IMG/VR virus record: IMGVR_UViG_3300028399_000002
Span: 1-52,856 of that record
Source of the DNA: a virus
Taxonomy: Duplodnaviria; Caudoviricetes
Length of the DNA stretch: 52,856 nucleotides
Reading direction: 5' to 3' (one strand)
Positions within the stretch are counted from its first letter, which is position 1, and each line of letters opens with the position of its first letter. Below the pieces are notes generated by a model. It saw nothing but the letters and a program-made list of their open reading frames with translations, searched no databases and was not told the DNA's origin. Shown one piece after another: positions 1 to 52,856 of the stretch. A program made the position numbers and the translations under genes.

Positions 1-127
1 ATAGATACTCTTAGGAAGGAAAATTTAGGTTGTGTTCCGCTTCCTAAAGAAGTACATGAGTTGAGATACAAGATTCACTTGGCTCTCAGAAAAAGAAAAA
101 GTAAGTCCCCTTCAGAGGTGACTCTGA
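1..127. repeat. 127-bp terminal direct repeat (copy 1; copy 2 at 52730-52856), probable circular-assembly overlap
   Basis: Exact identity of 1-127 with 52730-52856. An ORF and an intron read straight through the join, giving a 52,729-bp circle. Confidence 0.95.
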
Positions 128-252
128 AGTGCAAAGCTCCGAAATTGCGGGGAAACCCTAACGTAAAGTCGAGGGCAATCCGCAGCCAAGCCTCTGATGA
201 GGAAGGTTCAACGACTATAATGGAGCCATCTCAAGACGAGATGATGGGATAG
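1..252 (+). CDS. C-terminal part of the intron-encoded LAGLIDADG homing endonuclease (starts at 52412; 189 aa in total)
   Basis: In frame with the ORF from 52412 across the circular join; it contains the 61..252 track ORF. Confidence 0.88.
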   Translation: MDTLRKENLGCVPLPKEVHELRYKIHLALRKRKSKSPSEVTLKCKAPKLRGNPNVKSRAIRSQASDEEGSTTIMEPSQDEMMG

Positions 253-289
253 TCTGAGCTGCATGGAAACATGCAGAATAACAAAACTG

Positions 290-311
290 TTACGGTCATA
301 TCGTAAGCTAA
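290..311 (+). CDS. Exon 2 of the major capsid protein gene (T TAC GGT CAT ATC GTA AGC TAA)
   Basis: Joining ...TGG AT (52389) to base 290 restores W-I-Y-G-H-I-V-S-stop. UUAC pairs with the IGS GUAA as P10. Confidence 0.85.
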
Positions 312-319
312 CCTAAAAC

Positions 320-350
320 GGGGGGCAACTGAGTCATTCGGTTGCTCCCC
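320..350 (+). terminator. GC-rich hairpin after the capsid gene (weak terminator or processing stem)
   Basis: GGGGGGCAAC...GTTGCTCCCC stem with only a weak U-tract. Confidence 0.5.
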
Positions 351-377
351 ACTTAATAACTTTAGGAGGGTAGGTAA

Positions 378-1007
378 ATGTCTAAGTCGAGGTTTTCGGG
401 TCCGGTTCAGTCTGAGGCTGGATTCAAAATTGATGACAATACAACTGTAGCAGATAGTAGTGGTAATCTTTACCAGGCTGGTACACAGATAACGTCCTCT
501 GCGGCTGAACTTAACCTGAATGACCTTAGTGCTGTTGGTGCTTTGGTTAAGGTTAAGAAGATAGCTATTACTGCCAGTGATGGAACTGAGCAGGATAGTG
601 GATGGGACTTGCCGTCAAAGGCTATAGTTCTTGATGTGTTCCTTGAGGTTACTACTGCTGAGTCTACAGGTACTACTAAAACTTTGGATGTAGGCTTGCT
701 TTCGTCTGAGACTGGTGGCGATGCTGACGGTTTCCTTGATGGTGTAAGTACGGCTTCTACAGGGCTTGTTCGTGGTGTTGCTACAATTACTGCTGGAGCA
801 AACGAGAACTACTTCTCTTCTACTACGAGAGGCGTGCTTCTGGCTTCTCTGACTCCTGGTAGTGATGCTGCGACAGATGTTGGTACGTACTATGAGAAAT
901 ACCATCTCAGTGATTCTGTTACTGCAAAGAGTGTTTCGTATACTGCGGGATCGGCTCAGACTGAGTTTGCTGGAAATATCTACATCGTGTATATTGAGCT
1001 TGGTTAA
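378..1007 (+). CDS. Virion structural protein, probably head decoration/spike
   Basis: Directly after the capsid gene, strong RBS AGGAGG, Ser/Thr/Gly/Ala-rich beta-type sequence. Confidence 0.6.
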   Translation: MSKSRFSGPVQSEAGFKIDDNTTVADSSGNLYQAGTQITSSAAELNLNDLSAVGALVKVKKIAITASDGTEQDSGWDLPSKAIVLDVFLEVTTAESTGTTKTLDVGLLSSETGGDADGFLDGVSTASTGLVRGVATITAGANENYFSSTTRGVLLASLTPGSDAATDVGTYYEKYHLSDSVTAKSVSYTAGSAQTEFAGNIYIVYIELG

Positions 1008-1096
1008 GTGATGCTTAACAGGATCAAAATACAGCTAATAAATCTATACTATGTTTTGCTTGGTTTAATGCCGAGACTATAATCAGGAGGTGCTTT

Positions 1097-1639
1097 ATGT
1101 CAAAGTTCAGCTTTTTTGGTGTAGCTGACAAGGGAATAGACGGTAAGATTATATCTGAGTATCCTTCGTGGTATTATGACCGTCATATAGCAAATTTGGA
1201 GAACTCTATTAAGATGCGTGAGTATCATTTGGAGCGTGGTCTTGCACATCCAGAAGTGAAGCATGACATCATAGAGAGTGTTGCTCGTGACAGAAAGAAG
1301 CTTGATGAAATCAAGGCTTCTATACCTAAGCTTACTGCTGCACAGAAGGACAAGTGTTACAAGGAGTACAAGCGTATAAGTGAGGTTCTTCGGAATGCAC
1401 TTCCTTCCAGGTATGAGATGAAAGTTGGGTTGGTTGATCACCACAAAGAAGTTGCTCAGATCACTACTCCGACTTTCGAGGTTGATCTTGAGATAGCTGA
1501 GGCTTGTAATGTGAAGGTTGAAGGTGGTAAGGTAAACCGCAATCAGCTTTCAAAAATATGGAAAATTCTCGGAATGTATCTTGGCGAATATACTAACGTT
1601 GAGGTACTTCGTCGCGAGAATATGAGAAGTGTGGCGTAA
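1097..1639 (+). CDS. Hypothetical protein in the head module
   Basis: 180-aa ORF, RBS AGGAGGT, stop overlaps the next start. Confidence 0.7.
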   Translation: MSKFSFFGVADKGIDGKIISEYPSWYYDRHIANLENSIKMREYHLERGLAHPEVKHDIIESVARDRKKLDEIKASIPKLTAAQKDKCYKEYKRISEVLRNALPSRYEMKVGLVDHHKEVAQITTPTFEVDLEIAEACNVKVEGGKVNRNQLSKIWKILGMYLGEYTNVEVLRRENMRSVA

Positions 1640-2547
1640 TGGACGGAATCAGTATGTTATATAGATTGAGGGAGCTTCTCAATGAGGATGCTAACTCTAC
1701 TTTTCTTGATGACAGGACATCCTATAGTCTCCTGTATGAAGCGGCAAAGTATTTTGTGGATATTACAGGGTGTCTGAAAGCTACCCAGTCTATAACTACT
1801 GTGGCTGATCAGCAGACATATACTATAAATGCTGACTTCTTGCGCTTGTATCTCAAGAATAGCAGAAATGATTACTTTCTTGAGTACAGTGACGGGACGT
1901 CAACATATACCCTTTACTGGAAGGATTACGAAGATATAATCTTTGAGAATAATACAACTTCGGTGACTATACCGAGTCACTTTGCGATTATAGACAAGCC
2001 TACTTTGAATTCAAGGCTTACTGGTACTGTTACTGCTACAAGTGCTGCATCCGGAGGTGAAAGTACACTTACAGATTCGAGTGCTGATTTTTCAAATGTG
2101 AGTCCAGGAGATAACGTACATAATACTACAGATGGTAGTTCTGGTATTGTTCTTTCGGCAGACTCTTCAACATCTCTGACTGTAGCTTTATTCGGCGGCA
2201 CAAACAATGACTGGACTTCCGGAGATTCCTATGTCATACAGCCACAGGGTAGGTTGCAGTTGGTGCTTTCACCACCTCCTTCTCAGGCTGGACATGCTAT
2301 AACTTTGAGGTATGTTCAGAAACCTGATCCTGTATTCTCTGACTACGGGATATACAGGTTTCCAGAGGAGTACCATGAAGCACTTTGCTATTATGCTGCA
2401 TGGTTCTATAAGTACCGTGATAGAGAGCCTAATTTTGGTGATAGGCTGTATCAGCAGTTTGATTTTGCTGTTAGGAAGGCTTCAGATTCTTTGAAGCGTA
2501 CTTTTAGAAAGAGCGGTTTGAGGGTTAATTTACGTAAGAGGAATTAA
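1639..2547 (+). CDS. Head-tail adaptor protein with an inserted beta-rich domain
   Basis: Position before the nozzle; helical N-terminus (LRELLNE) and C-terminus (FPEEYHEALCYYAAW) typical of podovirus adaptors. Confidence 0.65.
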   Translation: MDGISMLYRLRELLNEDANSTFLDDRTSYSLLYEAAKYFVDITGCLKATQSITTVADQQTYTINADFLRLYLKNSRNDYFLEYSDGTSTYTLYWKDYEDIIFENNTTSVTIPSHFAIIDKPTLNSRLTGTVTATSAASGGESTLTDSSADFSNVSPGDNVHNTTDGSSGIVLSADSSTSLTVALFGGTNNDWTSGDSYVIQPQGRLQLVLSPPPSQAGHAITLRYVQKPDPVFSDYGIYRFPEEYHEALCYYAAWFYKYRDREPNFGDRLYQQFDFAVRKASDSLKRTFRKSGLRVNLRKRN

Positions 2548-2548
2548 T

Positions 2549-5500
2549 ATGGCTGATGTAAAGTGGACAAGAAAAGAAATTGCTCTTGGTGGCAGGCTTA
2601 TAACATATCTTGATCCAATCTTGATCGGCGAAAATTTTTCTTCTCTGATCAATTTGCGGTATACGGATGTCGGTATTAAGGGTATAGGTGGAATGACAAA
2701 GTATAATCCGTCTGCTCTGACTACACATCCTAAGATTAGAAACGCTTTCCACTTTGTGAAAGAGCAGCCTGCTGAAAGTCACTTTCTTGTGCAAGCTTAT
2801 AATGATGCTGAAACTGAAAGCAAAGTTTTTGAGAATACTACTGCTATCACTAACCAAGGCAATTTCTCTGCCACCGCCTTACATACGGATGCTGTAGGTG
2901 CGAGCTTAGGTAGATTCAGTAAAGGTCCTAATGGTAGTGTGATATATTGTAATGGTAAAGAGTCTATGATATGGGGTGGTAATGAGTATCGCTGTGCGGC
3001 GTTCATTAACTATGATCCCTCAGGCTCTTTCAGTTACGATTATTCGGATGTTATCAGTAATACGCTTGATGATAACGAAAATATAGCTACGCTCTATACA
3101 GGAGCTGGAGGTGTAGATTCTAATGTAATGTTGATGCTTCACTGTAATGGTACAGACGGAAGTACAACATTTACAGACGATTCTCCGACTACTCCACATA
3201 CAGTGACGGCAAACGGAAATGCTCAGATAGATACAGCTCAGAAAAAATTTGGCTCTGCTTCTGGTTTATTTGATGGTACTGGTGACTACCTTACTATACC
3301 TGATAATGCAGACTTTGATTTTAGTGGCGGTAACTTTACTATAGATATGCAAGTGAGGCTGAACTCCTTGTCTTCAAATATGGGTTTGTACTCTCAGTCG
3401 TCTGCTGGTGGTGCTGGAGCAGAGGAACACTTTCAGTTCTATGTAACATCTGCTGGAGCTCTTGTCCTCAGCATATACTCTGCTGGTACTGAAGTGGTAA
3501 ATGTTAGTACGGCAGATGGTACAATTTCGACAGGAGCGTGGTATCACGTAGAGCTTGTTGAAAGTGGTAATGACTGGTATATTTTTGTTGATGGTAAGCA
3601 GAAAGCTTATACCAGTGATACTGACCGTGCGGCTAACTATACTGGAAGTGTGTACATAGGCTGTTTGGTAACTGACCAGACAACCACTTCAGCCTATCTT
3701 GATGGCTGGCTTGATGAAATCAGGGTTTCCAATATAGCGAGACATACCTCTGAATTTGAAGCTCCTACTCAGGAGTATTCTACAACTACGTCGCAGTCTT
3801 TTTGTTATATAGGTTCTACAAGACCAATTCAAGGTTTTAAGCTTTATATAAAGACTGTTAATACAGCTTCCAGTAATATGGGTGTAAAATACTGGGATGG
3901 GTCTTCTTGGGTAGGAGTAACTAATTTTTCAGACGGAACAAAAAGTGGTGGAGTTTCGCTTGCACAGACAGGCAGTGTTACATTTGATTCAACAGACGGA
4001 ATTGCTAAAGTAAGATTTTTGAATGATGATGTTCTATATTGGTATCAAGTATATGTGGACAATGTTGCTTCTGGTACTTCTATCTACTATATAACTGTTG
4101 ATACTCCCTTTCAAGATATAAAGGATTTGTGGGATGGTGTTTATCGTGAACCTATACTGTTTAAATTTTGGGATGATAGTAACGGCAAGTTTCTCGATTT
4201 TACTCCTAATGTTGCTGAAGAAGATTATAACTCTGGCAGTTCTACTACCTATGCGCAGGTAGGGGGGTTACAAAGTTCTACTGATTATATTGTTGTAGGT
4301 TTTACTGAAAAGATTACGGGTTTAAAGTTTACTTTGCCTGACGTTGCTAACACTGTTACCGCATCTTGGATTACTGTTTATTATTGGTCGGGTTCTTCTT
4401 GGGTGAGTGTAGGTACTGTAAACGACGGTACACTTAATGGAACTAAGTCACTTGGCCAGTCTGGAGTAATTGATTGGAACCCTACAGTAGGTACAAATGA
4501 GGTAAAGAGACAGATCGAGGATAGCCCTCCGCTTTATTGCTATAAACTAACTTTCGCAAACAATTTTTCTTCTGATGTACGCATAGATTACTGTGGCGGG
4601 ATTACTGCTCCAGAAACTATAAAAGGATACAAGTTTAGTTTGTTTGCTGGTAATAGAGTTTGGCTTTGTTCTGAGACTGCTGGCAAGAAAAATTCTGTCA
4701 GGTGTTCTTCTGAATACACTACTGAAGTGTGGAATGGAGATGACACAGAAGAGTTTGAGTTCGGTGATGAGCGAGAGATTGTAGCGGCTGCTGGACTGTA
4801 TACACAGTTTGGCTCTAACTTGTATAGTGTTATTCTTTTCGCTAAGGAACACGAAATTTGGTTATTGATAGGAAACGATCCTGAAGACTGGGTGAAATAC
4901 AGATTATCTGATAGCATAGGCTGTATTGCTCCATTGACGTTGCAGGCTGTGCACTTAGGTGTAGATAAGAAGACTGGACAGAGTAAAAATGCGGTTATCT
5001 TCCAAGGATCAAACGGAATATATCTCTGTGATGGGCGTTCAATTGTCGGGATACATTCTGATATACAAGATAAGTTTGATATGCGAAATTCCAACTCGGT
5101 AAATTCTGCTAAGAAAAATATATCTAAAGCTTTCTATGACGAAATGAATCAAGAGTATCATTGGTTATGTGCTACAGGTACTTCAACAACTCTCAATGAA
5201 GAATGGGTTTATGACATAAAAAGAGGCAAGTGGTATCAAGTAGATCGCGGTTCCAACAGAGCTTTATCTTGCGGCTGTATTGCTTACGACACAGACGGAA
5301 ACACTTATAACTATGCGGCAGGCGGCGATACTGGATACGTCTTCAGACTTGAATACGGCAATAAAATGGATGAGGCAGACATAGACCACACGTTTGAAAT
5401 TGGTGATCTTGCTCTCAATAATGGATCACTTGAAGTGGAAACTATAGTGAGACGTATAAAGTTAATAATGGTAGCTAAAACTAATACATCTAACAGTGTG

Positions 5501-5719
5501 ACAGTGACACATTATGGGGATTCAAAAACTTCGGGAACCTCTTTTACTATGTCACCAGTAAAAAGTGGTTACAGGATTGCTGATCCAAACAAGGGTCACA
5601 GCTTCGGACCACATATTACACACAGATTTAAATTTCAAATTTCTACAAATAATGAGACGTGGGGATTTGAACCTTTATATTTGACCTTACTGTATAAACC
5701 AGTTAGATTAGATTATTAG
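2549..5719 (+). CDS. Tail nozzle/stabilisation protein (P22 gp10 / T7 gp12-like position) with an inserted LamG/ConA-like domain
   Basis: 1056 aa after the adaptor. LamG signature LMLHCNGTDGSTTFTD...KFGSASGLFDGTGDYL...WYHV...GWLDEIRVS; propeller-like C-terminal half (IGCIAP, GIYLCDG). Confidence 0.65.
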   Translation: MADVKWTRKEIALGGRLITYLDPILIGENFSSLINLRYTDVGIKGIGGMTKYNPSALTTHPKIRNAFHFVKEQPAESHFLVQAYNDAETESKVFENTTAITNQGNFSATALHTDAVGASLGRFSKGPNGSVIYCNGKESMIWGGNEYRCAAFINYDPSGSFSYDYSDVISNTLDDNENIATLYTGAGGVDSNVMLMLHCNGTDGSTTFTDDSPTTPHTVTANGNAQIDTAQKKFGSASGLFDGTGDYLTIPDNADFDFSGGNFTIDMQVRLNSLSSNMGLYSQSSAGGAGAEEHFQFYVTSAGALVLSIYSAGTEVVNVSTADGTISTGAWYHVELVESGNDWYIFVDGKQKAYTSDTDRAANYTGSVYIGCLVTDQTTTSAYLDGWLDEIRVSNIARHTSEFEAPTQEYSTTTSQSFCYIGSTRPIQGFKLYIKTVNTASSNMGVKYWDGSSWVGVTNFSDGTKSGGVSLAQTGSVTFDSTDGIAKVRFLNDDVLYWYQVYVDNVASGTSIYYITVDTPFQDIKDLWDGVYREPILFKFWDDSNGKFLDFTPNVAEEDYNSGSSTTYAQVGGLQSSTDYIVVGFTEKITGLKFTLPDVANTVTASWITVYYWSGSSWVSVGTVNDGTLNGTKSLGQSGVIDWNPTVGTNEVKRQIEDSPPLYCYKLTFANNFSSDVRIDYCGGITAPETIKGYKFSLFAGNRVWLCSETAGKKNSVRCSSEYTTEVWNGDDTEEFEFGDEREIVAAAGLYTQFGSNLYSVILFAKEHEIWLLIGNDPEDWVKYRLSDSIGCIAPLTLQAVHLGVDKKTGQSKNAVIFQGSNGIYLCDGRSIVGIHSDIQDKFDMRNSNSVNSAKKNISKAFYDEMNQEYHWLCATGTSTTLNEEWVYDIKRGKWYQVDRGSNRALSCGCIAYDTDGNTYNYAAGGDTGYVFRLEYGNKMDEADIDHTFEIGDLALNNGSLEVETIVRRIKLIMVAKTNTSNSVTVTHYGDSKTSGTSFTMSPVKSGYRIADPNKGHSFGPHITHRFKFQISTNNETWGFEPLYLTLLYKPVRLDY

Positions 5720-5727
5720 GGGGTAAA

Positions 5728-7011
5728 GTGATGGCAAACATAGGTAAGCTGTATCAGACTATGCTTCGTAGAAAGAGAAGGTCTGGTAGAGCTCTGTCTG
5801 AAAGAGAATTGAGAAGCCTTTATGGTGCTTGGTTGAGTGGTGAACTTGCACGTCAGGCTCAGCTTGAAGCTCAGGCTACGCGTAAAAGGGCTTTGGAGTC
5901 TGAAATAGCATTGAGGCAGCAGAAAATGAGACAGGAAAAGCGGGCTGCTAAAGTAGGAGGTTTGCTTCAGCTTGGTGGTCTTGCAACTCAAGGTTATTTA
6001 GGCTATAAGCATTTTCAGGAAGCGAGAGCCAGGCGTCTTGCTGATGAACGCATGATGCGTGAAATACTGGGTGAATCTAAGCCTGTTACCAAGACTGAAA
6101 AAGCAGCTATATCTACTCCTGAAGCTCCAGGTGCTCAAATATCTACTCCTACAGGTAGGGTACTTGAAACAGTGCCTCATACTGCCAGACTTGATGTGGA
6201 ACCTCTTACTCCTCCTATCGGTATGAGTAAACCAGTTTTTGATCCTCTCTCTACACCAGTATCGTTGCAGCCTCAAGAACTTTCTGTTCCGTTGCCTACT
6301 CCTCCTACATTGGAGATAGGTCAGTCTGTAGGTGCACAGCAGGCAACTACACAGGCTTTAACTGTTTCACCTCCAGTTATTCCAGGTGCTGAAACTGCTG
6401 CACTTGAAGCTGGTACTGCTGGTGTCGAAGCTGGTGCTGCTGCTATTGAAGCTACGGGTGCTTCGCAAGTAAACCCGCTTGCAGTTAATGTTCCTGCTGC
6501 TTTACCTATCGCTGCTGGCACTGCTATATATAGTGCTCGTGAAAAAATTGCAGAGGAACTTCCTGGCGGTTCCCGTGAATGGGGAGCTATAGGTGGTGCT
6601 ACAACCGGATATGGAATATCCTTGGCACTTGGTGTTGTTAATCCTTTTGCTACTCTTGCTTTAGTAGGTGCTGGTGCTATTGCTGGTGGTAAAGTAATCT
6701 GTACTGAGCTTAACAGACAGGGTTTGCTCCCAAATTATATATACTTCCTTGATTCTCTTTATGCAAAAGAGAAAATAGATTCTAAAGTGAAAGAGGGTTA
6801 TAGATGGTGGGGAGTGAAAGTAGTTGAGTTAATGAGGAAGTATGAAATTGTTACTAAACTTGTTGCTCCTTTTGGTAGAGCTTGGGCATATCACATGGCA
6901 AGTAAGATGGATAAGCGAATTAAGGGTAGTTGGCTTGGTGCGATACTTGAGTTTGTAGGTATCCCCGTATGTAGGGTACTTTACAGTATAAAGAAGTTTT
7001 TGGGGAGGTAA
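5728..7011 (+). CDS. Internal virion (ejection/pilot) protein with a C-terminal GGKVICTEL domain
   Basis: Position after the nozzle; Pro/Ala/Gly-rich linker and hydrophobic segments. Confidence 0.6.
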   Translation: MMANIGKLYQTMLRRKRRSGRALSERELRSLYGAWLSGELARQAQLEAQATRKRALESEIALRQQKMRQEKRAAKVGGLLQLGGLATQGYLGYKHFQEARARRLADERMMREILGESKPVTKTEKAAISTPEAPGAQISTPTGRVLETVPHTARLDVEPLTPPIGMSKPVFDPLSTPVSLQPQELSVPLPTPPTLEIGQSVGAQQATTQALTVSPPVIPGAETAALEAGTAGVEAGAAAIEATGASQVNPLAVNVPAALPIAAGTAIYSAREKIAEELPGGSREWGAIGGATTGYGISLALGVVNPFATLALVGAGAIAGGKVICTELNRQGLLPNYIYFLDSLYAKEKIDSKVKEGYRWWGVKVVELMRKYEIVTKLVAPFGRAWAYHMASKMDKRIKGSWLGAILEFVGIPVCRVLYSIKKFLGR

Positions 7012-7013
7012 TA

Positions 7014-8039
7014 ATGGGATTTCTTGAAGACTTAGGCCGTTCTGGAGCTGCAAATGTTGTAGGGCAGATTGGTGAGCTTGCTCTCGGTTTGGCCCGCGAA
7101 CGCAGGCTTGCGGCGGAATCTTCTCAGAGACAGGCTATAAACGCTTTACAGTTGCGTGAACTTATGCAGAGACAGAAGGCTATGAACAGAATCATCAATA
7201 TAAAGCTCGATCCTACATTCATGTCTCTATCTGAGCCTATACAGCAGAAGGTTCTGAAGATGTATCGGGAAGCTGGAGTTGTTGATCAGGAAGGCCGTGG
7301 ACCTGCGGGAGCTATCCTTCAGTATACGCAGTTGTGGACTCAGAATAAGGAGTTGTTCAAAGGTATTGTAATGGATGAAATCCGTGAGCGTGAAAAGCGT
7401 TTAGCCGAAGAGTTTGGCAAACTTAAAGACTTGCAGTTGAAAGGTGCTCCACAGGACAAGATCAATAAGCAGCAGGCTATTGTTGAAAAGATGCGTGCTG
7501 ATATTATGGGTATGTCTGGTAGACTTCAGGATTATCTTGCTCAGCTTGATGAACAGAGGGCTGCTATGGAGGCTCTCAAATATAAGCGGGATACTGCCCT
7601 TTTGACTGAATATGTTAAGCAGCAAGGAAGGGGTGACCCTAAAGAGTTTGAAAGGAAACTTGCCTTAAAGTTTGCGGGTGCGGGAGCTCCACCTACTGAA
7701 GCTGTGGAAGAAGCTAAGAAGGCTGTACAGATTTATACTGGCGAGACTTCACCTCCTTTGGGCGGAAATCCACCACCGTTTGGTGAATTTTTATCCGGCG
7801 ATGTTTTGCGTACTGCTGATGAAATGTTTAGAGCTACATTTGAGGAAGATAAAACTCGTAAGAAAGAGCCTATTAAAGGTAAGAAACAAGTAAAGAAGAG
7901 TAAATACGCTTCTCTCAGCGATGAAGAGCTTGAAGCAGAGATAAGGAAGTATAAAAGGATAAAGACTGTTGCTGCTGCCAAGAAATTGCGTGAACTTCTC
8001 TTTGAGAGAAGGCGCAGGAAAGGTAAGATAAGTGAATAA
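7014..8039 (+). CDS. Internal virion (ejection) protein, helical/coiled-coil
   Basis: Position, Gly-rich N-terminus, Q/E/K-rich helices. Confidence 0.55.
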   Translation: MGFLEDLGRSGAANVVGQIGELALGLARERRLAAESSQRQAINALQLRELMQRQKAMNRIINIKLDPTFMSLSEPIQQKVLKMYREAGVVDQEGRGPAGAILQYTQLWTQNKELFKGIVMDEIREREKRLAEEFGKLKDLQLKGAPQDKINKQQAIVEKMRADIMGMSGRLQDYLAQLDEQRAAMEALKYKRDTALLTEYVKQQGRGDPKEFERKLALKFAGAGAPPTEAVEEAKKAVQIYTGETSPPLGGNPPPFGEFLSGDVLRTADEMFRATFEEDKTRKKEPIKGKKQVKKSKYASLSDEELEAEIRKYKRIKTVAAAKKLRELLFERRRRKGKISE

Positions 8040-8042
8040 GCT

Positions 8043-8495
8043 ATGTGGTGTTTTAGAGATAACTTACTTGAGTTTATAAAATCCTTTGAGAAATTTAAAG
8101 CAGAAGCTTATCTTCCTACCAAGAATGATGTTTGGACGATAGGTTATGGTTTTACGGAAGGAGTGAAGAAAGGAGATACTATAACCAGGAAGGAAGCGGA
8201 TAAGCGCTTAAAGAAGGAACTTAAGCGTTACAGGAAAGCTCTAAGGAAGATAGTTAAAATCAGATTGAAGTCCTATCAAGAAGATGCTCTTGTAAGTCTT
8301 GTTTACAATGTTGGTATTGCGGCTTTCAAGAGATCGAAAGCTCTAAAATACTTAAACGAAGGTAGTATAGACAAGTTTTTGGAAGAAGCCTTCTCTGAGA
8401 AAAAAGGTTTTGTGTTCCAGAAAGGTAAGAGGTTAAAAGGTTTGGTAAGGCGGAGGGCCGCAGAACGTAAAATATTTATAGAAGGTTGGAAGTAA
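8043..8495 (+). CDS. Lysozyme, glycoside hydrolase family 24
   Basis: FEKFKAEAY...DVWTIGYG catalytic region, ALVSLVYNVG, GLVRRRAAE. Confidence 0.92.
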   Translation: MWCFRDNLLEFIKSFEKFKAEAYLPTKNDVWTIGYGFTEGVKKGDTITRKEADKRLKKELKRYRKALRKIVKIRLKSYQEDALVSLVYNVGIAAFKRSKALKYLNEGSIDKFLEEAFSEKKGFVFQKGKRLKGLVRRRAAERKIFIEGWK

Positions 8496-11400
8496 TGATT
8501 ACTTACGAGGAATACATAAAGGCGAATCCACAGCTTGCCAATATTCCGGAGTCACTTCTTGTAAAGCGTATCTATGAAAAGCACTATTCACATGTTCCCT
8601 TTGATGAGTTTGCTAAGGCGATAAAACTTCCTCCAAGAGCTGATCCGAGGTTTGCATATAATATAGCCAGAGATGTTGGTAAGATAAAGGCTGCAAAGGT
8701 TTATGCTGAGACTGGCGATCAGGAGCTTGCATCGAAGTATCTTGTCAGCCCGGAGAAATTTGAGAAACCGCTTGAGGCTCCGTATATTGACCCGGTATCG
8801 GTTTTTACTGCTGCTTTTGGTGGAGTAACAGTTAGTAGTTTGAAACAAGGTTTAAGTGTTGCGCAGTCATTTTTGCGGGGAGTTCTCTCCGGTACTGTAG
8901 GTGCTACCTTTGAATACCCTATCGGCGGTGCTGCTGAAGCAATAGCTGAAAATAATCCAACTGCGGCGTTTCTTTTCTCAGTAGCTGTCGGTGTTCTTTC
9001 CGGTATGACTGTGGAAAATGCTATTGAAAAAATGGCGGAGAGGTCTATACTCCATGCAGTCTCTAAAAAGGGATTGAAGATATCTGATTTTGCTAAGATA
9101 CGTGAGTTAAAAGCGGATGCTCTTCCAGTGGATTTACAGAAGGCTTATAAACTCCTTCAGACAGACCCTCAGGTACAAGACTGGATACGTGGACTGAAAG
9201 AAATGGAGAAGAGGATTAATTACCTCAAGGCTTTACCTGAAGGTAAGCTTGAAGAGATTCTCGGTCCTGAAGGAGCAGCTTCGTTTAAGATACTGAGGAA
9301 ATATGCTAAATCCATAACAAAGAAAAAGACTCCAGTAAAATACTTAAAGAAAGTTGTTTCTAATAAGATGCCTTTAGAAGAGTTGCTTTCTTTTGAAGGA
9401 AATAAGTCTCGTCTTGCTTTCAGAGTAACTAAAGAGGGTAGAAAACTTATAGACTCATTTAAAACTGATGTAAAGGTTACTGGTATAAAGCCTGTGAGAG
9501 TCTTGGTTGAGGACAATAAACCAGTAAACCTTTTGGATGAGCCTCTTAAGTTAATTGCGTATAAAGAATTAGGCATAGAAGATGTACCTGTAAAATATGT
9601 TGATAGAACTGGTAAAGCTGTTGATACTAAGTTTATTAAGGGTACCCGAAAGGAGCTGAATGAATATTTCCCCGTTGACTGGCATGAGATAACTGATACT
9701 CCACCTAAGCATGTTGGTGGAGTAAGGCAAGGAAATCCTTTAGGGAGACTTGTAGTAAATAGAGCTGAAGAAGTAGAAGAGTTGCCACATAGGCTTGCCA
9801 AGGCTGTAGGTAAGCCTGATTCTATTTCTGTGCTTGAGAAAGGTGGTGTAATTAATCCTCTTGAACAAGCGGAAAGTATTGTTCATGATGCTGTAAAGCA
9901 GAAGCTTGATATTGCGGAGCTTTATGCCAAGAAAGGAAAATTAGAAAAGGCTTTTGAAGAAAGAGTCAAAGCTGCTAAAACTATAAATAAAATGAGGGCA
10001 GAGGGCGGCAAAGAATTCGACCGTGTTCTCAAAAAGATTTTGCCTAACTTAGATGAAGAGTCTTTATTAAAGAAATTTTACATGGATGAACGCGGTGCCC
10101 TTCTTCCACCTGAAAAGTTCCCTGAGCCTCCGGAGGGTACAGGAGCTAAGAAGGTAAACGATATGTTCAACCGAGTTCTTGAAGCTAATGCCAAGCACCG
10201 CAGTAAACAGTTGAGACTTCTTTGGGGAAAACTGAAACATGCTGTTGTCGATGTTTCCGGCAATATTCAGAAGGCTTTAGATGATCTCGGCCCTGCCGGA
10301 TGGGCGGCAAAGCGTGACCAAGCACTTATAGCTGGTGCCAGCCCGAGAGCTAATGAGGAGATGGACCGTTTAAGCCATGTGGTTTACGGAGGTCTCCGTG
10401 CTCCAGAGCGTGAGATTCTCGACAGGCTCATATTTACTAAGGGTGCTGTACTTAGTTTGCCGACAGAACGTGTAACTACAAGAAGAATAAAAGTTCCGCG
10501 TACCAGATTAAGCCGTGCTCTCGAACTTCCTGATGTTAAGATAGTAAGTCAGAAGAAAGGTAAATGGGTAGAAGTTCAGTATACTCACAAGACAAAGATT
10601 AAGCATCCTGAGGGCCTTACCAAAGCTGACTTTGAGGAATACGTTAATTGGCTTAAGAGTGATCCAAGGATTGATTTTGAGGACTTGAATAGACGTGCGG
10701 AAGCTTGGTTTGAAATGCCTCGAAAGATGCTTAGGGAGTCTCTTGAAGAGGGCCTTATTACTCCAGAAGATTACGAGAGAATGTCAAGAAGGATAGAGTA
10801 TACTCCTCGCAAACTTCTTGAGCTTATAGACCCAGTAAATCCTACTGTGATTGAGGGTAGAACTATTAGTGTCCGTGAAAGTGGTTTTAAGCCTTTGGAA
10901 GAAGGTACTGAGAAACTCTTGGAGACAAATTCTGAATACCTTATGCGGGAACTTCTCCAGAGGCATTACAGGCGTATTTTCTCCAATAGAGCAAATTACT
11001 CCTTAGGTAAAATTGCGGAAGAAGTACCTTACAACGGTATAGTAAAGCCTGCTAAATTGATCAGATATACATCTACAGGTAAACCAGTATACCAGTCTGC
11101 TCCAAGAGGTTGGGTTAAGGTATCTTATAGAGAAAAAGGTCAGTTGAAAGCTATACTCATGAAGAGTGAGTATGCAAAAGAGTGGGTGAGGCAAGACCCC
11201 ATACTTAAGCAGTCTACGGCTACTATCTTCCAATGGCTTTCTGGTTCCAGAATTTTGAAGGCTATGGCAACTGGTTTGAACGTGGAGTTCCCTTTGACAA
11301 ACATTCCACGAGACATAGCTTTGATTTGGCTTAGTGACCATTATCGGGTGTACTCTAAAAACCCGTTACTGTACGTTGGCCAGATGACAAGAGATATAAT

Positions 11401-12844
11401 GGATGTGATTAGTGACGCTGCACGGCGTAGAGGTTTGTATGACGTATATATTGCTAATGGTGGTGGTACTGAGTTTCTTACTGCTCAGAGTAGGCTGTAT
11501 AAAGGTGGAAATAAGTTTTTCAGAAAGCTTCAAAAGGTTTTTGGCTATGCGCAGGAAACTTCCGAGATTATGACAAGGCTTGCGTATATGAGGCGGGCTA
11601 TGCGTGCCGGTTATAGTGCTCAGGATGCTACGTACATTGCCAGAAGCTATCTTGACTTCTCCAGAGGCGGTAACTACGCGAAAGCTGCGGACAACTTTAT
11701 ACCTTACCTTAATGCAGCTATACAGGCTTCTCGTGGTGCTATTCGTGGAGCTATAAAGGACCCTGCTGGTTTTACATGGAAAGTAAGTAACCTCATGGCA
11801 ATAGGCATGGGTATCTATGCTGCAAACAGATTTCTGTATCCAGAAGCTATAAAACAGATAAGTCCGCGAGACAGAGCAAGTTACTTTATCATCATGACTC
11901 CGTGGACGTATACTGACGCACAGGGAAATAAGAAGTGGATGTATTTCAGGGTAGCTAAGGACCAGACGATGCGGGTATTTACCACACTTGGTGAAATGCT
12001 TATGGCGAAGTTTCTTGGTGATCCTGTCGATCCTCGCCAGCTTACACAGGCTTTGAAAGAAACTCTCCCGTTTCTCCCTATGCAGTCAATGTCCCCGACG
12101 ATGGGTGCACTGATAGGCTATGCTTCAAACCTTGACTTCTGGACCAATCAGAAGATATGGAAGGGTGGTAAGGTAGAGCCACATGAAGAATGGAATAAGT
12201 ACACTCATCCAGCTTTTATACAGCTTGGTAAAGCTACAGGACTTTCTCCGGAGAGAATGAGGTATTTCCTTAGTAGATACTTCACTCGTGGGAACATCTT
12301 TACGTCTATTCTTGGCTATCAGTGGAAATTGTGGCTGGATCAAGTTCCGGAAGCTGAAAAGAGTATGGTGACTGAAGAGTTGATTTTGAAGAAGCCGTTT
12401 ATCAGAAGACTTTTGCGGAACACTGATCCTCGTTATGAATACGAATATGAAATGGAAAATACATACATAGAGGCCAATACAGAACGATTTAAGCGCACAA
12501 GGCGTTTGGATTTCCTTGCGGAAAGCTACTTTAGAGGAGACAGTACGAAAGAGGAAGTCTACAACTTCATACGTTCTGCTCCAGCAGAAGATAGAAAAAG
12601 GCTCATGAACCGATTTAGACGTCTAAAGAAACTTCAGGGTTTACCTAATTTGAATTGGTGGATGAAACTCTCTGCACTTCCACCTGAAACTCGGGCTGAC
12701 TCGTTCTATGCCAGGTACAAGGAGTTACCGGAAGATGAGGCAAAGGAACTTCTCCGCCAGGCAAGACGTGTTCCAGGTTTTTATTCAAAGAGGTTTATTC
12801 GCAGGTTCTATACGATTAAACGTTTGACACAGGAAGAGAAATAG
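8495..12844 (+). CDS. Large internal virion / DNA-ejection polyvalent protein (LPD38-like C-terminal region)
   Basis: About 1450 aa; LDFSRGG...FIPYLNAAIQ and DFWTNQKIW motifs of this protein class. ATG at 8495 overlaps the lysozyme TAA (the track start of 8486 is probably too long). Confidence 0.7.
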   Translation: MITYEEYIKANPQLANIPESLLVKRIYEKHYSHVPFDEFAKAIKLPPRADPRFAYNIARDVGKIKAAKVYAETGDQELASKYLVSPEKFEKPLEAPYIDPVSVFTAAFGGVTVSSLKQGLSVAQSFLRGVLSGTVGATFEYPIGGAAEAIAENNPTAAFLFSVAVGVLSGMTVENAIEKMAERSILHAVSKKGLKISDFAKIRELKADALPVDLQKAYKLLQTDPQVQDWIRGLKEMEKRINYLKALPEGKLEEILGPEGAASFKILRKYAKSITKKKTPVKYLKKVVSNKMPLEELLSFEGNKSRLAFRVTKEGRKLIDSFKTDVKVTGIKPVRVLVEDNKPVNLLDEPLKLIAYKELGIEDVPVKYVDRTGKAVDTKFIKGTRKELNEYFPVDWHEITDTPPKHVGGVRQGNPLGRLVVNRAEEVEELPHRLAKAVGKPDSISVLEKGGVINPLEQAESIVHDAVKQKLDIAELYAKKGKLEKAFEERVKAAKTINKMRAEGGKEFDRVLKKILPNLDEESLLKKFYMDERGALLPPEKFPEPPEGTGAKKVNDMFNRVLEANAKHRSKQLRLLWGKLKHAVVDVSGNIQKALDDLGPAGWAAKRDQALIAGASPRANEEMDRLSHVVYGGLRAPEREILDRLIFTKGAVLSLPTERVTTRRIKVPRTRLSRALELPDVKIVSQKKGKWVEVQYTHKTKIKHPEGLTKADFEEYVNWLKSDPRIDFEDLNRRAEAWFEMPRKMLRESLEEGLITPEDYERMSRRIEYTPRKLLELIDPVNPTVIEGRTISVRESGFKPLEEGTEKLLETNSEYLMRELLQRHYRRIFSNRANYSLGKIAEEVPYNGIVKPAKLIRYTSTGKPVYQSAPRGWVKVSYREKGQLKAILMKSEYAKEWVRQDPILKQSTATIFQWLSGSRILKAMATGLNVEFPLTNIPRDIALIWLSDHYRVYSKNPLLYVGQMTRDIMDVISDAARRRGLYDVYIANGGGTEFLTAQSRLYKGGNKFFRKLQKVFGYAQETSEIMTRLAYMRRAMRAGYSAQDATYIARSYLDFSRGGNYAKAADNFIPYLNAAIQASRGAIRGAIKDPAGFTWKVSNLMAIGMGIYAANRFLYPEAIKQISPRDRASYFIIMTPWTYTDAQGNKKWMYFRVAKDQTMRVFTTLGEMLMAKFLGDPVDPRQLTQALKETLPFLPMQSMSPTMGALIGYASNLDFWTNQKIWKGGKVEPHEEWNKYTHPAFIQLGKATGLSPERMRYFLSRYFTRGNIFTSILGYQWKLWLDQVPEAEKSMVTEELILKKPFIRRLLRNTDPRYEYEYEMENTYIEANTERFKRTRRLDFLAESYFRGDSTKEEVYNFIRSAPAEDRKRLMNRFRRLKKLQGLPNLNWWMKLSALPPETRADSFYARYKELPEDEAKELLRQARRVPGFYSKRFIRRFYTIKRLTQEEK

Positions 12845-12852
12845 TGTATAAT
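12824..12852 (+). promoter_or_regulatory. Sigma70/sigmaA promoter for the holin/phosphoesterase cluster
   Basis: TTGACA-17 bp-TATAAT, perfect consensus. Confidence 0.8.
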
Positions 12853-12868
12853 ATACAAGGAGGTTACT

Positions 12869-13084
12869 GTGGAGATAAGTGAGTATGAAAGAGATACTCG
12901 GGCTATGCTCCAGGATTTCAAAAAAGATGTACAGGGAGCAATCAAGGAGCTTGATGCCGATATCAAGGAGATTCGTAAGCTTGTTACGAATGAGCTTATG
13001 CACCGCTACCCTGCATGGATAACTTTATTTGTCTCACTTATGACAGGAATAATCGGTGCTCTTCTTTCAGCAGTTTTAAGATAG
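12869..13084 (+). CDS. Small membrane protein (coiled coil plus C-terminal TM), holin/XhlA-like
   Basis: RBS AAGGAGG; hydrophobic C-terminus WITLFVSLMTGIIGALLSAVL. Confidence 0.6.
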   Translation: MEISEYERDTRAMLQDFKKDVQGAIKELDADIKEIRKLVTNELMHRYPAWITLFVSLMTGIIGALLSAVLR

Positions 13085-13093
13085 GAGGTTTAA

Positions 13094-14017
13094 ATGACAA
13101 GACGGGAAGAACTTATCCAAGACATTCTCGATATTTATCACGAACTCAAATACATACCATCTTTCAAAGAATACAGGAAATCGGGTGGCCGATTTAGCAG
13201 AAAGCCCTTTAGAACTACATTCGGCAGTTGGGGAGAAGCAATAAACGAAGTGAAAGACATCCTTTCAGGAGAAAGTAAAGAGTTTAAGCTTCCTAAATAT
13301 GATGACAAGATTCGAGTAGACGATTCAATGGTGATAGTGGCGTTTGATGCCCATGTACCATATCATGATAAGAAGGTATGGAAAGAGTGTTTCAGGGTTG
13401 CAAGACTTCTTGGGATAAATTCAATTATCCTCGGCGGTGATACCACGGACTTTAAAGCTTTGTACAGTAAAGAGCCTCAGGATGCAGATATACCATGGGC
13501 CAAGGAGCTTAGAAAAACTAAAGAGTTTATGAATGAGATTTTAGATCACTTTGACAAAATATACTGGTTTAGAGGTAATCACGAGTGGCGTCTATCGAGG
13601 CTGCTTAAAAGTAATGAGGCGGCAAGGGAAGTATTTGAAATGCTTTTTGAGTCACCTCAGGTTATCATCTCTGATAAATTTTACTGTCAAGTGGGCAACT
13701 GGTTGCTTGTAAATCATCCAACCAAGTCCCGTAAAAACAAGGTTTCTCTGGCTGAAGACCTCTGTAAACGTTACCGCATGAGTATTCTTAACGGGCATAC
13801 TCACAGGTTTATGTTTGCGGTAGATGATTCCGGTCAGGATATCATAGGCGAAGGACTACATATGACAATACCTACTGCTCATGAATACAAATATCGTGAT
13901 TTAAATACTCACAGTGAGTGGGTTCAAGGCTTTTGGATAGTAGATAATAAGAATAAAACAGTGTATCCATATGTGATACACCCGAAAGTGTTAAACTTAC
14001 TAAGAGATGAAGGATAA
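13094..14017 (+). CDS. Calcineurin-like metallophosphoesterase with an N-terminal homing-endonuclease-associated-repeat-like helical domain
   Basis: Motifs DAH, GGDTTD, GNHE, GHTH; N-terminus TRREELI...PS..EY......FGSWGEA. Confidence 0.85.
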   Translation: MTRREELIQDILDIYHELKYIPSFKEYRKSGGRFSRKPFRTTFGSWGEAINEVKDILSGESKEFKLPKYDDKIRVDDSMVIVAFDAHVPYHDKKVWKECFRVARLLGINSIILGGDTTDFKALYSKEPQDADIPWAKELRKTKEFMNEILDHFDKIYWFRGNHEWRLSRLLKSNEAAREVFEMLFESPQVIISDKFYCQVGNWLLVNHPTKSRKNKVSLAEDLCKRYRMSILNGHTHRFMFAVDDSGQDIIGEGLHMTIPTAHEYKYRDLNTHSEWVQGFWIVDNKNKTVYPYVIHPKVLNLLRDEG

Positions 14018-14177
14018 GATACTAAATTTTCTTTTAGGGCCTCCATGGCTTAGGGAATACAATAAAGCAAGAATATGGAAAGGAATAAAGACAGGACTAC
14101 TTGATGGAATAATCATAAGCTTGTATATGGTCTTTTTCCTGTTCTTCCTCTATATGTTTATACAGGCTATTATATAA
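14007..14177 (+). CDS. Small membrane protein, 56 aa (not in the ORF track)
   Basis: MKDKILNFLLGPPW...IIISLYMVFFLFFLYMFIQAII; fills the gap and abuts the next ATG. Confidence 0.6.
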   Translation: MKDKILNFLLGPPWLREYNKARIWKGIKTGLLDGIIISLYMVFFLFFLYMFIQAII

Positions 14178-14555
14178 ATGGGGACTATAATGAATTTACC
14201 ACTCATTGATACCATAGGAAAGGCTTTTAACGGAATTATAGGCCTTGCCTCTGAGTACATCGAAGATAAAGATAAGCGCAACGAGTTTATCTTTCAGATG
14301 TACAAGTACAAGAATGAGCTTGACCGCATGATTATAACTCAGAGTACCATACCATGGGTAGATGCCATAGTCAAGGTTCTTTACGCAATGCAGTCTCTAT
14401 GGCGTCCGTTTGTGAGTGCGGGAGCTCTCATTGCGGTACTATACTTCAGAGCCGTGGGCATTGACCTTGATCCAGTTGTGGAAAAAATCCTGGTATCTAT
14501 GTTCCCAGCATGGGGACTCTCCAGGCACATGCTTAAGTCGAGAGGTGGCAATTGA
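14178..14555 (+). CDS. Holin, 3TM/GTA-holin-like
   Basis: IEDKDKR N-terminal motif, WRPF, C-terminal TM helices and GLSRH. Confidence 0.7.
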   Translation: MGTIMNLPLIDTIGKAFNGIIGLASEYIEDKDKRNEFIFQMYKYKNELDRMIITQSTIPWVDAIVKVLYAMQSLWRPFVSAGALIAVLYFRAVGIDLDPVVEKILVSMFPAWGLSRHMLKSRGGN

Positions 14556-14803
14556 AGGTAAAGCATGACTTGGTACTGGTAGAATGGGATGATGCCTGTA
14601 ATGACTCAGCTTGGATGCCTGTAAACTCGGTACTTAAGCCTTTTCCTTGTATTACAGTAGGCTTTCTGATTCATGATGAACCAAGCTTTATCCAGGTAGC
14701 GTCCACCTTAGGTCTCGGAGATACTTCAGAGGTCTCAAGCAGGTTTACGATACCGAGAGGTTGTATCCGGAAAATCAAAGTTTTACGTAAAGGGTATACC
14801 TAA
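14552..14803 (+). CDS. Conserved small phage protein (VEWxDA...CxTVGFL...IPRGCI type)
   Basis: Recognisable recurrent phage motif pattern; function unknown. Confidence 0.7.
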   Translation: MKVKHDLVLVEWDDACNDSAWMPVNSVLKPFPCITVGFLIHDEPSFIQVASTLGLGDTSEVSSRFTIPRGCIRKIKVLRKGYT

Positions 14804-14821
14804 CTACCTGTAAAAGAAAAA

Positions 14822-14887
14822 CGTCGATTTTAGACCGTTTAAACCCGCAAAAAGTACCGTTTTCAAGACCAAATTTTAAGACTTTTT
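14822..14887 (+). repeat. Dispersed ~65-bp motif, copy 1 (others at 25277-25298 partial and 36358-36423 inverted)
   Basis: CGTCGATTTTAGACCGYTTAAAC...AAATTTTAAGACTTTT shared with the reverse complement of 36358-36423. Confidence 0.85.
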
Positions 14888-14901
14888 GCAAGGAGGTAAA
14901 T

Positions 14902-15036
14902 ATGGACAAAATTACAATTAAAGACTGTGGTCAATGTTGTGAGAAGGAGAAAGAAACCTGTGAATGTGAGGATAGACTCTCTAATTGTAGCCTTACAAAT
15001 TTGCATTTCGAATGCAAGGTTCCCACTTCTTCATAA
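14902..15036 (+). CDS. 44-aa Cys-rich peptide with 7 Cys (not in the ORF track)
   Basis: RBS AAGGAGGT; MDKITIKDCGQCCEKEKETCECEDRLSNCSLTNLHFECKVPTSS. Confidence 0.65.
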   Translation: MDKITIKDCGQCCEKEKETCECEDRLSNCSLTNLHFECKVPTSS

Positions 15037-15128
15037 GTGGTAACATTTTGTCTTGCTGTACAGCTTTTTCCTATCTACCAATCGAGGTAGAAAAGGATCG
15101 GGGACCACTCATTGAGTGGCCGCTGCAT

Positions 15129-15190
15129 ACCCGCCAAGCCTCTACCAAACAATGTTTGGTAAGCTCAATCCTGGCGGGTTTTCTTTTCTT
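15129..15190 (+). terminator. Terminator-like stem at the convergence of the two transcription arms
   Basis: ACCCGCCA...TGGCGGGT followed by TTTCTTTTCTT; internal hairpin TACCAAAC/GTTTGGTA. Confidence 0.55.
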
Positions 15191-15500
15191 CAAGTAAAAT
15201 CTCTTTCCACCTTTTTAGTCTCTTTATTCTTTCCCCAAAAGTAGTTTTAGTATACTCATAACCCTTGTCTTCACATGTGCGTTTGTCAAGTCTATACCAT
15301 AAGCAGTCAAGACAAGAGGGGATATCCCCCAAGTATACACGATCAGCTACACTACAAAGCGGAGGATCAGTTACACCCTCAACTTCTTTAACATAAGCAA
15401 CACTGTTTTGCGGATAACGAGAATATATCTCTATCAATTTATTAATAGCTTCTAACCACAAGTCTATCTTTCTCGTAGAAAGATTTTCTAACTTATTCAT
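15165..15500 (-). CDS. Cys-containing hypothetical protein, paralogue of 15493..15831
   Basis: Shares WLEAI, PSCxxCLW and FGERIxRLxRWKEILL with its neighbour. Confidence 0.8.
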   Translation of the reverse strand: MNKLENLSTRKIDLWLEAINKLIEIYSRYPQNSVAYVKEVEGVTDPPLCSVADRVYLGDIPSCLDCLWYRLDKRTCEDKGYEYTKTTFGERIKRLKRWKEILLEEKKTRQD

Positions 15501-15831
15501 TTTGTTTTTCCTTTTCTTTTAATAAAATTTCCTTCCACCTATTCAATCTTTCTATCCTTTCTCCAAAGGAAAACTCGGAGTAACCAAAGTCTCCATCTAC
15601 ACAAGAATGACCTTCAAGTATAACCCACAGACATTTATGACAACTTGGAAGTTTTCTACCATATACACAATAACCAGCTACATTACACAGAGAGCAATAC
15701 TCCATGCCATTGACACCTTCAACAAACCCAATTTCATTCTCAGGCTGTCTGGAGTATGCTTTAATAAGACCATCTATAGCTTCAAGCCACTTATCTATTA
15801 CCCATAAAGATAAAGTTTCTATGGTAGTCAT
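15493..15831 (-). CDS. Cys-containing hypothetical protein, paralogue of 15165..15500
   Basis: Full-length colinear similarity with its neighbour. Confidence 0.8.
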   Translation of the reverse strand: MTTIETLSLWVIDKWLEAIDGLIKAYSRQPENEIGFVEGVNGMEYCSLCNVAGYCVYGRKLPSCHKCLWVILEGHSCVDGDFGYSEFSFGERIERLNRWKEILLKEKEKQNE

Positions 15832-15852
15832 GATTTCTTATCCTGTACTACT

Positions 15853-16218
15853 TTATTTTCTCACTTCTGCCCATTTATGACCTCTATGAGTAAATTCGAG
15901 TGTAAGGTGCTTCATAAACTCTTCCGGTTTGCTTATGAAGAATATGTTCCTGAAGACTGAGAGTAGAGCCCGCTTTAAGGCTATGTCTCTTCCGACCTTC
16001 TTATTGAACATATCTTTCTTACTGCATTCAGCCTTTCCTGTGAAGATACCGTGATTTCGGATATATAGTGAAACTACAGTAGCTCCACCATACTGTTTTA
16101 TATCCTTGTAAGTCTTACCTCGCTCTCTAATGTGTGAAATGGAGATATCCTTTGATTTAAGAAAACCATTATCTGTGAGCCACATCAGAGATGCTTCTAC
16201 TTCAGGCGATACTCTCAT
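15853..16218 (-). CDS. Phage protein with a GxAxCxxxDxFxxxxGxxIAxxRA motif
   Basis: FTGKAECSKKDMFNKKVGRDIALKRAL; RBS GGAGG. Confidence 0.7.
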   Translation of the reverse strand: MRVSPEVEASLMWLTDNGFLKSKDISISHIRERGKTYKDIKQYGGATVVSLYIRNHGIFTGKAECSKKDMFNKKVGRDIALKRALLSVFRNIFFISKPEEFMKHLTLEFTHRGHKWAEVRK

Positions 16219-16220
16219 GA

Positions 16221-16415
16221 TTACCTCCTATTTTCATCTTGTTTTACCTCCTTACTCTTCAAAAGATTGACCAAAGACAAATACTGGTTAGTGAGTGAGG
16301 GATCAAAACCTTGTCTCCGCAAGTCTCTCTTCAATTGCACTCTACTCACTCCGAGAGCTTTCAGTATTTGCGGAATTGATTTCTTCATAAACTTTCTTCT
16401 CTCTTTTCTATTCAT
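16221..16415 (-). CDS. Small basic hypothetical protein (MNRKERR start)
   Basis: 64-aa ORF in operon context. Confidence 0.65.
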   Translation of the reverse strand: MNRKERRKFMKKSIPQILKALGVSRVQLKRDLRRQGFDPSLTNQYLSLVNLLKSKEVKQDENRR

Positions 16416-16495
16416 AGCAAAACCTCATCTCCTCTACACAATATAAAAGTAGAAAACTCCAGTTATTATCGATACTATAGGTACAAGTATCTCCA

Positions 16496-16660
16496 TCACA
16501 CTTTCCCCTTTAAAGCTTTCTGAGCTACAAGGTCATTCGGATGTTCTTCCAGGTGCTTCCTCCTTCTCCTGGCCTTGTTAGCTTCAGTTCTAATCCTCTG
16601 TCTCTTGTACTTTTCTTTCCTGGCTATCGATTTATCGTATTTCCCTTTACCTTTCGCCAT
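16496..16660 (-). CDS. 54-aa very basic protein (not in the ORF track)
   Basis: RBS AAGGAG; MAKGKGKYDK...RRRRKHLEEHPNDLVAQKALKGKV. Confidence 0.65.
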   Translation of the reverse strand: MAKGKGKYDKSIARKEKYKRQRIRTEANKARRRRKHLEEHPNDLVAQKALKGKV

Positions 16661-16683
16661 CTTTCTTTCTCCTTTTTATCCTC

Positions 16684-18174
16684 CTATAATGAACATTCTC
16701 CATCTTCACAAGATATGTGGTTGTAAACTTGCTGGTCTCTGCAACCATCCCTAAATATCGTAACTCCCTTCAAACCCATCTTGTGAGCCTGAATAAATAT
16801 ATTCCGTACTGTCTCTACTGTAGCATCATGAGGTAAATTAATTGTCGAGGATATTGATGAATCAATTACCTCATTTTGCCATACAGACTGTATCCTTAAA
16901 CGCCACCACGGTTCTATTTCATGGGCAGTACGCACATACTTACTCGTATAAATGTCTCTGCTTTCCCTTAATACACCCACAGTCAAATGTCTTTCATACT
17001 CCCTGTCAAAGATTGGTTCCGTAGCTGGAGAACAATCAAGAAGTATAGAGCACGTACCTGTAGGCGGCAAGCTTCTCTTATAGGCACTATTGGGAGCAAG
17101 AGTATTGGTGATCTCTACATAAGGTTTCCCGATTTCCCGTATAAGTTTTATGTGTTCTTCACTGTCATAATAAATTCCAAGCTTGATGAGTAAGTCAGCC
17201 ATTCCTGCTATACCAAGACCTATCGGATTATACTTATTCATCATCTCTGTAATCTCATCCAGGGGATACCAAGCAATCTTGTTGATGTTAAGTAAAGCCT
17301 TGGTTCCAAGCTCTACGTATCTTGCAAAACCTTCAGAGTCAAAAGTATCACCCTTTATAAATTTAGAGATGTTGATTGACCCAAGATTACACATTACATT
17401 AGGCGGTAATGGTAACTCTGAACAAAGGTTTGCTGCCCGAATATCTTCATCAAAAGGATTATCCATGGCAATTCTATCGTAGAAGATCACTCCAGGACAA
17501 CCACATTGATGTGCCGCAAAAGCCATAAGATCGAGTATATTCTTTGCGTCTACGTAATCCCATACATGGCCGTCTTTAGGGTTATACAAAGGGATATTTT
17601 CGCCAAGCTCACACTTCTTAAAGAAGTCATCAGTAACCAAGACTGACAGGTTGAAATTGGTAAAGCCTCCTTTCAATTTGCAAGTTATAAAATCAAGAAT
17701 TTCTGGGTGATCCACATCAAGAACCCCCAGTATACCCCCCTTGCGGAATCCACCCTCTTTAACACATTCTATAGTCTCATTAAAGACTTTCATAAAACTT
17801 ATAACTCCAGAAGTCTCTCCACCAGAACTCAAGCTATCACCTTTTGGCCTCAGTGGCGAGTAGGACATACCTACTCCAGCACCATAATGAAACAGTATAG
17901 CAACATTCTTCAGAGTTTCATAAATACTTTCAATATTATCATAGATAGGAAGTACAGCACACGGATGGAGAAGTCTTCTTTCAAACCCAGCGTTTCTCAA
18001 CGTAGGTGATGCTGGCATGAAATAACCATGAATCATAGCATCATATAGGTCTTCTTCAAGTCTTATATCTCCCATAGACAAAGTACGAGCTACACGAACA
18101 AATACATCATTAACAGTTTCTCCTCTTGCACAAAATTTCTGCTTAACTATGTTAATAGCATTCTCACTTAGCAT
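16684..18174 (-). CDS. nrdJ: Ribonucleotide reductase, class II (B12-dependent), compact form
   Basis: PASPTLRNAG, GAGVG, ANLCSE (radical Cys), CNLGSIN, PTGT, SSTINLP, KGVTIFRDG, C-terminal CEDGEC. No beta-subunit gene is present. Confidence 0.88.
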   Translation of the reverse strand: MLSENAINIVKQKFCARGETVNDVFVRVARTLSMGDIRLEEDLYDAMIHGYFMPASPTLRNAGFERRLLHPCAVLPIYDNIESIYETLKNVAILFHYGAGVGMSYSPLRPKGDSLSSGGETSGVISFMKVFNETIECVKEGGFRKGGILGVLDVDHPEILDFITCKLKGGFTNFNLSVLVTDDFFKKCELGENIPLYNPKDGHVWDYVDAKNILDLMAFAAHQCGCPGVIFYDRIAMDNPFDEDIRAANLCSELPLPPNVMCNLGSINISKFIKGDTFDSEGFARYVELGTKALLNINKIAWYPLDEITEMMNKYNPIGLGIAGMADLLIKLGIYYDSEEHIKLIREIGKPYVEITNTLAPNSAYKRSLPPTGTCSILLDCSPATEPIFDREYERHLTVGVLRESRDIYTSKYVRTAHEIEPWWRLRIQSVWQNEVIDSSISSTINLPHDATVETVRNIFIQAHKMGLKGVTIFRDGCRDQQVYNHISCEDGECSL

Positions 18175-18844
18175 TAACTTCCTCCTTCCACTTCCATATC
18201 TTTAACAGGTTCCAGTATATCTGCCAATACTCATCATAAGTCACAATATCATTCATACAGGTACACTTTTTCGGATGACTCTTGACCACACACTCTATTA
18301 GTTTAGGGTTCTTTCGGTCATGCCTAATAGACAATATTATACCACGTTTGATTTCAATGTCAAGTAGATCGTCTGCCATTTTCCGGTAAGCAGCAATTTG
18401 TAAAGCAGCATGAGGGTGTATCCTTCCAGTCTTGATATCTACTATACTATAGAAGTCGTCACCTCGCATTTTACAGATCAAGTCTGCGGTGCCACCAATA
18501 CCCCACTTTTTACTATAAAGCATAATCTCTGTAGCATAAACCTCTTCTACATTCTCAAACCAGGCTTTAAAATTCTTTACAGACTGCTCAAACTTACTTG
18601 GTACATCTCCTATTTCTTCCCCTTTTGCTACTTTTTCGCAATAAGAGTGTACTCGGGTACCAAACTTTGAGGCTTTCCTTGCAATTCTCTTTGCCTTATG
18701 CTCTCCTATCTTGGCTTTCCACACTTCCAAGGCTGGAGTAGATATGACTTTTAGGGGAGTAGTTACAGAGATAAGTAGCTCATCCTCTACTTTATAGTAC
18801 CTTACACCCTTTATAGTTACCCGTTCTACACTCATAGCATCCAA
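18164..18844 (-). CDS. PD-(D/E)xK exonuclease
   Basis: SVTT, GTRVH, E...GTADL...IVDIKTG, LQIAAY. Confidence 0.85.
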   Translation of the reverse strand: MDAMSVERVTIKGVRYYKVEDELLISVTTPLKVISTPALEVWKAKIGEHKAKRIARKASKFGTRVHSYCEKVAKGEEIGDVPSKFEQSVKNFKAWFENVEEVYATEIMLYSKKWGIGGTADLICKMRGDDFYSIVDIKTGRIHPHAALQIAAYRKMADDLLDIEIKRGIILSIRHDRKNPKLIECVVKSHPKKCTCMNDIVTYDEYWQIYWNLLKIWKWKEEVNAK

Positions 18845-19284
18845 TCCAATAAAAAGTCTCTTGCCTCTCCAATCGTATTAACGATTTTAAGAGCGAAGGT
18901 TTGAATAAATGGATGCTCCCGAACATCCGCATTATCAGTAACTACAACAATAGGCTTTCTCAAGTACCAAGCTACACCAAGCTCAGCACCAACTCCAAGA
19001 CTTGAATTAGTTATATCCGCAACTACAATATCAGCAGACATGATATCCCACAAGTCTCTGTGTGTTATCTCGTTAGGCTCATAATATGCAAAAGTAGAGC
19101 CTGTCTTACTGGCAGTTCCGTCAACACGAGGGTAAACAATCTTACCTCTCAAAGGATTGAGTATCCGTATAGATTCACCACACAAGTCTAACTCGCTGAG
19201 AATTTTTGAATTGCGGTTAAACCTTTCAACCGCTTCCTCAGCATCTATTCCAGCTATATTACCCGACAAATAAATTGTCTTCAT
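18832..19284 (-). CDS. Nucleoside 2-deoxyribosyltransferase-like protein
   Basis: IYLSG, NPLR, DLWDIMSADIVVA, SLGVGAELGVA, KPIVVV. Confidence 0.85.
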   Translation of the reverse strand: MKTIYLSGNIAGIDAEEAVERFNRNSKILSELDLCGESIRILNPLRGKIVYPRVDGTASKTGSTFAYYEPNEITHRDLWDIMSADIVVADITNSSLGVGAELGVAWYLRKPIVVVTDNADVREHPFIQTFALKIVNTIGEARDFLLDWML

Positions 19285-19529
19285 GCTCCTATCCCCAGTA
19301 TGTCATCTTCATACAAATCTTCTTCCCAACATTCGTTGAAGTAGTTATCTACTTCTTCATTAAACTTGCGACTGTCTTCCTCCAACTTGTCTAAGTCTTC
19401 AAGAAACTCCCTCAAATCAGCGTAAGCAGAGTTTACTTTGGTATACCTTTCATGACTCATTGCTACAGCATAATCTTTGAGTACACCATTAAGAAACTCC
19501 AATGTCTCCAATGCTTCCTTAGTCGTCAT
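19281..19529 (-). CDS. Acidic hypothetical protein
   Basis: 82-aa ORF overlapping both neighbours. Confidence 0.65.
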   Translation of the reverse strand: MTTKEALETLEFLNGVLKDYAVAMSHERYTKVNSAYADLREFLEDLDKLEEDSRKFNEEVDNYFNECWEEDLYEDDILGIGA

Positions 19530-20049
19530 CTTCCGACACCTCCCAATTAAAAATTTTTAAGAAATCCTCAAGCCTAAAAGCGTAACACAAAAAACCTTCC
19601 AATACAAAAGATGCTGCCATATTTATACTTTCTTCTGCTTCATCAAGACTACGCTTCGCTAAAAAAGGTAGTGAAGTTACAGCTATAAGCAAACCGTATT
19701 CATTAAAAACCAAAAGTTGATCATCATTTATCAACAGCTCTTTTGTCTTTTTATCAGTTAATGTTCTCTTAGGGTTCATAAAGAGGTTCTTCAATTTAAT
19801 CTCTTCCCTGTTTTTACATTCTACCACAAAAGGTTGAGATGTCAAGTCTAAACAAAAAATATCTCCAGGAATTGTAAAAGCACCACTGGCAGGAGTTCTC
19901 TTCCACCGCAAACCTGTGTGTTTCTCAAAAAACTTGGCAACCTTTCTTTCAAAATAGTTGCCTGCGGCCTTAGCTTTCTTCCCGGTAACAGACTTATTGA
20001 CTGTCATCATGTTACCACAGTCAGGGCATTTGAAGTAACGCTTTTTCAT
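19519..20049 (-). CDS. Holliday junction resolvase (Hjc-like PD-(D/E)xK) with an N-terminal Zn-ribbon half
   Basis: GNYFERKVA, RTPASGA, GDI, VECKN; CPDCG. Confidence 0.8.
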   Translation of the reverse strand: MKKRYFKCPDCGNMMTVNKSVTGKKAKAAGNYFERKVAKFFEKHTGLRWKRTPASGAFTIPGDIFCLDLTSQPFVVECKNREEIKLKNLFMNPKRTLTDKKTKELLINDDQLLVFNEYGLLIAVTSLPFLAKRSLDEAEESINMAASFVLEGFLCYAFRLEDFLKIFNWEVSEDDD

Positions 20050-20252
20050 CTCAACATACGCCTTATTTTATCAGGTTCAATGTCAAGAATCTCACACCAG
20101 AAATCAAGATTGTTGCTTTCTAAGAAAGCTTTTGCGCTCTTGTAGTTTTCAGGATTACTTTTCTCACCTGCTCTATAGTCGTTTACTGCAAGTTCTATAA
20201 CTGCAATCGCTAATCCCTTGACACCATTACATTTTCGTATAGAGCTGTACAT
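20046..20252 (-). CDS. Conserved phage hypothetical protein
   Basis: LAIAVIELAVNDY...SAKAFL...FWCEILDIEP pattern. Confidence 0.7.
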   Translation of the reverse strand: MYSSIRKCNGVKGLAIAVIELAVNDYRAGEKSNPENYKSAKAFLESNNLDFWCEILDIEPDKIRRMLR

Positions 20253-20396
20253 ATTCTACACCTATTAACCTCCTTACTCTTTTTATCTACCTTTTATGTA
20301 CTCTCCAGGTATCATTTGAGTACAACCATTTGAAAAATCCACCAACTTGTTTAGGCAATACAACTCTGAAAAAAGCATTTGTTAAATAATATTTCC

Positions 20397-20768
20397 TCAT
20401 GATACACTCTTTAAAACGATGCAGTTAAGACAATACACATCCTTGTCTTTATTCTTCTCTTTGTATGTCGATTTCCCGCAGGAAACACACGTAGCAGGCT
20501 CCAAATTCTCTTCTGAGAATTCTTTATAATAGCGGAAGGAAAATTTAAGAGCAGCTATTACTTTCTCAAGAAGAATATCCTGAGCCTCCTTACTTACTGC
20601 CTGCTCTAAGATAGCTGTCGAAATAATGCGGATCAATATTAGTAACCCTTCCCATCCGGACATACCCTCAAGTGCTGAACAAACACCGAGGATAGCTTTA
20701 TACTCTCTAAGAGTTCCTTCGTCAACATTATGCTTCATTTCTTTTTTCCTCCAGTTTTTCAATTGCAA
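20397..20768 (-). CDS. Hypothetical protein with a C-terminal Zn finger
   Basis: CVSC...CLNC. The true start is probably the internal MKHNV. Confidence 0.65.
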   Translation of the reverse strand: MQLKNWRKKEMKHNVDEGTLREYKAILGVCSALEGMSGWEGLLILIRIISTAILEQAVSKEAQDILLEKVIAALKFSFRYYKEFSEENLEPATCVSCGKSTYKEKNKDKDVYCLNCIVLKSVS

Positions 20769-20970
20769 GTTTTATGATAGCTCTCATAAGGCTTTCTCCA
20801 ACATTTACAAACATTTCTTCAATCTCAGACCTATCAATCTCTACTTCATAAGTTTTCCCCTGCGAATCAGTACCTTGTACTCTTATGGTGTTTGATATAA
20901 AATTGTCATACATTGAGATATTCCAATTCAATTCTGGCTTTTTATTACTCATTCTTCTTAATCCTCTCAA
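20728..20970 (-). CDS. Hypothetical protein
   Basis: Operon-packed ORF; the true start is probably MSNKKPE. Confidence 0.6.
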   Translation of the reverse strand: MRGLRRMSNKKPELNWNISMYDNFISNTIRVQGTDSQGKTYEVEIDRSEIEEMFVNVGESLMRAIIKLAIEKLEEKRNEA

Positions 20971-21799
20971 TCAACTTATAAATTTCCTTGTCTGTATATA
21001 GTTTCCCATCATAGAGATATCTACTACCCTTCTTTTCCATCAACCCTTCTTCAAGCATCATCTTTTTGTACCCGACGTCGGGAGCATCAGGATCAAACGT
21101 TACATACAAATAAGCGTCTCTGTGAGGAACTGTGCATTTGTTCTTAATTGCCCTAAGCCTACTTTTAAAACCGACCACTGAGGTAGAATACTTAAGCCAA
21201 CTTACCTTGCGAATTTCCAACCTGATAGAAACTTCGTGTTTGAGAGTCCAGCCACCAAAAGTCTTTTCGGGATTAACAAAACCAAAACCTCCAGTCCTAA
21301 TATTTGCCCTCATCTGATTTATCCACACAACACAAGTAGTCTGCTGATGTAAAATGTCAAGTCGAAATTTAGGTAGGAATTGAGCCAGAAGTCGGGCTAC
21401 ATCTCCAATTCTTATGTTACCTAATTCTTTCTCCTGAGCTTCTGAAGAGACCAATCCAGGAACTGAATCAATAATAACCAAACCGTACCCATTATTACAC
21501 ATCTCCCTTACAGTTTCAAGTGCCTCTTCCCCACATTCGGGAATTCTCAAATCAAGTTCATCAATATTTACTCCAAGAAGTTCAGCAAGATCAAGACTCA
21601 AACCTTCGAGATCAATATAACCTACTTTACCTCCTTGTCTCTGCACTGAGGCAGCCGCAATCAAAGCAAAAGAACTTTTTCCAGAACCTTCGGGACCAAA
21701 CACTTCGATCATGTGCCCAAGTGGCAGTCCTCCAGGTCTACTCAATATTTTATCGATTGAGGGAATTCCAATCTCTATTGTTTTAATCTCACCTAACAT
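20945..21799 (-). CDS. recA: RecA/UvsX-like recombinase
   Basis: GGLPLG, GPEGSGKS, YIDLE, IIDSV, INQMR, GGWTLK, KNK. Confidence 0.93.
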   Translation of the reverse strand: MLGEIKTIEIGIPSIDKILSRPGGLPLGHMIEVFGPEGSGKSSFALIAAASVQRQGGKVGYIDLEGLSLDLAELLGVNIDELDLRIPECGEEALETVREMCNNGYGLVIIDSVPGLVSSEAQEKELGNIRIGDVARLLAQFLPKFRLDILHQQTTCVVWINQMRANIRTGGFGFVNPEKTFGGWTLKHEVSIRLEIRKVSWLKYSTSVVGFKSRLRAIKNKCTVPHRDAYLYVTFDPDAPDVGYKKMMLEEGLMEKKGSRYLYDGKLYTDKEIYKLIERIKKNE

Positions 21800-21800
21800 T

Positions 21801-22034
21801 TTATATCTCTATTGTGTATTCCTCTTCATACCCTTCAGTTTTTACCTCGACAATTTGATATTCTCCTCTGCTAAAAGCTTCAGCAGCTTCTTTTGTCTTA
21901 AAAACGGGAGCAACACCAACCCAATCAGACCCGTCAATAGGAAAATTTATCTGCTCCTTGCGGTCCTCATACGCTATTTCTAAATCCTTAATTACAAACA
22001 TCACCATGTATAAGTTAGACATTTTACACCTCAC
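21801..22034 (-). CDS. Hypothetical protein
   Basis: RBS GAGG before the internal MSNLY start; packed against recA. Confidence 0.6.
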   Translation of the reverse strand: MRCKMSNLYMVMFVIKDLEIAYEDRKEQINFPIDGSDWVGVAPVFKTKEAAEAFSRGEYQIVEVKTEGYEEEYTIEI

Positions 22035-22079
22035 TATAAATAATACTACAGAACAAACAGAAAATCAAGTTAATGTAGC

Positions 22080-22346
22080 TTAACAAGTATAACCTTTGAA
22101 GGTCCTTATGTCTTCCTGACCCTTTACGAGCAGTTCTATCGTCGCGTAAAGCAGAGAAACCACATTATTGAGGTCAGCAAGGTTATCATACACTACCAAA
22201 CTTCCCCTACCAGCTGGATTACTGTCTTCGAGCGGCTTGAAACTTACCACTATGAAGAGCGAATCCTCGCATAATTTCTGGATATCTTCTGTTGATACTA
22301 CTGCCCTATGCCTTCCATCGTTCTCCATGATTAGCCTCCTTATCAT
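22080..22346 (-). CDS. Hypothetical protein
   Basis: RBS AAGGAGG before the internal MENDG start. Confidence 0.6.
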   Translation of the reverse strand: MIRRLIMENDGRHRAVVSTEDIQKLCEDSLFIVVSFKPLEDSNPAGRGSLVVYDNLADLNNVVSLLYATIELLVKGQEDIRTFKGYTC

Positions 22347-22740
22347 TTACCCATATAGTTTCCAGAGGTTTAAATTCCTTTACTAATCCAATATCTGTAT
22401 TTGATTTTTTCCAAACCATAATTCGTTCTTTGTGAGTACAAATCATCTCTCTATATTTTACCCGCTTTACAATAAGGTATAAAGGTAACTTAAACAAATT
22501 TATCCAATTTTCTGCAACTCTTAGCGCATCATCTTCCGTTAAAAATACACAGAAGCCATGACCTGGATATTTAGTATCCCACTTTACCCATCCAGAACGA
22601 TCTGCAACATAATCTACACCAAAAACCGTTGAGCTTAATTCATCCTTTGTAGGAAACTTAGTAAACATCTTATATGCGTAGCCTTCGTTATTAGGCTTTA
22701 ACATACGGGACTCAGCATGTACATAATTACACATTTTCAA
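22306..22740 (-). CDS. Hypothetical protein
   Basis: 144-aa ORF with RBS GGAGG. Confidence 0.65.
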   Translation of the reverse strand: MKMCNYVHAESRMLKPNNEGYAYKMFTKFPTKDELSSTVFGVDYVADRSGWVKWDTKYPGHGFCVFLTEDDALRVAENWINLFKLPLYLIVKRVKYREMICTHKERIMVWKKSNTDIGLVKEFKPLETIWVNDKEANHGERWKA

Positions 22741-23488
22741 GACCTCCAGTAGCTTTAATCCTTTTTACCATCTCATTCCAACCTATACTATTTGCATCTT
22801 CACCTTTCTTAAATTTAATATTATATATCTTCATATATCTCGAAAGAAGTTTTGTTAAAGCTATCTTTTCCTTTAAGGCATCAGGGTCAAGAGCGTTAAA
22901 TATTACTCTGTACTTGCTTATAAGCATATCCTTTTGCACTGTCGAGATTCGTTTACCGAAAATACAAATACCATGTGGTGTAGATAACGCATCAAAAACT
23001 CCTTCGCATAAAACAGCCCAATCATCAACCTCATCGAAATTATAGATATATTTACTTTTATCTCCATAGGTAATATATCTTACTTCTTCGTCTTTATCAA
23101 TACTTCTGGCATTGATGAGGACTACCTTCTTATTTACCCAAAGAGGAAATATTACACGGTTAGGAAGATCGGGAGACCATCTTGCCTTTTTGTAAATAAC
23201 TCCCTTAGAAAGTCCACGATCTACCAAATAATTATAAAGCTTGTCACTTTCTTCAGATCGGATTTTGAATGAAAAGAGATCTATACTGGCAGGGTCTACT
23301 CTTTTTCGGGTATCCCCGATGAGCCACATTGTTTTTGATACTGGACCTGAAGCACCACAGCGATGACAGTAGTATGTAAGTCTGCGAAACTTGCCAGTTT
23401 TAGGTAGGATATAGAGATGTTGCTTGGTGTCTGGAGTGCCAAGCCTTACTCTGCAAAATGGGCAATTCTTCCTAACAATCATATTCAA
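22727..23488 (-). CDS. DNA primase (Zn finger plus TOPRIM)
   Basis: CPFC...CHRC, RVIFP, CEGVFDA, LDPDA, DAN. Confidence 0.9.
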   Translation of the reverse strand: MNMIVRKNCPFCRVRLGTPDTKQHLYILPKTGKFRRLTYYCHRCGASGPVSKTMWLIGDTRKRVDPASIDLFSFKIRSEESDKLYNYLVDRGLSKGVIYKKARWSPDLPNRVIFPLWVNKKVVLINARSIDKDEEVRYITYGDKSKYIYNFDEVDDWAVLCEGVFDALSTPHGICIFGKRISTVQKDMLISKYRVIFNALDPDALKEKIALTKLLSRYMKIYNIKFKKGEDANSIGWNEMVKRIKATGGLENV

Positions 23489-23721
23489 TTATCCCTCGGT
23501 AAACTGTTCCAAAGTTTAATACATTTTTCTTCACTATCATAAAATATAACTACTGTGCCGCAATTTTGGCATTTTATTATGGCCTCACCTAAGAGTACGT
23601 CTTCTACTATTATGGGTTTATAATCGTTCCATGTAGTTGAAAGACAGTGGCGTTTAATAAACTCTTTACAATTCTCTTCAGTAAATCTGCAAAAAGGACA
23701 ATACTTTAGTTCTTGTTTCAT
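23485..23721 (-). CDS. Zn-ribbon protein, Lar-like pattern
   Basis: ELKYCPFC...CQNCG...IKLWN. Confidence 0.65.
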   Translation of the reverse strand: MKQELKYCPFCRFTEENCKEFIKRHCLSTTWNDYKPIIVEDVLLGEAIIKCQNCGTVVIFYDSEEKCIKLWNSLPRDN

Positions 23722-23722
23722 C

Positions 23723-24052
23723 TTAAAACCCTACCTTGTTCTTCGGTTTACCCTCAATCTTCCAGGCTATGCTTGCCATTTGATCGAGAGTCATTTCTCC
23801 TACCCTCGCATAATTGGTACACTCTGTTACAGGTTCAGCTCTGTTAATGTGTATTTCATTATTCTTACAATATGCCCTTATCACTTTGGTCTCAGTCTTA
23901 GTTAACGAAAACCACTTACATTGTGAGCATAAACCCCAAGCCTTCGACTTTTTTGCGCTGGAATGTTGGACAATAGTTTTCCACCTATCGCCTTCGCCAC
24001 CCCAGCATGTTAAATCGTCTATTTCTTCTTCAGTAAACTTGCTCATACTCAA
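23723..24052 (-). CDS. Cys-rich hypothetical protein
   Basis: CSQC...C...C; the start lies just after a consensus -10 element. Confidence 0.7.
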   Translation of the reverse strand: MSMSKFTEEEIDDLTCWGGEGDRWKTIVQHSSAKKSKAWGLCSQCKWFSLTKTETKVIRAYCKNNEIHINRAEPVTECTNYARVGEMTLDQMASIAWKIEGKPKNKVGF

Positions 24053-24080
24053 ATTATACCATATTCAGAATCTTTGTCAA
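24053..24080 (-). promoter_or_regulatory. Sigma70 promoter, probably giving a near-leaderless mRNA
   Basis: TTGACA-16 bp-TATAAT with an extended TG; ATG about 6 nt downstream and no SD. Confidence 0.75.
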
Positions 24081-25210
24081 GTCTCAATTAACCTCATTTT
24101 CTTATAATCTACTTTAAATGTATGGGTAATGCCAGACTCACCTTCCTTGTTCTTATCCAGGGTAAGCCTAATTCTTTTGGCCTGTTTCTCTTCCTTGGTT
24201 TGAGACAGTGTAAGAATTATGTCAGAGACCTGTGCTACAGCGTAGCTCTCAAAAGAATCTTCTCCACTTACTTCCCGCTTACTGTACTTAGTATGTTTAC
24301 CTGTCTGCTTCGCGGCCCACACAACACAGTCATACCTCAGAGCCAAATATTGAAGTCCTTGTGCCACCTTCTCTAACCCTTCTCTCTTTGTCCTTGCATA
24401 ATAGGAGATTACATCTATATAGTCTACCAAAACTATATCCGGCTTAATGTTGATAATGTAAGAGTTACAATCAGCTACAGTATTCTTGCTCGAATACATC
24501 TGTACAATCTTCAAGCTGCCTTTTTTGCCTCTACGTTTTTTATACTTTCCAAAAGCCTTATTATATCTTCCTACAACATTTGCCTTTTTGTCCTGAAATG
24601 TAATATGGAGCACATCATAACCCTGAAGTACAGAGTTAACACCTATGTTAACTAAAGTTAGAGACTTACCTACATGCTGAGGTCCCATTACAGTAGCAAG
24701 AAACCCACGGCAGACCCCGCCACCTTTCAGTACCTCGTCGAAACAAGCATATCCAGTAGGAATAGATACAAGTTCTCCTTCGTCTAATTCATCCTCAAAA
24801 TAGTCGTGAGGTTCATTGTAAACAAAAGAGAGACTGGAACTTAAAACGTTTTTAGCTTCTGCAACCCTGTTAGCTTCAAGCAAAGTTTCAGCTTCTATCA
24901 TAGCCTTCTTTATTTTCTGGCTTTCAACAAAAGCGATAATCTTATCCTTGGCAAACTCTTCATCTACTGGATTGTGCTTAAGCTGCCTAACTATATATCT
25001 ATATTCTTGCGGGGAACAATCACAATCTGTGCGCAAAAATTCAAGGAAGGTGTCTAAATTAGGGTATTTGTAATACTTTTCTCTGTACCTAAAAACTTGT
25101 CTCACCAGTTCTTCAGCTACAGGATCAACTGGCTCAAACCCAATAGCCCACAGGCTCGGGTCTTCAAAACAAAGAGACAGAAATTTAAACTCAGTTTTTG
25201 TAGTTTTCAT
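24077..25210 (-). CDS. DnaB-like replicative helicase
   Basis: IPTGY, GPQHVGKS (Walker A), LVDYID, DKNKEG. Confidence 0.88.
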   Translation of the reverse strand: MKTTKTEFKFLSLCFEDPSLWAIGFEPVDPVAEELVRQVFRYREKYYKYPNLDTFLEFLRTDCDCSPQEYRYIVRQLKHNPVDEEFAKDKIIAFVESQKIKKAMIEAETLLEANRVAEAKNVLSSSLSFVYNEPHDYFEDELDEGELVSIPTGYACFDEVLKGGGVCRGFLATVMGPQHVGKSLTLVNIGVNSVLQGYDVLHITFQDKKANVVGRYNKAFGKYKKRRGKKGSLKIVQMYSSKNTVADCNSYIINIKPDIVLVDYIDVISYYARTKREGLEKVAQGLQYLALRYDCVVWAAKQTGKHTKYSKREVSGEDSFESYAVAQVSDIILTLSQTKEEKQAKRIRLTLDKNKEGESGITHTFKVDYKKMRLIET

Positions 25211-25256
25211 TATTTATAAGCCGTAGAATCGAAGTTTTTCAAAAAGACATGTTAAA

Positions 25257-25514
25257 CTACTTACAAGAATTTTTCATCGATTTTAGACCCTTTAAACCGG
25301 CATTTTTCCTGCGTTTAGAAGGTAAAATTTTCGATTTTTTCTTCATTGAGGAATAGGGCATGTGAGGATATAAGGGACAAGAGTAACCAAGGCAGTCAAC
25401 ACCACCCTCATTACCGCCATTACATACGTAACATTGAGCAAGAATCGCCTCTCTAAATGTAAGATTCTTGCCTTTGAGGAATCTTCTATATTCAGCTCTA
25501 CCCTTTATAACCAT
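25257..25514 (-). CDS. Cys-rich hypothetical protein
   Basis: AILAQCYVC...DC...CPLYP pattern. Confidence 0.7.
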   Translation of the reverse strand: MVIKGRAEYRRFLKGKNLTFREAILAQCYVCNGGNEGGVDCLGYSCPLYPHMPYSSMKKKSKILPSKRRKNAGLKGLKSMKNSCK

Positions 25515-26040
25515 TCATTACCTCATCTACTTTCCTAAAGAGGTCTTCCTTAGTTCCATTATTGTTAATAATTTCATCGAAATACAAATAGTCATCAAGT
25601 TCTGTTTCGCTTACATGATTTGCAAGTTCTGAAGTAGAAGCCCCAGCACCATCGCGTTCAATTCTCCACACTTCACCTCCAGCCTTACGTATTGCCTCCA
25701 CTTCATTCACATATCTAACATCAGGAATTACTACCCTGTCCAGCCTAACAATATTATCAAAAAGTTTGTTTACCCATATGTTTGGATATATTTCTCGCAA
25801 CTTCATACCAGCCATCTGAAGTATCTGCCTGGGGGAAAGGCCATACCTGGGATCAATTTTCTCTTTATCCTCTTGTTTACCCCATAATTGATGATGTTTT
25901 AAACCAAAGATCGCGCCTCCAATATACAATTTAAGAGGTTTTGCAAACCATTCTGCTTCAAAATCATACTTTTCTACAAGATACCTGGCAACTGTATCCT
26001 TGCCGGAACCAGCCTTTCCGCTAAGACCTATAATTCTCAT
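25498..26040 (-). CDS. Deoxynucleoside monophosphate kinase
   Basis: IIGLSGKAGSGKDT, FAKPLK, RQILQ, DVRYVNE, HVSE, INNNG. Confidence 0.92.
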   Translation of the reverse strand: MRIIGLSGKAGSGKDTVARYLVEKYDFEAEWFAKPLKLYIGGAIFGLKHHQLWGKQEDKEKIDPRYGLSPRQILQMAGMKLREIYPNIWVNKLFDNIVRLDRVVIPDVRYVNEVEAIRKAGGEVWRIERDGAGASTSELANHVSETELDDYLYFDEIINNNGTKEDLFRKVDEVMNGYKG

Positions 26041-26061
26041 AATCTCCTCAACTTTGTTTAT

Positions 26062-26140
26062 AACCTAAGTAGTGAGCGGGGTGTCCCCGCTCCACATATA
26101 CACACCAGGCATTCCCAGTATGTATATTACTACTCAGGTT
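26062..26140 (-). ncRNA. Structured RNA element E (three-way junction) in the dNMP kinase leader
   Basis: 12-bp closing stem AACCTGAGTAGT/ACTACTTAGGTT, a 14-bp hairpin with G-U pairs and an 8-bp GAGCGGGG/CCCCGCTC hairpin. Confidence 0.65.
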
Positions 26141-26154
26141 TATGGCAATCTACT

Positions 26155-26247
26155 GACTGGCCGCACCTTTGCCTTTATAAAGTAGGCCGGTCTATTCCTG
26201 CGGCTGGACCTACGGCTAAATACCGTCTGCTTGCCAGCAGCCAGCTT
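26155..26247 (-). ncRNA. Structured RNA element C (cloverleaf-like)
   Basis: GCTGGCTGC/GCGGCCAGT closing stem with three short internal hairpins; 5' end shared with elements A and B. Confidence 0.6.
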
Positions 26248-26265
26248 CATGCCATACTTAAAGAC

Positions 26266-26430
26266 CTAACGATACAATATTACAGTAAAACCACTTATAT
26301 AATCCCGTCCAAAATACTCTTTAGGTGGACATAGATACTTTATTGTTGGGACAACAATGTGTCTTCTTCCGGTCCTCATTTTCTCAAGTCCAGCATAAAT
26401 CCTGGCTTTACGTGCGCTTGTGAAAAACAT
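26266..26430 (-). CDS. 54-aa hypothetical protein between RNA elements (not in the ORF track)
   Basis: RBS AAGGAG; MFFTSARKARIYAG...GFTVILYR. Confidence 0.6.
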   Translation of the reverse strand: MFFTSARKARIYAGLEKMRTGRRHIVVPTIKYLCPPKEYFGRDYISGFTVILYR

Positions 26431-26448
26431 TGATTACTCCTTGTAAAA

Positions 26449-26602
26449 TGGTGGCGATCCGCTGGCCAATCCCTATAGCTAACAACCTGTACAGCCAAAA
26501 GTTGTTGCTCCTCCCTTCTCATCCCGACTTATATCTACTGTGGCGGAGAGTAGATACTTACGGGTTCTTCCTGTACCTCGGAAGGTAGGAACCAGCCAGC
26601 TT
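26449..26602 (-). ncRNA. Structured RNA element B
   Basis: 15-bp closing stem GCTGGCTGGTTCCTA/TAGGGATTGGCCAGC with 4 G-U pairs, several internal hairpins, and a 3' tail ending CGCCACCA. Confidence 0.65.
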
Positions 26603-26708
26603 TCCTTCCTTTGCATCCACACAAACGGGCAGCACTAATGTTTGTGTGCTCTTGGTACGTGTCTCTCCCCTCTCAACGCTGCCAGTTGAGCTGCCGTGAA
26701 ATCTTAAA

Positions 26709-26857
26709 TGGCTGGCCGGTCGCTACTCCGGCTCTACTGGACCCCTTCTTTCCAGCGTCCTCCTTTGGGAATTTGGGTGATCAGATCCATATCCCTCCGG
26801 CTATCCGTCCAGCACTGACCCCCGCTGTGTGTCTGCTTTCCACACCGCAGCCAGCTT
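26709..26857 (-). ncRNA. Structured RNA element A, tRNA-like arms
   Basis: Closing stem, D-arm-like GTGT-GGAAAGCAG-ACAC, internal TGCTGGAC/GTCCAGTA, T-arm-like GCCGG-AGTAGCGA-CCGGC, 3' CAGCCA. Confidence 0.65.
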
Positions 26858-27035
26858 CACGCCTTTTAAAAGCTTTGCAATCATCTTCTAACGGTTTTGG
26901 TTCCCTATAATCTCCGCAGCACGAACAATATTCACCAATTACAATACCAGGTTTCTTCTTGCACGAGAAAGTTCTCGATCCATCTCCCCAACACTTTTCC
27001 AATAGAAATGTACAACCAAAACATGTTTCAGCCAT
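26781..27035 (-). CDS. Small Cys-rich protein whose 3' end overlaps RNA element A
   Basis: RBS AGGAGGAG; CFGC...C...C...CSCC...C. Confidence 0.65.
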   Translation of the reverse strand: MAETCFGCTFLLEKCWGDGSRTFSCKKKPGIVIGEYCSCCGDYREPKPLEDDCKAFKRREAGCGVESRHTAGVSAGRIAGGIWI

Positions 27036-27060
27036 TTCATTCTCCTCCTAAAACTCTTCA

Positions 27061-27142
27061 CGGCGGGCCGGTCGCTACTCTGGCTTTTTCCTAATATGCA
27101 CAGGTATCCGACCTAACGCTAATCCCATAATCCACGCCGCTA
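27061..27142 (-). ncRNA. Structured RNA element D, divergent copy of element A
   Basis: AGCCAGAGTAGCGACCGGCC matches element A at 19/20; the 5' GCGGCGTGGA resembles GCGGTGTGGA. Confidence 0.5.
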
Positions 27143-27145
27143 CTA

Positions 27146-27457
27146 TTATCTCCTTTTCCTTGTCGGCCTCCTTTTCCTGCCAGAGCTTCTGGATGATGAA
27201 CTCTTTGAAGACGGTTTTCTACTCGAAGACCTTCTACTTGAAGACTTCCTTCCAAAAGGCTCATCATCATCATTATCCAGATTTATACAGAGATTAAAAT
27301 CCGGATGACGATCATCCTCTTTGTAGTTGTTCTCGAATGCGCTTATATAAGACTCTTCGAGAACTTGGTTCAATTCAAGAACTTTCTCCATATCAAGTTT
27401 TATCGAGAAAGAGCCATCATCTCTTTCCCACATAGCTCCTATTCTTTCCCAGCTCAT
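27146..27457 (-). CDS. Small SSB-like (DUF736-type) protein with an Arg/Ser-rich tail
   Basis: IGAMW...FENNYKEDDRHPDF pattern of small OB-fold phage proteins. Confidence 0.6.
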   Translation of the reverse strand: MSWERIGAMWERDDGSFSIKLDMEKVLELNQVLEESYISAFENNYKEDDRHPDFNLCINLDNDDDEPFGRKSSSRRSSSRKPSSKSSSSRSSGRKRRPTRKRR

Positions 27458-27684
27458 CTTCTCCTCCTGAATACTATAATCTGCTGCTCTGCACTATCTA
27501 AGCCTATTACAGCTTCATACAGGTTATTTACCCATAAAGCCTTTCCTGAGAAATTTCCTCCTACACGCCTCTCGAAAACCAACTCGCCATTACAATCTTC
27601 TAAAGTCACAGGTGTTGAAATTTCAACAATTTCATCCTCATAAATTACATCATCTTCTCTTTTTGTCAACTTTAACTTAGTCAT
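27454..27684 (-). CDS. Hypothetical protein
   Basis: RBS GAGGAGG; overlaps neighbours. Confidence 0.65.
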   Translation of the reverse strand: MTKLKLTKREDDVIYEDEIVEISTPVTLEDCNGELVFERRVGGNFSGKALWVNNLYEAVIGLDSAEQQIIVFRRRR

Positions 27685-28027
27685 CTATATCCTCCTCATC
27701 CTCCATGTCCAAGAGATCGTTGAACGTTTCGTTCTTGAGGTCCTCAACATTAAGAACCTTCCTTGCAGCCTTCTCCAGACTATCCATAGCCTCATTCAGA
27801 AGATTCTTAACGTAAGTTTCATAATCTTCATCAGGTTCTATACTCCTGGAGTGAGTATAGTTGACCTTTATAGACTCATAATCTCTTGGCTGAAGAGAAA
27901 AGCCAAGTGTAACACTGTCTCTTGTAGGTTCTACGCTTACCGCGATTTTTTCCTGCTTTTCTTCCTTCTTTTTTGTGGTAGTCCTCTTTCTCCTTGGCTT
28001 CTTTTCTTCACTCTTCTTTCTTGGCAT
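27677..28027 (-). CDS. Hypothetical protein with a basic N-terminus and acidic C-terminus
   Basis: RBS AAGGAGGAG; first gene after the 28115-28143 promoter. Confidence 0.75.
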   Translation of the reverse strand: MPRKKSEEKKPRRKRTTTKKKEEKQEKIAVSVEPTRDSVTLGFSLQPRDYESIKVNYTHSRSIEPDEDYETYVKNLLNEAMDSLEKAARKVLNVEDLKNETFNDLLDMEDEEDIDD

Positions 28028-28114
28028 TTTACTCCTCCTTCAAGTAATTTTTTTTTGGTATTTGTGATACGTAACCATCTTCTCTTTGTCCATGAATTGG
28101 ACTTTATATAATAC

Positions 28115-28143
28115 AGTATACAATGATTCTGAAACTTTGTCAA
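28115..28143 (-). promoter_or_regulatory. Sigma70 promoter driving the SSB-like / structured-RNA / kinase unit
   Basis: TTGACA-17 bp-TATACT. Confidence 0.75.
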
Positions 28144-28196
28144 GTAATTTTATGCGTTGTTTTTCACCAGTAATTTCGGAGTCCCATTTTATTATC

Positions 28197-28532
28197 TTAA
28201 ATTTTCTTTCCCCCATGTCTATAATCTCTTGTTCTGTTATATTTTAGCTTTTCTATAATTACTTTTTCCATATCTATTCCAATATGTTCGGCCCAATCAA
28301 GAATTCTAATTATAACATCAGCAAACTCTATTGGTATTCCTTCAAGTTTATTCGGTATTCGATGATTGGCGTATACATAGTCTTCCGCATGTCCTTTTCT
28401 GTATTCTTCAAAAGCCTCACTTATTTCCGAATGAAACAATGCTACAAGATCTCCAAAAGACCGCGGCTTATCCCACCAACCTTTCTCTTTAGCTATCCTG
28501 TGAGTTTCCTTCTGTAGTTCTGTTATTGTCAT
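28197..28532 (-). CDS. MazG-like NTP pyrophosphohydrolase
   Basis: KGWW, LFHSEISEAFEEYRK, EFADVIIRILD, KLKYNRTRDYRHGGK. Confidence 0.88.
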   Translation of the reverse strand: MTITELQKETHRIAKEKGWWDKPRSFGDLVALFHSEISEAFEEYRKGHAEDYVYANHRIPNKLEGIPIEFADVIIRILDWAEHIGIDMEKVIIEKLKYNRTRDYRHGGKKI

Positions 28533-28629
28533 TTTCCTCCTCCGTAGGATAATGCTTACATCCAGTTACATAGCCCTGCGGTGAATCTATACAGACAGTA
28601 CCGCATATTTCACACACAAAATTACTCAT
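28489..28629 (-). CDS. 46-aa Zn-finger-like peptide (not in the ORF track)
   Basis: ATGA overlap with the polA stop; MSNFVCEICG...GCKH. Confidence 0.55.
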   Translation of the reverse strand: MSNFVCEICGTVCIDSPQGYVTGCKHYPTEEENDNNRTTEGNSQDS

Positions 28630-30872
28630 ATCTCCTCCATTGAGCCCCAATTTTTACCTACTTTGAATGATACAGTAAACGGTATGTCCATCCAATCAAA
28701 TGTCTGAGATTCGAGAATCTCCTTTACCTTACGCATTGTTTTCTTGTAGGAGCGGTTAGGCAACGTCAAAAGAAAACTGTCATGTACTGGAAGGATTACA
28801 GGAGAATTATTTCGCTTCATCTCCGGAACCAATTCATTAGCAGCTTTTAAAAGAATAACCAGAGCACTATTCTGAATAGGATGGTTTCTTGCCTGCCGCG
28901 AATTAGTAACAAATCTTTTCATTCCAGTAGGTGATTCCACCCAACCCTCTTCTGGAAGAGAATCAAGCTTATCCCTCAACCTCCAGTGATGACGCCAGAA
29001 ACGGTCAAGAAACTTATAAGCATCTTTCTTTTCTATACCAGCCCAAAAAGCGAGGAGTCCCGCACCTCCACCATAAGATACGAGATAATTAATTTTCTTG
29101 CCAAGATCACGCTCTTCTTTTGTGACTTTCCTTTTGCCAAGAGCAACTTTAGCTGTTTCTTCATGTGGGTCAAGATCATCATAAAAGACATCAAGAAATG
29201 GTTCATCTTGTGACCAACAAGACATAATTCGCAATTCGATCTGGTCGTAATCTACTTCCAAGAACAAACCTTTATCTTCATGAGGAATAAAAACCTCGCG
29301 AACAAAATTGCGGGGACAGTTCAAGAGATTAGGCTTATTAGACTTAATCCTACCAGTAGTAGTTTCTCCAACCCACAGAGATGTAAAGACAAAATCCTTC
29401 TTCCCTACCCTAACAACATGCTTTTTGAGAGTTTCCAAAAATTTGTCTTTCCAGGATACATACTCAGACCAGCGAATAATCTTTTCAAGTGTAGGGTGAT
29501 GTCTTTTCTTAAGCATTGCTTCAAGTACCTCAGCCTTAGTAGAGGGCTCACCAGAATCAGTATATGCGGCATTAAACTCCAAAGGCTCATAACCAAGAAT
29601 ATCAAATATTAGTATCCGCTTGTGGTTTGCAGAATTCGGGTTAAATTCTTTTTCAGAGAGCCTTTTAAACTTTCTGATATACCTGTCATGTTCTACATCA
29701 AGTTCTTTTATCTTATCTACCAAAGTCTTTTGAGTTCTGTTAATCTGATCCACATTTACCCGTACCCCTTCTATCTCCATAGCAGCAAGGGTTTTGGTTG
29801 AAGGAAGAAGTACCTCAAGATATATTTTCTTTTCTGCTTCAGTTAACTGATCCCACAAGATATTCCGCAAATTGACTGTGTTTTGAGAATCGCGGCAGTT
29901 GTATACTTCAAGCTCCTTTCCTTCCAAAGCCATTTTATCCGAAGGTTTGTAGGGTTTATCTATCCCAAAATATACACAGAGAGACTCAAGGTCAAGACTA
30001 AGCCTTTGATCATAAAGGTAGGCGAGAAGCTTAGTATCATCCACTATATTTGCATCAATACCATTTGCCAGCATCCAAGCCCATTCATACTGAGCATTGT
30101 GGCATACAAGCGGAGTTTTCTCTAATGCTCTCTTGTGCTTTTTTAGATCATAGGAAAAGTAAGACTTTTTCCCATCACTCATCGAGATACAAACAAATTC
30201 TCCATCCGCCGGACGAGGAGCACGTTCATCCTCTTTGAAATGCACATACTCCGCTTTAAACTTTGTTTCAATATCCATCCCGTGAAGTTGTTTTGCAGTA
30301 GGAAGGGCTTTTGATTTAGTATACTTGATTTTTGGCTCTTTCTGAAAGTAGGAATATACTGACATCATTCCACGATCAAACATTCCCTTGGCTGAGACAG
30401 GATTCCGCAATTCGTAAGAAGGATGTATTACCGCAATTATAGGGATATGATAGTCATGAATAACTTTTCCATTAAGCTTCGTTATACCTTTGCCATGTAC
30501 TGTAAAAGAACCTAACAAAGCCTTAAGTGCAACACGGCCTACTGCTACAATCAACTTTGGATCAGTATATTCAATTTCTTCCAAAAGACTTTCATTACAA
30601 CATTTAATAGTTTTTGCATCTGGAGTCCTGTTATACGGCGGATGACAAGCTACTGCATTAGTTATAGATATCCGCAGACCCATCTTCTCAAGTTTCTTAA
30701 CATGCGGCCTGAGCATATCTCCAGAGTTCCCAACGAAAGGACGGTTTTCCAAGACTTCCTCTCTCCCTGGAGCTTCACCAATAAAAAGTATATCAGAATT
30801 TTTGTGGATTTCAGACTCCACGCATTCCTCGTCTTTCAAGGGACAATTATCACAGATACAAAAGTCATTCAT
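28626..30872 (-). CDS. polA: Family A DNA polymerase fused to an N-terminal family-4 uracil-DNA glycosylase domain
   Basis: UDG: CDNC, GEAPG, PFVG, HPSY. Exonuclease: DIET, HN, YNCRD. Polymerase: DYDQIELR, RDLGKKINYLVSYG, VHDS. Start moved to 30872 because a separate ORF occupies 30880-31047. Confidence 0.93.
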   Translation of the reverse strand: MNDFCICDNCPLKDEECVESEIHKNSDILFIGEAPGREEVLENRPFVGNSGDMLRPHVKKLEKMGLRISITNAVACHPPYNRTPDAKTIKCCNESLLEEIEYTDPKLIVAVGRVALKALLGSFTVHGKGITKLNGKVIHDYHIPIIAVIHPSYELRNPVSAKGMFDRGMMSVYSYFQKEPKIKYTKSKALPTAKQLHGMDIETKFKAEYVHFKEDERAPRPADGEFVCISMSDGKKSYFSYDLKKHKRALEKTPLVCHNAQYEWAWMLANGIDANIVDDTKLLAYLYDQRLSLDLESLCVYFGIDKPYKPSDKMALEGKELEVYNCRDSQNTVNLRNILWDQLTEAEKKIYLEVLLPSTKTLAAMEIEGVRVNVDQINRTQKTLVDKIKELDVEHDRYIRKFKRLSEKEFNPNSANHKRILIFDILGYEPLEFNAAYTDSGEPSTKAEVLEAMLKKRHHPTLEKIIRWSEYVSWKDKFLETLKKHVVRVGKKDFVFTSLWVGETTTGRIKSNKPNLLNCPRNFVREVFIPHEDKGLFLEVDYDQIELRIMSCWSQDEPFLDVFYDDLDPHEETAKVALGKRKVTKEERDLGKKINYLVSYGGGAGLLAFWAGIEKKDAYKFLDRFWRHHWRLRDKLDSLPEEGWVESPTGMKRFVTNSRQARNHPIQNSALVILLKAANELVPEMKRNNSPVILPVHDSFLLTLPNRSYKKTMRKVKEILESQTFDWMDIPFTVSFKVGKNWGSMEEI

Positions 30873-30879
30873 ACTAATC

Positions 30880-31047
30880 TCATTGAGTTTCAAGATATTC
30901 TCCATCTTCGATTGAATACCATTCCAAACCTGACCAAAGACAATGCGGGCAATAAACCTCGAAAGTATACTCACCTTTAGTGGGGTAATCTTGTTCTCCA
31001 TATTCAAGATCACAACCACATTCTGGACAACAGCCTTTTCTATTCAT
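30880..31047 (-). CDS. 55-aa Zn-ribbon protein (not in the ORF track)
   Basis: RBS GGAGG; CPEC...CPHC; first gene after the 31071-31099 promoter. Confidence 0.7.
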   Translation of the reverse strand: MNRKGCCPECGCDLEYGEQDYPTKGEYTFEVYCPHCLWSGLEWYSIEDGEYLETQ

Positions 31048-31070
31048 CGCCTCAACCTCCTAATGGTTAC

Positions 31071-31099
31071 AGTATAGCAAAAAGGCTGAGGGAAGTCAA
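31071..31099 (-). promoter_or_regulatory. Sigma70 promoter for the polA operon
   Basis: TTGACT-17 bp-TATACT with an extended TG. Confidence 0.75.
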
Positions 31100-31112
31100 G
31101 TGTACTGTGAAA

Positions 31113-31129
31113 TTGAAAGTCATTTTCAA
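31113..31129. promoter_or_regulatory. Fur-box-like palindrome between divergent promoters
   Basis: TTGAAAGTCATTTTCAA, one mismatch to WTGAAAATNATTTTCAW. Confidence 0.6.
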
Positions 31130-31178
31130 TACGTTAAATTGGTAAGTTAAAAGAAAGTAGGCTGAGGAGGAAGAGTAC

Positions 31179-31207
31179 TTGACATTTTAAAAGCTTTATG
31201 GTATAAT
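31179..31207 (+). promoter_or_regulatory. Sigma70 promoter facing the AT-rich palindromes and the terS-like gene
   Basis: TTGACA-17 bp-TATAAT with an extended TG. Confidence 0.8.
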
Positions 31208-31348
31208 AATATAAATATTTTAATAGTATAATATTTATAATATATATATATATATACTAATATATTTATATTATTACATTATAAATATTATACTATTAAA
31301 ATAATATAAATAGATTTAGTATAAACATATTTATATTAAATCTATTTA
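31202..31348. repeat. Almost pure AT region with nested inverted repeats; candidate replication origin
   Basis: 26-bp perfect inverted repeat 31216-31241/31278-31303, (TA)8 run at 31241-31256, second 19-bp stem at 31307-31348. Confidence 0.6.
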
Positions 31349-31448
31349 GGTTTTAGTTTACCGCAAATTTTGATGTTTGGAAGTTTTTGCGGTTTGAATA
31401 TAGATCGGTGAGGTTAGATGGGTTCCGGAAAATTTGGTAGGAAAAGTG

Positions 31449-31492
31449 ATCGACACTTATTATGCGAAAGAAAAGGCAATCGACACTTATTA
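31449..31492 (+). repeat. Two direct repeats ATCGACACTTATTA at 30-bp spacing
   Basis: Copies at 31449-31462 and 31479-31492; the core ACACTTATTA recurs at 35621-35630. Confidence 0.8.
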
Positions 31493-31598
31493 CAAGGTGT
31501 CCTCGATGTCGGGGATGGTTGAAAATTGCAGGATGGAAAACTAAAAAGCAAATGATTTACCTTCACGATAAACTTCAATGTGTAAATTGTGGTAGGCT

Positions 31599-32108
31599 AT
31601 GGACAAAAGGAAAGAGAAAAAGTTAATACAGGGATTAGCGGCGGGAAAATCACAGAATCAGGTAGCGAAAGAGATTGGCATCTCACAACCTGCTATATCT
31701 AAATATCTCTCCAGACACCCAGAGATACAGGAGAAAATTTTACAGGAGGCTTCCCGCTTAATGGACAGTCTACCGGATATCATAGATCAATTGAAACGCG
31801 ATATTCGACAGTCAAATGAATTGAGTAAACTGTTAGCGGGTGAGATAAAACCTGACGAATATAAGGGTCTACTCATGGAACCTAAACAGTTAATCGCTTT
31901 ACAAAAATTGAATTACTCAAAACAGGCTGATGTATTGCGGGCGTTAGGTATACTCTCCAGCCCTACTCAATCACTCATTGTCCAGCAATACATACAGCAG
32001 AATCAGGTTAATGTTTTGAGTAAACCCGTTCAGGAGATTCTTAGTAAATTTGTTGAAGTTAATTTATTGGGTGATGATGAAGTTATTGATGCTGAAGTCT
32101 CTGAATAG
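31599..32108 (+). CDS. Putative terminase small subunit (N-terminal HTH)
   Basis: SQNQVAKEIGISQPAISKYL HTH, helical middle, QQNQVNVL strand and acidic VIDAEV tail typical of TerS. Confidence 0.6.
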   Translation: MDKRKEKKLIQGLAAGKSQNQVAKEIGISQPAISKYLSRHPEIQEKILQEASRLMDSLPDIIDQLKRDIRQSNELSKLLAGEIKPDEYKGLLMEPKQLIALQKLNYSKQADVLRALGILSSPTQSLIVQQYIQQNQVNVLSKPVQEILSKFVEVNLLGDDEVIDAEVSE

Positions 32109-32113
32109 GAAGG

Positions 32114-32146
32114 AGCCCGGCAGGTGCGCCACGCCTACCGGGCTTT
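32114..32146. terminator. Hairpin between the convergent terS-like gene and the early block
   Basis: AGCCCGG...CCGGGCT followed by TT. Confidence 0.55.
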
Positions 32147-32191
32147 GCGGGGTTTGGGGGAAGGAAGTTAGGGAATGAATCTTAAGTACGC

Positions 32192-32818
32192 TTAGTAAAT
32201 TAGACCAAGCGATTCAACGGCTTTTTTGAATTCCTTCATTAGTTCAGGTAATCTTTTCAGTAAGGCTTTTTTATCTCGTAACTGTTCTAATGTTGCATCT
32301 GGCCATAGTGCGCTTTTCCGTGCAAGTTCTAAATTTGGCCCTTTTGCCATAGGATTAGGGAAAAGCTCAAATTTTGCAAGTTTCCCGTATTTTCTTCTCA
32401 TCTCTTCCACTTCGTGAGGATCACATACTTTGATAAATACTCCTTCTAAGTATAAACAACGTTTACCTATGTCCACAGGTATCTTACTGGCGTGGTAGAG
32501 TGTATTCTCCAAGTAATACAATGGTCCGTCTGTGGTACATCCATGCCACTGGAGAAAAGGTCTTAGCCACGGAATATGTTTTGATATATCATCGTGGATT
32601 GATCCGCATGATATCAACACATATTTGTCATGCTTGTATTCACATAATTTGCCCGTAATGGCAAACGTGTTATGTCCATTACCGCAACGATCGTCGTGGC
32701 GGACTTCAGCAACAATGCGGTATGACTTACCGCCTTGCCTGTAATCCTTCTTGACTTCAAAGTATTGATACTTCAGTCTTTTGGACTCTGGCAATTCTAT
32801 GTTGTATTTCATTATCAT
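32192..32818 (-). CDS. Early hypothetical protein
   Basis: RBS AAGGAGG; DDRCGNGHNTFAITG, GSIHD, WHGC, YYLENTLYH. Confidence 0.75.
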   Translation of the reverse strand: MIMKYNIELPESKRLKYQYFEVKKDYRQGGKSYRIVAEVRHDDRCGNGHNTFAITGKLCEYKHDKYVLISCGSIHDDISKHIPWLRPFLQWHGCTTDGPLYYLENTLYHASKIPVDIGKRCLYLEGVFIKVCDPHEVEEMRRKYGKLAKFELFPNPMAKGPNLELARKSALWPDATLEQLRDKKALLKRLPELMKEFKKAVESLGLIY

Positions 32819-32836
32819 ACCTCCTTTTAATTTCCG

Positions 32837-32947
32837 TTATCTCCGTGTTATAACGTTGAGTAGTTCTGTACCAAGATAAACTATTCCTGCCACGGTAAAG
32901 ATTCCGGAGAGTAGTATCAGTAAAATTTTTCCTAACTCTATCAGCAT
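32837..32947 (-). CDS. 36-aa single-TM peptide (not in the ORF track)
   Basis: RBS AGGAG; MLIELGKILLILLSGIFTVAGIVYLG. Confidence 0.5.
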   Translation of the reverse strand: MLIELGKILLILLSGIFTVAGIVYLGTELLNVITRR

Positions 32948-32955
32948 ATCATCTC

Positions 32956-33366
32956 CTAAATGTTTATGGGTATGTGTTTTTCAAATCTCCACCCAGTCTT
33001 TTTCAGGTAATCCCTTATAGGTTGTAATCTACCTGTAGGATCTCCGGGATCGAGTATATGCCCGTCTTTATAACTTACAGCGTGCCTTGCTCCGGGATAT
33101 TTTCTATCCTTGCGATATAGTATTACTATACCTGTACCCTTTAATTGCGGCAATCTGCCGCGGCGTGGTACAATATCGTATGTTGGAATTCCTTCAATTA
33201 CGTCTGTTCTATGTGGTAAGTATAATTTGAAAAACTGCTTTTGCTGGATTGTATTTAATAGGTAAAAACGGTAGTGTTTCCTCAGTTCCTCAAAGTTGAT
33301 GTTAGGGTCCACTTGCGCAACCGCGGCAAGCAGGCATTCTCTTGATCCCTGTCTTACATGTCTCAT
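32956..33366 (-). CDS. Putative C39-like (papain-fold) peptidase
   Basis: RQGSRECLLAAVA (Q...C), HAV, ILDP: the Cys-His-Asp order of C39-like domains. Confidence 0.6.
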   Translation of the reverse strand: MRHVRQGSRECLLAAVAQVDPNINFEELRKHYRFYLLNTIQQKQFFKLYLPHRTDVIEGIPTYDIVPRRGRLPQLKGTGIVILYRKDRKYPGARHAVSYKDGHILDPGDPTGRLQPIRDYLKKTGWRFEKHIPINI

Positions 33367-33368
33367 CT
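33325..33368. repeat. 44-bp exact direct repeat, copy 1
   Basis: GGCAAGCAGGCATTCTCTTGATCCCTGTCTTACATGTCTCATCT, identical at 34549-34592. Confidence 0.95.
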
Positions 33369-33545
33369 TCTCTTACTCCATATTTGTATGAAACCAAAAC
33401 CAAGGATACGTTTGGTTTTAATTACATAGATATGTTTTGATGTTACTTGTATGTTAATGTGAGTTTTATATATCCAATTGCGCAAACCGCCGCATTCATT
33501 CGGCCAAACGCATTCAATTAAAGTTTCTACCAGTTTATATCTCAT
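33363..33545 (-). CDS. Hypothetical protein (cassette gene 3)
   Basis: ATGA overlaps on both sides. Confidence 0.6.
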   Translation of the reverse strand: MRYKLVETLIECVWPNECGGLRNWIYKTHINIQVTSKHIYVIKTKRILGFGFIQIWSKRR

Positions 33546-34189
33546 TGCTTTTCACTCCGCTTAGTGTAGATTGTTATGTGTCCTTCACTTCCACCTATTG
33601 CTAATCTTTCATAAGCGATTACCACTTGTTTTCCCGCTTTTATAAGGTTTTTAATTCTACTTATTATATGATTCCGGTTATAAGAGTTTACAAAAACGCG
33701 ATCATGTTCTATATATCCGGCTTCCAGACATTCCGTGTTTCCATAGCTAAAGAACATGCCCGGAATACTTCCTTTTTCTAATTCCTGTAGTGGAATTCCG
33801 TTTTCAAGAATTTCGTTTTGATAACATGACAGGCACAGTATACTGTCATCAACTATTCTATAAAGACTATTAAGACTACAGTTTATCCAATATGTTTTTG
33901 AACATTCATCACAGATAAAAACCCTTTCGGAGTATAGGTCTAAACATGAAGTGCTACAAAAATGTAACACTTCTACATCATCACGAAAAGGTGACTTATA
34001 TACTACCAAGATGTAGGATTTTCGCGCTAAACGTTCATAGCAGTTTTCACATTTTATGTTTAGCCGATCTGTTCTATCGTTTAGGTGTGCCGCAATTTTT
34101 GCGGCACGATCCAAATATAGGTTTTCAAAACTTGGTAGAAGTAACCTACCACGTAGAAGTTTTTTCTCTATGTCTTTAGTGTTAAACAT
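33542..34189 (-). CDS. Multi-Zn-finger hypothetical protein (cassette gene 2)
   Basis: CENC, FCSTSC, CDEC, CLSC. Confidence 0.7.
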   Translation of the reverse strand: MFNTKDIEKKLLRGRLLLPSFENLYLDRAAKIAAHLNDRTDRLNIKCENCYERLARKSYILVVYKSPFRDDVEVLHFCSTSCLDLYSERVFICDECSKTYWINCSLNSLYRIVDDSILCLSCYQNEILENGIPLQELEKGSIPGMFFSYGNTECLEAGYIEHDRVFVNSYNRNHIISRIKNLIKAGKQVVIAYERLAIGGSEGHITIYTKRSEKQ

Positions 34190-34535
34190 AGATCGTCTCT
34201 CCTTTCTCTAAATCATAGATTGCCTTTTGGTTATACCTCTTGGCAATCTGTATAGCTTGTTCAAGGGTTTCTACTACTATGACAACATCAAGGTAAGTCA
34301 TGCTTGTAGTTTCGTCTAACCACGTGCCAAGATAATGCTTAGTTTGTGCAAGGCGGTATTTGTAGGCGTAGATATAAGATTCTAAAATGTTTTTCGTTAA
34401 ATACGGATGCTTTTCTTCTACGTCAGGGTATGGTGAGACGACATAACCGCCTGTTGGTACGCTACCGTCAAGCGCGGTTGTCGACCCACCGTTTGCGTGA
34501 TGCGTTTCTATTATTTCTTTTATCAAAATTTCCAT
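34182..34535 (-). CDS. Conserved early phage protein (cassette gene 1)
   Basis: RBS AAGGAG before MEILIKE; NGGST, GGYVVS, YLGTWLD, YLDV, NQKAIYDL. Confidence 0.75.
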   Translation of the reverse strand: MEILIKEIIETHHANGGSTTALDGSVPTGGYVVSPYPDVEEKHPYLTKNILESYIYAYKYRLAQTKHYLGTWLDETTSMTYLDVVIVVETLEQAIQIAKRYNQKAIYDLEKGETIYV

Positions 34536-34548
34536 AACTTTTCTCCTT

Positions 34549-34592
34549 GGCAAGCAGGCATTCTCTTGATCCCTGTCTTACATGTCTCATCT
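34549..34592. repeat. 44-bp exact direct repeat, copy 2
   Basis: Identical to 33325-33368. Confidence 0.95.
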
Positions 34593-34598
34593 CGATTT

Positions 34599-34637
34599 AA
34601 ATAAAAAAGCCCACGGGATATTAAACCCCGTGGGCTC
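34599..34637 (-). terminator. Rho-independent terminator
   Basis: Minus strand GAGCCCACGGGG...TCCCGTGGGCT-TTTTTATTT. Confidence 0.85.
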
Positions 34638-34641
34638 CTCA

Positions 34642-34863
34642 TTAGAGGATTTGGACGGTCCAATAGAACCGTCCATCTCTTCCCTTCCGGGGAATAAACT
34701 CCATGTCGGAGTCATCTCCGGCAAGGGTAGCCATAAACTCCTGAAGGGCCTTGCGGCCTTCAGGCGTTTTGGCCCACTGGCGGGCGGTCATAGGCTGGAT
34801 AACCTTCCAGCCTACAATCCGCCCGTTTTCTATGATTGCTTGCTTAACTGGTCCACTTTTCAT
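34642..34863 (-). CDS. Early hypothetical protein
   Basis: ATGA overlap with the upstream ORF; followed by a terminator. Confidence 0.7.
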   Translation of the reverse strand: MKSGPVKQAIIENGRIVGWKVIQPMTARQWAKTPEGRKALQEFMATLAGDDSDMEFIPRKGRDGRFYWTVQIL

Positions 34864-35036
34864 TCCTTCCCCCTTTCTGCCCGTACACGGGCGATTTTGG
34901 AGAGAAGTGCGGAGACTTCACCCACTTCTTCCAAGGTGTAAAGATTGTCCTCTCTCAAACCTTCTTCCCTGATACGGAAGAGGAGAGAGAGTGCATTTTC
35001 TATCATTTCCAATTCTTTTTTTTCCAATTCTATCAT
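34860..35036 (-). CDS. 58-aa first gene of the early block (not in the ORF track)
   Basis: RBS AAGGAGGT; MIELEKKELEMIENALSLL... Confidence 0.7.
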   Translation of the reverse strand: MIELEKKELEMIENALSLLFRIREEGLREDNLYTLEEVGEVSALLSKIARVRAERGKE

Positions 35037-35063
35037 TTCCTACCTCCTTTTTTGTTTTTCTGG

Positions 35064-35133
35064 ATTATAACACAATCAAAACTTTTGTCAAGTAAAAAAT
35101 AAAAAATTTTTATTTAATAAAATCAAATACTTA
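35064..35133 (-). promoter_or_regulatory. Strong sigma70 early promoter with an AT-rich UP region and an IHF-like site
   Basis: TTGACA (35091-35086)-16 bp-TATAAT (35069-35064); AATCAAATACTTA at 35121-35133 fits WATCAANNNNTTR. Confidence 0.75.
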
Positions 35134-35370
35134 CAAAATTTTTACTTGCAAGCAACGTTATTAAAAGTTATTAATCTTGCAATTTGAGTATTCAATGTTC
35201 AATGTTAAGAAGGTTTTGTTAAGTAAAAATCGAAAATTTTTCACTTAAAAATCGCGGTAAGCTTCCTCAGTATTCCATTATATATCTAATAGTATAAGGA
35301 TGTCTGTGTTTTGGATGTCTTAGGATGTTTCTGGTTGTTTCTGGTGTACAACCCACCACCACCCACATTA

Positions 35371-35493
35371 TTGAAAACCATTTTCAATTGAAAACCGTTT
35401 TCATGCGCGTGCGTGTACAGGTTTAAAATTTTTGATCGTTTTCACGTGCGTACGCGTGCGTGTGTGTACGATAAATTTGAAAATCATTTTCAT
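35371..35493. promoter_or_regulatory. Three Fur-box-like palindromes
   Basis: 35371-35387 TTGAAAACCATTTTCAA; 35388-35404 TTGAAAACCGTTTTCAT; 35477-35493 TTGAAAATCATTTTCAT. Confidence 0.65.
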
Positions 35494-35635
35494 TTAGTTT
35501 GAAAATTTTTGGTGTTTGAAGCAAGGGGGGATACCGGATTCGGTTGACGCTTATTTTTAAGGTGATGTTAAACCCACCAACACACGGATTTAAAAACACA
35601 GACAGACACACCCGCGGGCAACACTTATTATTAAC

Positions 35636-35755
35636 TTGACATTTGAATTGAAATATGTTATAATATATACATATTTCAGTAAATGAAAGTAATTTTCATT
35701 TTCTTGAAAATTTACTCATTTTCCTATTGACAATTCGCCGCAATTTTGGTATAAT
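35636..35755 (+). promoter_or_regulatory. Two tandem consensus sigma70 promoters for the virion arm with a Fur-box-like site between them
   Basis: TTGACA-17-TATAAT at 35636-35664 and 35727-35755; ATGAAAGTAATTTTCAT at 35683-35699. Confidence 0.8.
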
Positions 35756-35772
35756 ATGTCAAGGATTTGAAA

Positions 35773-35928
35773 ATGCCCAAGAAACTTGAGGAAAAGCTGA
35801 AAAGGGAAGCCCGCAAAAAGGGCTTGAAAGGAAAACGGGCTCGCGCTTACGTTTACGGAACGATGCGTGGGACTGGGTGGAAGCCTTCTCGGGAGAAGCG
35901 GCGTAAAAGAAAGAAGAAAAAGCATTAA
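35773..35928 (+). CDS. 51-aa highly basic protein (not in the ORF track)
   Basis: RBS AAGGA; MPKKLEEKLKREARKKGLKGKRARAYVYGTMRGTGWKPSREKRRKRKKKKH. Confidence 0.75.
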   Translation: MPKKLEEKLKREARKKGLKGKRARAYVYGTMRGTGWKPSREKRRKRKKKKH

Positions 35929-36003
35929 TTAGATTTTGACAGGTATCAAGCTTGCCTTGATACTAAGTCAAAATCAAGTTTTCAAATCTGTTTTGGATTT
36001 TGA

Positions 36004-36079
36004 CAGGGTGTAGCTCAATTGGTAGAGCTGGTGCTTTGGGAGCATCAGGCTGGAGGTTCGAGTCCTCCCACCCTGACCA
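36004..36079 (+). tRNA. trnP: tRNA-Pro (anticodon TGG)
   Basis: Acceptor CAGGGTG/CACCCTG, D arm GCTC/GAGC, anticodon loop TTTGGGA, GGTTCGAGTCC T arm, A73 and encoded CCA. Confidence 0.96.
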
Positions 36080-36091
36080 AAGGAGGAAAAA

Positions 36092-36295
36092 TTGGCAAAG
36101 AGAAAGAAAAGTTGCTCTGTTGGAGAAATATCGACACCTCAGAGGAAGAATGTGGACTTGAAGAAGGCCAAAAATGGCTATGTTGTCTCCTCTTGGGATG
36201 GTATGGGAGAGCAGGTTTACATAGCTAAAAACAAGTCTGAGGCTTTGGAGTATGTAAGTAAGATTATGGGGCTGAAATCCAGAGGTAAAAAGTGA
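36092..36295 (+). CDS. Small hypothetical protein
   Basis: RBS AAGGAGG directly after the tRNA CCA; TTG start. Confidence 0.7.
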   Translation: MAKRKKSCSVGEISTPQRKNVDLKKAKNGYVVSSWDGMGEQVYIAKNKSEALEYVSKIMGLKSRGKK

Positions 36296-36357
36296 TGAAA
36301 ATCCTCTTTACTCCTATTATCTGGCTTGTTTGGTTCATGTTCAACTTGGCAAGATGG

Positions 36358-36423
36358 AAAAAGTCTTAAAATTTAGTATTGAAATACGGGAAAATTGGGT
36401 GTTTAAGCGGTCTAAAATCGACG
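36358..36423 (-). repeat. Dispersed ~65-bp motif, inverted copy
   Basis: Reverse complement aligns with 14822-14887. Confidence 0.85.
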
Positions 36424-36484
36424 AAAAATTTTTGTACGTAGGTTGATATCTGTAAACTGAAAACTTTTAAATTTTGGTGTTTAA

Positions 36485-37549
36485 ATGGCGGAAAATTTGA
36501 GTCAAAAAATCCCGGCTTCCGAGTTAAAATCCAAGATTCATCCAGGTATGACCTTCCCAGTACCAGATGATGAAGAAACAAGGAGTCTTCTTGATTCTGT
36601 AAATGCGTTTATTGACACGTTTGCGCGGGTATCCGGGGCTTCTTTAGGTCTAAGGCTGGAAAAAACTGCTCAGATCAACGAAAATATTAAGTTTGCGCTG
36701 GGCGATTTTTACAAGAATTACATGCGTTTTGCTTCAAAATTCAGGCAAACTCGGCTGGGAAAGGCGGCTGAAGAGCTGTATTTCCCTAAATTCGTTGCCA
36801 GAATCTACGGTGCCTTTGATGCTGCTCTCGGAGGTAAGCGTTATGCTGACATGACGCCGGAAGAAAGGCAGGCAAGAGAAGAAATGATAGCGCGAGCTAT
36901 GGAAATTTTTGCTCCAGTGGGTACTGTGGAGGCGAGATACATTATTGCTCAAGTAGCAAAAGCACTTCCAAAGACCAGCCGCAAGCTTTCAATACGCATA
37001 ATGAAGTCATTTTTCAAGAAAGTTCCTGCTGAGCAGTTGAAACCAGTTGCTTCATTTACTACTAAGCCTGGTGCTATGCGTGAGTGGGCTGAAAAGTATG
37101 GTTATAATCTTCATAAGGTTAAAAGCTGGCGTGGACTTTCTGTTAAAGCTTCTGGAGCATACGGTATTAGCGGTAAAAAAGGTAGTGATATCATAGTAAA
37201 ACCGATATCTGATCTTTTGGACGAGCAGCGTGTTACAGTTAATGAGTTTGATCCTATTCAAACAAGTATACATGAGCTTGCCCATCCTAAATTAAGAAGT
37301 GTTCTCAGTAATCCTAAATATGAAGCGAGAATAATAGGAAAAGTGTCAAAGATTCTGGAAGAAGAATTTAATAAGATACCTAAAGCTTATCTTGATCCAG
37401 ATGAGGCTTTGGCTTATAATTATGCTCGCAAAAAAATAGTTGATCTTGCTGATGAATATCCGGAACTTTATTTTGAGACAAGAGATTACCCGTATTCAGA
37501 GAAACTTGGTAAGTTTGCTGAAAGATTAATGAGATTTAAGGAGGAATAA
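36485..37549 (+). CDS. Probable virion protein with a zincin-like HExxH motif
   Basis: SIHELAHP with a downstream DEALA. Confidence 0.55.
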   Translation: MAENLSQKIPASELKSKIHPGMTFPVPDDEETRSLLDSVNAFIDTFARVSGASLGLRLEKTAQINENIKFALGDFYKNYMRFASKFRQTRLGKAAEELYFPKFVARIYGAFDAALGGKRYADMTPEERQAREEMIARAMEIFAPVGTVEARYIIAQVAKALPKTSRKLSIRIMKSFFKKVPAEQLKPVASFTTKPGAMREWAEKYGYNLHKVKSWRGLSVKASGAYGISGKKGSDIIVKPISDLLDEQRVTVNEFDPIQTSIHELAHPKLRSVLSNPKYEARIIGKVSKILEEEFNKIPKAYLDPDEALAYNYARKKIVDLADEYPELYFETRDYPYSEKLGKFAERLMRFKEE

Positions 37550-38019
37550 TGTCTACAGAGTACAAAACAGAGATTGTAATTTTGCGGTCTGATAAAGATA
37601 CCCATTTTACTGGAAGTCTTGCTCAGGACGCAATGGAGACTGAAAGTATAAACTTTCCTTCAGACTGGAGAACTGCTGGAATTAATTCTTGCATAATTGA
37701 GGGTATTTCAATTCAGTCTGATCAGAACCTTGATTGGGATGTTATTATTTTCTCTGGAAGTGAATATGATAATACTGATCTTGATTTGGATAAGGCTATT
37801 GACTATACGTCTTTTGCGAATACTGTAGGAAAGCAGATAGGTGGTGCGGGACAGTATTATTATCCTCTTGCTTCTTCTCCGTTTAAGATTCCTTATGTGG
37901 ATGAGGATAGGAGTGGTAAGTTGCATGTTGGCCTTGTAAACCGTAGTGCTACTGCTAAAAATGCGGGAGCTACAGGTGAAGTAGTAATAACCTTTATTCT
38001 GCGTCCTGTTTGGGGGTAA
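37549..38019 (+). CDS. Virion structural protein (beta-sandwich type)
   Basis: RBS AAGGAGG; composition and operon position. Confidence 0.55.
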   Translation: MSTEYKTEIVILRSDKDTHFTGSLAQDAMETESINFPSDWRTAGINSCIIEGISIQSDQNLDWDVIIFSGSEYDNTDLDLDKAIDYTSFANTVGKQIGGAGQYYYPLASSPFKIPYVDEDRSGKLHVGLVNRSATAKNAGATGEVVITFILRPVWG

Positions 38020-38022
38020 GAG

Positions 38023-38931
38023 ATGCCAGTAATCCCTAATCAGAATCCAATAGAATCTTTGAAGCAGGAAATAGATAAGCTTACTGCAAGGAAGAATGAA
38101 TTACAGGCTGAGCTTGGTCTACATCTTGATTACAAAAGTTTGAGTGAAGCACTTGAACGTCATAAGAAAATTATAGAGTTTGAAAAGTCTAAACTTAACA
38201 AAGAGTATGAAAGCAGAATAAATCGATTGCAGGTTGAAATAGATTCAATTGTTGAGAGGAAAGAGCGTCTTAATAACCAAGTAAAGCTTTTGGAAGAAAG
38301 GCTTTCTCTACTTATGGAAGATATAAATACTGCTGTAAAGCGCAAGTATGAAGAGAATGTTAAGGCTTCCAAAATTATTGAAAAGGCTGAAGAGAAGGCT
38401 AAGAAGATATTGAAAGATGCTTCTGACAAAGCTGAAAAGATAATAGGTCATGCTAATGCTAAGGAGATACAGGTTGCGGACAATGCTTACAAGGTAGAAC
38501 TTGGCTATAAGCGTCTGAATGAGGAGATGAAGAAACTTGATGCGAAAAAAGAAGCTTTTGAGAAAGAGAAAGAGCATTTTGATTCAGAGAAGAAGAAAAT
38601 TGAGCGTTTGCTTTGTACTGACAAAAATGCTGTTGAAGAGGAAAAGAAAAAGCTTCTTGCGGAGAAAGAGAAACTTTCGGTACTTGAGTCTCAGCTAAAG
38701 GACAAGATGTCAGAGTTTGGTGATAAGCTTTCTGATCTTGAGGAAAAAGAGCGCAAACTTGCTAAAAGGTTTGCTGAACTTGAGGCTAAGTCTTCAGAAC
38801 TTTCAAAGCGTGAAAAAGAGTTTGAGGAAAATAAGAAACTGTTTTCACTTGCTCAGCGTAAGCTAAAAGATCGTGAACGTATAGTAGAAAGAAAAGAACA
38901 GGAGCTTAAGCTGAAAGATGCCGGATATTAA
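38023..38931 (+). CDS. Long coiled-coil protein
   Basis: E/K/L heptad-rich throughout. Confidence 0.75.
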   Translation: MPVIPNQNPIESLKQEIDKLTARKNELQAELGLHLDYKSLSEALERHKKIIEFEKSKLNKEYESRINRLQVEIDSIVERKERLNNQVKLLEERLSLLMEDINTAVKRKYEENVKASKIIEKAEEKAKKILKDASDKAEKIIGHANAKEIQVADNAYKVELGYKRLNEEMKKLDAKKEAFEKEKEHFDSEKKKIERLLCTDKNAVEEEKKKLLAEKEKLSVLESQLKDKMSEFGDKLSDLEEKERKLAKRFAELEAKSSELSKREKEFEENKKLFSLAQRKLKDRERIVERKEQELKLKDAGY

Positions 38932-39340
38932 GCGTATAGTTATACACGATGCGGAGACTGGTGTAGATGCTAATGTAGATTCTGCGGGTAATCTACTCAT
39001 TTACTCTTCTATGCCTACACTTAAATCTGTTTCCGGTGTTGTTTCATCTTCGGGAGACAATACTATAATTTCTGCTGTATCAGGTAAGAAGCTAACTGTA
39101 TACTCTCTAATACTTTCTACTACGACTACTACAGAGACTTTGTGTAAATTTACAGACGGTGCTGGAGGTACTGAACTTTTCCGGGTAGACCTTCAAGCTT
39201 CTTCAGGAACTATTTCGGGAGTATCCAAAACTCTATCACCTCCAGCATACATCTTCCAGGGCTCTGCTGGAAATGCTTTGGTTTTGAATTTAGGTGCTGC
39301 GCAATCAATTCATTATTCTATTTCTTATTGGGAGGAATAA
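38918..39340 (+). CDS. Virion structural protein
   Basis: Ser/Thr/Gly-rich beta sequence. Confidence 0.55.
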   Translation: MPDIKRIVIHDAETGVDANVDSAGNLLIYSSMPTLKSVSGVVSSSGDNTIISAVSGKKLTVYSLILSTTTTTETLCKFTDGAGGTELFRVDLQASSGTISGVSKTLSPPAYIFQGSAGNALVLNLGAAQSIHYSISYWEE

Positions 39341-39586
39341 TTGGCAAGAGTTAAGGTTATTGATCCTGGTTGTGGGCATATAAGATTTATAATATCTCAT
39401 AACGGTGAAAATCGGGAAGTTCTTACTACGAAAGCTGAAGTAGAAAGTTTTATAAGTGATATGGATATTGTAATAGATATGATTTTGAAAAATCTTGGTG
39501 TTTTTGTCCGTCTTGCTAAAAAGAGTGGTGTTTCAAACTGGAGCGATCTTAAAACATTGATTGAGGGGAAGGAGTTTAAGGTCTAA
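39341..39586 (+). CDS. Hypothetical protein
   Basis: RBS GGAGG; abuts both neighbours. Confidence 0.65.
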   Translation: MARVKVIDPGCGHIRFIISHNGENREVLTTKAEVESFISDMDIVIDMILKNLGVFVRLAKKSGVSNWSDLKTLIEGKEFKV

Positions 39587-40648
39587 ATGGCATTACAGGG
39601 TATCGGCGGTTACACACAGTGGCCGTCTAATTTATACTTCACGCGAGATTTGAGTTTTCTCACACTGGATGCCGCTGGGGAAATACTTGCAGCCATTTTT
39701 CAGGTGCCTGAATCTAAAACTATAACCCACATATGTTTTCGCACGAGTGCGGTAGCTATATCTGCAACTTTGCGTGTAGGTCTTGAAACTACTAACAATG
39801 ACGGTACTCCGACTGGTACTCAATACGGAGGGTCATCTCCTGGTACGCTTGCGTCCCCAGCTTCAGGCACATGGTACGAGGTGCCGTTGAGTGTAAGCGC
39901 ATCAGCTACTCGGCCTGACTGGGTCGCTGCTGTTTTTCAATTTGATTCTACTGCTGGAGATGTTGATATCTCATGTGCCACAGGGCAATATCATTATGGT
40001 TGTGGTGTGCCTTTTTCTCTACATTATGATACTACTGCATGGGCTCAATATGATCGTACTGTTGTTATGGCATTAAAATGTTCTGATGGTACATATATTG
40101 TTCCACCACGTTACACTCCGATGTCCAGTGCTTTGTTTGCGGGTTTTAGTCTTGATTCTTCTCCGGACGAAGGTGGTTTGAGAATATACTCACCCGCACC
40201 TATGAGAGTTGAAGGTTGGTGGTTTTATGGCAGAGAAACTACGACCTCGCATGAATTTGATGTAAATCTGTATGACAGCAGTTCAGTGTCTTTGCGGTCT
40301 GCATCTGTAGGCAATAGAGCAGGCTCAACAGCAAACTATGAAATGGTCTTTTATTTTGGTTTGTTTGATTCTTCATACGATATTCAGGCGAACACAGAGT
40401 ATTTTTTAGCGGTTAAGGGAACTGTTAATACGTATAAAACGCCATTACATGTACTAACATTTCCTAACGCCAGCATTATGAGCAAAATGCCTGGTGCTGG
40501 GAATTTGTATTATGTTTACCGTACAGACGGTGGGGCTTGGACAGCCGACACGTTATCTCTGCCGAGAATGGGACTGCTCGTCTCCGCCCTCGATGACGGC
40601 GCTGGTGGTGGAGGTGGCGGCGGATCAAGTGTAATTATGGGGGATTAA
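39587..40648 (+). CDS. Probable receptor-binding/appendage protein with a poly-Gly C-terminus
   Basis: Two similar beta-rich halves; ends GAGGGGGGGSSVIMGD. Confidence 0.5.
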   Translation: MALQGIGGYTQWPSNLYFTRDLSFLTLDAAGEILAAIFQVPESKTITHICFRTSAVAISATLRVGLETTNNDGTPTGTQYGGSSPGTLASPASGTWYEVPLSVSASATRPDWVAAVFQFDSTAGDVDISCATGQYHYGCGVPFSLHYDTTAWAQYDRTVVMALKCSDGTYIVPPRYTPMSSALFAGFSLDSSPDEGGLRIYSPAPMRVEGWWFYGRETTTSHEFDVNLYDSSSVSLRSASVGNRAGSTANYEMVFYFGLFDSSYDIQANTEYFLAVKGTVNTYKTPLHVLTFPNASIMSKMPGAGNLYYVYRTDGGAWTADTLSLPRMGLLVSALDDGAGGGGGGGSSVIMGD

Positions 40649-40649
40649 T

Positions 40650-42893
40650 ATGGCTCGATATCCATATAGAGGACATACAAAGACTGGTAATGGTAAGGTG
40701 ATAACTTCCGCAACTGTATCTGTTTACCTTGCGGGGACTGATACGGCTGCGAATGTATATACAAGTGAGACTGGCGGGTCTCCAGTAAACTCTGTTACCA
40801 GTGATTCTACTACTGGGTACTTTATCTTTTGGGTGGACGAGGCTTCATATTCACTCAATCAAAAGTTCAAGATAAAGATTTCAAAGTCAAATTTCAGGAC
40901 TCAGACTTACGACAATATACAGATTTATCCAAAAGTTCAGAGTAACTATTACTATGTAGATTACAATGAATCTGACCAGGGTGCTGCTGGTAGCGGATAC
41001 TCGGTAAAGGATATTGTTGACAGTGTTGGAAGTACAAATGCTGTTATGGTCTTCCGCAACAATTCTGGATCAGCGACTACGACATATACTTTCTCTACCA
41101 ATGAAACTATCCCTGCAAACATAAAGGTTGTGGTTGAGCCTGGTGCCTTACTTTCTCCGGCTGCCGGAGTTACTTTAACAATTGCTGGGCCGCTTGATGC
41201 TCCAATAATGCAGATTTTCTCTGGTAGTGGAACGATAGCTTTCACTGCGGGACACCTTACTGAACTATATCCTAATTGGTGGGGTTTTGATGTAAGTGCT
41301 TCAGCTTCTACAAACGATACTGCGTTTACTGCATGTTTGAATGCTGCCTTATCTGCTGGTATAGATATAAAGCTGACTGCGGGAACCTTTTCCCTTAATC
41401 CTATAAAATATACTTTTACAGATAGCACTACACAACCTGGTATTCGTATAGAAGGTCAGGGCTCTGCAATGACGATGGATACAAACCGTGCTAAAACTTT
41501 GCTCGATTTTAGTGGACTCTCTGATACTGGTTCTGATGTTGCTATCGAGTTTGAGACTACTGGTACGGGTTCTCTTGTAGGAATGACTTTTAAGAATCTT
41601 TCCTTGCGGGGACCAGGTAACGTTGCGGCAAACACTACAAAAGGAATTTATGTTAACGCTGATATTAGTACAGGCAAGTCTGGTGGTCTTAATTGGAATT
41701 TTGAGAATGTTGGATTAACGAATTTCAATACTGGACTGCATATTACTGGAGCTAATAACTTTACAATTTCTTCTAAGAAACTGAATTTCCAGAATTGTGA
41801 AACTGGATTGCATATCGATAATCTGAGCAATATAGGTAGTTGGATCGATTGTGACTTTGCAAATACTACCTATGGGGTAATACTTGATAAGGCCAGTAAC
41901 CAGACATTCATTAATCCAAGATTTGAAGATGTTACTCATGGCATGATTGTTGATGGTACTAATGGCTACTCTTTTGGAGTTACTGTTATCAATCCGTACT
42001 TCGAGCCTACAATTTCTGGCGACGGTTTTCGTCTTGGTTATGATAAAGCTGGTAACAAGACCTCAAGTGGTGCCGTTAACTTTACTATCATAGGTGGCCG
42101 TGGAGATAGGTCAGACTTTACTGGAGTACCTATTAGGACAAATAACAGTAACACTATACATATACACAACTTTAGGCCAGTTGAATATGCTGATCAGTAC
42201 GTAAAAAATGGTGGGACTGTTTACTTCTGTATTGCTGATCATACTTCGAGTGCTTCTGATGAGCCTGGTGTTGGTGCAAACTGGGCTAACTACTGGGAGG
42301 CTATAACTGATGGTAATACGACTGCTGCTCCCGATTGGGTAAGTGGTAAGTCTTATAAACAGAATGATATTTACGGAGGCTTACCGAATAGTTTTGTAGT
42401 TAGTGGTAAACTTGGAGCTTCAAATGCTGTACATTTTGGAGATGGCGGCAAGCTCTATTCTCTAAGAAATATATACAGTACAGTTGTATCAGTGAACAAA
42501 GGTGGTACTAATCAGGCTATAACCACTGGTACTTGGACTAAGGTAACATGGAACACAGAAGATTTTGATACTGATAATCTGTTTGCTTCAGATCGCTTTA
42601 CTCCAACGCAAGAAGGTTATTATTTAATAGAGTATCATGTTCAGTGGCAAAGTTCTGTTGATCAGAAAAGACATTTTATTTCTGTGTATGATAAGAACGG
42701 TGTTGCTATAAAATCATCTTCTTTTCTGTCAAGTAGTACAGATGCTTATCAAGATAACCATCTTGCTGTTATTGTATATGCGGATGGTTCTACTGACTAC
42801 TTTGAATTTTATGCAAGACAAGATACTGGTGGTACTGTAAATATAAGTGGTGCTGCGGAAGAAACTTATTTAACTATAACGAGGGTAGGATAA
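40650..42893 (+). CDS. Tail spike/fibre with a beta-helix domain and a C1q-like C-terminal domain
   Basis: Virion-binding N-terminus, NDTAFTACLNAA cap helix, N/G/F-rich beta-helix repeats, WTKVTWNTEDFDT...RFTPTQEGYY. Confidence 0.8.
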   Translation: MARYPYRGHTKTGNGKVITSATVSVYLAGTDTAANVYTSETGGSPVNSVTSDSTTGYFIFWVDEASYSLNQKFKIKISKSNFRTQTYDNIQIYPKVQSNYYYVDYNESDQGAAGSGYSVKDIVDSVGSTNAVMVFRNNSGSATTTYTFSTNETIPANIKVVVEPGALLSPAAGVTLTIAGPLDAPIMQIFSGSGTIAFTAGHLTELYPNWWGFDVSASASTNDTAFTACLNAALSAGIDIKLTAGTFSLNPIKYTFTDSTTQPGIRIEGQGSAMTMDTNRAKTLLDFSGLSDTGSDVAIEFETTGTGSLVGMTFKNLSLRGPGNVAANTTKGIYVNADISTGKSGGLNWNFENVGLTNFNTGLHITGANNFTISSKKLNFQNCETGLHIDNLSNIGSWIDCDFANTTYGVILDKASNQTFINPRFEDVTHGMIVDGTNGYSFGVTVINPYFEPTISGDGFRLGYDKAGNKTSSGAVNFTIIGGRGDRSDFTGVPIRTNNSNTIHIHNFRPVEYADQYVKNGGTVYFCIADHTSSASDEPGVGANWANYWEAITDGNTTAAPDWVSGKSYKQNDIYGGLPNSFVVSGKLGASNAVHFGDGGKLYSLRNIYSTVVSVNKGGTNQAITTGTWTKVTWNTEDFDTDNLFASDRFTPTQEGYYLIEYHVQWQSSVDQKRHFISVYDKNGVAIKSSSFLSSSTDAYQDNHLAVIVYADGSTDYFEFYARQDTGGTVNISGAAEETYLTITRVG

Positions 42894-43258
42894 TGGATTT
42901 AGGTAAAGCTTTATTATACCTTTTCCCTGAGGCTAAACCTGGCGTAGACTATGTTCTTCAGGATGATAGTGATGGGAAAGGACCTTATATAAAGGAATGG
43001 AATCTTCCGGACCCTATTCCCGATAAGCCAACATTGGTAGATGCTGAAAAGCAGTATGATTTGCAAATAAAGGCTAATACCTATAAGAAGAAAAGAAAGA
43101 AAGAGTATCCCAGTATAGGAGATCAGCTTGATGTTTTATGGAGTGTATTGGATTCTGCTGGTATCGTTGCGGCAGACCCCACAAAACCTAAAGATACTCC
43201 AGAGGGGATGTTGGCTTTTATAAAATCTATTAAGGCAAAGTACCCGAAGAATGGTTAA
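42893..43258 (+). CDS. XkdW-like tail fibre accessory/chaperone
   Basis: LQDDSDGKGPYIKEWN..PIP, EYPSIGDQLD, IKAKYPK. Confidence 0.75.
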   Translation: MDLGKALLYLFPEAKPGVDYVLQDDSDGKGPYIKEWNLPDPIPDKPTLVDAEKQYDLQIKANTYKKKRKKEYPSIGDQLDVLWSVLDSAGIVAADPTKPKDTPEGMLAFIKSIKAKYPKNG

Positions 43259-46200
43259 TAATGCTAAAATAGTTAATCAGCTGAACGCTTTTACCAATAT
43301 GTTCAAGTTCAAGTCAACTTGGGCATTCAAGAAGCTGATTACTTCACCAAGTAAGAAGATAGGTATCTTCTCCGGAAATCAAATGGGTAAATGCCTGTTT
43401 TTAAAGGAGAAATTGCTCACTGACTCAGGTTTGGTAGAAGCTGGAAAACTGAAAGGTCCCTCTTTGGGCGGCGAGACACTTGCAAATACTGTTTTTGAAG
43501 ATGATGTTTATGAAGTAACTTTTCAGACTGGCATAAAGATAAAATGTAATCTCGAACACCCGTTTTGGTGGAAGCCTTACAAAACAAAAAGAGGAGGAGA
43601 ATGGCGGTCTCTCAAAAGTATACAAGAGCATAAAATATCTACGCACGGTTCTAAGTATGGTTATGTTTACTTTGCGGATGCCTCAGAATTTAACTTAGTT
43701 GAAAATGAGCTGGTTGCTCCGAAACTTTTGGGCTATCTTTGTTCAGATGGTTATATTTCTTCTAATACGAGACAAGGTTTAAAGTTTACTAATAACAATG
43801 AAACTTTTCTTAAAGAAGTAGAAAATCTTGCTAAGGAATATTTTAATGGAATAGAGTGTAAAAGATATAAGAAAGGTAAAGGTTATGATGTGCTTTTTGT
43901 AGCTAACCATTGTAAAGGAAGTAATGCATTAAAAAATTATGTGCGAAGCTTAGAAATAAATAAAAATTCTTTTGGCAGTATTCTTGCTGGAAGGAGAGAG
44001 GATTTAAAAGAATTTGTAAAAGGTTTCTTCAATGGTGATGGGTATCTATTGATTAGGCGTAGGAAGAAAGGCTGGGGTAAACTTCCGCACATTGAAGTTG
44101 GCTTTTGTGTTGGTCCCAGCGAGAACAAGGCCTATGAACTTCAATACATACTTTGGAAACTTGGTATTTTTTCGTACGTATGTGCTGAAGAGTTTAAAAA
44201 GGCAAAGAACACTTTTTATCGAGTAAAAATTAATTCTTTTGATGTGCCAAGAATACTTGAGTTTTTAGAGGATACTAAGTACCCTGAAAAGTTTAAAGAA
44301 GCGAAGGAGATACTCAAGAAGAATCCTAATAAAAGAAATGAAAATAGAAATTGGGTATCTATAAAAAGTATCGAGTATGTTGGTAGGAAGAAAGTTGCTG
44401 GTATAACTACAAGTAGTGGAGAGCTCATCTCATATTGCGGCATGAAGACTCACAATACTTGTAGTGTTGCCTATCAGTATGTTCTTAGGATTCTCGGTCT
44501 GCATCCTGTACCGGAAAAGAATGTTGTTTACTTTGAATGTATTAACGGCCACACTTTTCAGCCGTTGGTTGCAATGAAGCTTGAGAAATGTGACAAATGC
44601 GGTGAGCCTCTTGCGTTACATGAAAGGTCCAGTAGAGTTTTTAGGTTTGCTTCTCAAACTCTACCTGGGCAAAGTAAGAATGTAAGTGATTCCGGTGAAA
44701 GTGCGGAAATCAAAAATACTCAGTATCCTGAATTTAAAAAGTGGCTCCCGAAGATGTTGATAAAAGACGATATTACAATTCGTAATACATCAATGATAAT
44801 CAAGGACATATTTAATGGTCCAGACATTATTGTTGAATTTGTGTCGTATAACCAAACTGTTCAGGGTACTGCTGGAGTTCAGCGTTGTGTGGCAAAGGAT
44901 CAAAGAGTTTTAAAGTCGAATGGTGTTTGGACTAAAATTCAAGATATAAAACCTGGTGATGAGTTAATTTGTGAAGCTCTCGGGGGTTACGGGAAGAGAC
45001 AAAGGGTAAATAAGGTAAAAAAAGCAGGACTTACTGGTATAAAGGATGTTTACAGGTTTAATTGCCAGAAAGGTATTTCTTTTGAAGTTACTTTAGATCA
45101 TCCAATCATGGTTCCAGGTAATGGCTCTGCTAAGTATAAGCTTGCTGGCGATTTAAAAGTTGGGGATTATGTGACTTGCAAACTGAGTGATATAGAGGGT
45201 GAAGATACTCTCGAAGATTGGAAGGTTGCTTTGCTTGGTTTATATCTCGGTGATGGTAGTAGTGCTTCAAAGAAATATGTAAAAATAACTAATAGTAACA
45301 AGGAATTAATTCAGTCTTTGGAAAGTGTTCTACCGGATTATTTGTATCTGAGAAAAGTTGAGATTGGCAATCATGTTCCAGATTACTATATCTCAAGTAA
45401 AACTGTTAGAAAGAATGAGGTTAAAGACTTTTTAGTATCCTTAGGTTTATGGGGTAAGACGGCTTGTGACAAGTTTGTACCGGATGAAATATTTAAGCAG
45501 TCAAGAAGTAAGATAGCTCTCTTTTTAAGGTATCTTTTTGCTGCGGATGGTTGGGCGAGTGGTCATACTATAGGTTACTGTTCGACTTCTGAGAGGCTTT
45601 GTCAAGATGTTTTTCTTTTGCTTCGCAGGCTTGGTATAAGAAGTAGTATAACTAAGAAAACTTTTTGTAATGGTTGGAGTACACAATGGTGGGTTACAAT
45701 TAATGCTTCGCGCGATGTGCTTACTTTCATAGATAAAGTTGGTATAGAAGGTAAAGACTTGGTTAAGGTAAAGGATGAAGCTACGCGTAGGTTTAATGTA
45801 AGAAACAAGAAGTCTTTGGGTAGTAACAATCTTCCCCAAAAGGTAAAGATAAAATCCATAGAGTATGTAGGTAAGAAAGAAGTTTATGACATTATGATGG
45901 AGACTGGCGGTTGGGATGAACGTGTAAAAAACGGGATAAAGAAGCAGAGAGGTGTTGCCAGAAGCCCGCGAAATAACTTTCTAATTCAAGGTGGAGTTGT
46001 TGTTCACAACTGCTCGATCTGGCTCGATGAAGAAGCCCCGTATGATTTTTATGAAGAGCAGCTCCCCAGACTTATTGCAGAAAACGGTGATATGATATTT
46101 ACCCTTACTCCAGCAAGTTATATAAGCTGGATGCATGATTATATTTTTGATAAGGCTAAGATATACTATAGGACTCAAGCTGTTTGTGATTTTCTAAAGA

Positions 46201-47144
46201 AGTACGAGAATAGGGATGTTAAGCGAATTGAGGTTACTGACAATCCTCATGACATAGTAGTAATACAAGCGGCTACTGATGACAACCCTGTTCTTGATAA
46301 GAATGCGATAGAGTCTCAATTTGAGACTATTGATGATACTGATGTACTTGCTATTCGTCGTTATGGGATATTCAAGCAGGTATCTGGTAGGATTTACAAG
46401 GATTTTGAAGCTGTTCATGTTATTGATGGCGATAAGTATTTTCCGGAGGGTATACCACACCATTACCTATTTGCTCGCGGGGTCGACTATCATCCTCAGA
46501 CTCCATGGGCTATAGGTATGATAGCTTTGTCTCCGACAAATGAAGCTTTTATTTTCGGTGATCTTGAGATATCGCCGGAAAGGTATACGGTTGCTGAAAT
46601 TATGGCTGAAGTTGCGAGACTCGGAGGTGATTATAAGTTTAAGTTTAATAAAATTGATCCGCTTGCGGAAGCGAATAAGAAAGACGGAGTTACTGTACTT
46701 GAAGACATAAACAGGATTTTTTATGAATATTCAAGAGAAGGTCTTTGCTACGGTGCTTATTGGTCAACGTGGGATACAAAAGGTGAAAGAGGTAGAGATG
46801 AGATACGTAAAAGATTGAAGAATGCGAAGCGTTGCGGTAAACCTTTCAATAACAAAGTTGTAGTTGATGGTAAGGAAGAATACCTTCCTACTCTTTGGGT
46901 TTTCTCTAAATGTAGACATGCTATAAAAAGTATGAAATTGTGGCGATGGGAAGAGTGGGGTGACTCAAAAGCTATTGTCACGAAAGATAAGAAAAATAAG
47001 CCTGAACAGAAATGGTCTCATATGAATATGGTATGGGAAGCAATATTTAAAGAACGAGGCTTTGTTCCGCCGAGGGTCAGAAATCCTTTTGAGATGAATA
47101 GGTACAGAAAGAAAAATCCAGGTTATTTTAAAGGGCGTAGGTAA
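43251..47144 (+). CDS. terL: Terminase large subunit precursor with two inteins (567 aa after splicing)
   Basis: Walker A GNQMGK|T, Walker B IWLDEE, TLTP, DNP, nuclease GVDYH; directly upstream of the portal. Confidence 0.92.
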   Translation: MVNNAKIVNQLNAFTNMFKFKSTWAFKKLITSPSKKIGIFSGNQMGKCLFLKEKLLTDSGLVEAGKLKGPSLGGETLANTVFEDDVYEVTFQTGIKIKCNLEHPFWWKPYKTKRGGEWRSLKSIQEHKISTHGSKYGYVYFADASEFNLVENELVAPKLLGYLCSDGYISSNTRQGLKFTNNNETFLKEVENLAKEYFNGIECKRYKKGKGYDVLFVANHCKGSNALKNYVRSLEINKNSFGSILAGRREDLKEFVKGFFNGDGYLLIRRRKKGWGKLPHIEVGFCVGPSENKAYELQYILWKLGIFSYVCAEEFKKAKNTFYRVKINSFDVPRILEFLEDTKYPEKFKEAKEILKKNPNKRNENRNWVSIKSIEYVGRKKVAGITTSSGELISYCGMKTHNTCSVAYQYVLRILGLHPVPEKNVVYFECINGHTFQPLVAMKLEKCDKCGEPLALHERSSRVFRFASQTLPGQSKNVSDSGESAEIKNTQYPEFKKWLPKMLIKDDITIRNTSMIIKDIFNGPDIIVEFVSYNQTVQGTAGVQRCVAKDQRVLKSNGVWTKIQDIKPGDELICEALGGYGKRQRVNKVKKAGLTGIKDVYRFNCQKGISFEVTLDHPIMVPGNGSAKYKLAGDLKVGDYVTCKLSDIEGEDTLEDWKVALLGLYLGDGSSASKKYVKITNSNKELIQSLESVLPDYLYLRKVEIGNHVPDYYISSKTVRKNEVKDFLVSLGLWGKTACDKFVPDEIFKQSRSKIALFLRYLFAADGWASGHTIGYCSTSERLCQDVFLLLRRLGIRSSITKKTFCNGWSTQWWVTINASRDVLTFIDKVGIEGKDLVKVKDEATRRFNVRNKKSLGSNNLPQKVKIKSIEYVGKKEVYDIMMETGGWDERVKNGIKKQRGVARSPRNNFLIQGGVVVHNCSIWLDEEAPYDFYEEQLPRLIAENGDMIFTLTPASYISWMHDYIFDKAKIYYRTQAVCDFLKKYENRDVKRIEVTDNPHDIVVIQAATDDNPVLDKNAIESQFETIDDTDVLAIRRYGIFKQVSGRIYKDFEAVHVIDGDKYFPEGIPHHYLFARGVDYHPQTPWAIGMIALSPTNEAFIFGDLEISPERYTVAEIMAEVARLGGDYKFKFNKIDPLAEANKKDGVTVLEDINRIFYEYSREGLCYGAYWSTWDTKGERGRDEIRKRLKNAKRCGKPFNNKVVVDGKEEYLPTLWVFSKCRHAIKSMKLWRWEEWGDSKAIVTKDKKNKPEQKWSHMNMVWEAIFKERGFVPPRVRNPFEMNRYRKKNPGYFKGRR
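43392..44456 (+). mobile_element. Intein 1 (355 aa) with a LAGLIDADG endonuclease, inserted in the TerL Walker A motif
   Basis: Starts CLFLKE, block B CNLEHPF, LGYLCSDG and KGFFNGDG, ends THN followed by Thr. Confidence 0.93.
44886..46010 (+). mobile_element. Intein 2 (375 aa) with a LAGLIDADG endonuclease, inserted just before the TerL Walker B motif
   Basis: Starts CVAKDQ, block B TLDHPI, LGLYLGDG and RYLFAADG, ends VHN followed by Cys. Confidence 0.93.
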
Positions 47145-49081
47145 TGGCTGAGAAAGTAGAAAATGTTTTAGAAAATATTTTGATAACTGGTGAGCTTGCT
47201 GTTGCTAAACAGAATAAGAAGCAAGAGACGCGGGATTTTGAGGACTATGTAAACCTGATAGACTCTATTCGTGAGCCTAAAGACTATGACTGGATGTCGG
47301 ATATCAGGTTGCCGGAATTCATTTCACACATGCTTACGCAGTCCTCTATTGATGCGCAATATTTTGCTACGCGAGACTTTGTCGAAGTTTATGTACAGGA
47401 TGAGTCTGACGAGGCTCTCGCTGCAGCTAATGCTGCGAAAGAGTGTATTAACCGCACTTTAAATCAAAAGGAGCTTTATCACTTTCTTAAATTTATACGT
47501 GCTAAATACTTGAATAGGCTTTGTGGTCATGTCTATGCTCTTTGCAAATGGAAACAGAGGACTGCTAAGCGTGTTGTTGATTATAGGGAAGTTGAAGTAG
47601 AGCTTGACGTAGACGAAAATGGTGAGCCTATTGTAAGCGATAATCAGATTCCTGCTGTTGAAATACGTAGAGAGCCTATTTACGATGAAGTTCCAATTGT
47701 AGACAGATTTGATTACGACATTCTTGATCCAAGGAATGTTTTTACTGATAACAGCTATGTCTACAGTATGCAGGATAAAAAGTATGTCTGGATAAGATCG
47801 GAGCGCAGTTATAGGGAGCTTCTTGCTGAGCAGGAGGCTATGAATTATGTAAATCTTGATAAGGTAAAAGAGCTTGGTGCTCCAGAAGAGACAGAAACAT
47901 CTAAAGAAACTTACAATTCTGATAGGAATCAGGCTGGTAGGCATGAAAAGAATTCTGAAGATGTGGATAAGCCTTTTGATGTATATACCCGTTTTGGCAA
48001 GTTTTGGGCAATTGTACTTGAAAGAGACGAGGAAGGAAATCCTACGGTAGCTATACCTGGTATTGATGAGGAGGGTGAGCCTCTTGATAAAGCTGAATTT
48101 ATTGAAATGATTATTACATATGTTGTAAAGGATAACTCCTCAGTCTTAATTAGGTTTCAGCCAACACCTTATATTGATGCTACCGGCAAACCATATAGGC
48201 CAATAATTAGAGGTCTATGCTATGTGCATCCTGTAGATGATGGTGGTGCTGGTGATGGTAAGTATTTGCGGGAACTTCAACTTGCTCTTGATGACACATT
48301 TAATATAAGTAATGACAGGGTGATGCTTGCTACTCTGCCGACAATGATCACCCGTAAGTACAAATACGATGATGAAGATGATGTTTACATAGAGCCTGGT
48401 CATACTATCAGTACGGAGAATCCGAAGGAAGATATCAACTGGCTTGAGTTAAGTGACAATATTCAGGGTGCGATGCTTCAGATATCAATGTTGCGGAATA
48501 TGATGCAGCAGGTTGATTCTGTATATCCAACAACTATGGGAGATGTTCCAGGACTTGCCAGTACGACTGCTACGGCTGTTGTTGGTGCCGAGAATCGTTC
48601 TAATGCACGTAGTGCCTTCAAGATGTTGACTTTTGAAAATACATTCTTGACTGACTTCTATTGGATGATTCTCCAGATGACTGCTCGCTTTGCTTTGCCT
48701 GAGACTGGTTATAAATTGATGGGTGAAAAGGTTTATGATTTTGATCCGAGCCTTGATTATTATTACAAGCCTGTAAGTCAGACGATAGAATCAGAACAGT
48801 CTAAAGCAGTGAAGATTCAAATGTGGACACAGATATTGAGTTATGTGGTAAGCTTGCAGCATCCTGATACTGTTAAAATTGTTAATTATATACTTTCAAA
48901 GATTTTTGAATACATGGGTGATGAGTTTGTGAACTTTGGTAATAATCTTTTAAATCCTGCTGTGCCTGTGGAGATGGGTGGTGGACAAGGAGGTTGGCCT
49001 GAGAATGCTCAAGGAATTCCGGCGACTAATCAGAGTGGAGTTCCTCAGAGTCCACAGGAACAGTTAGTTAGGGGTATGTAA
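47144..49081 (+). CDS. Portal protein
   Basis: 645 aa directly after terL; LQLALDDTFN...DRV and TATAV motifs of podovirus-type portals. Confidence 0.85.
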   Translation: MAEKVENVLENILITGELAVAKQNKKQETRDFEDYVNLIDSIREPKDYDWMSDIRLPEFISHMLTQSSIDAQYFATRDFVEVYVQDESDEALAAANAAKECINRTLNQKELYHFLKFIRAKYLNRLCGHVYALCKWKQRTAKRVVDYREVEVELDVDENGEPIVSDNQIPAVEIRREPIYDEVPIVDRFDYDILDPRNVFTDNSYVYSMQDKKYVWIRSERSYRELLAEQEAMNYVNLDKVKELGAPEETETSKETYNSDRNQAGRHEKNSEDVDKPFDVYTRFGKFWAIVLERDEEGNPTVAIPGIDEEGEPLDKAEFIEMIITYVVKDNSSVLIRFQPTPYIDATGKPYRPIIRGLCYVHPVDDGGAGDGKYLRELQLALDDTFNISNDRVMLATLPTMITRKYKYDDEDDVYIEPGHTISTENPKEDINWLELSDNIQGAMLQISMLRNMMQQVDSVYPTTMGDVPGLASTTATAVVGAENRSNARSAFKMLTFENTFLTDFYWMILQMTARFALPETGYKLMGEKVYDFDPSLDYYYKPVSQTIESEQSKAVKIQMWTQILSYVVSLQHPDTVKIVNYILSKIFEYMGDEFVNFGNNLLNPAVPVEMGGGQGGWPENAQGIPATNQSGVPQSPQEQLVRGM

Positions 49082-49386
49082 TGATAACGGAACTTGAACC
49101 TAATATAATTGAGCGTCTTCTCAAAGATGCAAAACGAGGGCATAAAATTTTACAGATACTTGGCAAGCAGATGAAGTTTGCCAAAGCTCTTGATTCTGAA
49201 ATAGGTAAAGAACTTTTAAAAGATTTGTTGGTGATGTATGAAGTCAGGTTTGAAAAAATAGTTAACGAAACTGCGAACAACAAAGACTTAGCGGAATTTA
49301 GAATTTGTCGGGAACTTCTGGAAGTGTGGGCTAACCGTATTTCCAATTTTCTCGATAATATAAAACAACTAAAAGATAGGAGGTAA
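49081..49386 (+). CDS. Small helical protein following the portal
   Basis: ALDSEIGKELL; a conserved position in P22/T7-like head modules. Confidence 0.65.
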   Translation: MITELEPNIIERLLKDAKRGHKILQILGKQMKFAKALDSEIGKELLKDLLVMYEVRFEKIVNETANNKDLAEFRICRELLEVWANRISNFLDNIKQLKDRR

Positions 49387-49389
49387 CTT

Positions 49390-50142
49390 ATGGAAGACCT
49401 GGATAACAAGACCAGCCAGTCGTTAGAAGAAGAGGACGACAGGGCCGTGGAGTTAGAGGGTTTGGAAGACGAGAACGAGAAAACTGGTGAACCTGGTGGT
49501 TCAGAGGATGACATTCCTCTTGAGCCTGAAGACAATCGTGTGCGTTCTCAGCTTGGAAGGCGGGTGTCTGAGCTTGATATGAAGCTCAGTAGGATAGAAG
49601 AGATGCTTAGCCAGGTGATGTATAAGAGTGAGCCTAAGAATGAAGAATCTGTTAACGATATTCTTGATGAGTTTGATGATGATATGCCTCTTACTAAGAG
49701 AGATGTTGTTCAACTTCTTAGGGCTGAGAGGCAGAGGGAAGAAAGGGCAAATGAAAAGTACAATAATGACTATCTCAATACTATAAATTCGTTTGCTTCT
49801 GATCCAGATATTGATCCAGAGATTTACAGGGAAGTTATTGCTGAAATGTCTAAACCTGGTAGCAGGTTTAATGTTCGTCACAGTGATAATGGTGCTATCG
49901 ATGCGCAGATGAATTTTCTAAAGGCTCAGACTTATGTTTTGAAGAATAAGTTTTCTGGTGGTAAGCGGAATCCTCTAAAAGGAAACAGGGGGCGTACTGG
50001 TCTTGATATAAGTTCTGGTACTAATGATAGCAATGTAAGGACTCCAAAGATTACTCGGAAACTTCCTGCTGATGCAAAAGATTTTGCTAAGCATTTTGGT
50101 TATACTGATGAAGATTTAGCACGAGTTTTAGGTGAAGAATAA
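49390..50142 (+). CDS. Capsid scaffolding protein
   Basis: Acidic disordered N-terminus, coiled coil, C-terminal helix pair FAKHFGYTDEDL; lies between portal and capsid. Confidence 0.7.
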   Translation: MEDLDNKTSQSLEEEDDRAVELEGLEDENEKTGEPGGSEDDIPLEPEDNRVRSQLGRRVSELDMKLSRIEEMLSQVMYKSEPKNEESVNDILDEFDDDMPLTKRDVVQLLRAERQREERANEKYNNDYLNTINSFASDPDIDPEIYREVIAEMSKPGSRFNVRHSDNGAIDAQMNFLKAQTYVLKNKFSGGKRNPLKGNRGRTGLDISSGTNDSNVRTPKITRKLPADAKDFAKHFGYTDEDLARVLGEE

Positions 50143-50549
50143 TGGCTTTTAAACCTACAAAAGGCAACCGTAAACTATTTAAGGATTCTCGCCGGATTCC
50201 AGTCTCTTCCAAAGAGCCTAAAGACTTGGGAGAACGCGGGGATACGAATAAGTATTACCGTTGCTGGAATTGTGGGTTTATATGTAATGAAGAGCGTGAT
50301 GCTCTTGGAGATGCCTACTCAACCAGTGGTAACTATGCGTATGAAGCGATAAGAACTGCCCAGGGCTATGTGGAGACAGATGAACTTGATATTACTCCGG
50401 TTCTCGGTGGTTCTATTGTAGATTACTTTACCCTGCTTGAGTTAGGCGTAGACGGTAGTACGCCTAAGACCATACGCTACACATTTGAAGCCCTGGTCTC
50501 CAGTGGTTGTCCTGTGTGTGGTACGCTTAATTGGCGTGGCGACTACTAA
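50142..50549 (+). CDS. Zn-ribbon protein in the head module
   Basis: CWNC...CPVC. Confidence 0.7.
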   Translation: MAFKPTKGNRKLFKDSRRIPVSSKEPKDLGERGDTNKYYRCWNCGFICNEERDALGDAYSTSGNYAYEAIRTAQGYVETDELDITPVLGGSIVDYFTLLELGVDGSTPKTIRYTFEALVSSGCPVCGTLNWRGDY

Positions 50550-50551
50550 AA

Positions 50552-50634
50552 TACCCTGTCTATTAACAAGACCTCAACCCGAAAGGCTTGACGTGGAGTT
50601 AATAGGCGAACCTGCTCGTTCGAGGGTAAGAGCA
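50552..50634 (+). ncRNA. Candidate structured cis-regulatory RNA (three-way junction plus pseudoknot) upstream of the capsid genes
   Basis: TACCCT/AGGGTA; GTCTATTAAC/GTTAATAGGC; GAAC/GTTC with loop TGCTC complementary to downstream GAGCA. Confidence 0.55.
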
Positions 50635-50661
50635 AAATAAAATAAGGAGGGAAAGCTACGG

Positions 50662-51474
50662 ATGATTACTTTCGTCGGCGAAGCTCCACAGAAAATCTGG
50701 ATACCTATTAAGCCAGGTGCTACTGTCTATGTAGGTAGCATAGTTACCCTCGATATTTCTGCCCTTGACGAAGGCTGTATTGTTCGTGGTCAGGCTGACG
50801 GCGCGGCTGATACTACGAACAAGGATGTACCCTTTGGTGTTGTGGTAGGCACCAATAGGAAGAATCCGCTGTACAGTTCTACGTATAAGGCTGAGTATAT
50901 CACGGATTCGGGTGCTACTGCTCCTCATAGCTCTACTGTGGAGTTTGTAGGTTACGAAGGTCCCGGTGCCAAGGGTGATCGTAGGGAGCTTGTCGAGGTT
51001 GCGCTTATAATGCCGCATACCATCTTGCGGGCTCCTATTTACAACGATGCAGTAGGTACTGCGCCTACGTTGCTGACTGCTACTGCGGGCTCTACGGATG
51101 GTCTCAGTGTTACAACTAACGCTTGTGACTTTACTCCGGTTGCAAACCTCTGTACGATATATTGTCGTACTGGTGCCAATAGGGGTATTTACAGGATTAC
51201 TGATGATACCTCTACTACGGCTGCTACATGGGATGTTGCAATGCCTTACGATATAGCAGTTGGTGATACGTTCATCCGCGTACCTGTGCGTTGGTGGGGA
51301 CCGACATACGCACGTTTGGGAGATGATACTGTATGTTCGTATCTTAACTGCTCGGAGACTCCTGCAACCAACTATGACATTATTCATGTTGTTAGGTTGG
51401 ACTTGAAGGAGGCGGGCAAGGAAGTGGTTGAGTTCTACTTTGGGGCGGATCACTTCGCTACAGCAAGAGCGTAA
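50662..51474 (+). CDS. Capsid cement/decoration protein
   Basis: Immediately before the capsid gene; Thr/Ala/Gly-rich; RBS AAGGAGG. Confidence 0.6.
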   Translation: MITFVGEAPQKIWIPIKPGATVYVGSIVTLDISALDEGCIVRGQADGAADTTNKDVPFGVVVGTNRKNPLYSSTYKAEYITDSGATAPHSSTVEFVGYEGPGAKGDRRELVEVALIMPHTILRAPIYNDAVGTAPTLLTATAGSTDGLSVTTNACDFTPVANLCTIYCRTGANRGIYRITDDTSTTAATWDVAMPYDIAVGDTFIRVPVRWWGPTYARLGDDTVCSYLNCSETPATNYDIIHVVRLDLKEAGKEVVEFYFGADHFATARA

Positions 51475-51487
51475 GGAGGTAGTGTAA

Positions 51488-52411
51488 ATGGGTAATCCTG
51501 TTGTGAGTTCTGCCTTCGTTCGTTTGCTGGATGACCGTCTTGATAAGGTCAAAGAGGATATATTCAAGGACCTGCCAAGTCAGATAGACAACTTGTACAC
51601 TGTTGCAAAGTCTGAGAGGGCTTGGCACGAGTTCTTTGAAGTGGGTTCTCTGCCTGATATTCCTGAGTTCAATGGAAAGATCAGCTACTTGCCGATCCAT
51701 CCTGGTTTCCACACCAAGATTGAACATAAGGAGTATGCTGCGGGAGTCCAGTACGAGCGGAAGCTGCTGGATGACAAGCGGTATGACGTGTTCGAGAAGC
51801 GTGGTGAGAAGCTTCTGAAGAGCGCGCATCGTACTCGCGAGAAGATAGCGATTGAGCCTTTTGCCTATGCCTCTTCTGCTTCGTTCAGCTACATGACGAG
51901 CGAGGAGGGAGTGGCTCTGGTATCCAGCTCGCATACCACGAAGTCGGGTACTTCGACTTCTTCAGGCTTTGATAATGCGGGTTCGTCTGCACTGTCCAAG
52001 TCTGCGGTTGCGACTACAAGGATATTGATGAGGCAGTTCCGTAACGATATCAGTGAGAGGATAGACATGAGCGATAATTTTGCTCTTGTTGTTCCTGATG
52101 CTCTCGCGGATACCGCTTACGAGATCGTCAATACTCCTAAGGGTCTGGATACTGCCGAGGGGAACGTGAACCCTCAGTATGGTAGGTATAAAATCATCGT
52201 GCTTCCGAGGCTCGATGATTATGATACCAATAACTGGTTCATGGTGAACCTCGATCTCATGAAGGAGTCGCTTATTTGGTTTAACCGTATTGAGCCTGAG
52301 GTTGCTTCTACGTGGGATTTTGACACTCTGTTGCTCAAGACCCGTGTGTACTTCAGGTGTTCTTACGGTTGGATAGATTGGCGCTGGATTTACGGATCAA
52401 TTGTGAGCTAA
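51488..52411 (+). CDS. Major capsid protein (exon 1 ends at 52389; the unspliced frame also ends properly at 52411)
   Basis: 307 aa; DDKRY, EGVALVSSSH, LVVP, NNWF, R.SYGWIDWR motifs of Mu gpT-like/HK97-fold capsids; RBS AAGGAGGT. Confidence 0.88.
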   Translation: MGNPVVSSAFVRLLDDRLDKVKEDIFKDLPSQIDNLYTVAKSERAWHEFFEVGSLPDIPEFNGKISYLPIHPGFHTKIEHKEYAAGVQYERKLLDDKRYDVFEKRGEKLLKSAHRTREKIAIEPFAYASSASFSYMTSEEGVALVSSSHTTKSGTSTSSGFDNAGSSALSKSAVATTRILMRQFRNDISERIDMSDNFALVVPDALADTAYEIVNTPKGLDTAEGNVNPQYGRYKIIVLPRLDDYDTNNWFMVNLDLMKESLIWFNRIEPEVASTWDFDTLLLKTRVYFRCSYGWIDWRWIYGSIVS

Positions 52412-52856
52412 ATGGACGTACTCGACTCATATGTAGCAGGGTTCTTTGATGGTGAAGGTTGTATATCTTCACAGGAAAGTTGGATACCTGGAAAGTATGA
52501 AAAATTCCCGCGTATAAATCTTCAAATTTCTATAACTAATACTGATAAAGAAGTTTTGAATCTTATACGTGGAAGGTTTGGAGGTCAGATAAGCAAGCAT
52601 ACTAAGAAAACTGGTAAGTTGTGTTATGCTTGGAAACTAACAGGTAAAGACAAAATGAGGGTTTTCCTTTTGTCTGTGCTCCCCTACCTGATAGTTAAAA
52701 AAGAACAGGCTTTGCTTGCTTTGGAATTTATAGATACTCTTAGGAAGGAAAATTTAGGTTGTGTTCCGCTTCCTAAAGAAGTACATGAGTTGAGATACAA
52801 GATTCACTTGGCTCTCAGAAAAAGAAAAAGTAAGTCCCCTTCAGAGGTGACTCTGA
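52390..52856 (+). mobile_element. Group I intron, 5' part (P1 loop carrying the homing endonuclease); 629 nt in total on the circle
   Basis: GGAU|UUAC pairs with IGS GUAAGUCC (52830-52837 = 101-108) with the canonical U-G pair at the splice site. Confidence 0.88.
52412..52856 (+). CDS. Single-motif LAGLIDADG homing endonuclease (I-CreI-like); continues to base 252
   Basis: MDVLDSYVAGFFDGEGCI...ISITNTD...FGG...LPYLIVKKEQALL. The ORF track misses it because it crosses the window end. Confidence 0.92.
   Translation, partial: MDVLDSYVAGFFDGEGCISSQESWIPGKYEKFPRINLQISITNTDKEVLNLIRGRFGGQISKHTKKTGKLCYAWKLTGKDKMRVFLLSVLPYLIVKKEQALLALEFIDTLRKENLGCVPLPKEVHELRYKIHLALRKRKSKSPSEVTL

What the first reader, a model, noticed from the sequence alone, without database searches (positions are those of the whole stretch)
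52385..52411. Group I intron that carries its own recoded copy of the downstream exon, making splicing optional for the capsid gene
Seen: the first 22 nt of the intron (TTACGGATCAATTGTGAGCTAA, 52390-52411) and the true exon 2 (TTACGGTCATATCGTAAGCTAA, 290-311) both finish the capsid in frame, as WIYGSIVS* and WIYGHIVS*. They match at 16/22 nt. Three differences are synonymous third-position changes (GGA/GGT, ATT/ATC, GTG/GTA) and the other three change one codon from Ser to His. The ribozyme still looks intact (P1 with U-G, P10, P3-P9, terminal G). Established: group I introns normally interrupt the host frame and must splice. Inference: both copies have been selected as coding sequence. Splicing here would switch one capsid residue and remove the endonuclease ORF from the capsid mRNA, rather than rescue the gene. 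This could be a cost-free intron design or a source of two capsid isoforms.
Basis: partly seen in the sequence, partly recalled or inferred. Interest (0 to 1): 0.9.

Follow-up and report, generated by a model that had tools for sequence, protein, structure and literature searches.

The report
Capsid intron carrying a spare ending
A mobile self-splicing intron seven codons before the end of a phage capsid gene begins with its own in-frame copy of those seven codons and a stop, so a full-length capsid protein can probably be made with or without splicing, and related phages keep the same layout.

Summary

- **The element.** The window is a circular phage assembly with a 127-bp end overlap. A group I intron (Rfam 82 bits) sits 22 nt before the stop of a Mu-gpT-like capsid gene. 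It carries a LAGLIDADG endonuclease gene in its P1 loop.
- **The spare ending.** Intron bases 1-22 read YGSIVS*. The true exon 2 reads YGHIVS*. Both give the family-standard 307 aa.
- **Relatives.** Three other intron lineages at the same site (L339/L305, L023/L310, L037; capsids 36-55% identical) all start with a seven-codon in-frame spare ending. The Gly, Val, Ser and stop codons differ among them only synonymously. In those three, DNA similarity to exon 2 has fallen to chance level.
- **Derivatives.** L023 has lost the endonuclease gene. L009 and L036 have the endonuclease but no ribozyme, so the spare ending is their only capsid end.
- **Population data.** Contigs of a ~93%-identical phage population hold both an apparently intron-free allele ending YGHIVS* and intron-bearing alleles.
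- **Limits.** No RNA or protein data exist, so splicing and function of the unspliced product are inferred.
- **Context.** The closest published analogue is the fungal mitochondrial mobile endonuclease ORF with a duplicated gene C-terminus. This scan has noted the same layout in other capsid families.

The parts
51488..52389 (+). Capsid gene exon 1 (Mu gpT-like major head protein), residues 1 to 300 plus two bases of codon 301
   Evidence: ORF listing. Pfam PF25209 47.1 bits and PF10124 35.4 bits. 735 homologues at E<=0.001, almost all of the 120 listed being 305-310 aa.
52386..52393 (+). 5' strand of P1 (GGAU|UUAC). The 5' splice site lies after U52389, which pairs with G.
   Evidence: Complementary to 101-108. 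The same GGAU.G register holds in relatives, and the intron-side pairs covary: L339 AG/CU, L023 AAU/AUU, L037 GUGGAU/GUCCAC.
52390..52411 (+). Surrogate exon: intron bases 1-22, in frame with exon 1, reading (I)YGSIVS and stop TAA (52409-52411)
   Evidence: Profile test 0 of 2,000,000. Homologous in-frame surrogates in L339, L023 and L037.
52412..52856 (+). LAGLIDADG homing endonuclease gene, first 148 codons. Its ATG abuts the surrogate stop (TAAATG). It lies in the loop of P1.
   Evidence: Pfam PF00961 32.2 bits, cut-off 23.1. 51% identical to the endonuclease of the L339 intron.
1..252 (+). Rest of the endonuclease ORF (1-127 repeat 52730-52856). It runs through the guide sequence and P2-P8 to stop TAG at 250-252. 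The full ORF is 189 aa.
   Evidence: The tail AIRSQASDEE is the translated P4-P6 core, as in L037 (TIRSQASQEE).
101..108 (+). Internal guide sequence GUAAGUCC. GUCC pairs with exon 1 GGAU. GUAA pairs with intron UUAC (P1) or with exon 2 UUAC (P10).
   Evidence: Sequence. Aligned GUCC in L339 and L023.
110..129 (+). P2 hairpin CUUCAGAG-GUGA-CUCUGAAG
   Evidence: Fully compensated in L339 (ACGAGAA/UUCUCGU) and L023 (ACAGGAA/UUCCUGU).
133..276 (+). Ribozyme core P3-P9
   Evidence: Rfam RF00028 hit 66-276, 82 bits. 12 of 27 predicted pairs have compensatory changes among six related introns. The core matches 209 phage records.
277..289 (+). 3' tail AAUAACAAAACUG ending in the terminal G289. The 3' splice site lies after 289.
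   Evidence: Tail UAACAAnACUG is conserved in L339 and L023. The spliced product equals the family consensus ending.
290..311 (+). True exon 2: T TAC GGT CAT ATC GTA AGC TAA, reading (I)YGHIVS*
   Evidence: Same peptide as the apparently intron-free allele in run X2. Highest profile score of the window's two copies, 20.45.
52730..52856 (.). 127-bp terminal overlap (equal to 1-127) that closes the assembly into a circle
   Evidence: record classed as having direct terminal repeats.

Best explanation
**What it is.** A mobile group I intron of the common phage type is inserted 22 nt before the stop codon of the major capsid gene. It carries a LAGLIDADG homing endonuclease gene in the loop of P1.

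**The surrogate.** The first 22 nt of the intron are an old, diverged, in-frame copy of the 22-nt exon 2. Ribosomes on unspliced late mRNA therefore finish a normal 307-aa capsid protein, with Ser303 where the spliced form has His303.

**Link to the endonuclease.** Those ribosomes terminate at a TAA that abuts the endonuclease ATG. This probably couples a low level of endonuclease translation to capsid translation.

**What splicing does.** Splicing (5' site after U52389, 3' site after G289) removes the surrogate, the endonuclease gene and the ribozyme. It restores the native ending YGHIVS*.

**Consequence.** Because either RNA gives a usable capsid protein, the element costs the phage little even when translation outcompetes ribozyme folding. 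The ribozyme or the endonuclease gene can then be lost without killing the capsid gene.

**Shown here:** the anatomy, its conservation in relatives, and a presence/absence polymorphism in related populations.

**Inferred:** that splicing occurs, that the Ser form assembles, that translation is coupled, and that the endonuclease cuts the intron-free allele.
For: **Intact intron.**
- Rfam 82 bits.
- P1, P2, P4-P9 are supported by compensatory changes.
- The endonuclease domain passes Pfam's cut-off.

**The surrogate fits the capsid family's C-terminal profile far beyond chance.** Random sequence with the stop at the right codon reached the observed score in 0 of 2,000,000 draws for the window and for L339, at a rate of 6e-6 for L023, and at 2e-6 for L037.

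**All four intron lineages at this site carry a seven-codon surrogate plus stop.** Their capsids are 36-55% identical to the window's. The two available endonucleases are 51% (BLASTP) and 37% identical to the window's. The surrogates are YGSIVS*, AGHQVS*, MGMNVS* and MGHEVS*.

**Only synonymous change in the conserved codons**:
- Gly: GGA/GGT/GGA/GGG
- Val: GTG/GTG/GTG/GTT
- Ser: AGC/AGT/AGC/AGT
- Stop: TAA/TAA/TAA/TAG

By my own arithmetic, about one quarter of single changes in these codons would be silent. Five or more silent changes with no others has a probability of about 1e-3.

**DNA similarity has eroded while the peptide pattern is kept.** In L339, L023 and L037 the similarity between surrogate and exon 2 is at chance (539, 1016 and 1025 of 2000 shuffles reach it). 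A neutral relic would not behave this way.

**Surrogate residues lie within natural variation.** Ser at -4 occurs in intron-free L116, which ends WIYGSIVA* followed directly by a hairpin, and in several other single-copy loci.

**Derivatives.**
- L023/L310 keep the surrogate and ribozyme but only a remnant of the endonuclease tail (GRNIYNKLIHRKPIVPT against L339 RRNIYNKLVHRKSTVPT).
- L009/L010 have capsid ...YGHTVS*, an endonuclease gene, then a second copy NGHTVT*, and no ribozyme at Rfam E<=0.01.
- L036 has the closest IMG/VR endonuclease relative (43-44%) directly after the capsid stop, with no ribozyme.

**Population data.** In run X2 a ~93.5%-identical phage (154 differences in 2388 nt) has three branches:
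- one of depth 27.7 that leaves the window after 52395 and reads CCATATTGTAAGTTAA, giving YGHIVS*;
- one of depth 3.1 that reads YGHSVS*;
- one of depth 6.4 that follows the intron and endonuclease for 331 nt without gaps.

Run X3 holds an intron-bearing piece of 323 nt without gaps.
Against: - There are no RNA, protein or enzyme data of any kind.
- In all four lineages the surrogate scores lower on the family profile than the true exon 2: 16.2 against 20.5, 15.5 against 17.9, 9.6 against 17.5, and 11.3 against 21.6.
- Position -6 is Ala or Met in three surrogates, where the family has Tyr or Phe in about 90% of cases. Some surrogates may therefore give a poorer protein.
- The first surrogate codon is also constrained by P1 pairing. 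The shared GTGAG before the endonuclease start could serve ribosome binding. Part of the conservation may therefore not be for capsid coding.
- The sample is only four lineages, and the surrogates are too short for a tree.
- The window's surrogate is closer to its own exon 2 (16/22) than to any other surrogate (at most 14/22). Repeated copying from real capsid ends, rather than conservation in place, cannot be excluded.
- An intron at another capsid site (L186) also starts with an exon-2-like stretch (33 of 2000 shuffles) although no full protein can result there. Some similarity can therefore arise without selection for coding.
- The derivation of L009 and L036 from intron-bearing ancestors is inferred.
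- The intron-free reading in X2 rests on the 30 letters that the tool shows.
Confidence: 0.7

Rival explanations
1. The exon-like start of the intron is a by-product of how the endonuclease gene entered the intron. A free-standing endonuclease gene sitting just after a capsid stop codon was captured into the P1 loop together with the capsid end. Alternatively, it invaded an intron sequence that resembled its target. On this reading the copy is a relic, is not selected as coding sequence, and the phage depends on splicing.
For: - Both invasion routes are published ideas. Loizos et al. and Bonocora & Shub are summarised in PMC3984707, section 12.
- Free-standing relatives of this endonuclease sit directly after the capsid stop in L036 and L009.
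- P1 and P10 force the first 4-6 nt of the intron and of exon 2 to resemble each other.
- L186, an intron at an internal capsid site, also begins with an exon-2-like stretch (33 of 2000 shuffles).
Against: Origin and maintenance are separate questions, and this reading explains only the origin. A relic would not stay seven codons long with Gly, Val, Ser and stop changed only synonymously in four lineages whose DNA similarity to exon 2 has decayed to chance. The other internal-site intron tested, L188, shows no such similarity (1392 of 2000 shuffles).
Confidence: 0.15
2. The ribozyme no longer works. The gene now ends at the surrogate stop, the endonuclease gene is in effect free-standing, and bases 290-311 are a decaying relic of the old exon 2. 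This would be the L009 state in the making.
For: - Ribozyme-less versions exist (L009, L036).
- The endonuclease ORF runs through the whole catalytic core, so translation would unfold it.
- Nothing here shows splicing.
Against: - The window's ribozyme scores as high as any relative (82 bits), with all helices pairing and covarying.
- The terminal G and the UAACAAnACUG tail are kept.
- Exon 2 is the most consensus-like copy (20.45 bits) and encodes the same peptide as the apparently intron-free allele in X2.
- All four lineages keep an intact, in-frame exon 2.
Confidence: 0.1
3. The two endings are a regulated pair of isoforms. The His303 (spliced) and Ser303 (unspliced) capsid proteins have different roles in the shell, and the splicing ratio sets their proportion.
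For: Both forms would be made if splicing is partial. The position that differs (-4) is conserved as His in about two thirds of homologues.
Against: - The surrogates of the four lineages differ from their exon 2 at different positions and in different ways: S/H; A-Q-S/F-N-T; M-M-S/Y-Q-T; M-E/Y-Q. No consistent isoform difference is conserved.
- Of 100 distinct related capsid ends, 88 show one ending and 9 none by my pattern.
- Ribozyme-less relatives have only one form.
Confidence: 0.05

Closest known systems
Mobile endonuclease ORFs (mORFs) of fungal mitochondria that insert with a replacement gene C-terminus (Allomyces macrogynus atp6; Glomus atp6, atp9, cox2, nad3; also cob and atp6 in Endoconidiophora)
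   Same: A LAGLIDADG (or GIY-YIG) endonuclease gene sits near the 3' end of an essential gene. It is preceded by an in-phase, diverged copy of the gene's C-terminus. The native C-terminus is displaced downstream. The copies differ mostly at synonymous sites. Passages read in PMC3630166 and PMC6279837. L009 and L036 here are of exactly this build.
   Different: Here the cassette lies inside a group I intron whose ribozyme can remove both the replacement C-terminus and the endonuclease gene and rejoin the native ending, so two routes to the protein coexist. The host is a phage capsid gene and the copy is only seven codons. Paquin et al. 1994 was not read; it is known only as cited in PMC3630166.
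Phage group I introns with an in-frame stop shortly after the 5' splice site (T4 td, nrdB, sunY type)
   Same: The upstream reading frame runs into the intron and meets a stop within a few codons. This is held to stall ribosomes and protect ribozyme folding (PMC3984707, passage read). The core is of the same general type and matches 209 phage records.
   Different: In those introns the short read-through peptide is not a copy of the downstream exon, and the unspliced RNA gives a truncated, useless protein. The T4 details are recalled, not checked here.
Capsid-gene group I intron of mycobacteriophage LittleE (Cluster J)
   Same: A homing-endonuclease-bearing group I intron in a major capsid gene, shown to splice during late expression (PMC3706429, passages read).
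   Different: It lies near the N-terminal processing site, its HNH gene is on the opposite strand, and the passages I read describe no exon copy.
Endonuclease-gene invasion and collaborative homing models (Loizos et al. 1994; Bonocora & Shub 2009)
   Same: These models explain why intron sequence flanking an endonuclease ORF can resemble the exon junction, and why free-standing and intron-borne endonucleases share one target (PMC3984707 section 12). The set found here looks like stages of such a pathway: intron with endonuclease (window, L339, L037), intron only (L023), endonuclease only (L009, L036).
   Different: The models do not predict or describe a complete, conserved, translatable copy of the downstream exon. 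The original papers were not read.

Membership tests
Group I intron (Rfam RF00028) | Conserved catalytic core P3-P9 scoring above the curated threshold | tested here: met
   82 bits against gathering 50, E 2.1e-19, window 66-276. 12 of 27 pairs compensated in six related introns.
Group I intron (Rfam RF00028) | P1 formed by the exon 1 end and an internal guide sequence, with a U.G pair at the 5' splice site | tested here: met
   GGAU|UUAC (52386-52393) pairs with GUAAGUCC (101-108). The register is kept and the intron-side pairs covary in L339, L023 and L037. Pairing was read by eye, not computed.
Group I intron (Rfam RF00028) | Terminal G at the 3' splice site, with ligated exons restoring the host gene | tested here: met
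   G289. Joined exons give WIYGHIVS* at the family length of 307 aa. The tail UAACAAnACUG is conserved.
Group I intron (Rfam RF00028) | Self-splicing activity | not testable with these tools
   No RNA run holds the sequence. An in vitro assay is needed.
LAGLIDADG homing endonuclease | LAGLIDADG domain above Pfam's cut-off | tested here: met
   PF00961 32.2 bits against 23.1. PF14528 20.0 bits is below its cut-off of 22.5. The motif YVAGFFDGEGC is present.
LAGLIDADG homing endonuclease | Cleaves the element-free allele and drives homing | not testable with these tools
   Indirect only. Alleles with and apparently without the element coexist in run X2. Nearly identical intron 5' parts sit in two capsid backgrounds, L305 and L339.
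Fungal-type mORF with duplicated gene C-terminus | Endonuclease ORF preceded by an in-phase inserted C-terminus, with the native C-terminus displaced downstream | tested here: met
   Surrogate 52390-52411, endonuclease gene 52412 onward, native exon 2 at 290-311. Features as described in PMC3630166.
Fungal-type mORF with duplicated gene C-terminus | Element is not removed at the RNA level, so the inserted C-terminus is the one expressed | tested here: not met
   The window has an apparently intact ribozyme able to remove it. The feature is met in relatives L009 and L036, which lack a ribozyme.
Phage introns with in-frame stop after the 5' splice site | Upstream frame terminates within the first few codons of the intron | tested here: met
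   Stop at codon 8 of the intron, 52409-52411. The same holds in L339, L023 and L037, and in the other-site introns L188 and L184.

The most novel reading that the evidence does not exclude
The spare ending is an evolved fail-safe kept by purifying selection. It makes a mobile intron nearly harmless in the most heavily translated essential gene of a phage, where ribosomes compete with ribozyme folding. It also supplies the stop and start signals that feed ribosomes to the endonuclease gene. By removing the need to splice, it lets the element shuttle between three states without ever breaking the capsid gene: intron with endonuclease, bare intron, and free-standing endonuclease gene. Notes from this scan report the same layout in several unrelated capsid families. 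If those hold, it would be a general and so far undescribed design principle of introns near gene ends.
Probability: 0.5. Interest if true: 0.8.

Novelty: new variant of a known kind. Interest (0 to 1): 0.7.

Why it matters
**It challenges a textbook assumption.** Group I introns in protein genes are taught as elements that must splice for the host gene to work. That requirement is held to explain why ribozymes stay intact and why such introns are rare in heavily translated bacterial and phage genes. An intron that carries a working copy of the exon it cuts off breaks that dependence.

**What it would explain:**
- how homing endonuclease elements persist in capsid genes;
- a concrete, stepwise route between intron-borne and free-standing endonuclease genes. 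All stages of that route are seen here in one capsid family.

**Link to a known case.** It connects phage introns to the fungal mitochondrial endonuclease elements that bring a replacement C-terminus.

**Practical point.** Gene callers will annotate such capsid genes as intact and intron-free, so introns of this kind are probably undercounted.

Tried and rejected
I could not fetch the contigs of homologues with unusual endings (P0006, P0036, P0079). I reached P0036 through IMG/VR instead (L116).
- No RNA holder was listed for the stretch, so expression and splicing could not be examined.
- Read laying cut its table of other letters at 40 rows (133 not shown). The letters of the surrogate in the X2 and X3 intron-bearing pieces were not seen, only that those pieces have no gaps.
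- Supplementary files were not opened. The alignments in the supplements of PMC3630166 might refine the comparison with fungal elements.

**Searches with little or no yield**
- Rfam at gathering threshold found nothing in 35 IMG/VR capsid loci. This missed L023, which scores 35.1 bits and was found only through its second C-terminal copy.
- The pattern TAACAANACTGNTACGG matched 81 IMG/VR stretches, of which only L023's own contig held a capsid homologue.
- The pattern TGGATNNNNGGNNNNNNNGTGAGCTAA matched 8 stretches, again only that contig being real.
- The metagenome scan with the capsid gave 58 loci, none closer than 69% identity.
- The promoter and terminator scans showed no promoter of the endonuclease gene's own and no canonical terminator near the element.
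- The search of earlier findings found no look-alike of this window elsewhere.

**Readings rejected**
- An alternative 3' splice site at G276, where the Rfam match ends, was rejected. It would give WIITKLLRSYRKLT*, unlike any homologue.
- DNA similarity between surrogate and exon 2 is not above chance in L339, L023 and L037. The case for those three rests on the peptide profile.
- L188's intron start does not resemble its exon 2.
- L301's odd ending is a frameshift, not an intron.
- Nine of 100 distinct capsid ends do not fit my C-terminal pattern (for example YWNIVS*) and show no second copy. I took them as natural variants without further check.

**Literature searches** found no paper describing a group I intron that carries a translatable copy of its downstream exon. 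That statement rests on those six searches of the held library only.
Full report
**What is in the window**

The window is a complete IMG/VR virus record of 52,856 bases. Its first 127 bases repeat its last 127. I recall that 127 is a common largest k-mer of metagenome assemblers, so the overlap is what a circular assembly path leaves. The true unit is 52,729 bases.

An independent assembly of run X1 holds window 50000-52856 inside a 51,521-base contig that runs on past both ends. That run may be the source sample, so only the assembler is independent.

The capsid ORF 51488-52411 is a Mu gpT-like major head protein (Pfam PF25209 47.1 bits, PF10124 35.4 bits). It has 735 homologues at E<=0.001, and almost all of the 120 listed are 305-310 aa.

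It ends TGG ATT TAC GGA TCA ATT GTG AGC TAA. The next base starts ATG GAC GTA CTC GAC TCA TAT GTA GCA GGG TTC TTT GAT GGT GAA GGT TGT. This is a LAGLIDADG endonuclease gene (PF00961 32.2 bits against a cut-off of 23.1).

That ORF crosses the overlap and ends at TAG 250-252, giving 189 aa.

Rfam finds a group I intron at 66-276 with 82 bits (gathering score 50), E 2.1e-19.

**Splice sites**

- GGAU|UUAC (52386-52393) is complementary to GUAAGUCC (101-108). U52389 lies opposite G, the hallmark of the 5' splice site.
- The endonuclease gene therefore lies in the loop of P1.
- After P9 come 13 bases, AAUAACAAAACUG, ending in G289.
- Joining 52389 to 290 gives TGG ATT TAC GGT CAT ATC GTA AGC TAA, which reads WIYGHIVS* at 307 aa.
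- Exon 2 UUAC can replace intron UUAC on the guide sequence, forming P10.
- The alternative site at G276, where the Rfam match ends, would give an ending unlike any homologue.

- Intron bases 1-22 and exon 2 match at 16 of 22 positions, both in frame and both ending in TAA at the same codon.
- No shuffle out of 2000 reached the DNA alignment score.
- I built a profile from the last six residues of 115 homologues. It has Tyr 0.77, Gly 0.80, His 0.67, a variable position, Val 0.92 and Ser 0.70.
- On that profile the surrogate scores 16.2 bits and exon 2 scores 20.5 bits.
- None of 2,000,000 random 21-mers had its first stop at codon 7 together with a score as high as the surrogate's.
- P1/P10 mimicry explains the shared TTAC(GG) but not the remaining 16 bases.
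- Read with gaps, the His-to-Ser codon is an inserted A and a deleted T three bases later. That is a frameshift that was compensated.

**Relatives**

I collected capsid loci from three scans:
- IMG/VR with the window's capsid as query: 35 loci.
- IMG/VR with homologue P0036 as query: 80 loci.
- JGI metagenomes with the window's capsid: 58 loci.

I added L036 and L037, the two endonuclease relatives that sit next to a capsid homologue, out of 80 loci. That made 173 loci.

Of these, 159 hold the C-terminal region, and they collapse to 100 distinct C-terminal regions. By my pattern G[HQNSM].V[STA]*, 88 regions have one copy, 9 have none, and 3 have two copies within 1.5 kb. L037 fell outside this count because an upstream insertion broke its alignment. 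The pattern occurs 110 times on the coding strand and never on the other strand in 590 kb.

Elements found at the same site:

| Locus | Ribozyme (Rfam) | Endonuclease gene | Unspliced ending | Spliced ending or second copy |
|---|---|---|---|---|
| Window | 82 bits | LAGLIDADG | WIYGSIVS* | WIYGHIVS* |
| L339 (5' part also in L305) | 46.9 bits, E 1.2e-9 | LAGLIDADG, 51% identical to window's | WIAGHQVS* | WIFGHNVT* |
| L023/L310 | 35.1 bits, E 3.6e-7 in a local search | None; 294-nt intron | WIMGMNVS* | WIYGQNVT* |
| L037 | 60.8 bits | LAGLIDADG | WIMGHEVS* | WIYGHQVS* |
| L009/L010 | None at E<=0.01 | LAGLIDADG, 34% identical to window's | ...YGHTVS* | NGHTVT* at the end of the endonuclease ORF |
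| L036 | None | LAGLIDADG, 43-44% identical to window's, 31 nt after the stop | ...YGHLVA* | ORF ends ...NVV*, possibly a relic of exon 2, then a hairpin |

Further points:
- The L037 capsid is only about 36% identical to the window's.
- After its surrogate stop, L023 keeps a remnant of the endonuclease tail that aligns with L339's. It is therefore a deletion derivative.

The three introns aligned share one architecture: surrogate, endonuclease gene, GUCC guide, P2, core, and the tail UAACAAnACUG. P2, P3, P8 and P9 are fully compensated between them. In a six-intron alignment, 12 of 27 predicted pairs have changes on both sides.

Intron divergence tracks capsid divergence:

| Pair | Ribozyme nt identity | Last 224 nt of exon 1 | Capsid aa identity |
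|---|---|---|---|
| Window vs L339 | 61% | 65% | 55% (measured against L305, which holds the full capsid) |
| L339 vs L023 | 77.5% | 77% | 86% (measured as L305 vs L310) |

The association with this site is therefore old.

**Is the surrogate kept as coding sequence?**

All four intron lineages have seven codons plus a stop. Among the four surrogates the codons are:
- Gly: GGA, GGT, GGA, GGG
- Val: GTG, GTG, GTG, GTT
- Ser: AGC, AGT, AGC, AGT
- Stop: TAA, TAA, TAA, TAG

That is at least five changes, all silent. By my own count about 9 of 36 possible single changes in these codons would be silent, so five of five has a probability of about 1e-3.

In L037 every shared residue uses a different codon in surrogate and exon 2 (GGG/GGT, CAC/CAT, GTT/GTA, AGT/TCA, TAG/TGA). 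The DNA identity is 9 of 22.

For L339, L023 and L037 the DNA similarity to exon 2 is at chance (539, 1016 and 1025 of 2000 shuffles). Their peptides still fit the family profile, with P from below 5e-7 to 6e-6. A neutral relic would lose both together.

Points against a simple reading:
- Surrogates score lower than their exon 2 in all four lineages.
- Position -6 is Ala or Met in three of them.
- Surrogates differ more from each other (9-14 of 22) than exon 2 copies do (14-19 of 22).
- The first codon also serves P1.
- The shared GTGAG could serve the endonuclease start.
- The window's surrogate is nearer its own exon 2 than any other surrogate, so occasional copying between the two cannot be excluded.

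**Is splicing dispensable?**

The evidence is indirect:
- Ser at -4 is a natural variant. L116 has no intron and ends WIYGSIVA* directly before a hairpin. Other single-copy loci end GSQVS, GSNVS, GSSVS or GSAVS.
- Met at -6 occurs in single-copy L176.
- In L009/L010 (two samples) and L036, no ribozyme is present and the first copy is the only capsid end.

**Population evidence**

In run X2, from another vent study, a contig of depth 23.2 matches 50000-52387 with 154 differences. Around 52358-52395 the assembly branches three ways:

| Branch | Depth | What it does |
|---|---|---|
| 10,272-base contig | 27.7 | Leaves the window after 52395 with CCATATTGTAAGTTAATGTTTTTATTAGGT, which reads YGHIVS* |
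| 187-base piece | 3.1 | Reads YGHSVS* |
| 331-base piece | 6.4 | Follows the surrogate and endonuclease gene to 52688 with 23 differences and no gaps |

Run X3 has a 323-base intron-bearing piece (52258-52580, 21 differences, no gaps).

The element is therefore polymorphic in related populations, as expected of a homing element. The native ending equals the window's exon 2, not its surrogate.

Only 30 letters beyond the fit are shown, so a different insertion in the major branch cannot be strictly excluded.

**How it most likely works**

- Unspliced late mRNA is translated to a complete capsid protein that ends at the surrogate stop.
- The stop lies close to the endonuclease ATG: 0 nt away in the window, 2 nt in L339, and 8 nt in L037, where TAG-GAG forms AGGAG. 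No promoter-like site precedes the endonuclease gene. Endonuclease translation is therefore probably coupled to capsid translation.
- When the ribozyme folds, splicing restores the native ending and removes the endonuclease message.
- The four consecutive changed bases at +7 to +10 of the surrogate would also distinguish the occupied allele from the endonuclease's target. That is my inference and is untested.

**Comparison with what is known**

- Group I introns with endonuclease genes in phage capsid genes are known, for example LittleE, which is spliced (PMC3706429).
- In-frame stops just inside phage introns are known and are read as ribosome stalling (PMC3984707).
- Resemblance between intron sequence around an endonuclease ORF and the exon junction is known. 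It underlies the invasion and collaborative-homing models (PMC3984707 section 12).
- The closest analogue is the fungal mitochondrial mORF, which brings an in-phase replacement C-terminus and displaces the native one (PMC3630166, PMC6279837).
- None of six literature searches found a group I intron described as carrying a translatable copy of its downstream exon.
- Earlier notes of this scan report the same layout in at least seven other genomes with other capsid families. I did not check them. None is a sequence relative of this window.

**Verdict**

- I class this as a new variant of known kinds: a mobile group I intron combined with a mORF-like replacement C-terminus.
- Interest is 0.7.

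Noticed in passing
L184 3253-3866, L186 3274-4059, L188 3253-3895: A second intron site in the same capsid family, after ...DTNNWF (about residue 252). These are group I introns of 66-82 bits carrying an HNH-type ORF that runs through the ribozyme. In L188 and L184 the capsid frame stops at a TAA that abuts the ORF's ATG (TAAATG), as in the window. L186's intron start resembles its exon 2 start (33 of 2000 shuffles). L188's does not.
   Followed up: partly
L186 4232-4772; L186 1955-2482; L009 2510-2989: Further LAGLIDADG genes flank the capsid gene. One lies directly upstream of the capsid start in both L186 and L009. One lies just downstream of the capsid stop in L186, preceded by a partial repeat of the capsid end (ATCTTTGGTCATTCC against ATTTTTGGTCATTCG). 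The capsid gene ends look like hot spots for endonuclease genes.
   Followed up: no
L037 about 650-1270: The L037 capsid has a second insertion carrying another LAGLIDADG ORF (MDMNFGNYIAGLIDGEGYF...) after ...DFDTYV, upstream of the C-terminal intron. No Rfam hit at E<=0.01 covers it.
   Followed up: no
window 101-252: The last 50 or so codons of the endonuclease ORF overlap the guide sequence and P2-P8, with the stop inside the 3' strand of P7. In L037 the ORF even reads through exon 2. Translation of the endonuclease and ribozyme folding should exclude each other.
   Followed up: partly
run X2, piece fitting window 52349-52392: A low-depth (3.1) 187-base contig continues TGGCCATTCTGTGAGTTAATCTCCTGTGAG, giving YGHSVS* with the codons GTG AGT TAA typical of the surrogates. 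It might be another intron variant rather than an intron-free allele. Only 30 letters are shown.
   Followed up: no
window 36004-36076: A tRNA gene (Rfam 67.2 bits) is the only other Rfam hit at gathering threshold in the window.
   Followed up: no
L012-L014 3940-3960, L145 about 3422-3440: Several intron-free relatives share a short conserved stretch right after the capsid stop. Read in the capsid frame it gives IISDT* or IISGT*. Its role is unknown.
   Followed up: no

What the first reader, a model, noticed from the sequence alone, without database searches (positions are those of the whole stretch)
52390..52856. Possible snapshot of a free-standing homing endonuclease being captured into an intron P1 loop
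Seen: the P1 loop (about 430 nt) holds a capsid 3' end, a stop codon and an immediately adjacent LAGLIDADG ATG (TAAATG, same frame as the capsid). That is what a capsid gene followed by a free-standing endonuclease would look like. The intron 5' end and exon 2 share TTACGG because both must pair with the IGS. Established: a proposed route to mobile introns is invasion of ORF-less introns by free-standing endonucleases that target the same site. Inference: recombination through this shared sequence put the capsid-end-plus-endonuclease unit inside the intron. The recoded end would protect against self-cleavage, and the endonuclease would be translationally coupled to the capsid only on unspliced RNA.
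Basis: partly seen in the sequence, partly recalled or inferred. Interest (0 to 1): 0.75.

Follow-up and report, generated by a model that had tools for sequence, protein, structure and literature searches.

The report
Capsid intron carrying a spare exon end
A self-splicing intron near the end of a phage capsid gene carries its own spare copy of the gene's last seven codons followed by a homing endonuclease gene, and the same design recurs in several distant phages, so it is an established mobile element and not a one-off accident.

Summary
The window is a circular phage genome with a 127-nt end overlap. A 629-nt group I intron sits 22 nt before the capsid stop codon.

- **Intron layout:** it opens with a 22-nt in-frame substitute for exon 2 (YGSIVS*, against exon 2 YGHIVS*). 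TAA abuts the ATG of a 189-aa LAGLIDADG ORF, which runs through the ribozyme core.
- **Not a snapshot:** four other phage lineages (L091, L125, L126, L269) have the same layout. Their capsids are 36-55% and their endonucleases 33-47% identical to the window's. In all of them the substitute end is 22 nt long.
- **Other forms also exist:**
  - free-standing homologues directly after the capsid stop, with near-isogenic empty sites (L054/L055, L122/L007);
  - an endonuclease-deleted intron that keeps the substitute end (L023);
  - a ribozyme-less form with an exon-2 remnant (L009);
  - an intronless YGHIVS* allele beside the intron-bearing one in a second sample.
- **Ribozyme:** its helices covary, and exon 2 differs from the intronless allele only synonymously.

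Its direction is unresolved, and no primitive ORF-less intron was found.

The parts
51488..52389 (+). Major capsid gene, exon 1 (codons 1-300 plus the first two bases of codon 301, Ile)
   Evidence: ORF. Pfam Phage_capsid_4 covers residues 8-302. 93 related loci were fetched.
52386..52393 (+). 5' strand of P1 (GGAU|UUAC), with the 5' splice site after U52389
   Evidence: Complementary to GUAAGUCC at 52830-52837, with a U-G wobble at the splice site (read). UGGAU and GUCC are kept in all 6 introns at this site.
52390..52411 (+). Substitute exon end ('mimic'): 22 nt that complete the capsid frame as (I)YGSIVS plus TAA
   Evidence: It is 16/22 identical to exon 2 and is the best match to exon 2 in the genome. 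The substitute end is 22 nt long in 6 of 6 introns at this site.
52412..52856 (+). LAGLIDADG homing endonuclease ORF, first 148 codons; it continues at window 128-252
   Evidence: Pfam PF00961. I-MsoI, I-CvuI and I-CreI are the nearest solved relatives. Full length is 189 aa, identical to P0001.
52830..52837 (+). Internal guide sequence GUAAGUCC (also present as window 101-108)
   Evidence: Read. It lies in the first positions of model R1.
1..127 (.). Assembly overlap of the circular or terminally redundant genome; a duplicate of 52730-52856
   Evidence: Direct terminal repeats are reported.
128..252 (+). Tail of the endonuclease ORF, encoded by the ribozyme core, with stop TAG at 250-252 in the 3' strand of P7
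   Evidence: Homologous ribozyme-encoded tails occur in P0002, P0004 and P0008.
99..289 (+). Group I ribozyme from the guide sequence to the terminal G (P2 at 110-129, then P3-P9)
   Evidence: Rfam RF00028 at 66-276, 82 bits. Own model R1 scores 185.9 bits. Covariation is shown.
290..311 (+). Capsid exon 2: 22 nt, (I)YGHIVS plus TAA after splicing
   Evidence: It matches the family consensus [YF]G[H..]xV[ST]*. An intronless allele with the same peptide is seen.

Best explanation
This is a long-established composite mobile element, not a recent accident. It is a group I intron inserted 22 nt before the capsid stop codon, and its 5' end (in the P1 loop) carries a spare in-frame copy of the last seven capsid codons plus a stop. 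A single-motif LAGLIDADG homing endonuclease ORF follows directly and runs on into the ribozyme.

**Shown**
- The anatomy described above.
- Its recurrence in five phage lineages.
- Structural covariation of the ribozyme.
- Conservation of exon 2.
- Presence/absence polymorphism among close relatives.
- Related free-standing, endonuclease-deleted and ribozyme-less forms.

**Inferred mechanism**
1. Ribosomes that follow the polymerase past the 5' splice site terminate exactly where they would on spliced RNA. They release a full-length capsid protein that differs by one residue.
2. Some ribosomes re-initiate at the abutting ATG, so the endonuclease is made only from unspliced RNA and at a low level.
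3. When the endonuclease ORF is not being translated, the ribozyme folds and splices. This restores the native GHIVS end and removes the endonuclease ORF.
4. The endonuclease cuts intronless capsid alleles near the insertion site and copies the whole unit in.

**Origin (inferred, about even odds)**
The spare end is the footprint of an old merger between a 'capsid end plus free-standing endonuclease' unit and a ribozyme. Because the spare end makes both the ribozyme and the endonuclease individually dispensable, the element has since shed one or the other repeatedly.
For: **Anatomy:**

**The same layout in other lineages** (E1 ...UGGAU | 22-nt substitute end with stop | endonuclease | ribozyme ...G | 22-nt exon 2)
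- L091, with the truncated L057; L126; L125; L269. tabulates all of them.
- Ribozyme-encoded tails in P0002, P0004 and P0008 point to further examples.

**Ribozyme under structural constraint**
- Window against L091: 7 pairs with changes on both sides.
- L091 against L023: 103 of 104 cells paired and 9 pairs changed on both sides, against 0-1 in slid controls.
- The base 5' of GUCC pairs with the first base of exon 2 in 6 of 6 introns, using U-A, C-G, U-G and A-U.

**Exon 2 is used**
- In 6 of 6 introns it restores the frame and the family consensus.
- The window's exon 2 differs from the intronless allele in run X2 at 3 positions, all synonymous.
- By contrast, the substitute end in the X2/X3 variant carries a Gly-to-Glu change at 52395.

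**Tight stop/start spacing in composites**
- TAAATG, TAAATATG, TGATG, TAGTG, and TAG plus 8 nt containing GGAG.
- Free-standing copies have spacers of 9-94 nt, most with their own Shine-Dalgarno-like sequence (L054, L092, L122/L123, L159, L164, L019) and promoter-like sequence in L019 and L164.

**Mobility**
- L054 against L055: 98.7% identical, with a 432-nt endonuclease insertion exactly after the TAA.
- L122 against L007: a 496-nt insertion.
- Intron-bearing contigs (depth 6.4) and an intronless contig (depth 27.7) lie side by side in run X2.

**The endonuclease looks intact**
- GxFDGEGC is invariant in 14 of 14 aligned homologues.
- The nearest solved relative is I-MsoI, E 8.8e-10.
Against: - No RNA data: no listed run is on record as RNA, so splicing, coupling and the two protein ends are all inferred.
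- The Gly-to-Glu change in the substitute end of the X2/X3 variant suggests that the unspliced protein end is not strongly constrained. That weakens the 'fail-safe capsid' part of the model.
- P10 is weak in L023 (3 of 6 pairs, read).
- The endonuclease ORF overlaps nearly the whole ribozyme core, so translation and folding must compete. The balance between them is unknown.
- Origin is unresolved.
Confidence: 0.75

Rival explanations
1. One reading: this genome is a recent snapshot of a free-standing endonuclease, together with its neighbouring capsid end, being captured into an ORF-less intron.
For: - Free-standing homologues sit directly after the capsid stop in many relatives.
- L091's substitute end plus endonuclease is colinear with L054's capsid end plus endonuclease.
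- The window has the highest substitute-end/exon-2 identity of the six introns, 16/22.
Against: - The identical architecture is present in L091, L125, L126 and L269, whose endonucleases are 33-47% and capsids 36-55% identical to the window's. The merger therefore long predates this genome.
- A 72%-identical endonuclease with a ribozyme-encoded tail also exists (P0002).
- The only ORF-less intron at the site is a deletion derivative.
Confidence: 0.05
2. Intron first, with no capture. A normal endonuclease-bearing intron sat at this site. The substitute end arose later by local duplication or gene conversion of exon 2 onto the intron's 5' end, using the shared UUAC(GG). All free-standing copies near capsid genes then descend from the composite by loss of the ribozyme and exon 2.
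For: - In the window and in L269 the substitute end shares the variable residues of its own exon 2 (IVS; EVA).
- L109 has a related ribozyme with a LAGLIDADG ORF in the same 5' position inside a different gene.
- The intron-borne endonucleases of L126 and L109 branch deepest in the rooted trees, though with weak support and long branches.
- L009's endonuclease ORF ends in an exon-2 remnant...NGHTVT*. That motif closes no other non-capsid frame among 6543 frames of 60 aa or more.
- L269's endonuclease ORF already reads into exon 2 in frame, so a simple in-frame deletion would give an L009-like form.
Against: - In L091, L125, L126 and L023 the substitute end is no closer to the local exon 2 (9-13 of 22) than unrelated capsid ends are.
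- Gly-Ser ends like those of the window, L126 and L269 occur as real ends only in distant capsids such as L164, which carries a free-standing endonuclease, and L095. That fits an imported end better than a local copy.
- L054 and L055 share the same native capsid end, so that free-standing copy was not derived by truncating a composite in place.
Confidence: 0.3
3. The ribozyme no longer splices. The real capsid end is the substitute end, exon 2 is a dead remnant, and the endonuclease is in effect free-standing.
For: - The unspliced ORF already encodes a full-length capsid.
- Ribozyme-less relatives are viable designs (L054, L009).
- The endonuclease ORF overlaps the core.
Against: - Compensatory changes keep P2, P3, P4, P6, P8, P9 and P9.1 paired across lineages.
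- Exon 2 keeps frame, length and consensus in 6 of 6 introns.
- Exon 2 differs only synonymously from the intronless allele.
- The substitute end, not exon 2, carries the radical Gly-to-Glu change in the X2/X3 variant.
Confidence: 0.07
4. Assembly artefact or chance resemblance, for example a chimera of intron-bearing and intronless variants joined across the circular junction.
For: - The feature spans the window's ends.
- Run X2 shows that several variants coexist and break contigs at this site.
Against: - One 51.5-kb contig of run X1 covers the stretch without differences, although it may be the source of this DNA.
- Independent contigs from X2 (52358-52688) and X3 (52258-52580) cross the exon 1/intron junction into the endonuclease.
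- Five other contigs from other samples show the same layout.
- The substitute end is the single best genome-wide match to exon 2.
Confidence: 0.01

Closest known systems
Convergence of a free-standing endonuclease and an ORF-less intron on one site ('collaborative homing'; Zeng et al. 2009, Bonocora & Shub 2009), as summarised in PMC3984707. [quoted passage not shown] The original papers were not held.
   Same: - Related endonucleases occur both free-standing beside the target gene and inside an intron in that gene.
- An illegitimate recombination is proposed to move the endonuclease gene into the intron.
   Different: - Here the intron-borne copy brings a complete in-frame substitute for the downstream exon and lies in the P1 loop.
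- The endonuclease is LAGLIDADG; that the published T7-like example is HNH is recalled, not seen.
- The independent ORF-less partner intron was not found, and direction is unresolved.
- Cleavage sites are untested.
The endonuclease-gene invasion hypothesis from T4 sunY/I-TevII (Loizos et al.), as summarised in PMC3984707 (passages)
   Same: Intron sequence next to the endonuclease ORF resembles the exon junction that is the enzyme's target. Here exon 1 plus the substitute end re-creates a look-alike of the intronless site.
   Different: - The resemblance here is a whole translated gene end with its stop codon, and it is conserved in length (22 nt) in six introns.
- It lies on one side of the ORF only.
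Fungal mitochondrial genes followed by endonuclease ORFs and then a partial C-terminal duplicate of the gene (atp6 and cob in Endoconidiophora resinifera, PMC6279837; passages)
   Same: - A gene end, then endonuclease ORF(s), then a second copy of the gene's C-terminal coding part.
- L009 is exactly this layout.
   Different: - In the window a working-looking ribozyme lies between the endonuclease and the second copy, so RNA splicing can select the downstream copy.
- The host is a phage, and the duplicate is 22 nt.
Known group I introns in phage capsid genes: mycobacteriophage LittleE, with a LAGLIDADG gene on the opposite strand and splicing shown by RT-PCR; lactococcal phage Tuc2009 is cited there (PMC3706429; passages)
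   Same: A group I intron with an I-CreI-like LAGLIDADG gene inside a major capsid gene of a tailed phage.
   Different: - The passages read describe no substitute exon end and no stop/start abutment.
- The position in the gene and the ORF orientation differ.
- There is no sequence relationship: capsid tblastn against 50,697 phage records gave 3 hits, all at 27.6% identity or less.

Membership tests
Group I intron (Rfam RF00028) | Covariance-model match above the curated threshold | tested here: met
   Window 66-276 scores 82 bits against a gathering score of 50, E 2.1e-19, and the match was repeated on the genome record.
Group I intron (Rfam RF00028) | P1 formed by the exon 1 end and an internal guide sequence, with a U-G wobble at the 5' splice site; P10 with exon 2 | tested here: met
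   - GGAU|UUAC pairs with GUAAGUCC as 8 contiguous pairs, and exon 2 UUAC pairs with GUAA (read).
- The first P10 pair covaries in 6 of 6 related introns.
Group I intron (Rfam RF00028) | Terminal G and conserved core helices P3-P9, kept by compensatory change | tested here: met
   - G289 ends a ...AACAAnACUG motif that is shared by most of the 23 loci found with the P7-P9 28-mer.
- 9 of 52 pairs changed on both sides between L091 and L023, with 99% of cells paired.
- 7 such pairs between the window and L091.
Group I intron (Rfam RF00028) | Self-splicing activity | not testable with these tools
   No RNA run is listed for this DNA. The test needs in vitro transcription or RT-PCR.
LAGLIDADG homing endonuclease, single-motif I-CreI/I-MsoI type (PF00961) | Profile match above the cut-off, and one LAGLIDADG motif with its acidic residue | tested here: met
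   - PF00961 scores 32.2 bits against 23.1.
- A9, G10, F12, D13, G14, E15, G16 and C17 are invariant in 14 of 14 homologues.
- I-MsoI E 8.8e-10; I-CvuI and I-CreI also match.
LAGLIDADG homing endonuclease, single-motif I-CreI/I-MsoI type (PF00961) | Cuts the intronless allele at or near the insertion site | not testable with these tools
   A candidate natural substrate, the intronless YGHIVS* allele, was seen in run X2.
Mobile (homing) intron | Presence/absence polymorphism at one site among closely related genomes | tested here: met
   - Run X2 holds a capsid body contig 96% identical to the window (35 differences in 900 nt).
- It also holds an intron-bearing contig (depth 6.4) and a 10.3-kb contig (depth 27.7) that continues from TTACGG straight into the rest of exon 2 and its stop.
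- These are contigs, not reads, and only 38 nt of the intronless contig overlap the stretch.
Free-standing endonuclease plus ORF-less intron converging on one site (Bonocora-Shub pathway) | A free-standing homologue beside the same gene in relatives | tested here: met
   - L054, L092, L122, L123/124, L159, L164, L009/010, L012-014, L019 and L034.
- No R1 ribozyme lies downstream of them.
- Empty sites are L055 and L007.
Free-standing endonuclease plus ORF-less intron converging on one site (Bonocora-Shub pathway) | An independent ORF-less intron at the same site that never held the endonuclease | tested here: not met
   - The only ORF-less intron found (L023/L062/L275, one contig) keeps the substitute end and a 41-nt remnant of the endonuclease's 3' end.
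- Examined: 93 capsid loci, 80 + 39 endonuclease loci, and 23 + 37 ribozyme loci.
Endonuclease gene insertion with duplication of the host gene's 3' end (fungal mitochondrial type) | Two copies of the gene's C-terminal coding part flank the endonuclease ORF | tested here: met
   The substitute end (52390-52411) and exon 2 (290-311) are 16/22 identical, both in frame and both 22 nt. The ribozyme between them is the difference from that type.

The most novel reading that the evidence does not exclude
The spare exon end is the preserved footprint of the merger that created this mobile intron, and it is also what keeps the partnership loose. With a complete capsid frame upstream, either the ribozyme or the endonuclease can be lost without harm. 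The element therefore cycles between intron-borne, ORF-less and free-standing forms. Every stage survives in present-day phages: empty site, free-standing, composite, endonuclease-deleted and ribozyme-deleted. This family would then be the first natural series that records both the birth and the decay of a mobile group I intron, in a bench-testable system.
Probability: 0.4. Interest if true: 0.8.

Novelty: new variant of a known kind. Interest (0 to 1): 0.7.

Why it matters
How ribozymes and homing endonucleases came together is a long-standing question. So far it rests on two indirect cases, both summarised in PMC3984707 (passages).

This phage family offers one target site with all the forms side by side:
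- an empty allele;
- free-standing endonucleases;
- composite introns in five lineages;
- an endonuclease-deleted intron;
- a ribozyme-deleted form.

A built-in substitute exon end marks the junction in all of them. That makes several things directly testable:
- the order of events;
- the enzyme's target;
- self-protection by recoding;
- the interplay of translation and splicing.

It also shows a way for an intron to be harmless even when it fails to splice. Finally, Rfam at its gathering threshold missed two of the three related introns it was given, L091 and L023.

Tried and rejected
**Steps that led nowhere or gave false negatives**
- Rfam at gathering threshold on 75 capsid loci found nothing. 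This was partly a false negative: my own model R1 later found ribozymes in L091 and L023/L062. I therefore do not use Rfam's blanks as evidence.
- A pattern joining the intron's 3' end to an exon 2 that codes [YF]GH gave 4 hits in viral contigs. None lay next to a capsid or endonuclease homologue, so they are chance matches.
- Capsid and endonuclease tblastn against GenBank phages gave only distant hits: 27.6% or less, and 35.3% or less in Streptomyces phages.
- The genome-contig scan with the endonuclease alignment gave 39 loci at 42% identity or less, none beside a related capsid.
- No RNA holder was listed for the stretch, so expression and splicing could not be examined.
- The window is cut inside the intron, so no reference spanning both splice sites could be laid. 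Only the exon 1 side was laid.
- Parts of the stretch without cover in X2 and X3 are not interpreted.

**Ideas considered and dropped**
- 'Serine at the His position occurs only in substitute ends.' This is false: 7 of 73 distinct real ends, all in distant capsids, have it.
- 'Intron-borne endonucleases form a supported clade.' The 96/93 clade was not recovered once L269 was added.
- A pseudo-palindrome at the insertion site. I looked by eye only, it was not convincing, and I make no claim.

**Literature**
- Five searches and passages of three papers turned up no description of an intron carrying an in-frame substitute of its downstream exon in a phage capsid gene.
- This is not proof of absence. 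Subscription papers are not held, and Bonocora & Shub 2009 itself was not held.
- Supplements were not consulted.
Full report
**What is in the window**

The 52,856-nt window is a complete virus record whose first 127 nt repeat its last 127 nt. The feature at 52390-52856 therefore continues at window 128.

The ORF 51488-52411 is a major capsid protein (Pfam Phage_capsid_4, residues 8-302 of 307). It sits between a portal gene (PF23899) and further structural ORFs. It ends ...WRWIYGSIVS-TAA. The next triplet, in frame, is the ATG of a LAGLIDADG ORF (PF00961).

Read around the circle, that ORF is 189 aa. It stops at 250-252 inside a group I ribozyme, which Rfam places at 66-276 (82 bits against a threshold of 50).

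The splice sites follow from pairing:
- GGAU|UUAC (52386-52393) is complementary to GUAAGUCC (52830-52837, the same as 101-108), with a U-G wobble at the splice site.
- The intron ends ...AACAAAACUG at G289.
- Exon 2 (290-311) starts UUAC and reads (I)YGHIVS-TAA after ligation.

The intron is 629 nt and the P1 loop 436 nt. The first 22 intron bases and the 22 bases of exon 2 are 16/22 identical. No other 22-mer in the genome reaches 16/22.

**Relatives of the capsid**

Scans with the capsid protein gave 35 viral and 58 metagenomic loci, most of them 50-69% identical.

Every capsid frame that reaches a stop ends in the same seven-residue pattern. Over 73 distinct real ends:
- position 1 is Y or F in 71;
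- position 2 is G in 71;
- position 3 is H in 52, and otherwise M, S, Q, N or A.

Serine at position 3 occurs only in distant capsids, at 40% identity or less. Exon 2 of the window fits the majority pattern, and its substitute end carries the minority serine.

**The composite is not unique**

The same order of parts was read at DNA level in four further lineages. The order is: exon 1 ending UGGAU, a 22-nt in-frame substitute end with a stop, a LAGLIDADG ORF, a homologous ribozyme, a terminal G, and a 22-nt exon 2.

| Locus | Substitute end | Exon 2 | Notes |
|---|---|---|---|
| L091 (and truncated L057) | AGHQVS* | FGHNVT* | |
| L126 | FGSQVS* | YGQNVS* | |
| L125 | MGHEVS* | YGHQVS* | Has a second endonuclease-bearing intron earlier in the same capsid gene |
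| L269 | FGSEVA* | YGHEVA* | |

tabulates all of them. Their capsids are 36-55% and their endonucleases 33-47% identical to the window's.

Three database proteins (P0002 at 72%, P0004 at 62%, P0008 at 51% identity) have C-terminal tails that are translations of the ribozyme core.

**The ribozyme and exon 2 look functional**
- The window and L091 ribozymes align at 75% column identity, with 7 pairs changed on both sides.
- L091 and L023 keep 103 of 104 cells paired over ten helices. Nine pairs changed on both sides, against 0-1 in slid controls.
- By direct reading of the alignment, P3, P4, P5, P8 and P9 also change in a compensatory way between the window/L091 type and the L125/L126 type, which lacks P2.
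- The base just 5' of GUCC pairs with the first base of exon 2, and with the first intron base, in 6 of 6 introns, using four pair types.
- Exon 2 keeps length, frame and consensus in 6 of 6.

**Other states of the same site**

*Free-standing endonuclease, no ribozyme.* Model R1 found nothing downstream of these: L054, L092, L122, L123/124, L159, L164, L009/010, L012-014, L019, L034 and the frameshifted L053.

*Empty sites.*
- L055 is 98.7% identical to L054 over 1469 nt and lacks exactly the 432 nt that follow the capsid TAA.
- L007 lacks the 496-nt insertion of L122.

*Endonuclease deleted.* L023 (also fetched as L062 and L275) has a 294-nt intron at the same site.
- Its substitute end is MGMNVS* and its exon 2 is YGQNVT*.
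- Its ribozyme is intact in structure.
- A 41-nt spacer aligns with the last codons of L091's endonuclease ORF.

*Ribozyme absent but exon 2 remnant present.* L009/L010 have a capsid ending YGHTVS*, then 16 nt, then a 132-aa endonuclease whose last residues are ...NGHTVT*. Among 6543 stop-to-stop frames of 60 aa or more in all loci, the end motif closes 92 capsid frames and, apart from those, only this ORF. L269's endonuclease ORF already runs in frame into exon 2, so an in-frame deletion of the ribozyme would give the L009 form.

*Polymorphism in nature.* This comes from run X2, a different study from the probable source run.
- A 9.3-kb contig carries the capsid body at 96% identity.
- A 331-nt contig (depth 6.4) crosses into the intron.
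- A 10.3-kb contig (depth 27.7) goes from TTACGG straight on to the rest of exon 2 and a stop, coding YGHIVS*.
- That allele differs from the window's exon 2 at three bases, all synonymous.
- The intron-bearing variant in X2 and X3 has a Gly-to-Glu change in the substitute end.

These are contigs laid at 80% likeness, and the intronless contig overlaps the stretch by only 38 nt. Linkage to the same genome is therefore likely but not proven.

**How it probably works (inferred)**

The stop of the substitute end abuts or overlaps the endonuclease start in four of five composites: TAAATG, TAAATATG, TGATG and TAGTG. The fifth has 8 nt containing GGAG. Free-standing copies have spacers of 9-94 nt, most with their own Shine-Dalgarno-like sequence and, in L019 and L164, promoter-like sequence.

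My reading of the spare end is as follows:
1. It lets ribosomes that enter the intron finish a full-length capsid protein at the normal distance.
2. It then hands a fraction of those ribosomes to the endonuclease ORF.
3. Translation of that ORF through the core competes with folding.
4. Untranslated copies splice, which restores the native end and discards the endonuclease ORF.

The Gly-to-Glu variant suggests that the spliced product is the one that matters for the virion. It also suggests that the spare end is kept more for termination, coupling, P1 pairing or target disguise than for its exact peptide.

**Origin**

- L091's substitute end plus endonuclease aligns continuously with L054's true capsid end plus endonuclease.
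- Substitute ends fall within the natural range of real ends. They include Gly-Ser ends like that of L164, which has a free-standing endonuclease.
- Related ribozymes without any endonuclease are common in other phage genes: 23 loci share a 28-mer of P7-P9, and only one of them holds a homologous endonuclease.

Against a simple capture story:
- The only ORF-less intron at this site is secondary.
- L009 points to ribozyme loss.
- L109 shows the same ORF position in a related intron elsewhere.
- The endonuclease trees do not decide. A 96/93 clade of five intron-borne and four unplaced proteins dissolved when L269 was added. The best tree then separates the 8 intron-borne rows from the 9 free-standing rows by one branch with support 33/50. 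Rows left out were P0009 (fragment) in both trees and L125a in the second.

I put an old merger of a capsid-end-plus-endonuclease unit with a ribozyme at about even odds. A recent capture in this genome I put at about 0.05.

**Comparison with what is known**

Capsid-gene group I introns with LAGLIDADG genes are known in phages (LittleE; Tuc2009 is cited there; PMC3706429, passages). The two published routes to composite introns are sequence look-alikes of the target beside the ORF (sunY/I-TevII) and convergence of a free-standing enzyme and an ORF-less intron on one site (PMC3984707, passages). Gene, then endonuclease ORFs, then a C-terminal duplicate of the gene is known from fungal mitochondria (PMC6279837, passages).

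What I did not find in five literature searches is an intron that carries a complete, translated, length-matched substitute for its downstream exon, or a single site with all the intermediate forms.

I file it as a new variant of a known kind, a mobile group I intron with a LAGLIDADG endonuclease. All sequence-level membership features of that kind are met. Activity is untested.

**Verdict**

The element is real, conserved and polymorphic. The 'snapshot' claim is rejected. The direction of its origin remains open, with concrete tests available.

Noticed in passing
window 43251-47144: A 1297-aa ORF upstream of the portal gene holds an intein with a LAGLIDADG_3 domain (residues 582-884; Intein_splicing 39.6 bits, LAGLIDADG_3 101.6 bits). 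I confirmed one intein region only, and the TerL identity was not tested.
   Followed up: partly
L125 647-1254 and 1290-1907: One capsid gene carries two group I introns, each with its own LAGLIDADG ORF. The first is mid-gene with the ORF placed after P6. The second is at the 3'-end site studied here.
   Followed up: partly
L126 1475-1645; L095 5810-6040; L258: Further ORF-less introns of the same ribozyme family lie at or just before the 5' part of capsid homologues (R1 75.8 and 59 bits). Capsid genes of this phage group seem to be intron hot spots, with at least three sites.
   Followed up: no
L091 675-890; L023 3961-4198: Rfam's Intron_gpI model at gathering threshold missed both ribozymes, although they are clear homologues of the window's intron (149 and 117 bits with model R1).
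   Followed up: yes
window 52395 (runs X2, X3): The intron-bearing relatives in two other runs have G>A here. This turns the otherwise near-invariant Gly of the substitute capsid end into Glu, while exon 2 shows only synonymous differences from the intronless allele.
   Followed up: partly
L009 2510-2989 and 3959-4357; L017; L059: Some relatives carry a second, distant LAGLIDADG gene immediately upstream of the capsid gene as well as one downstream.
   Followed up: no
L012, L019, L034 (endonuclease ORFs of 248 aa): These free-standing endonucleases have a C-terminal extension of about 100 aa, with paired cysteines and a basic tail, which the intron-borne ones lack. It may be an added DNA-binding domain.
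   Followed up: no
L095-L117 and L241-L277: A large family of phage group I introns shares an almost invariant 28-nt P7-P9 segment and a ...AACAAnACUG 3' end. 23 and 37 viral contigs matched two exact patterns, most of them without a homologous endonuclease.
   Followed up: partly
window 36004-36076: A tRNA gene (Rfam tRNA, 67.2 bits).
   Followed up: no
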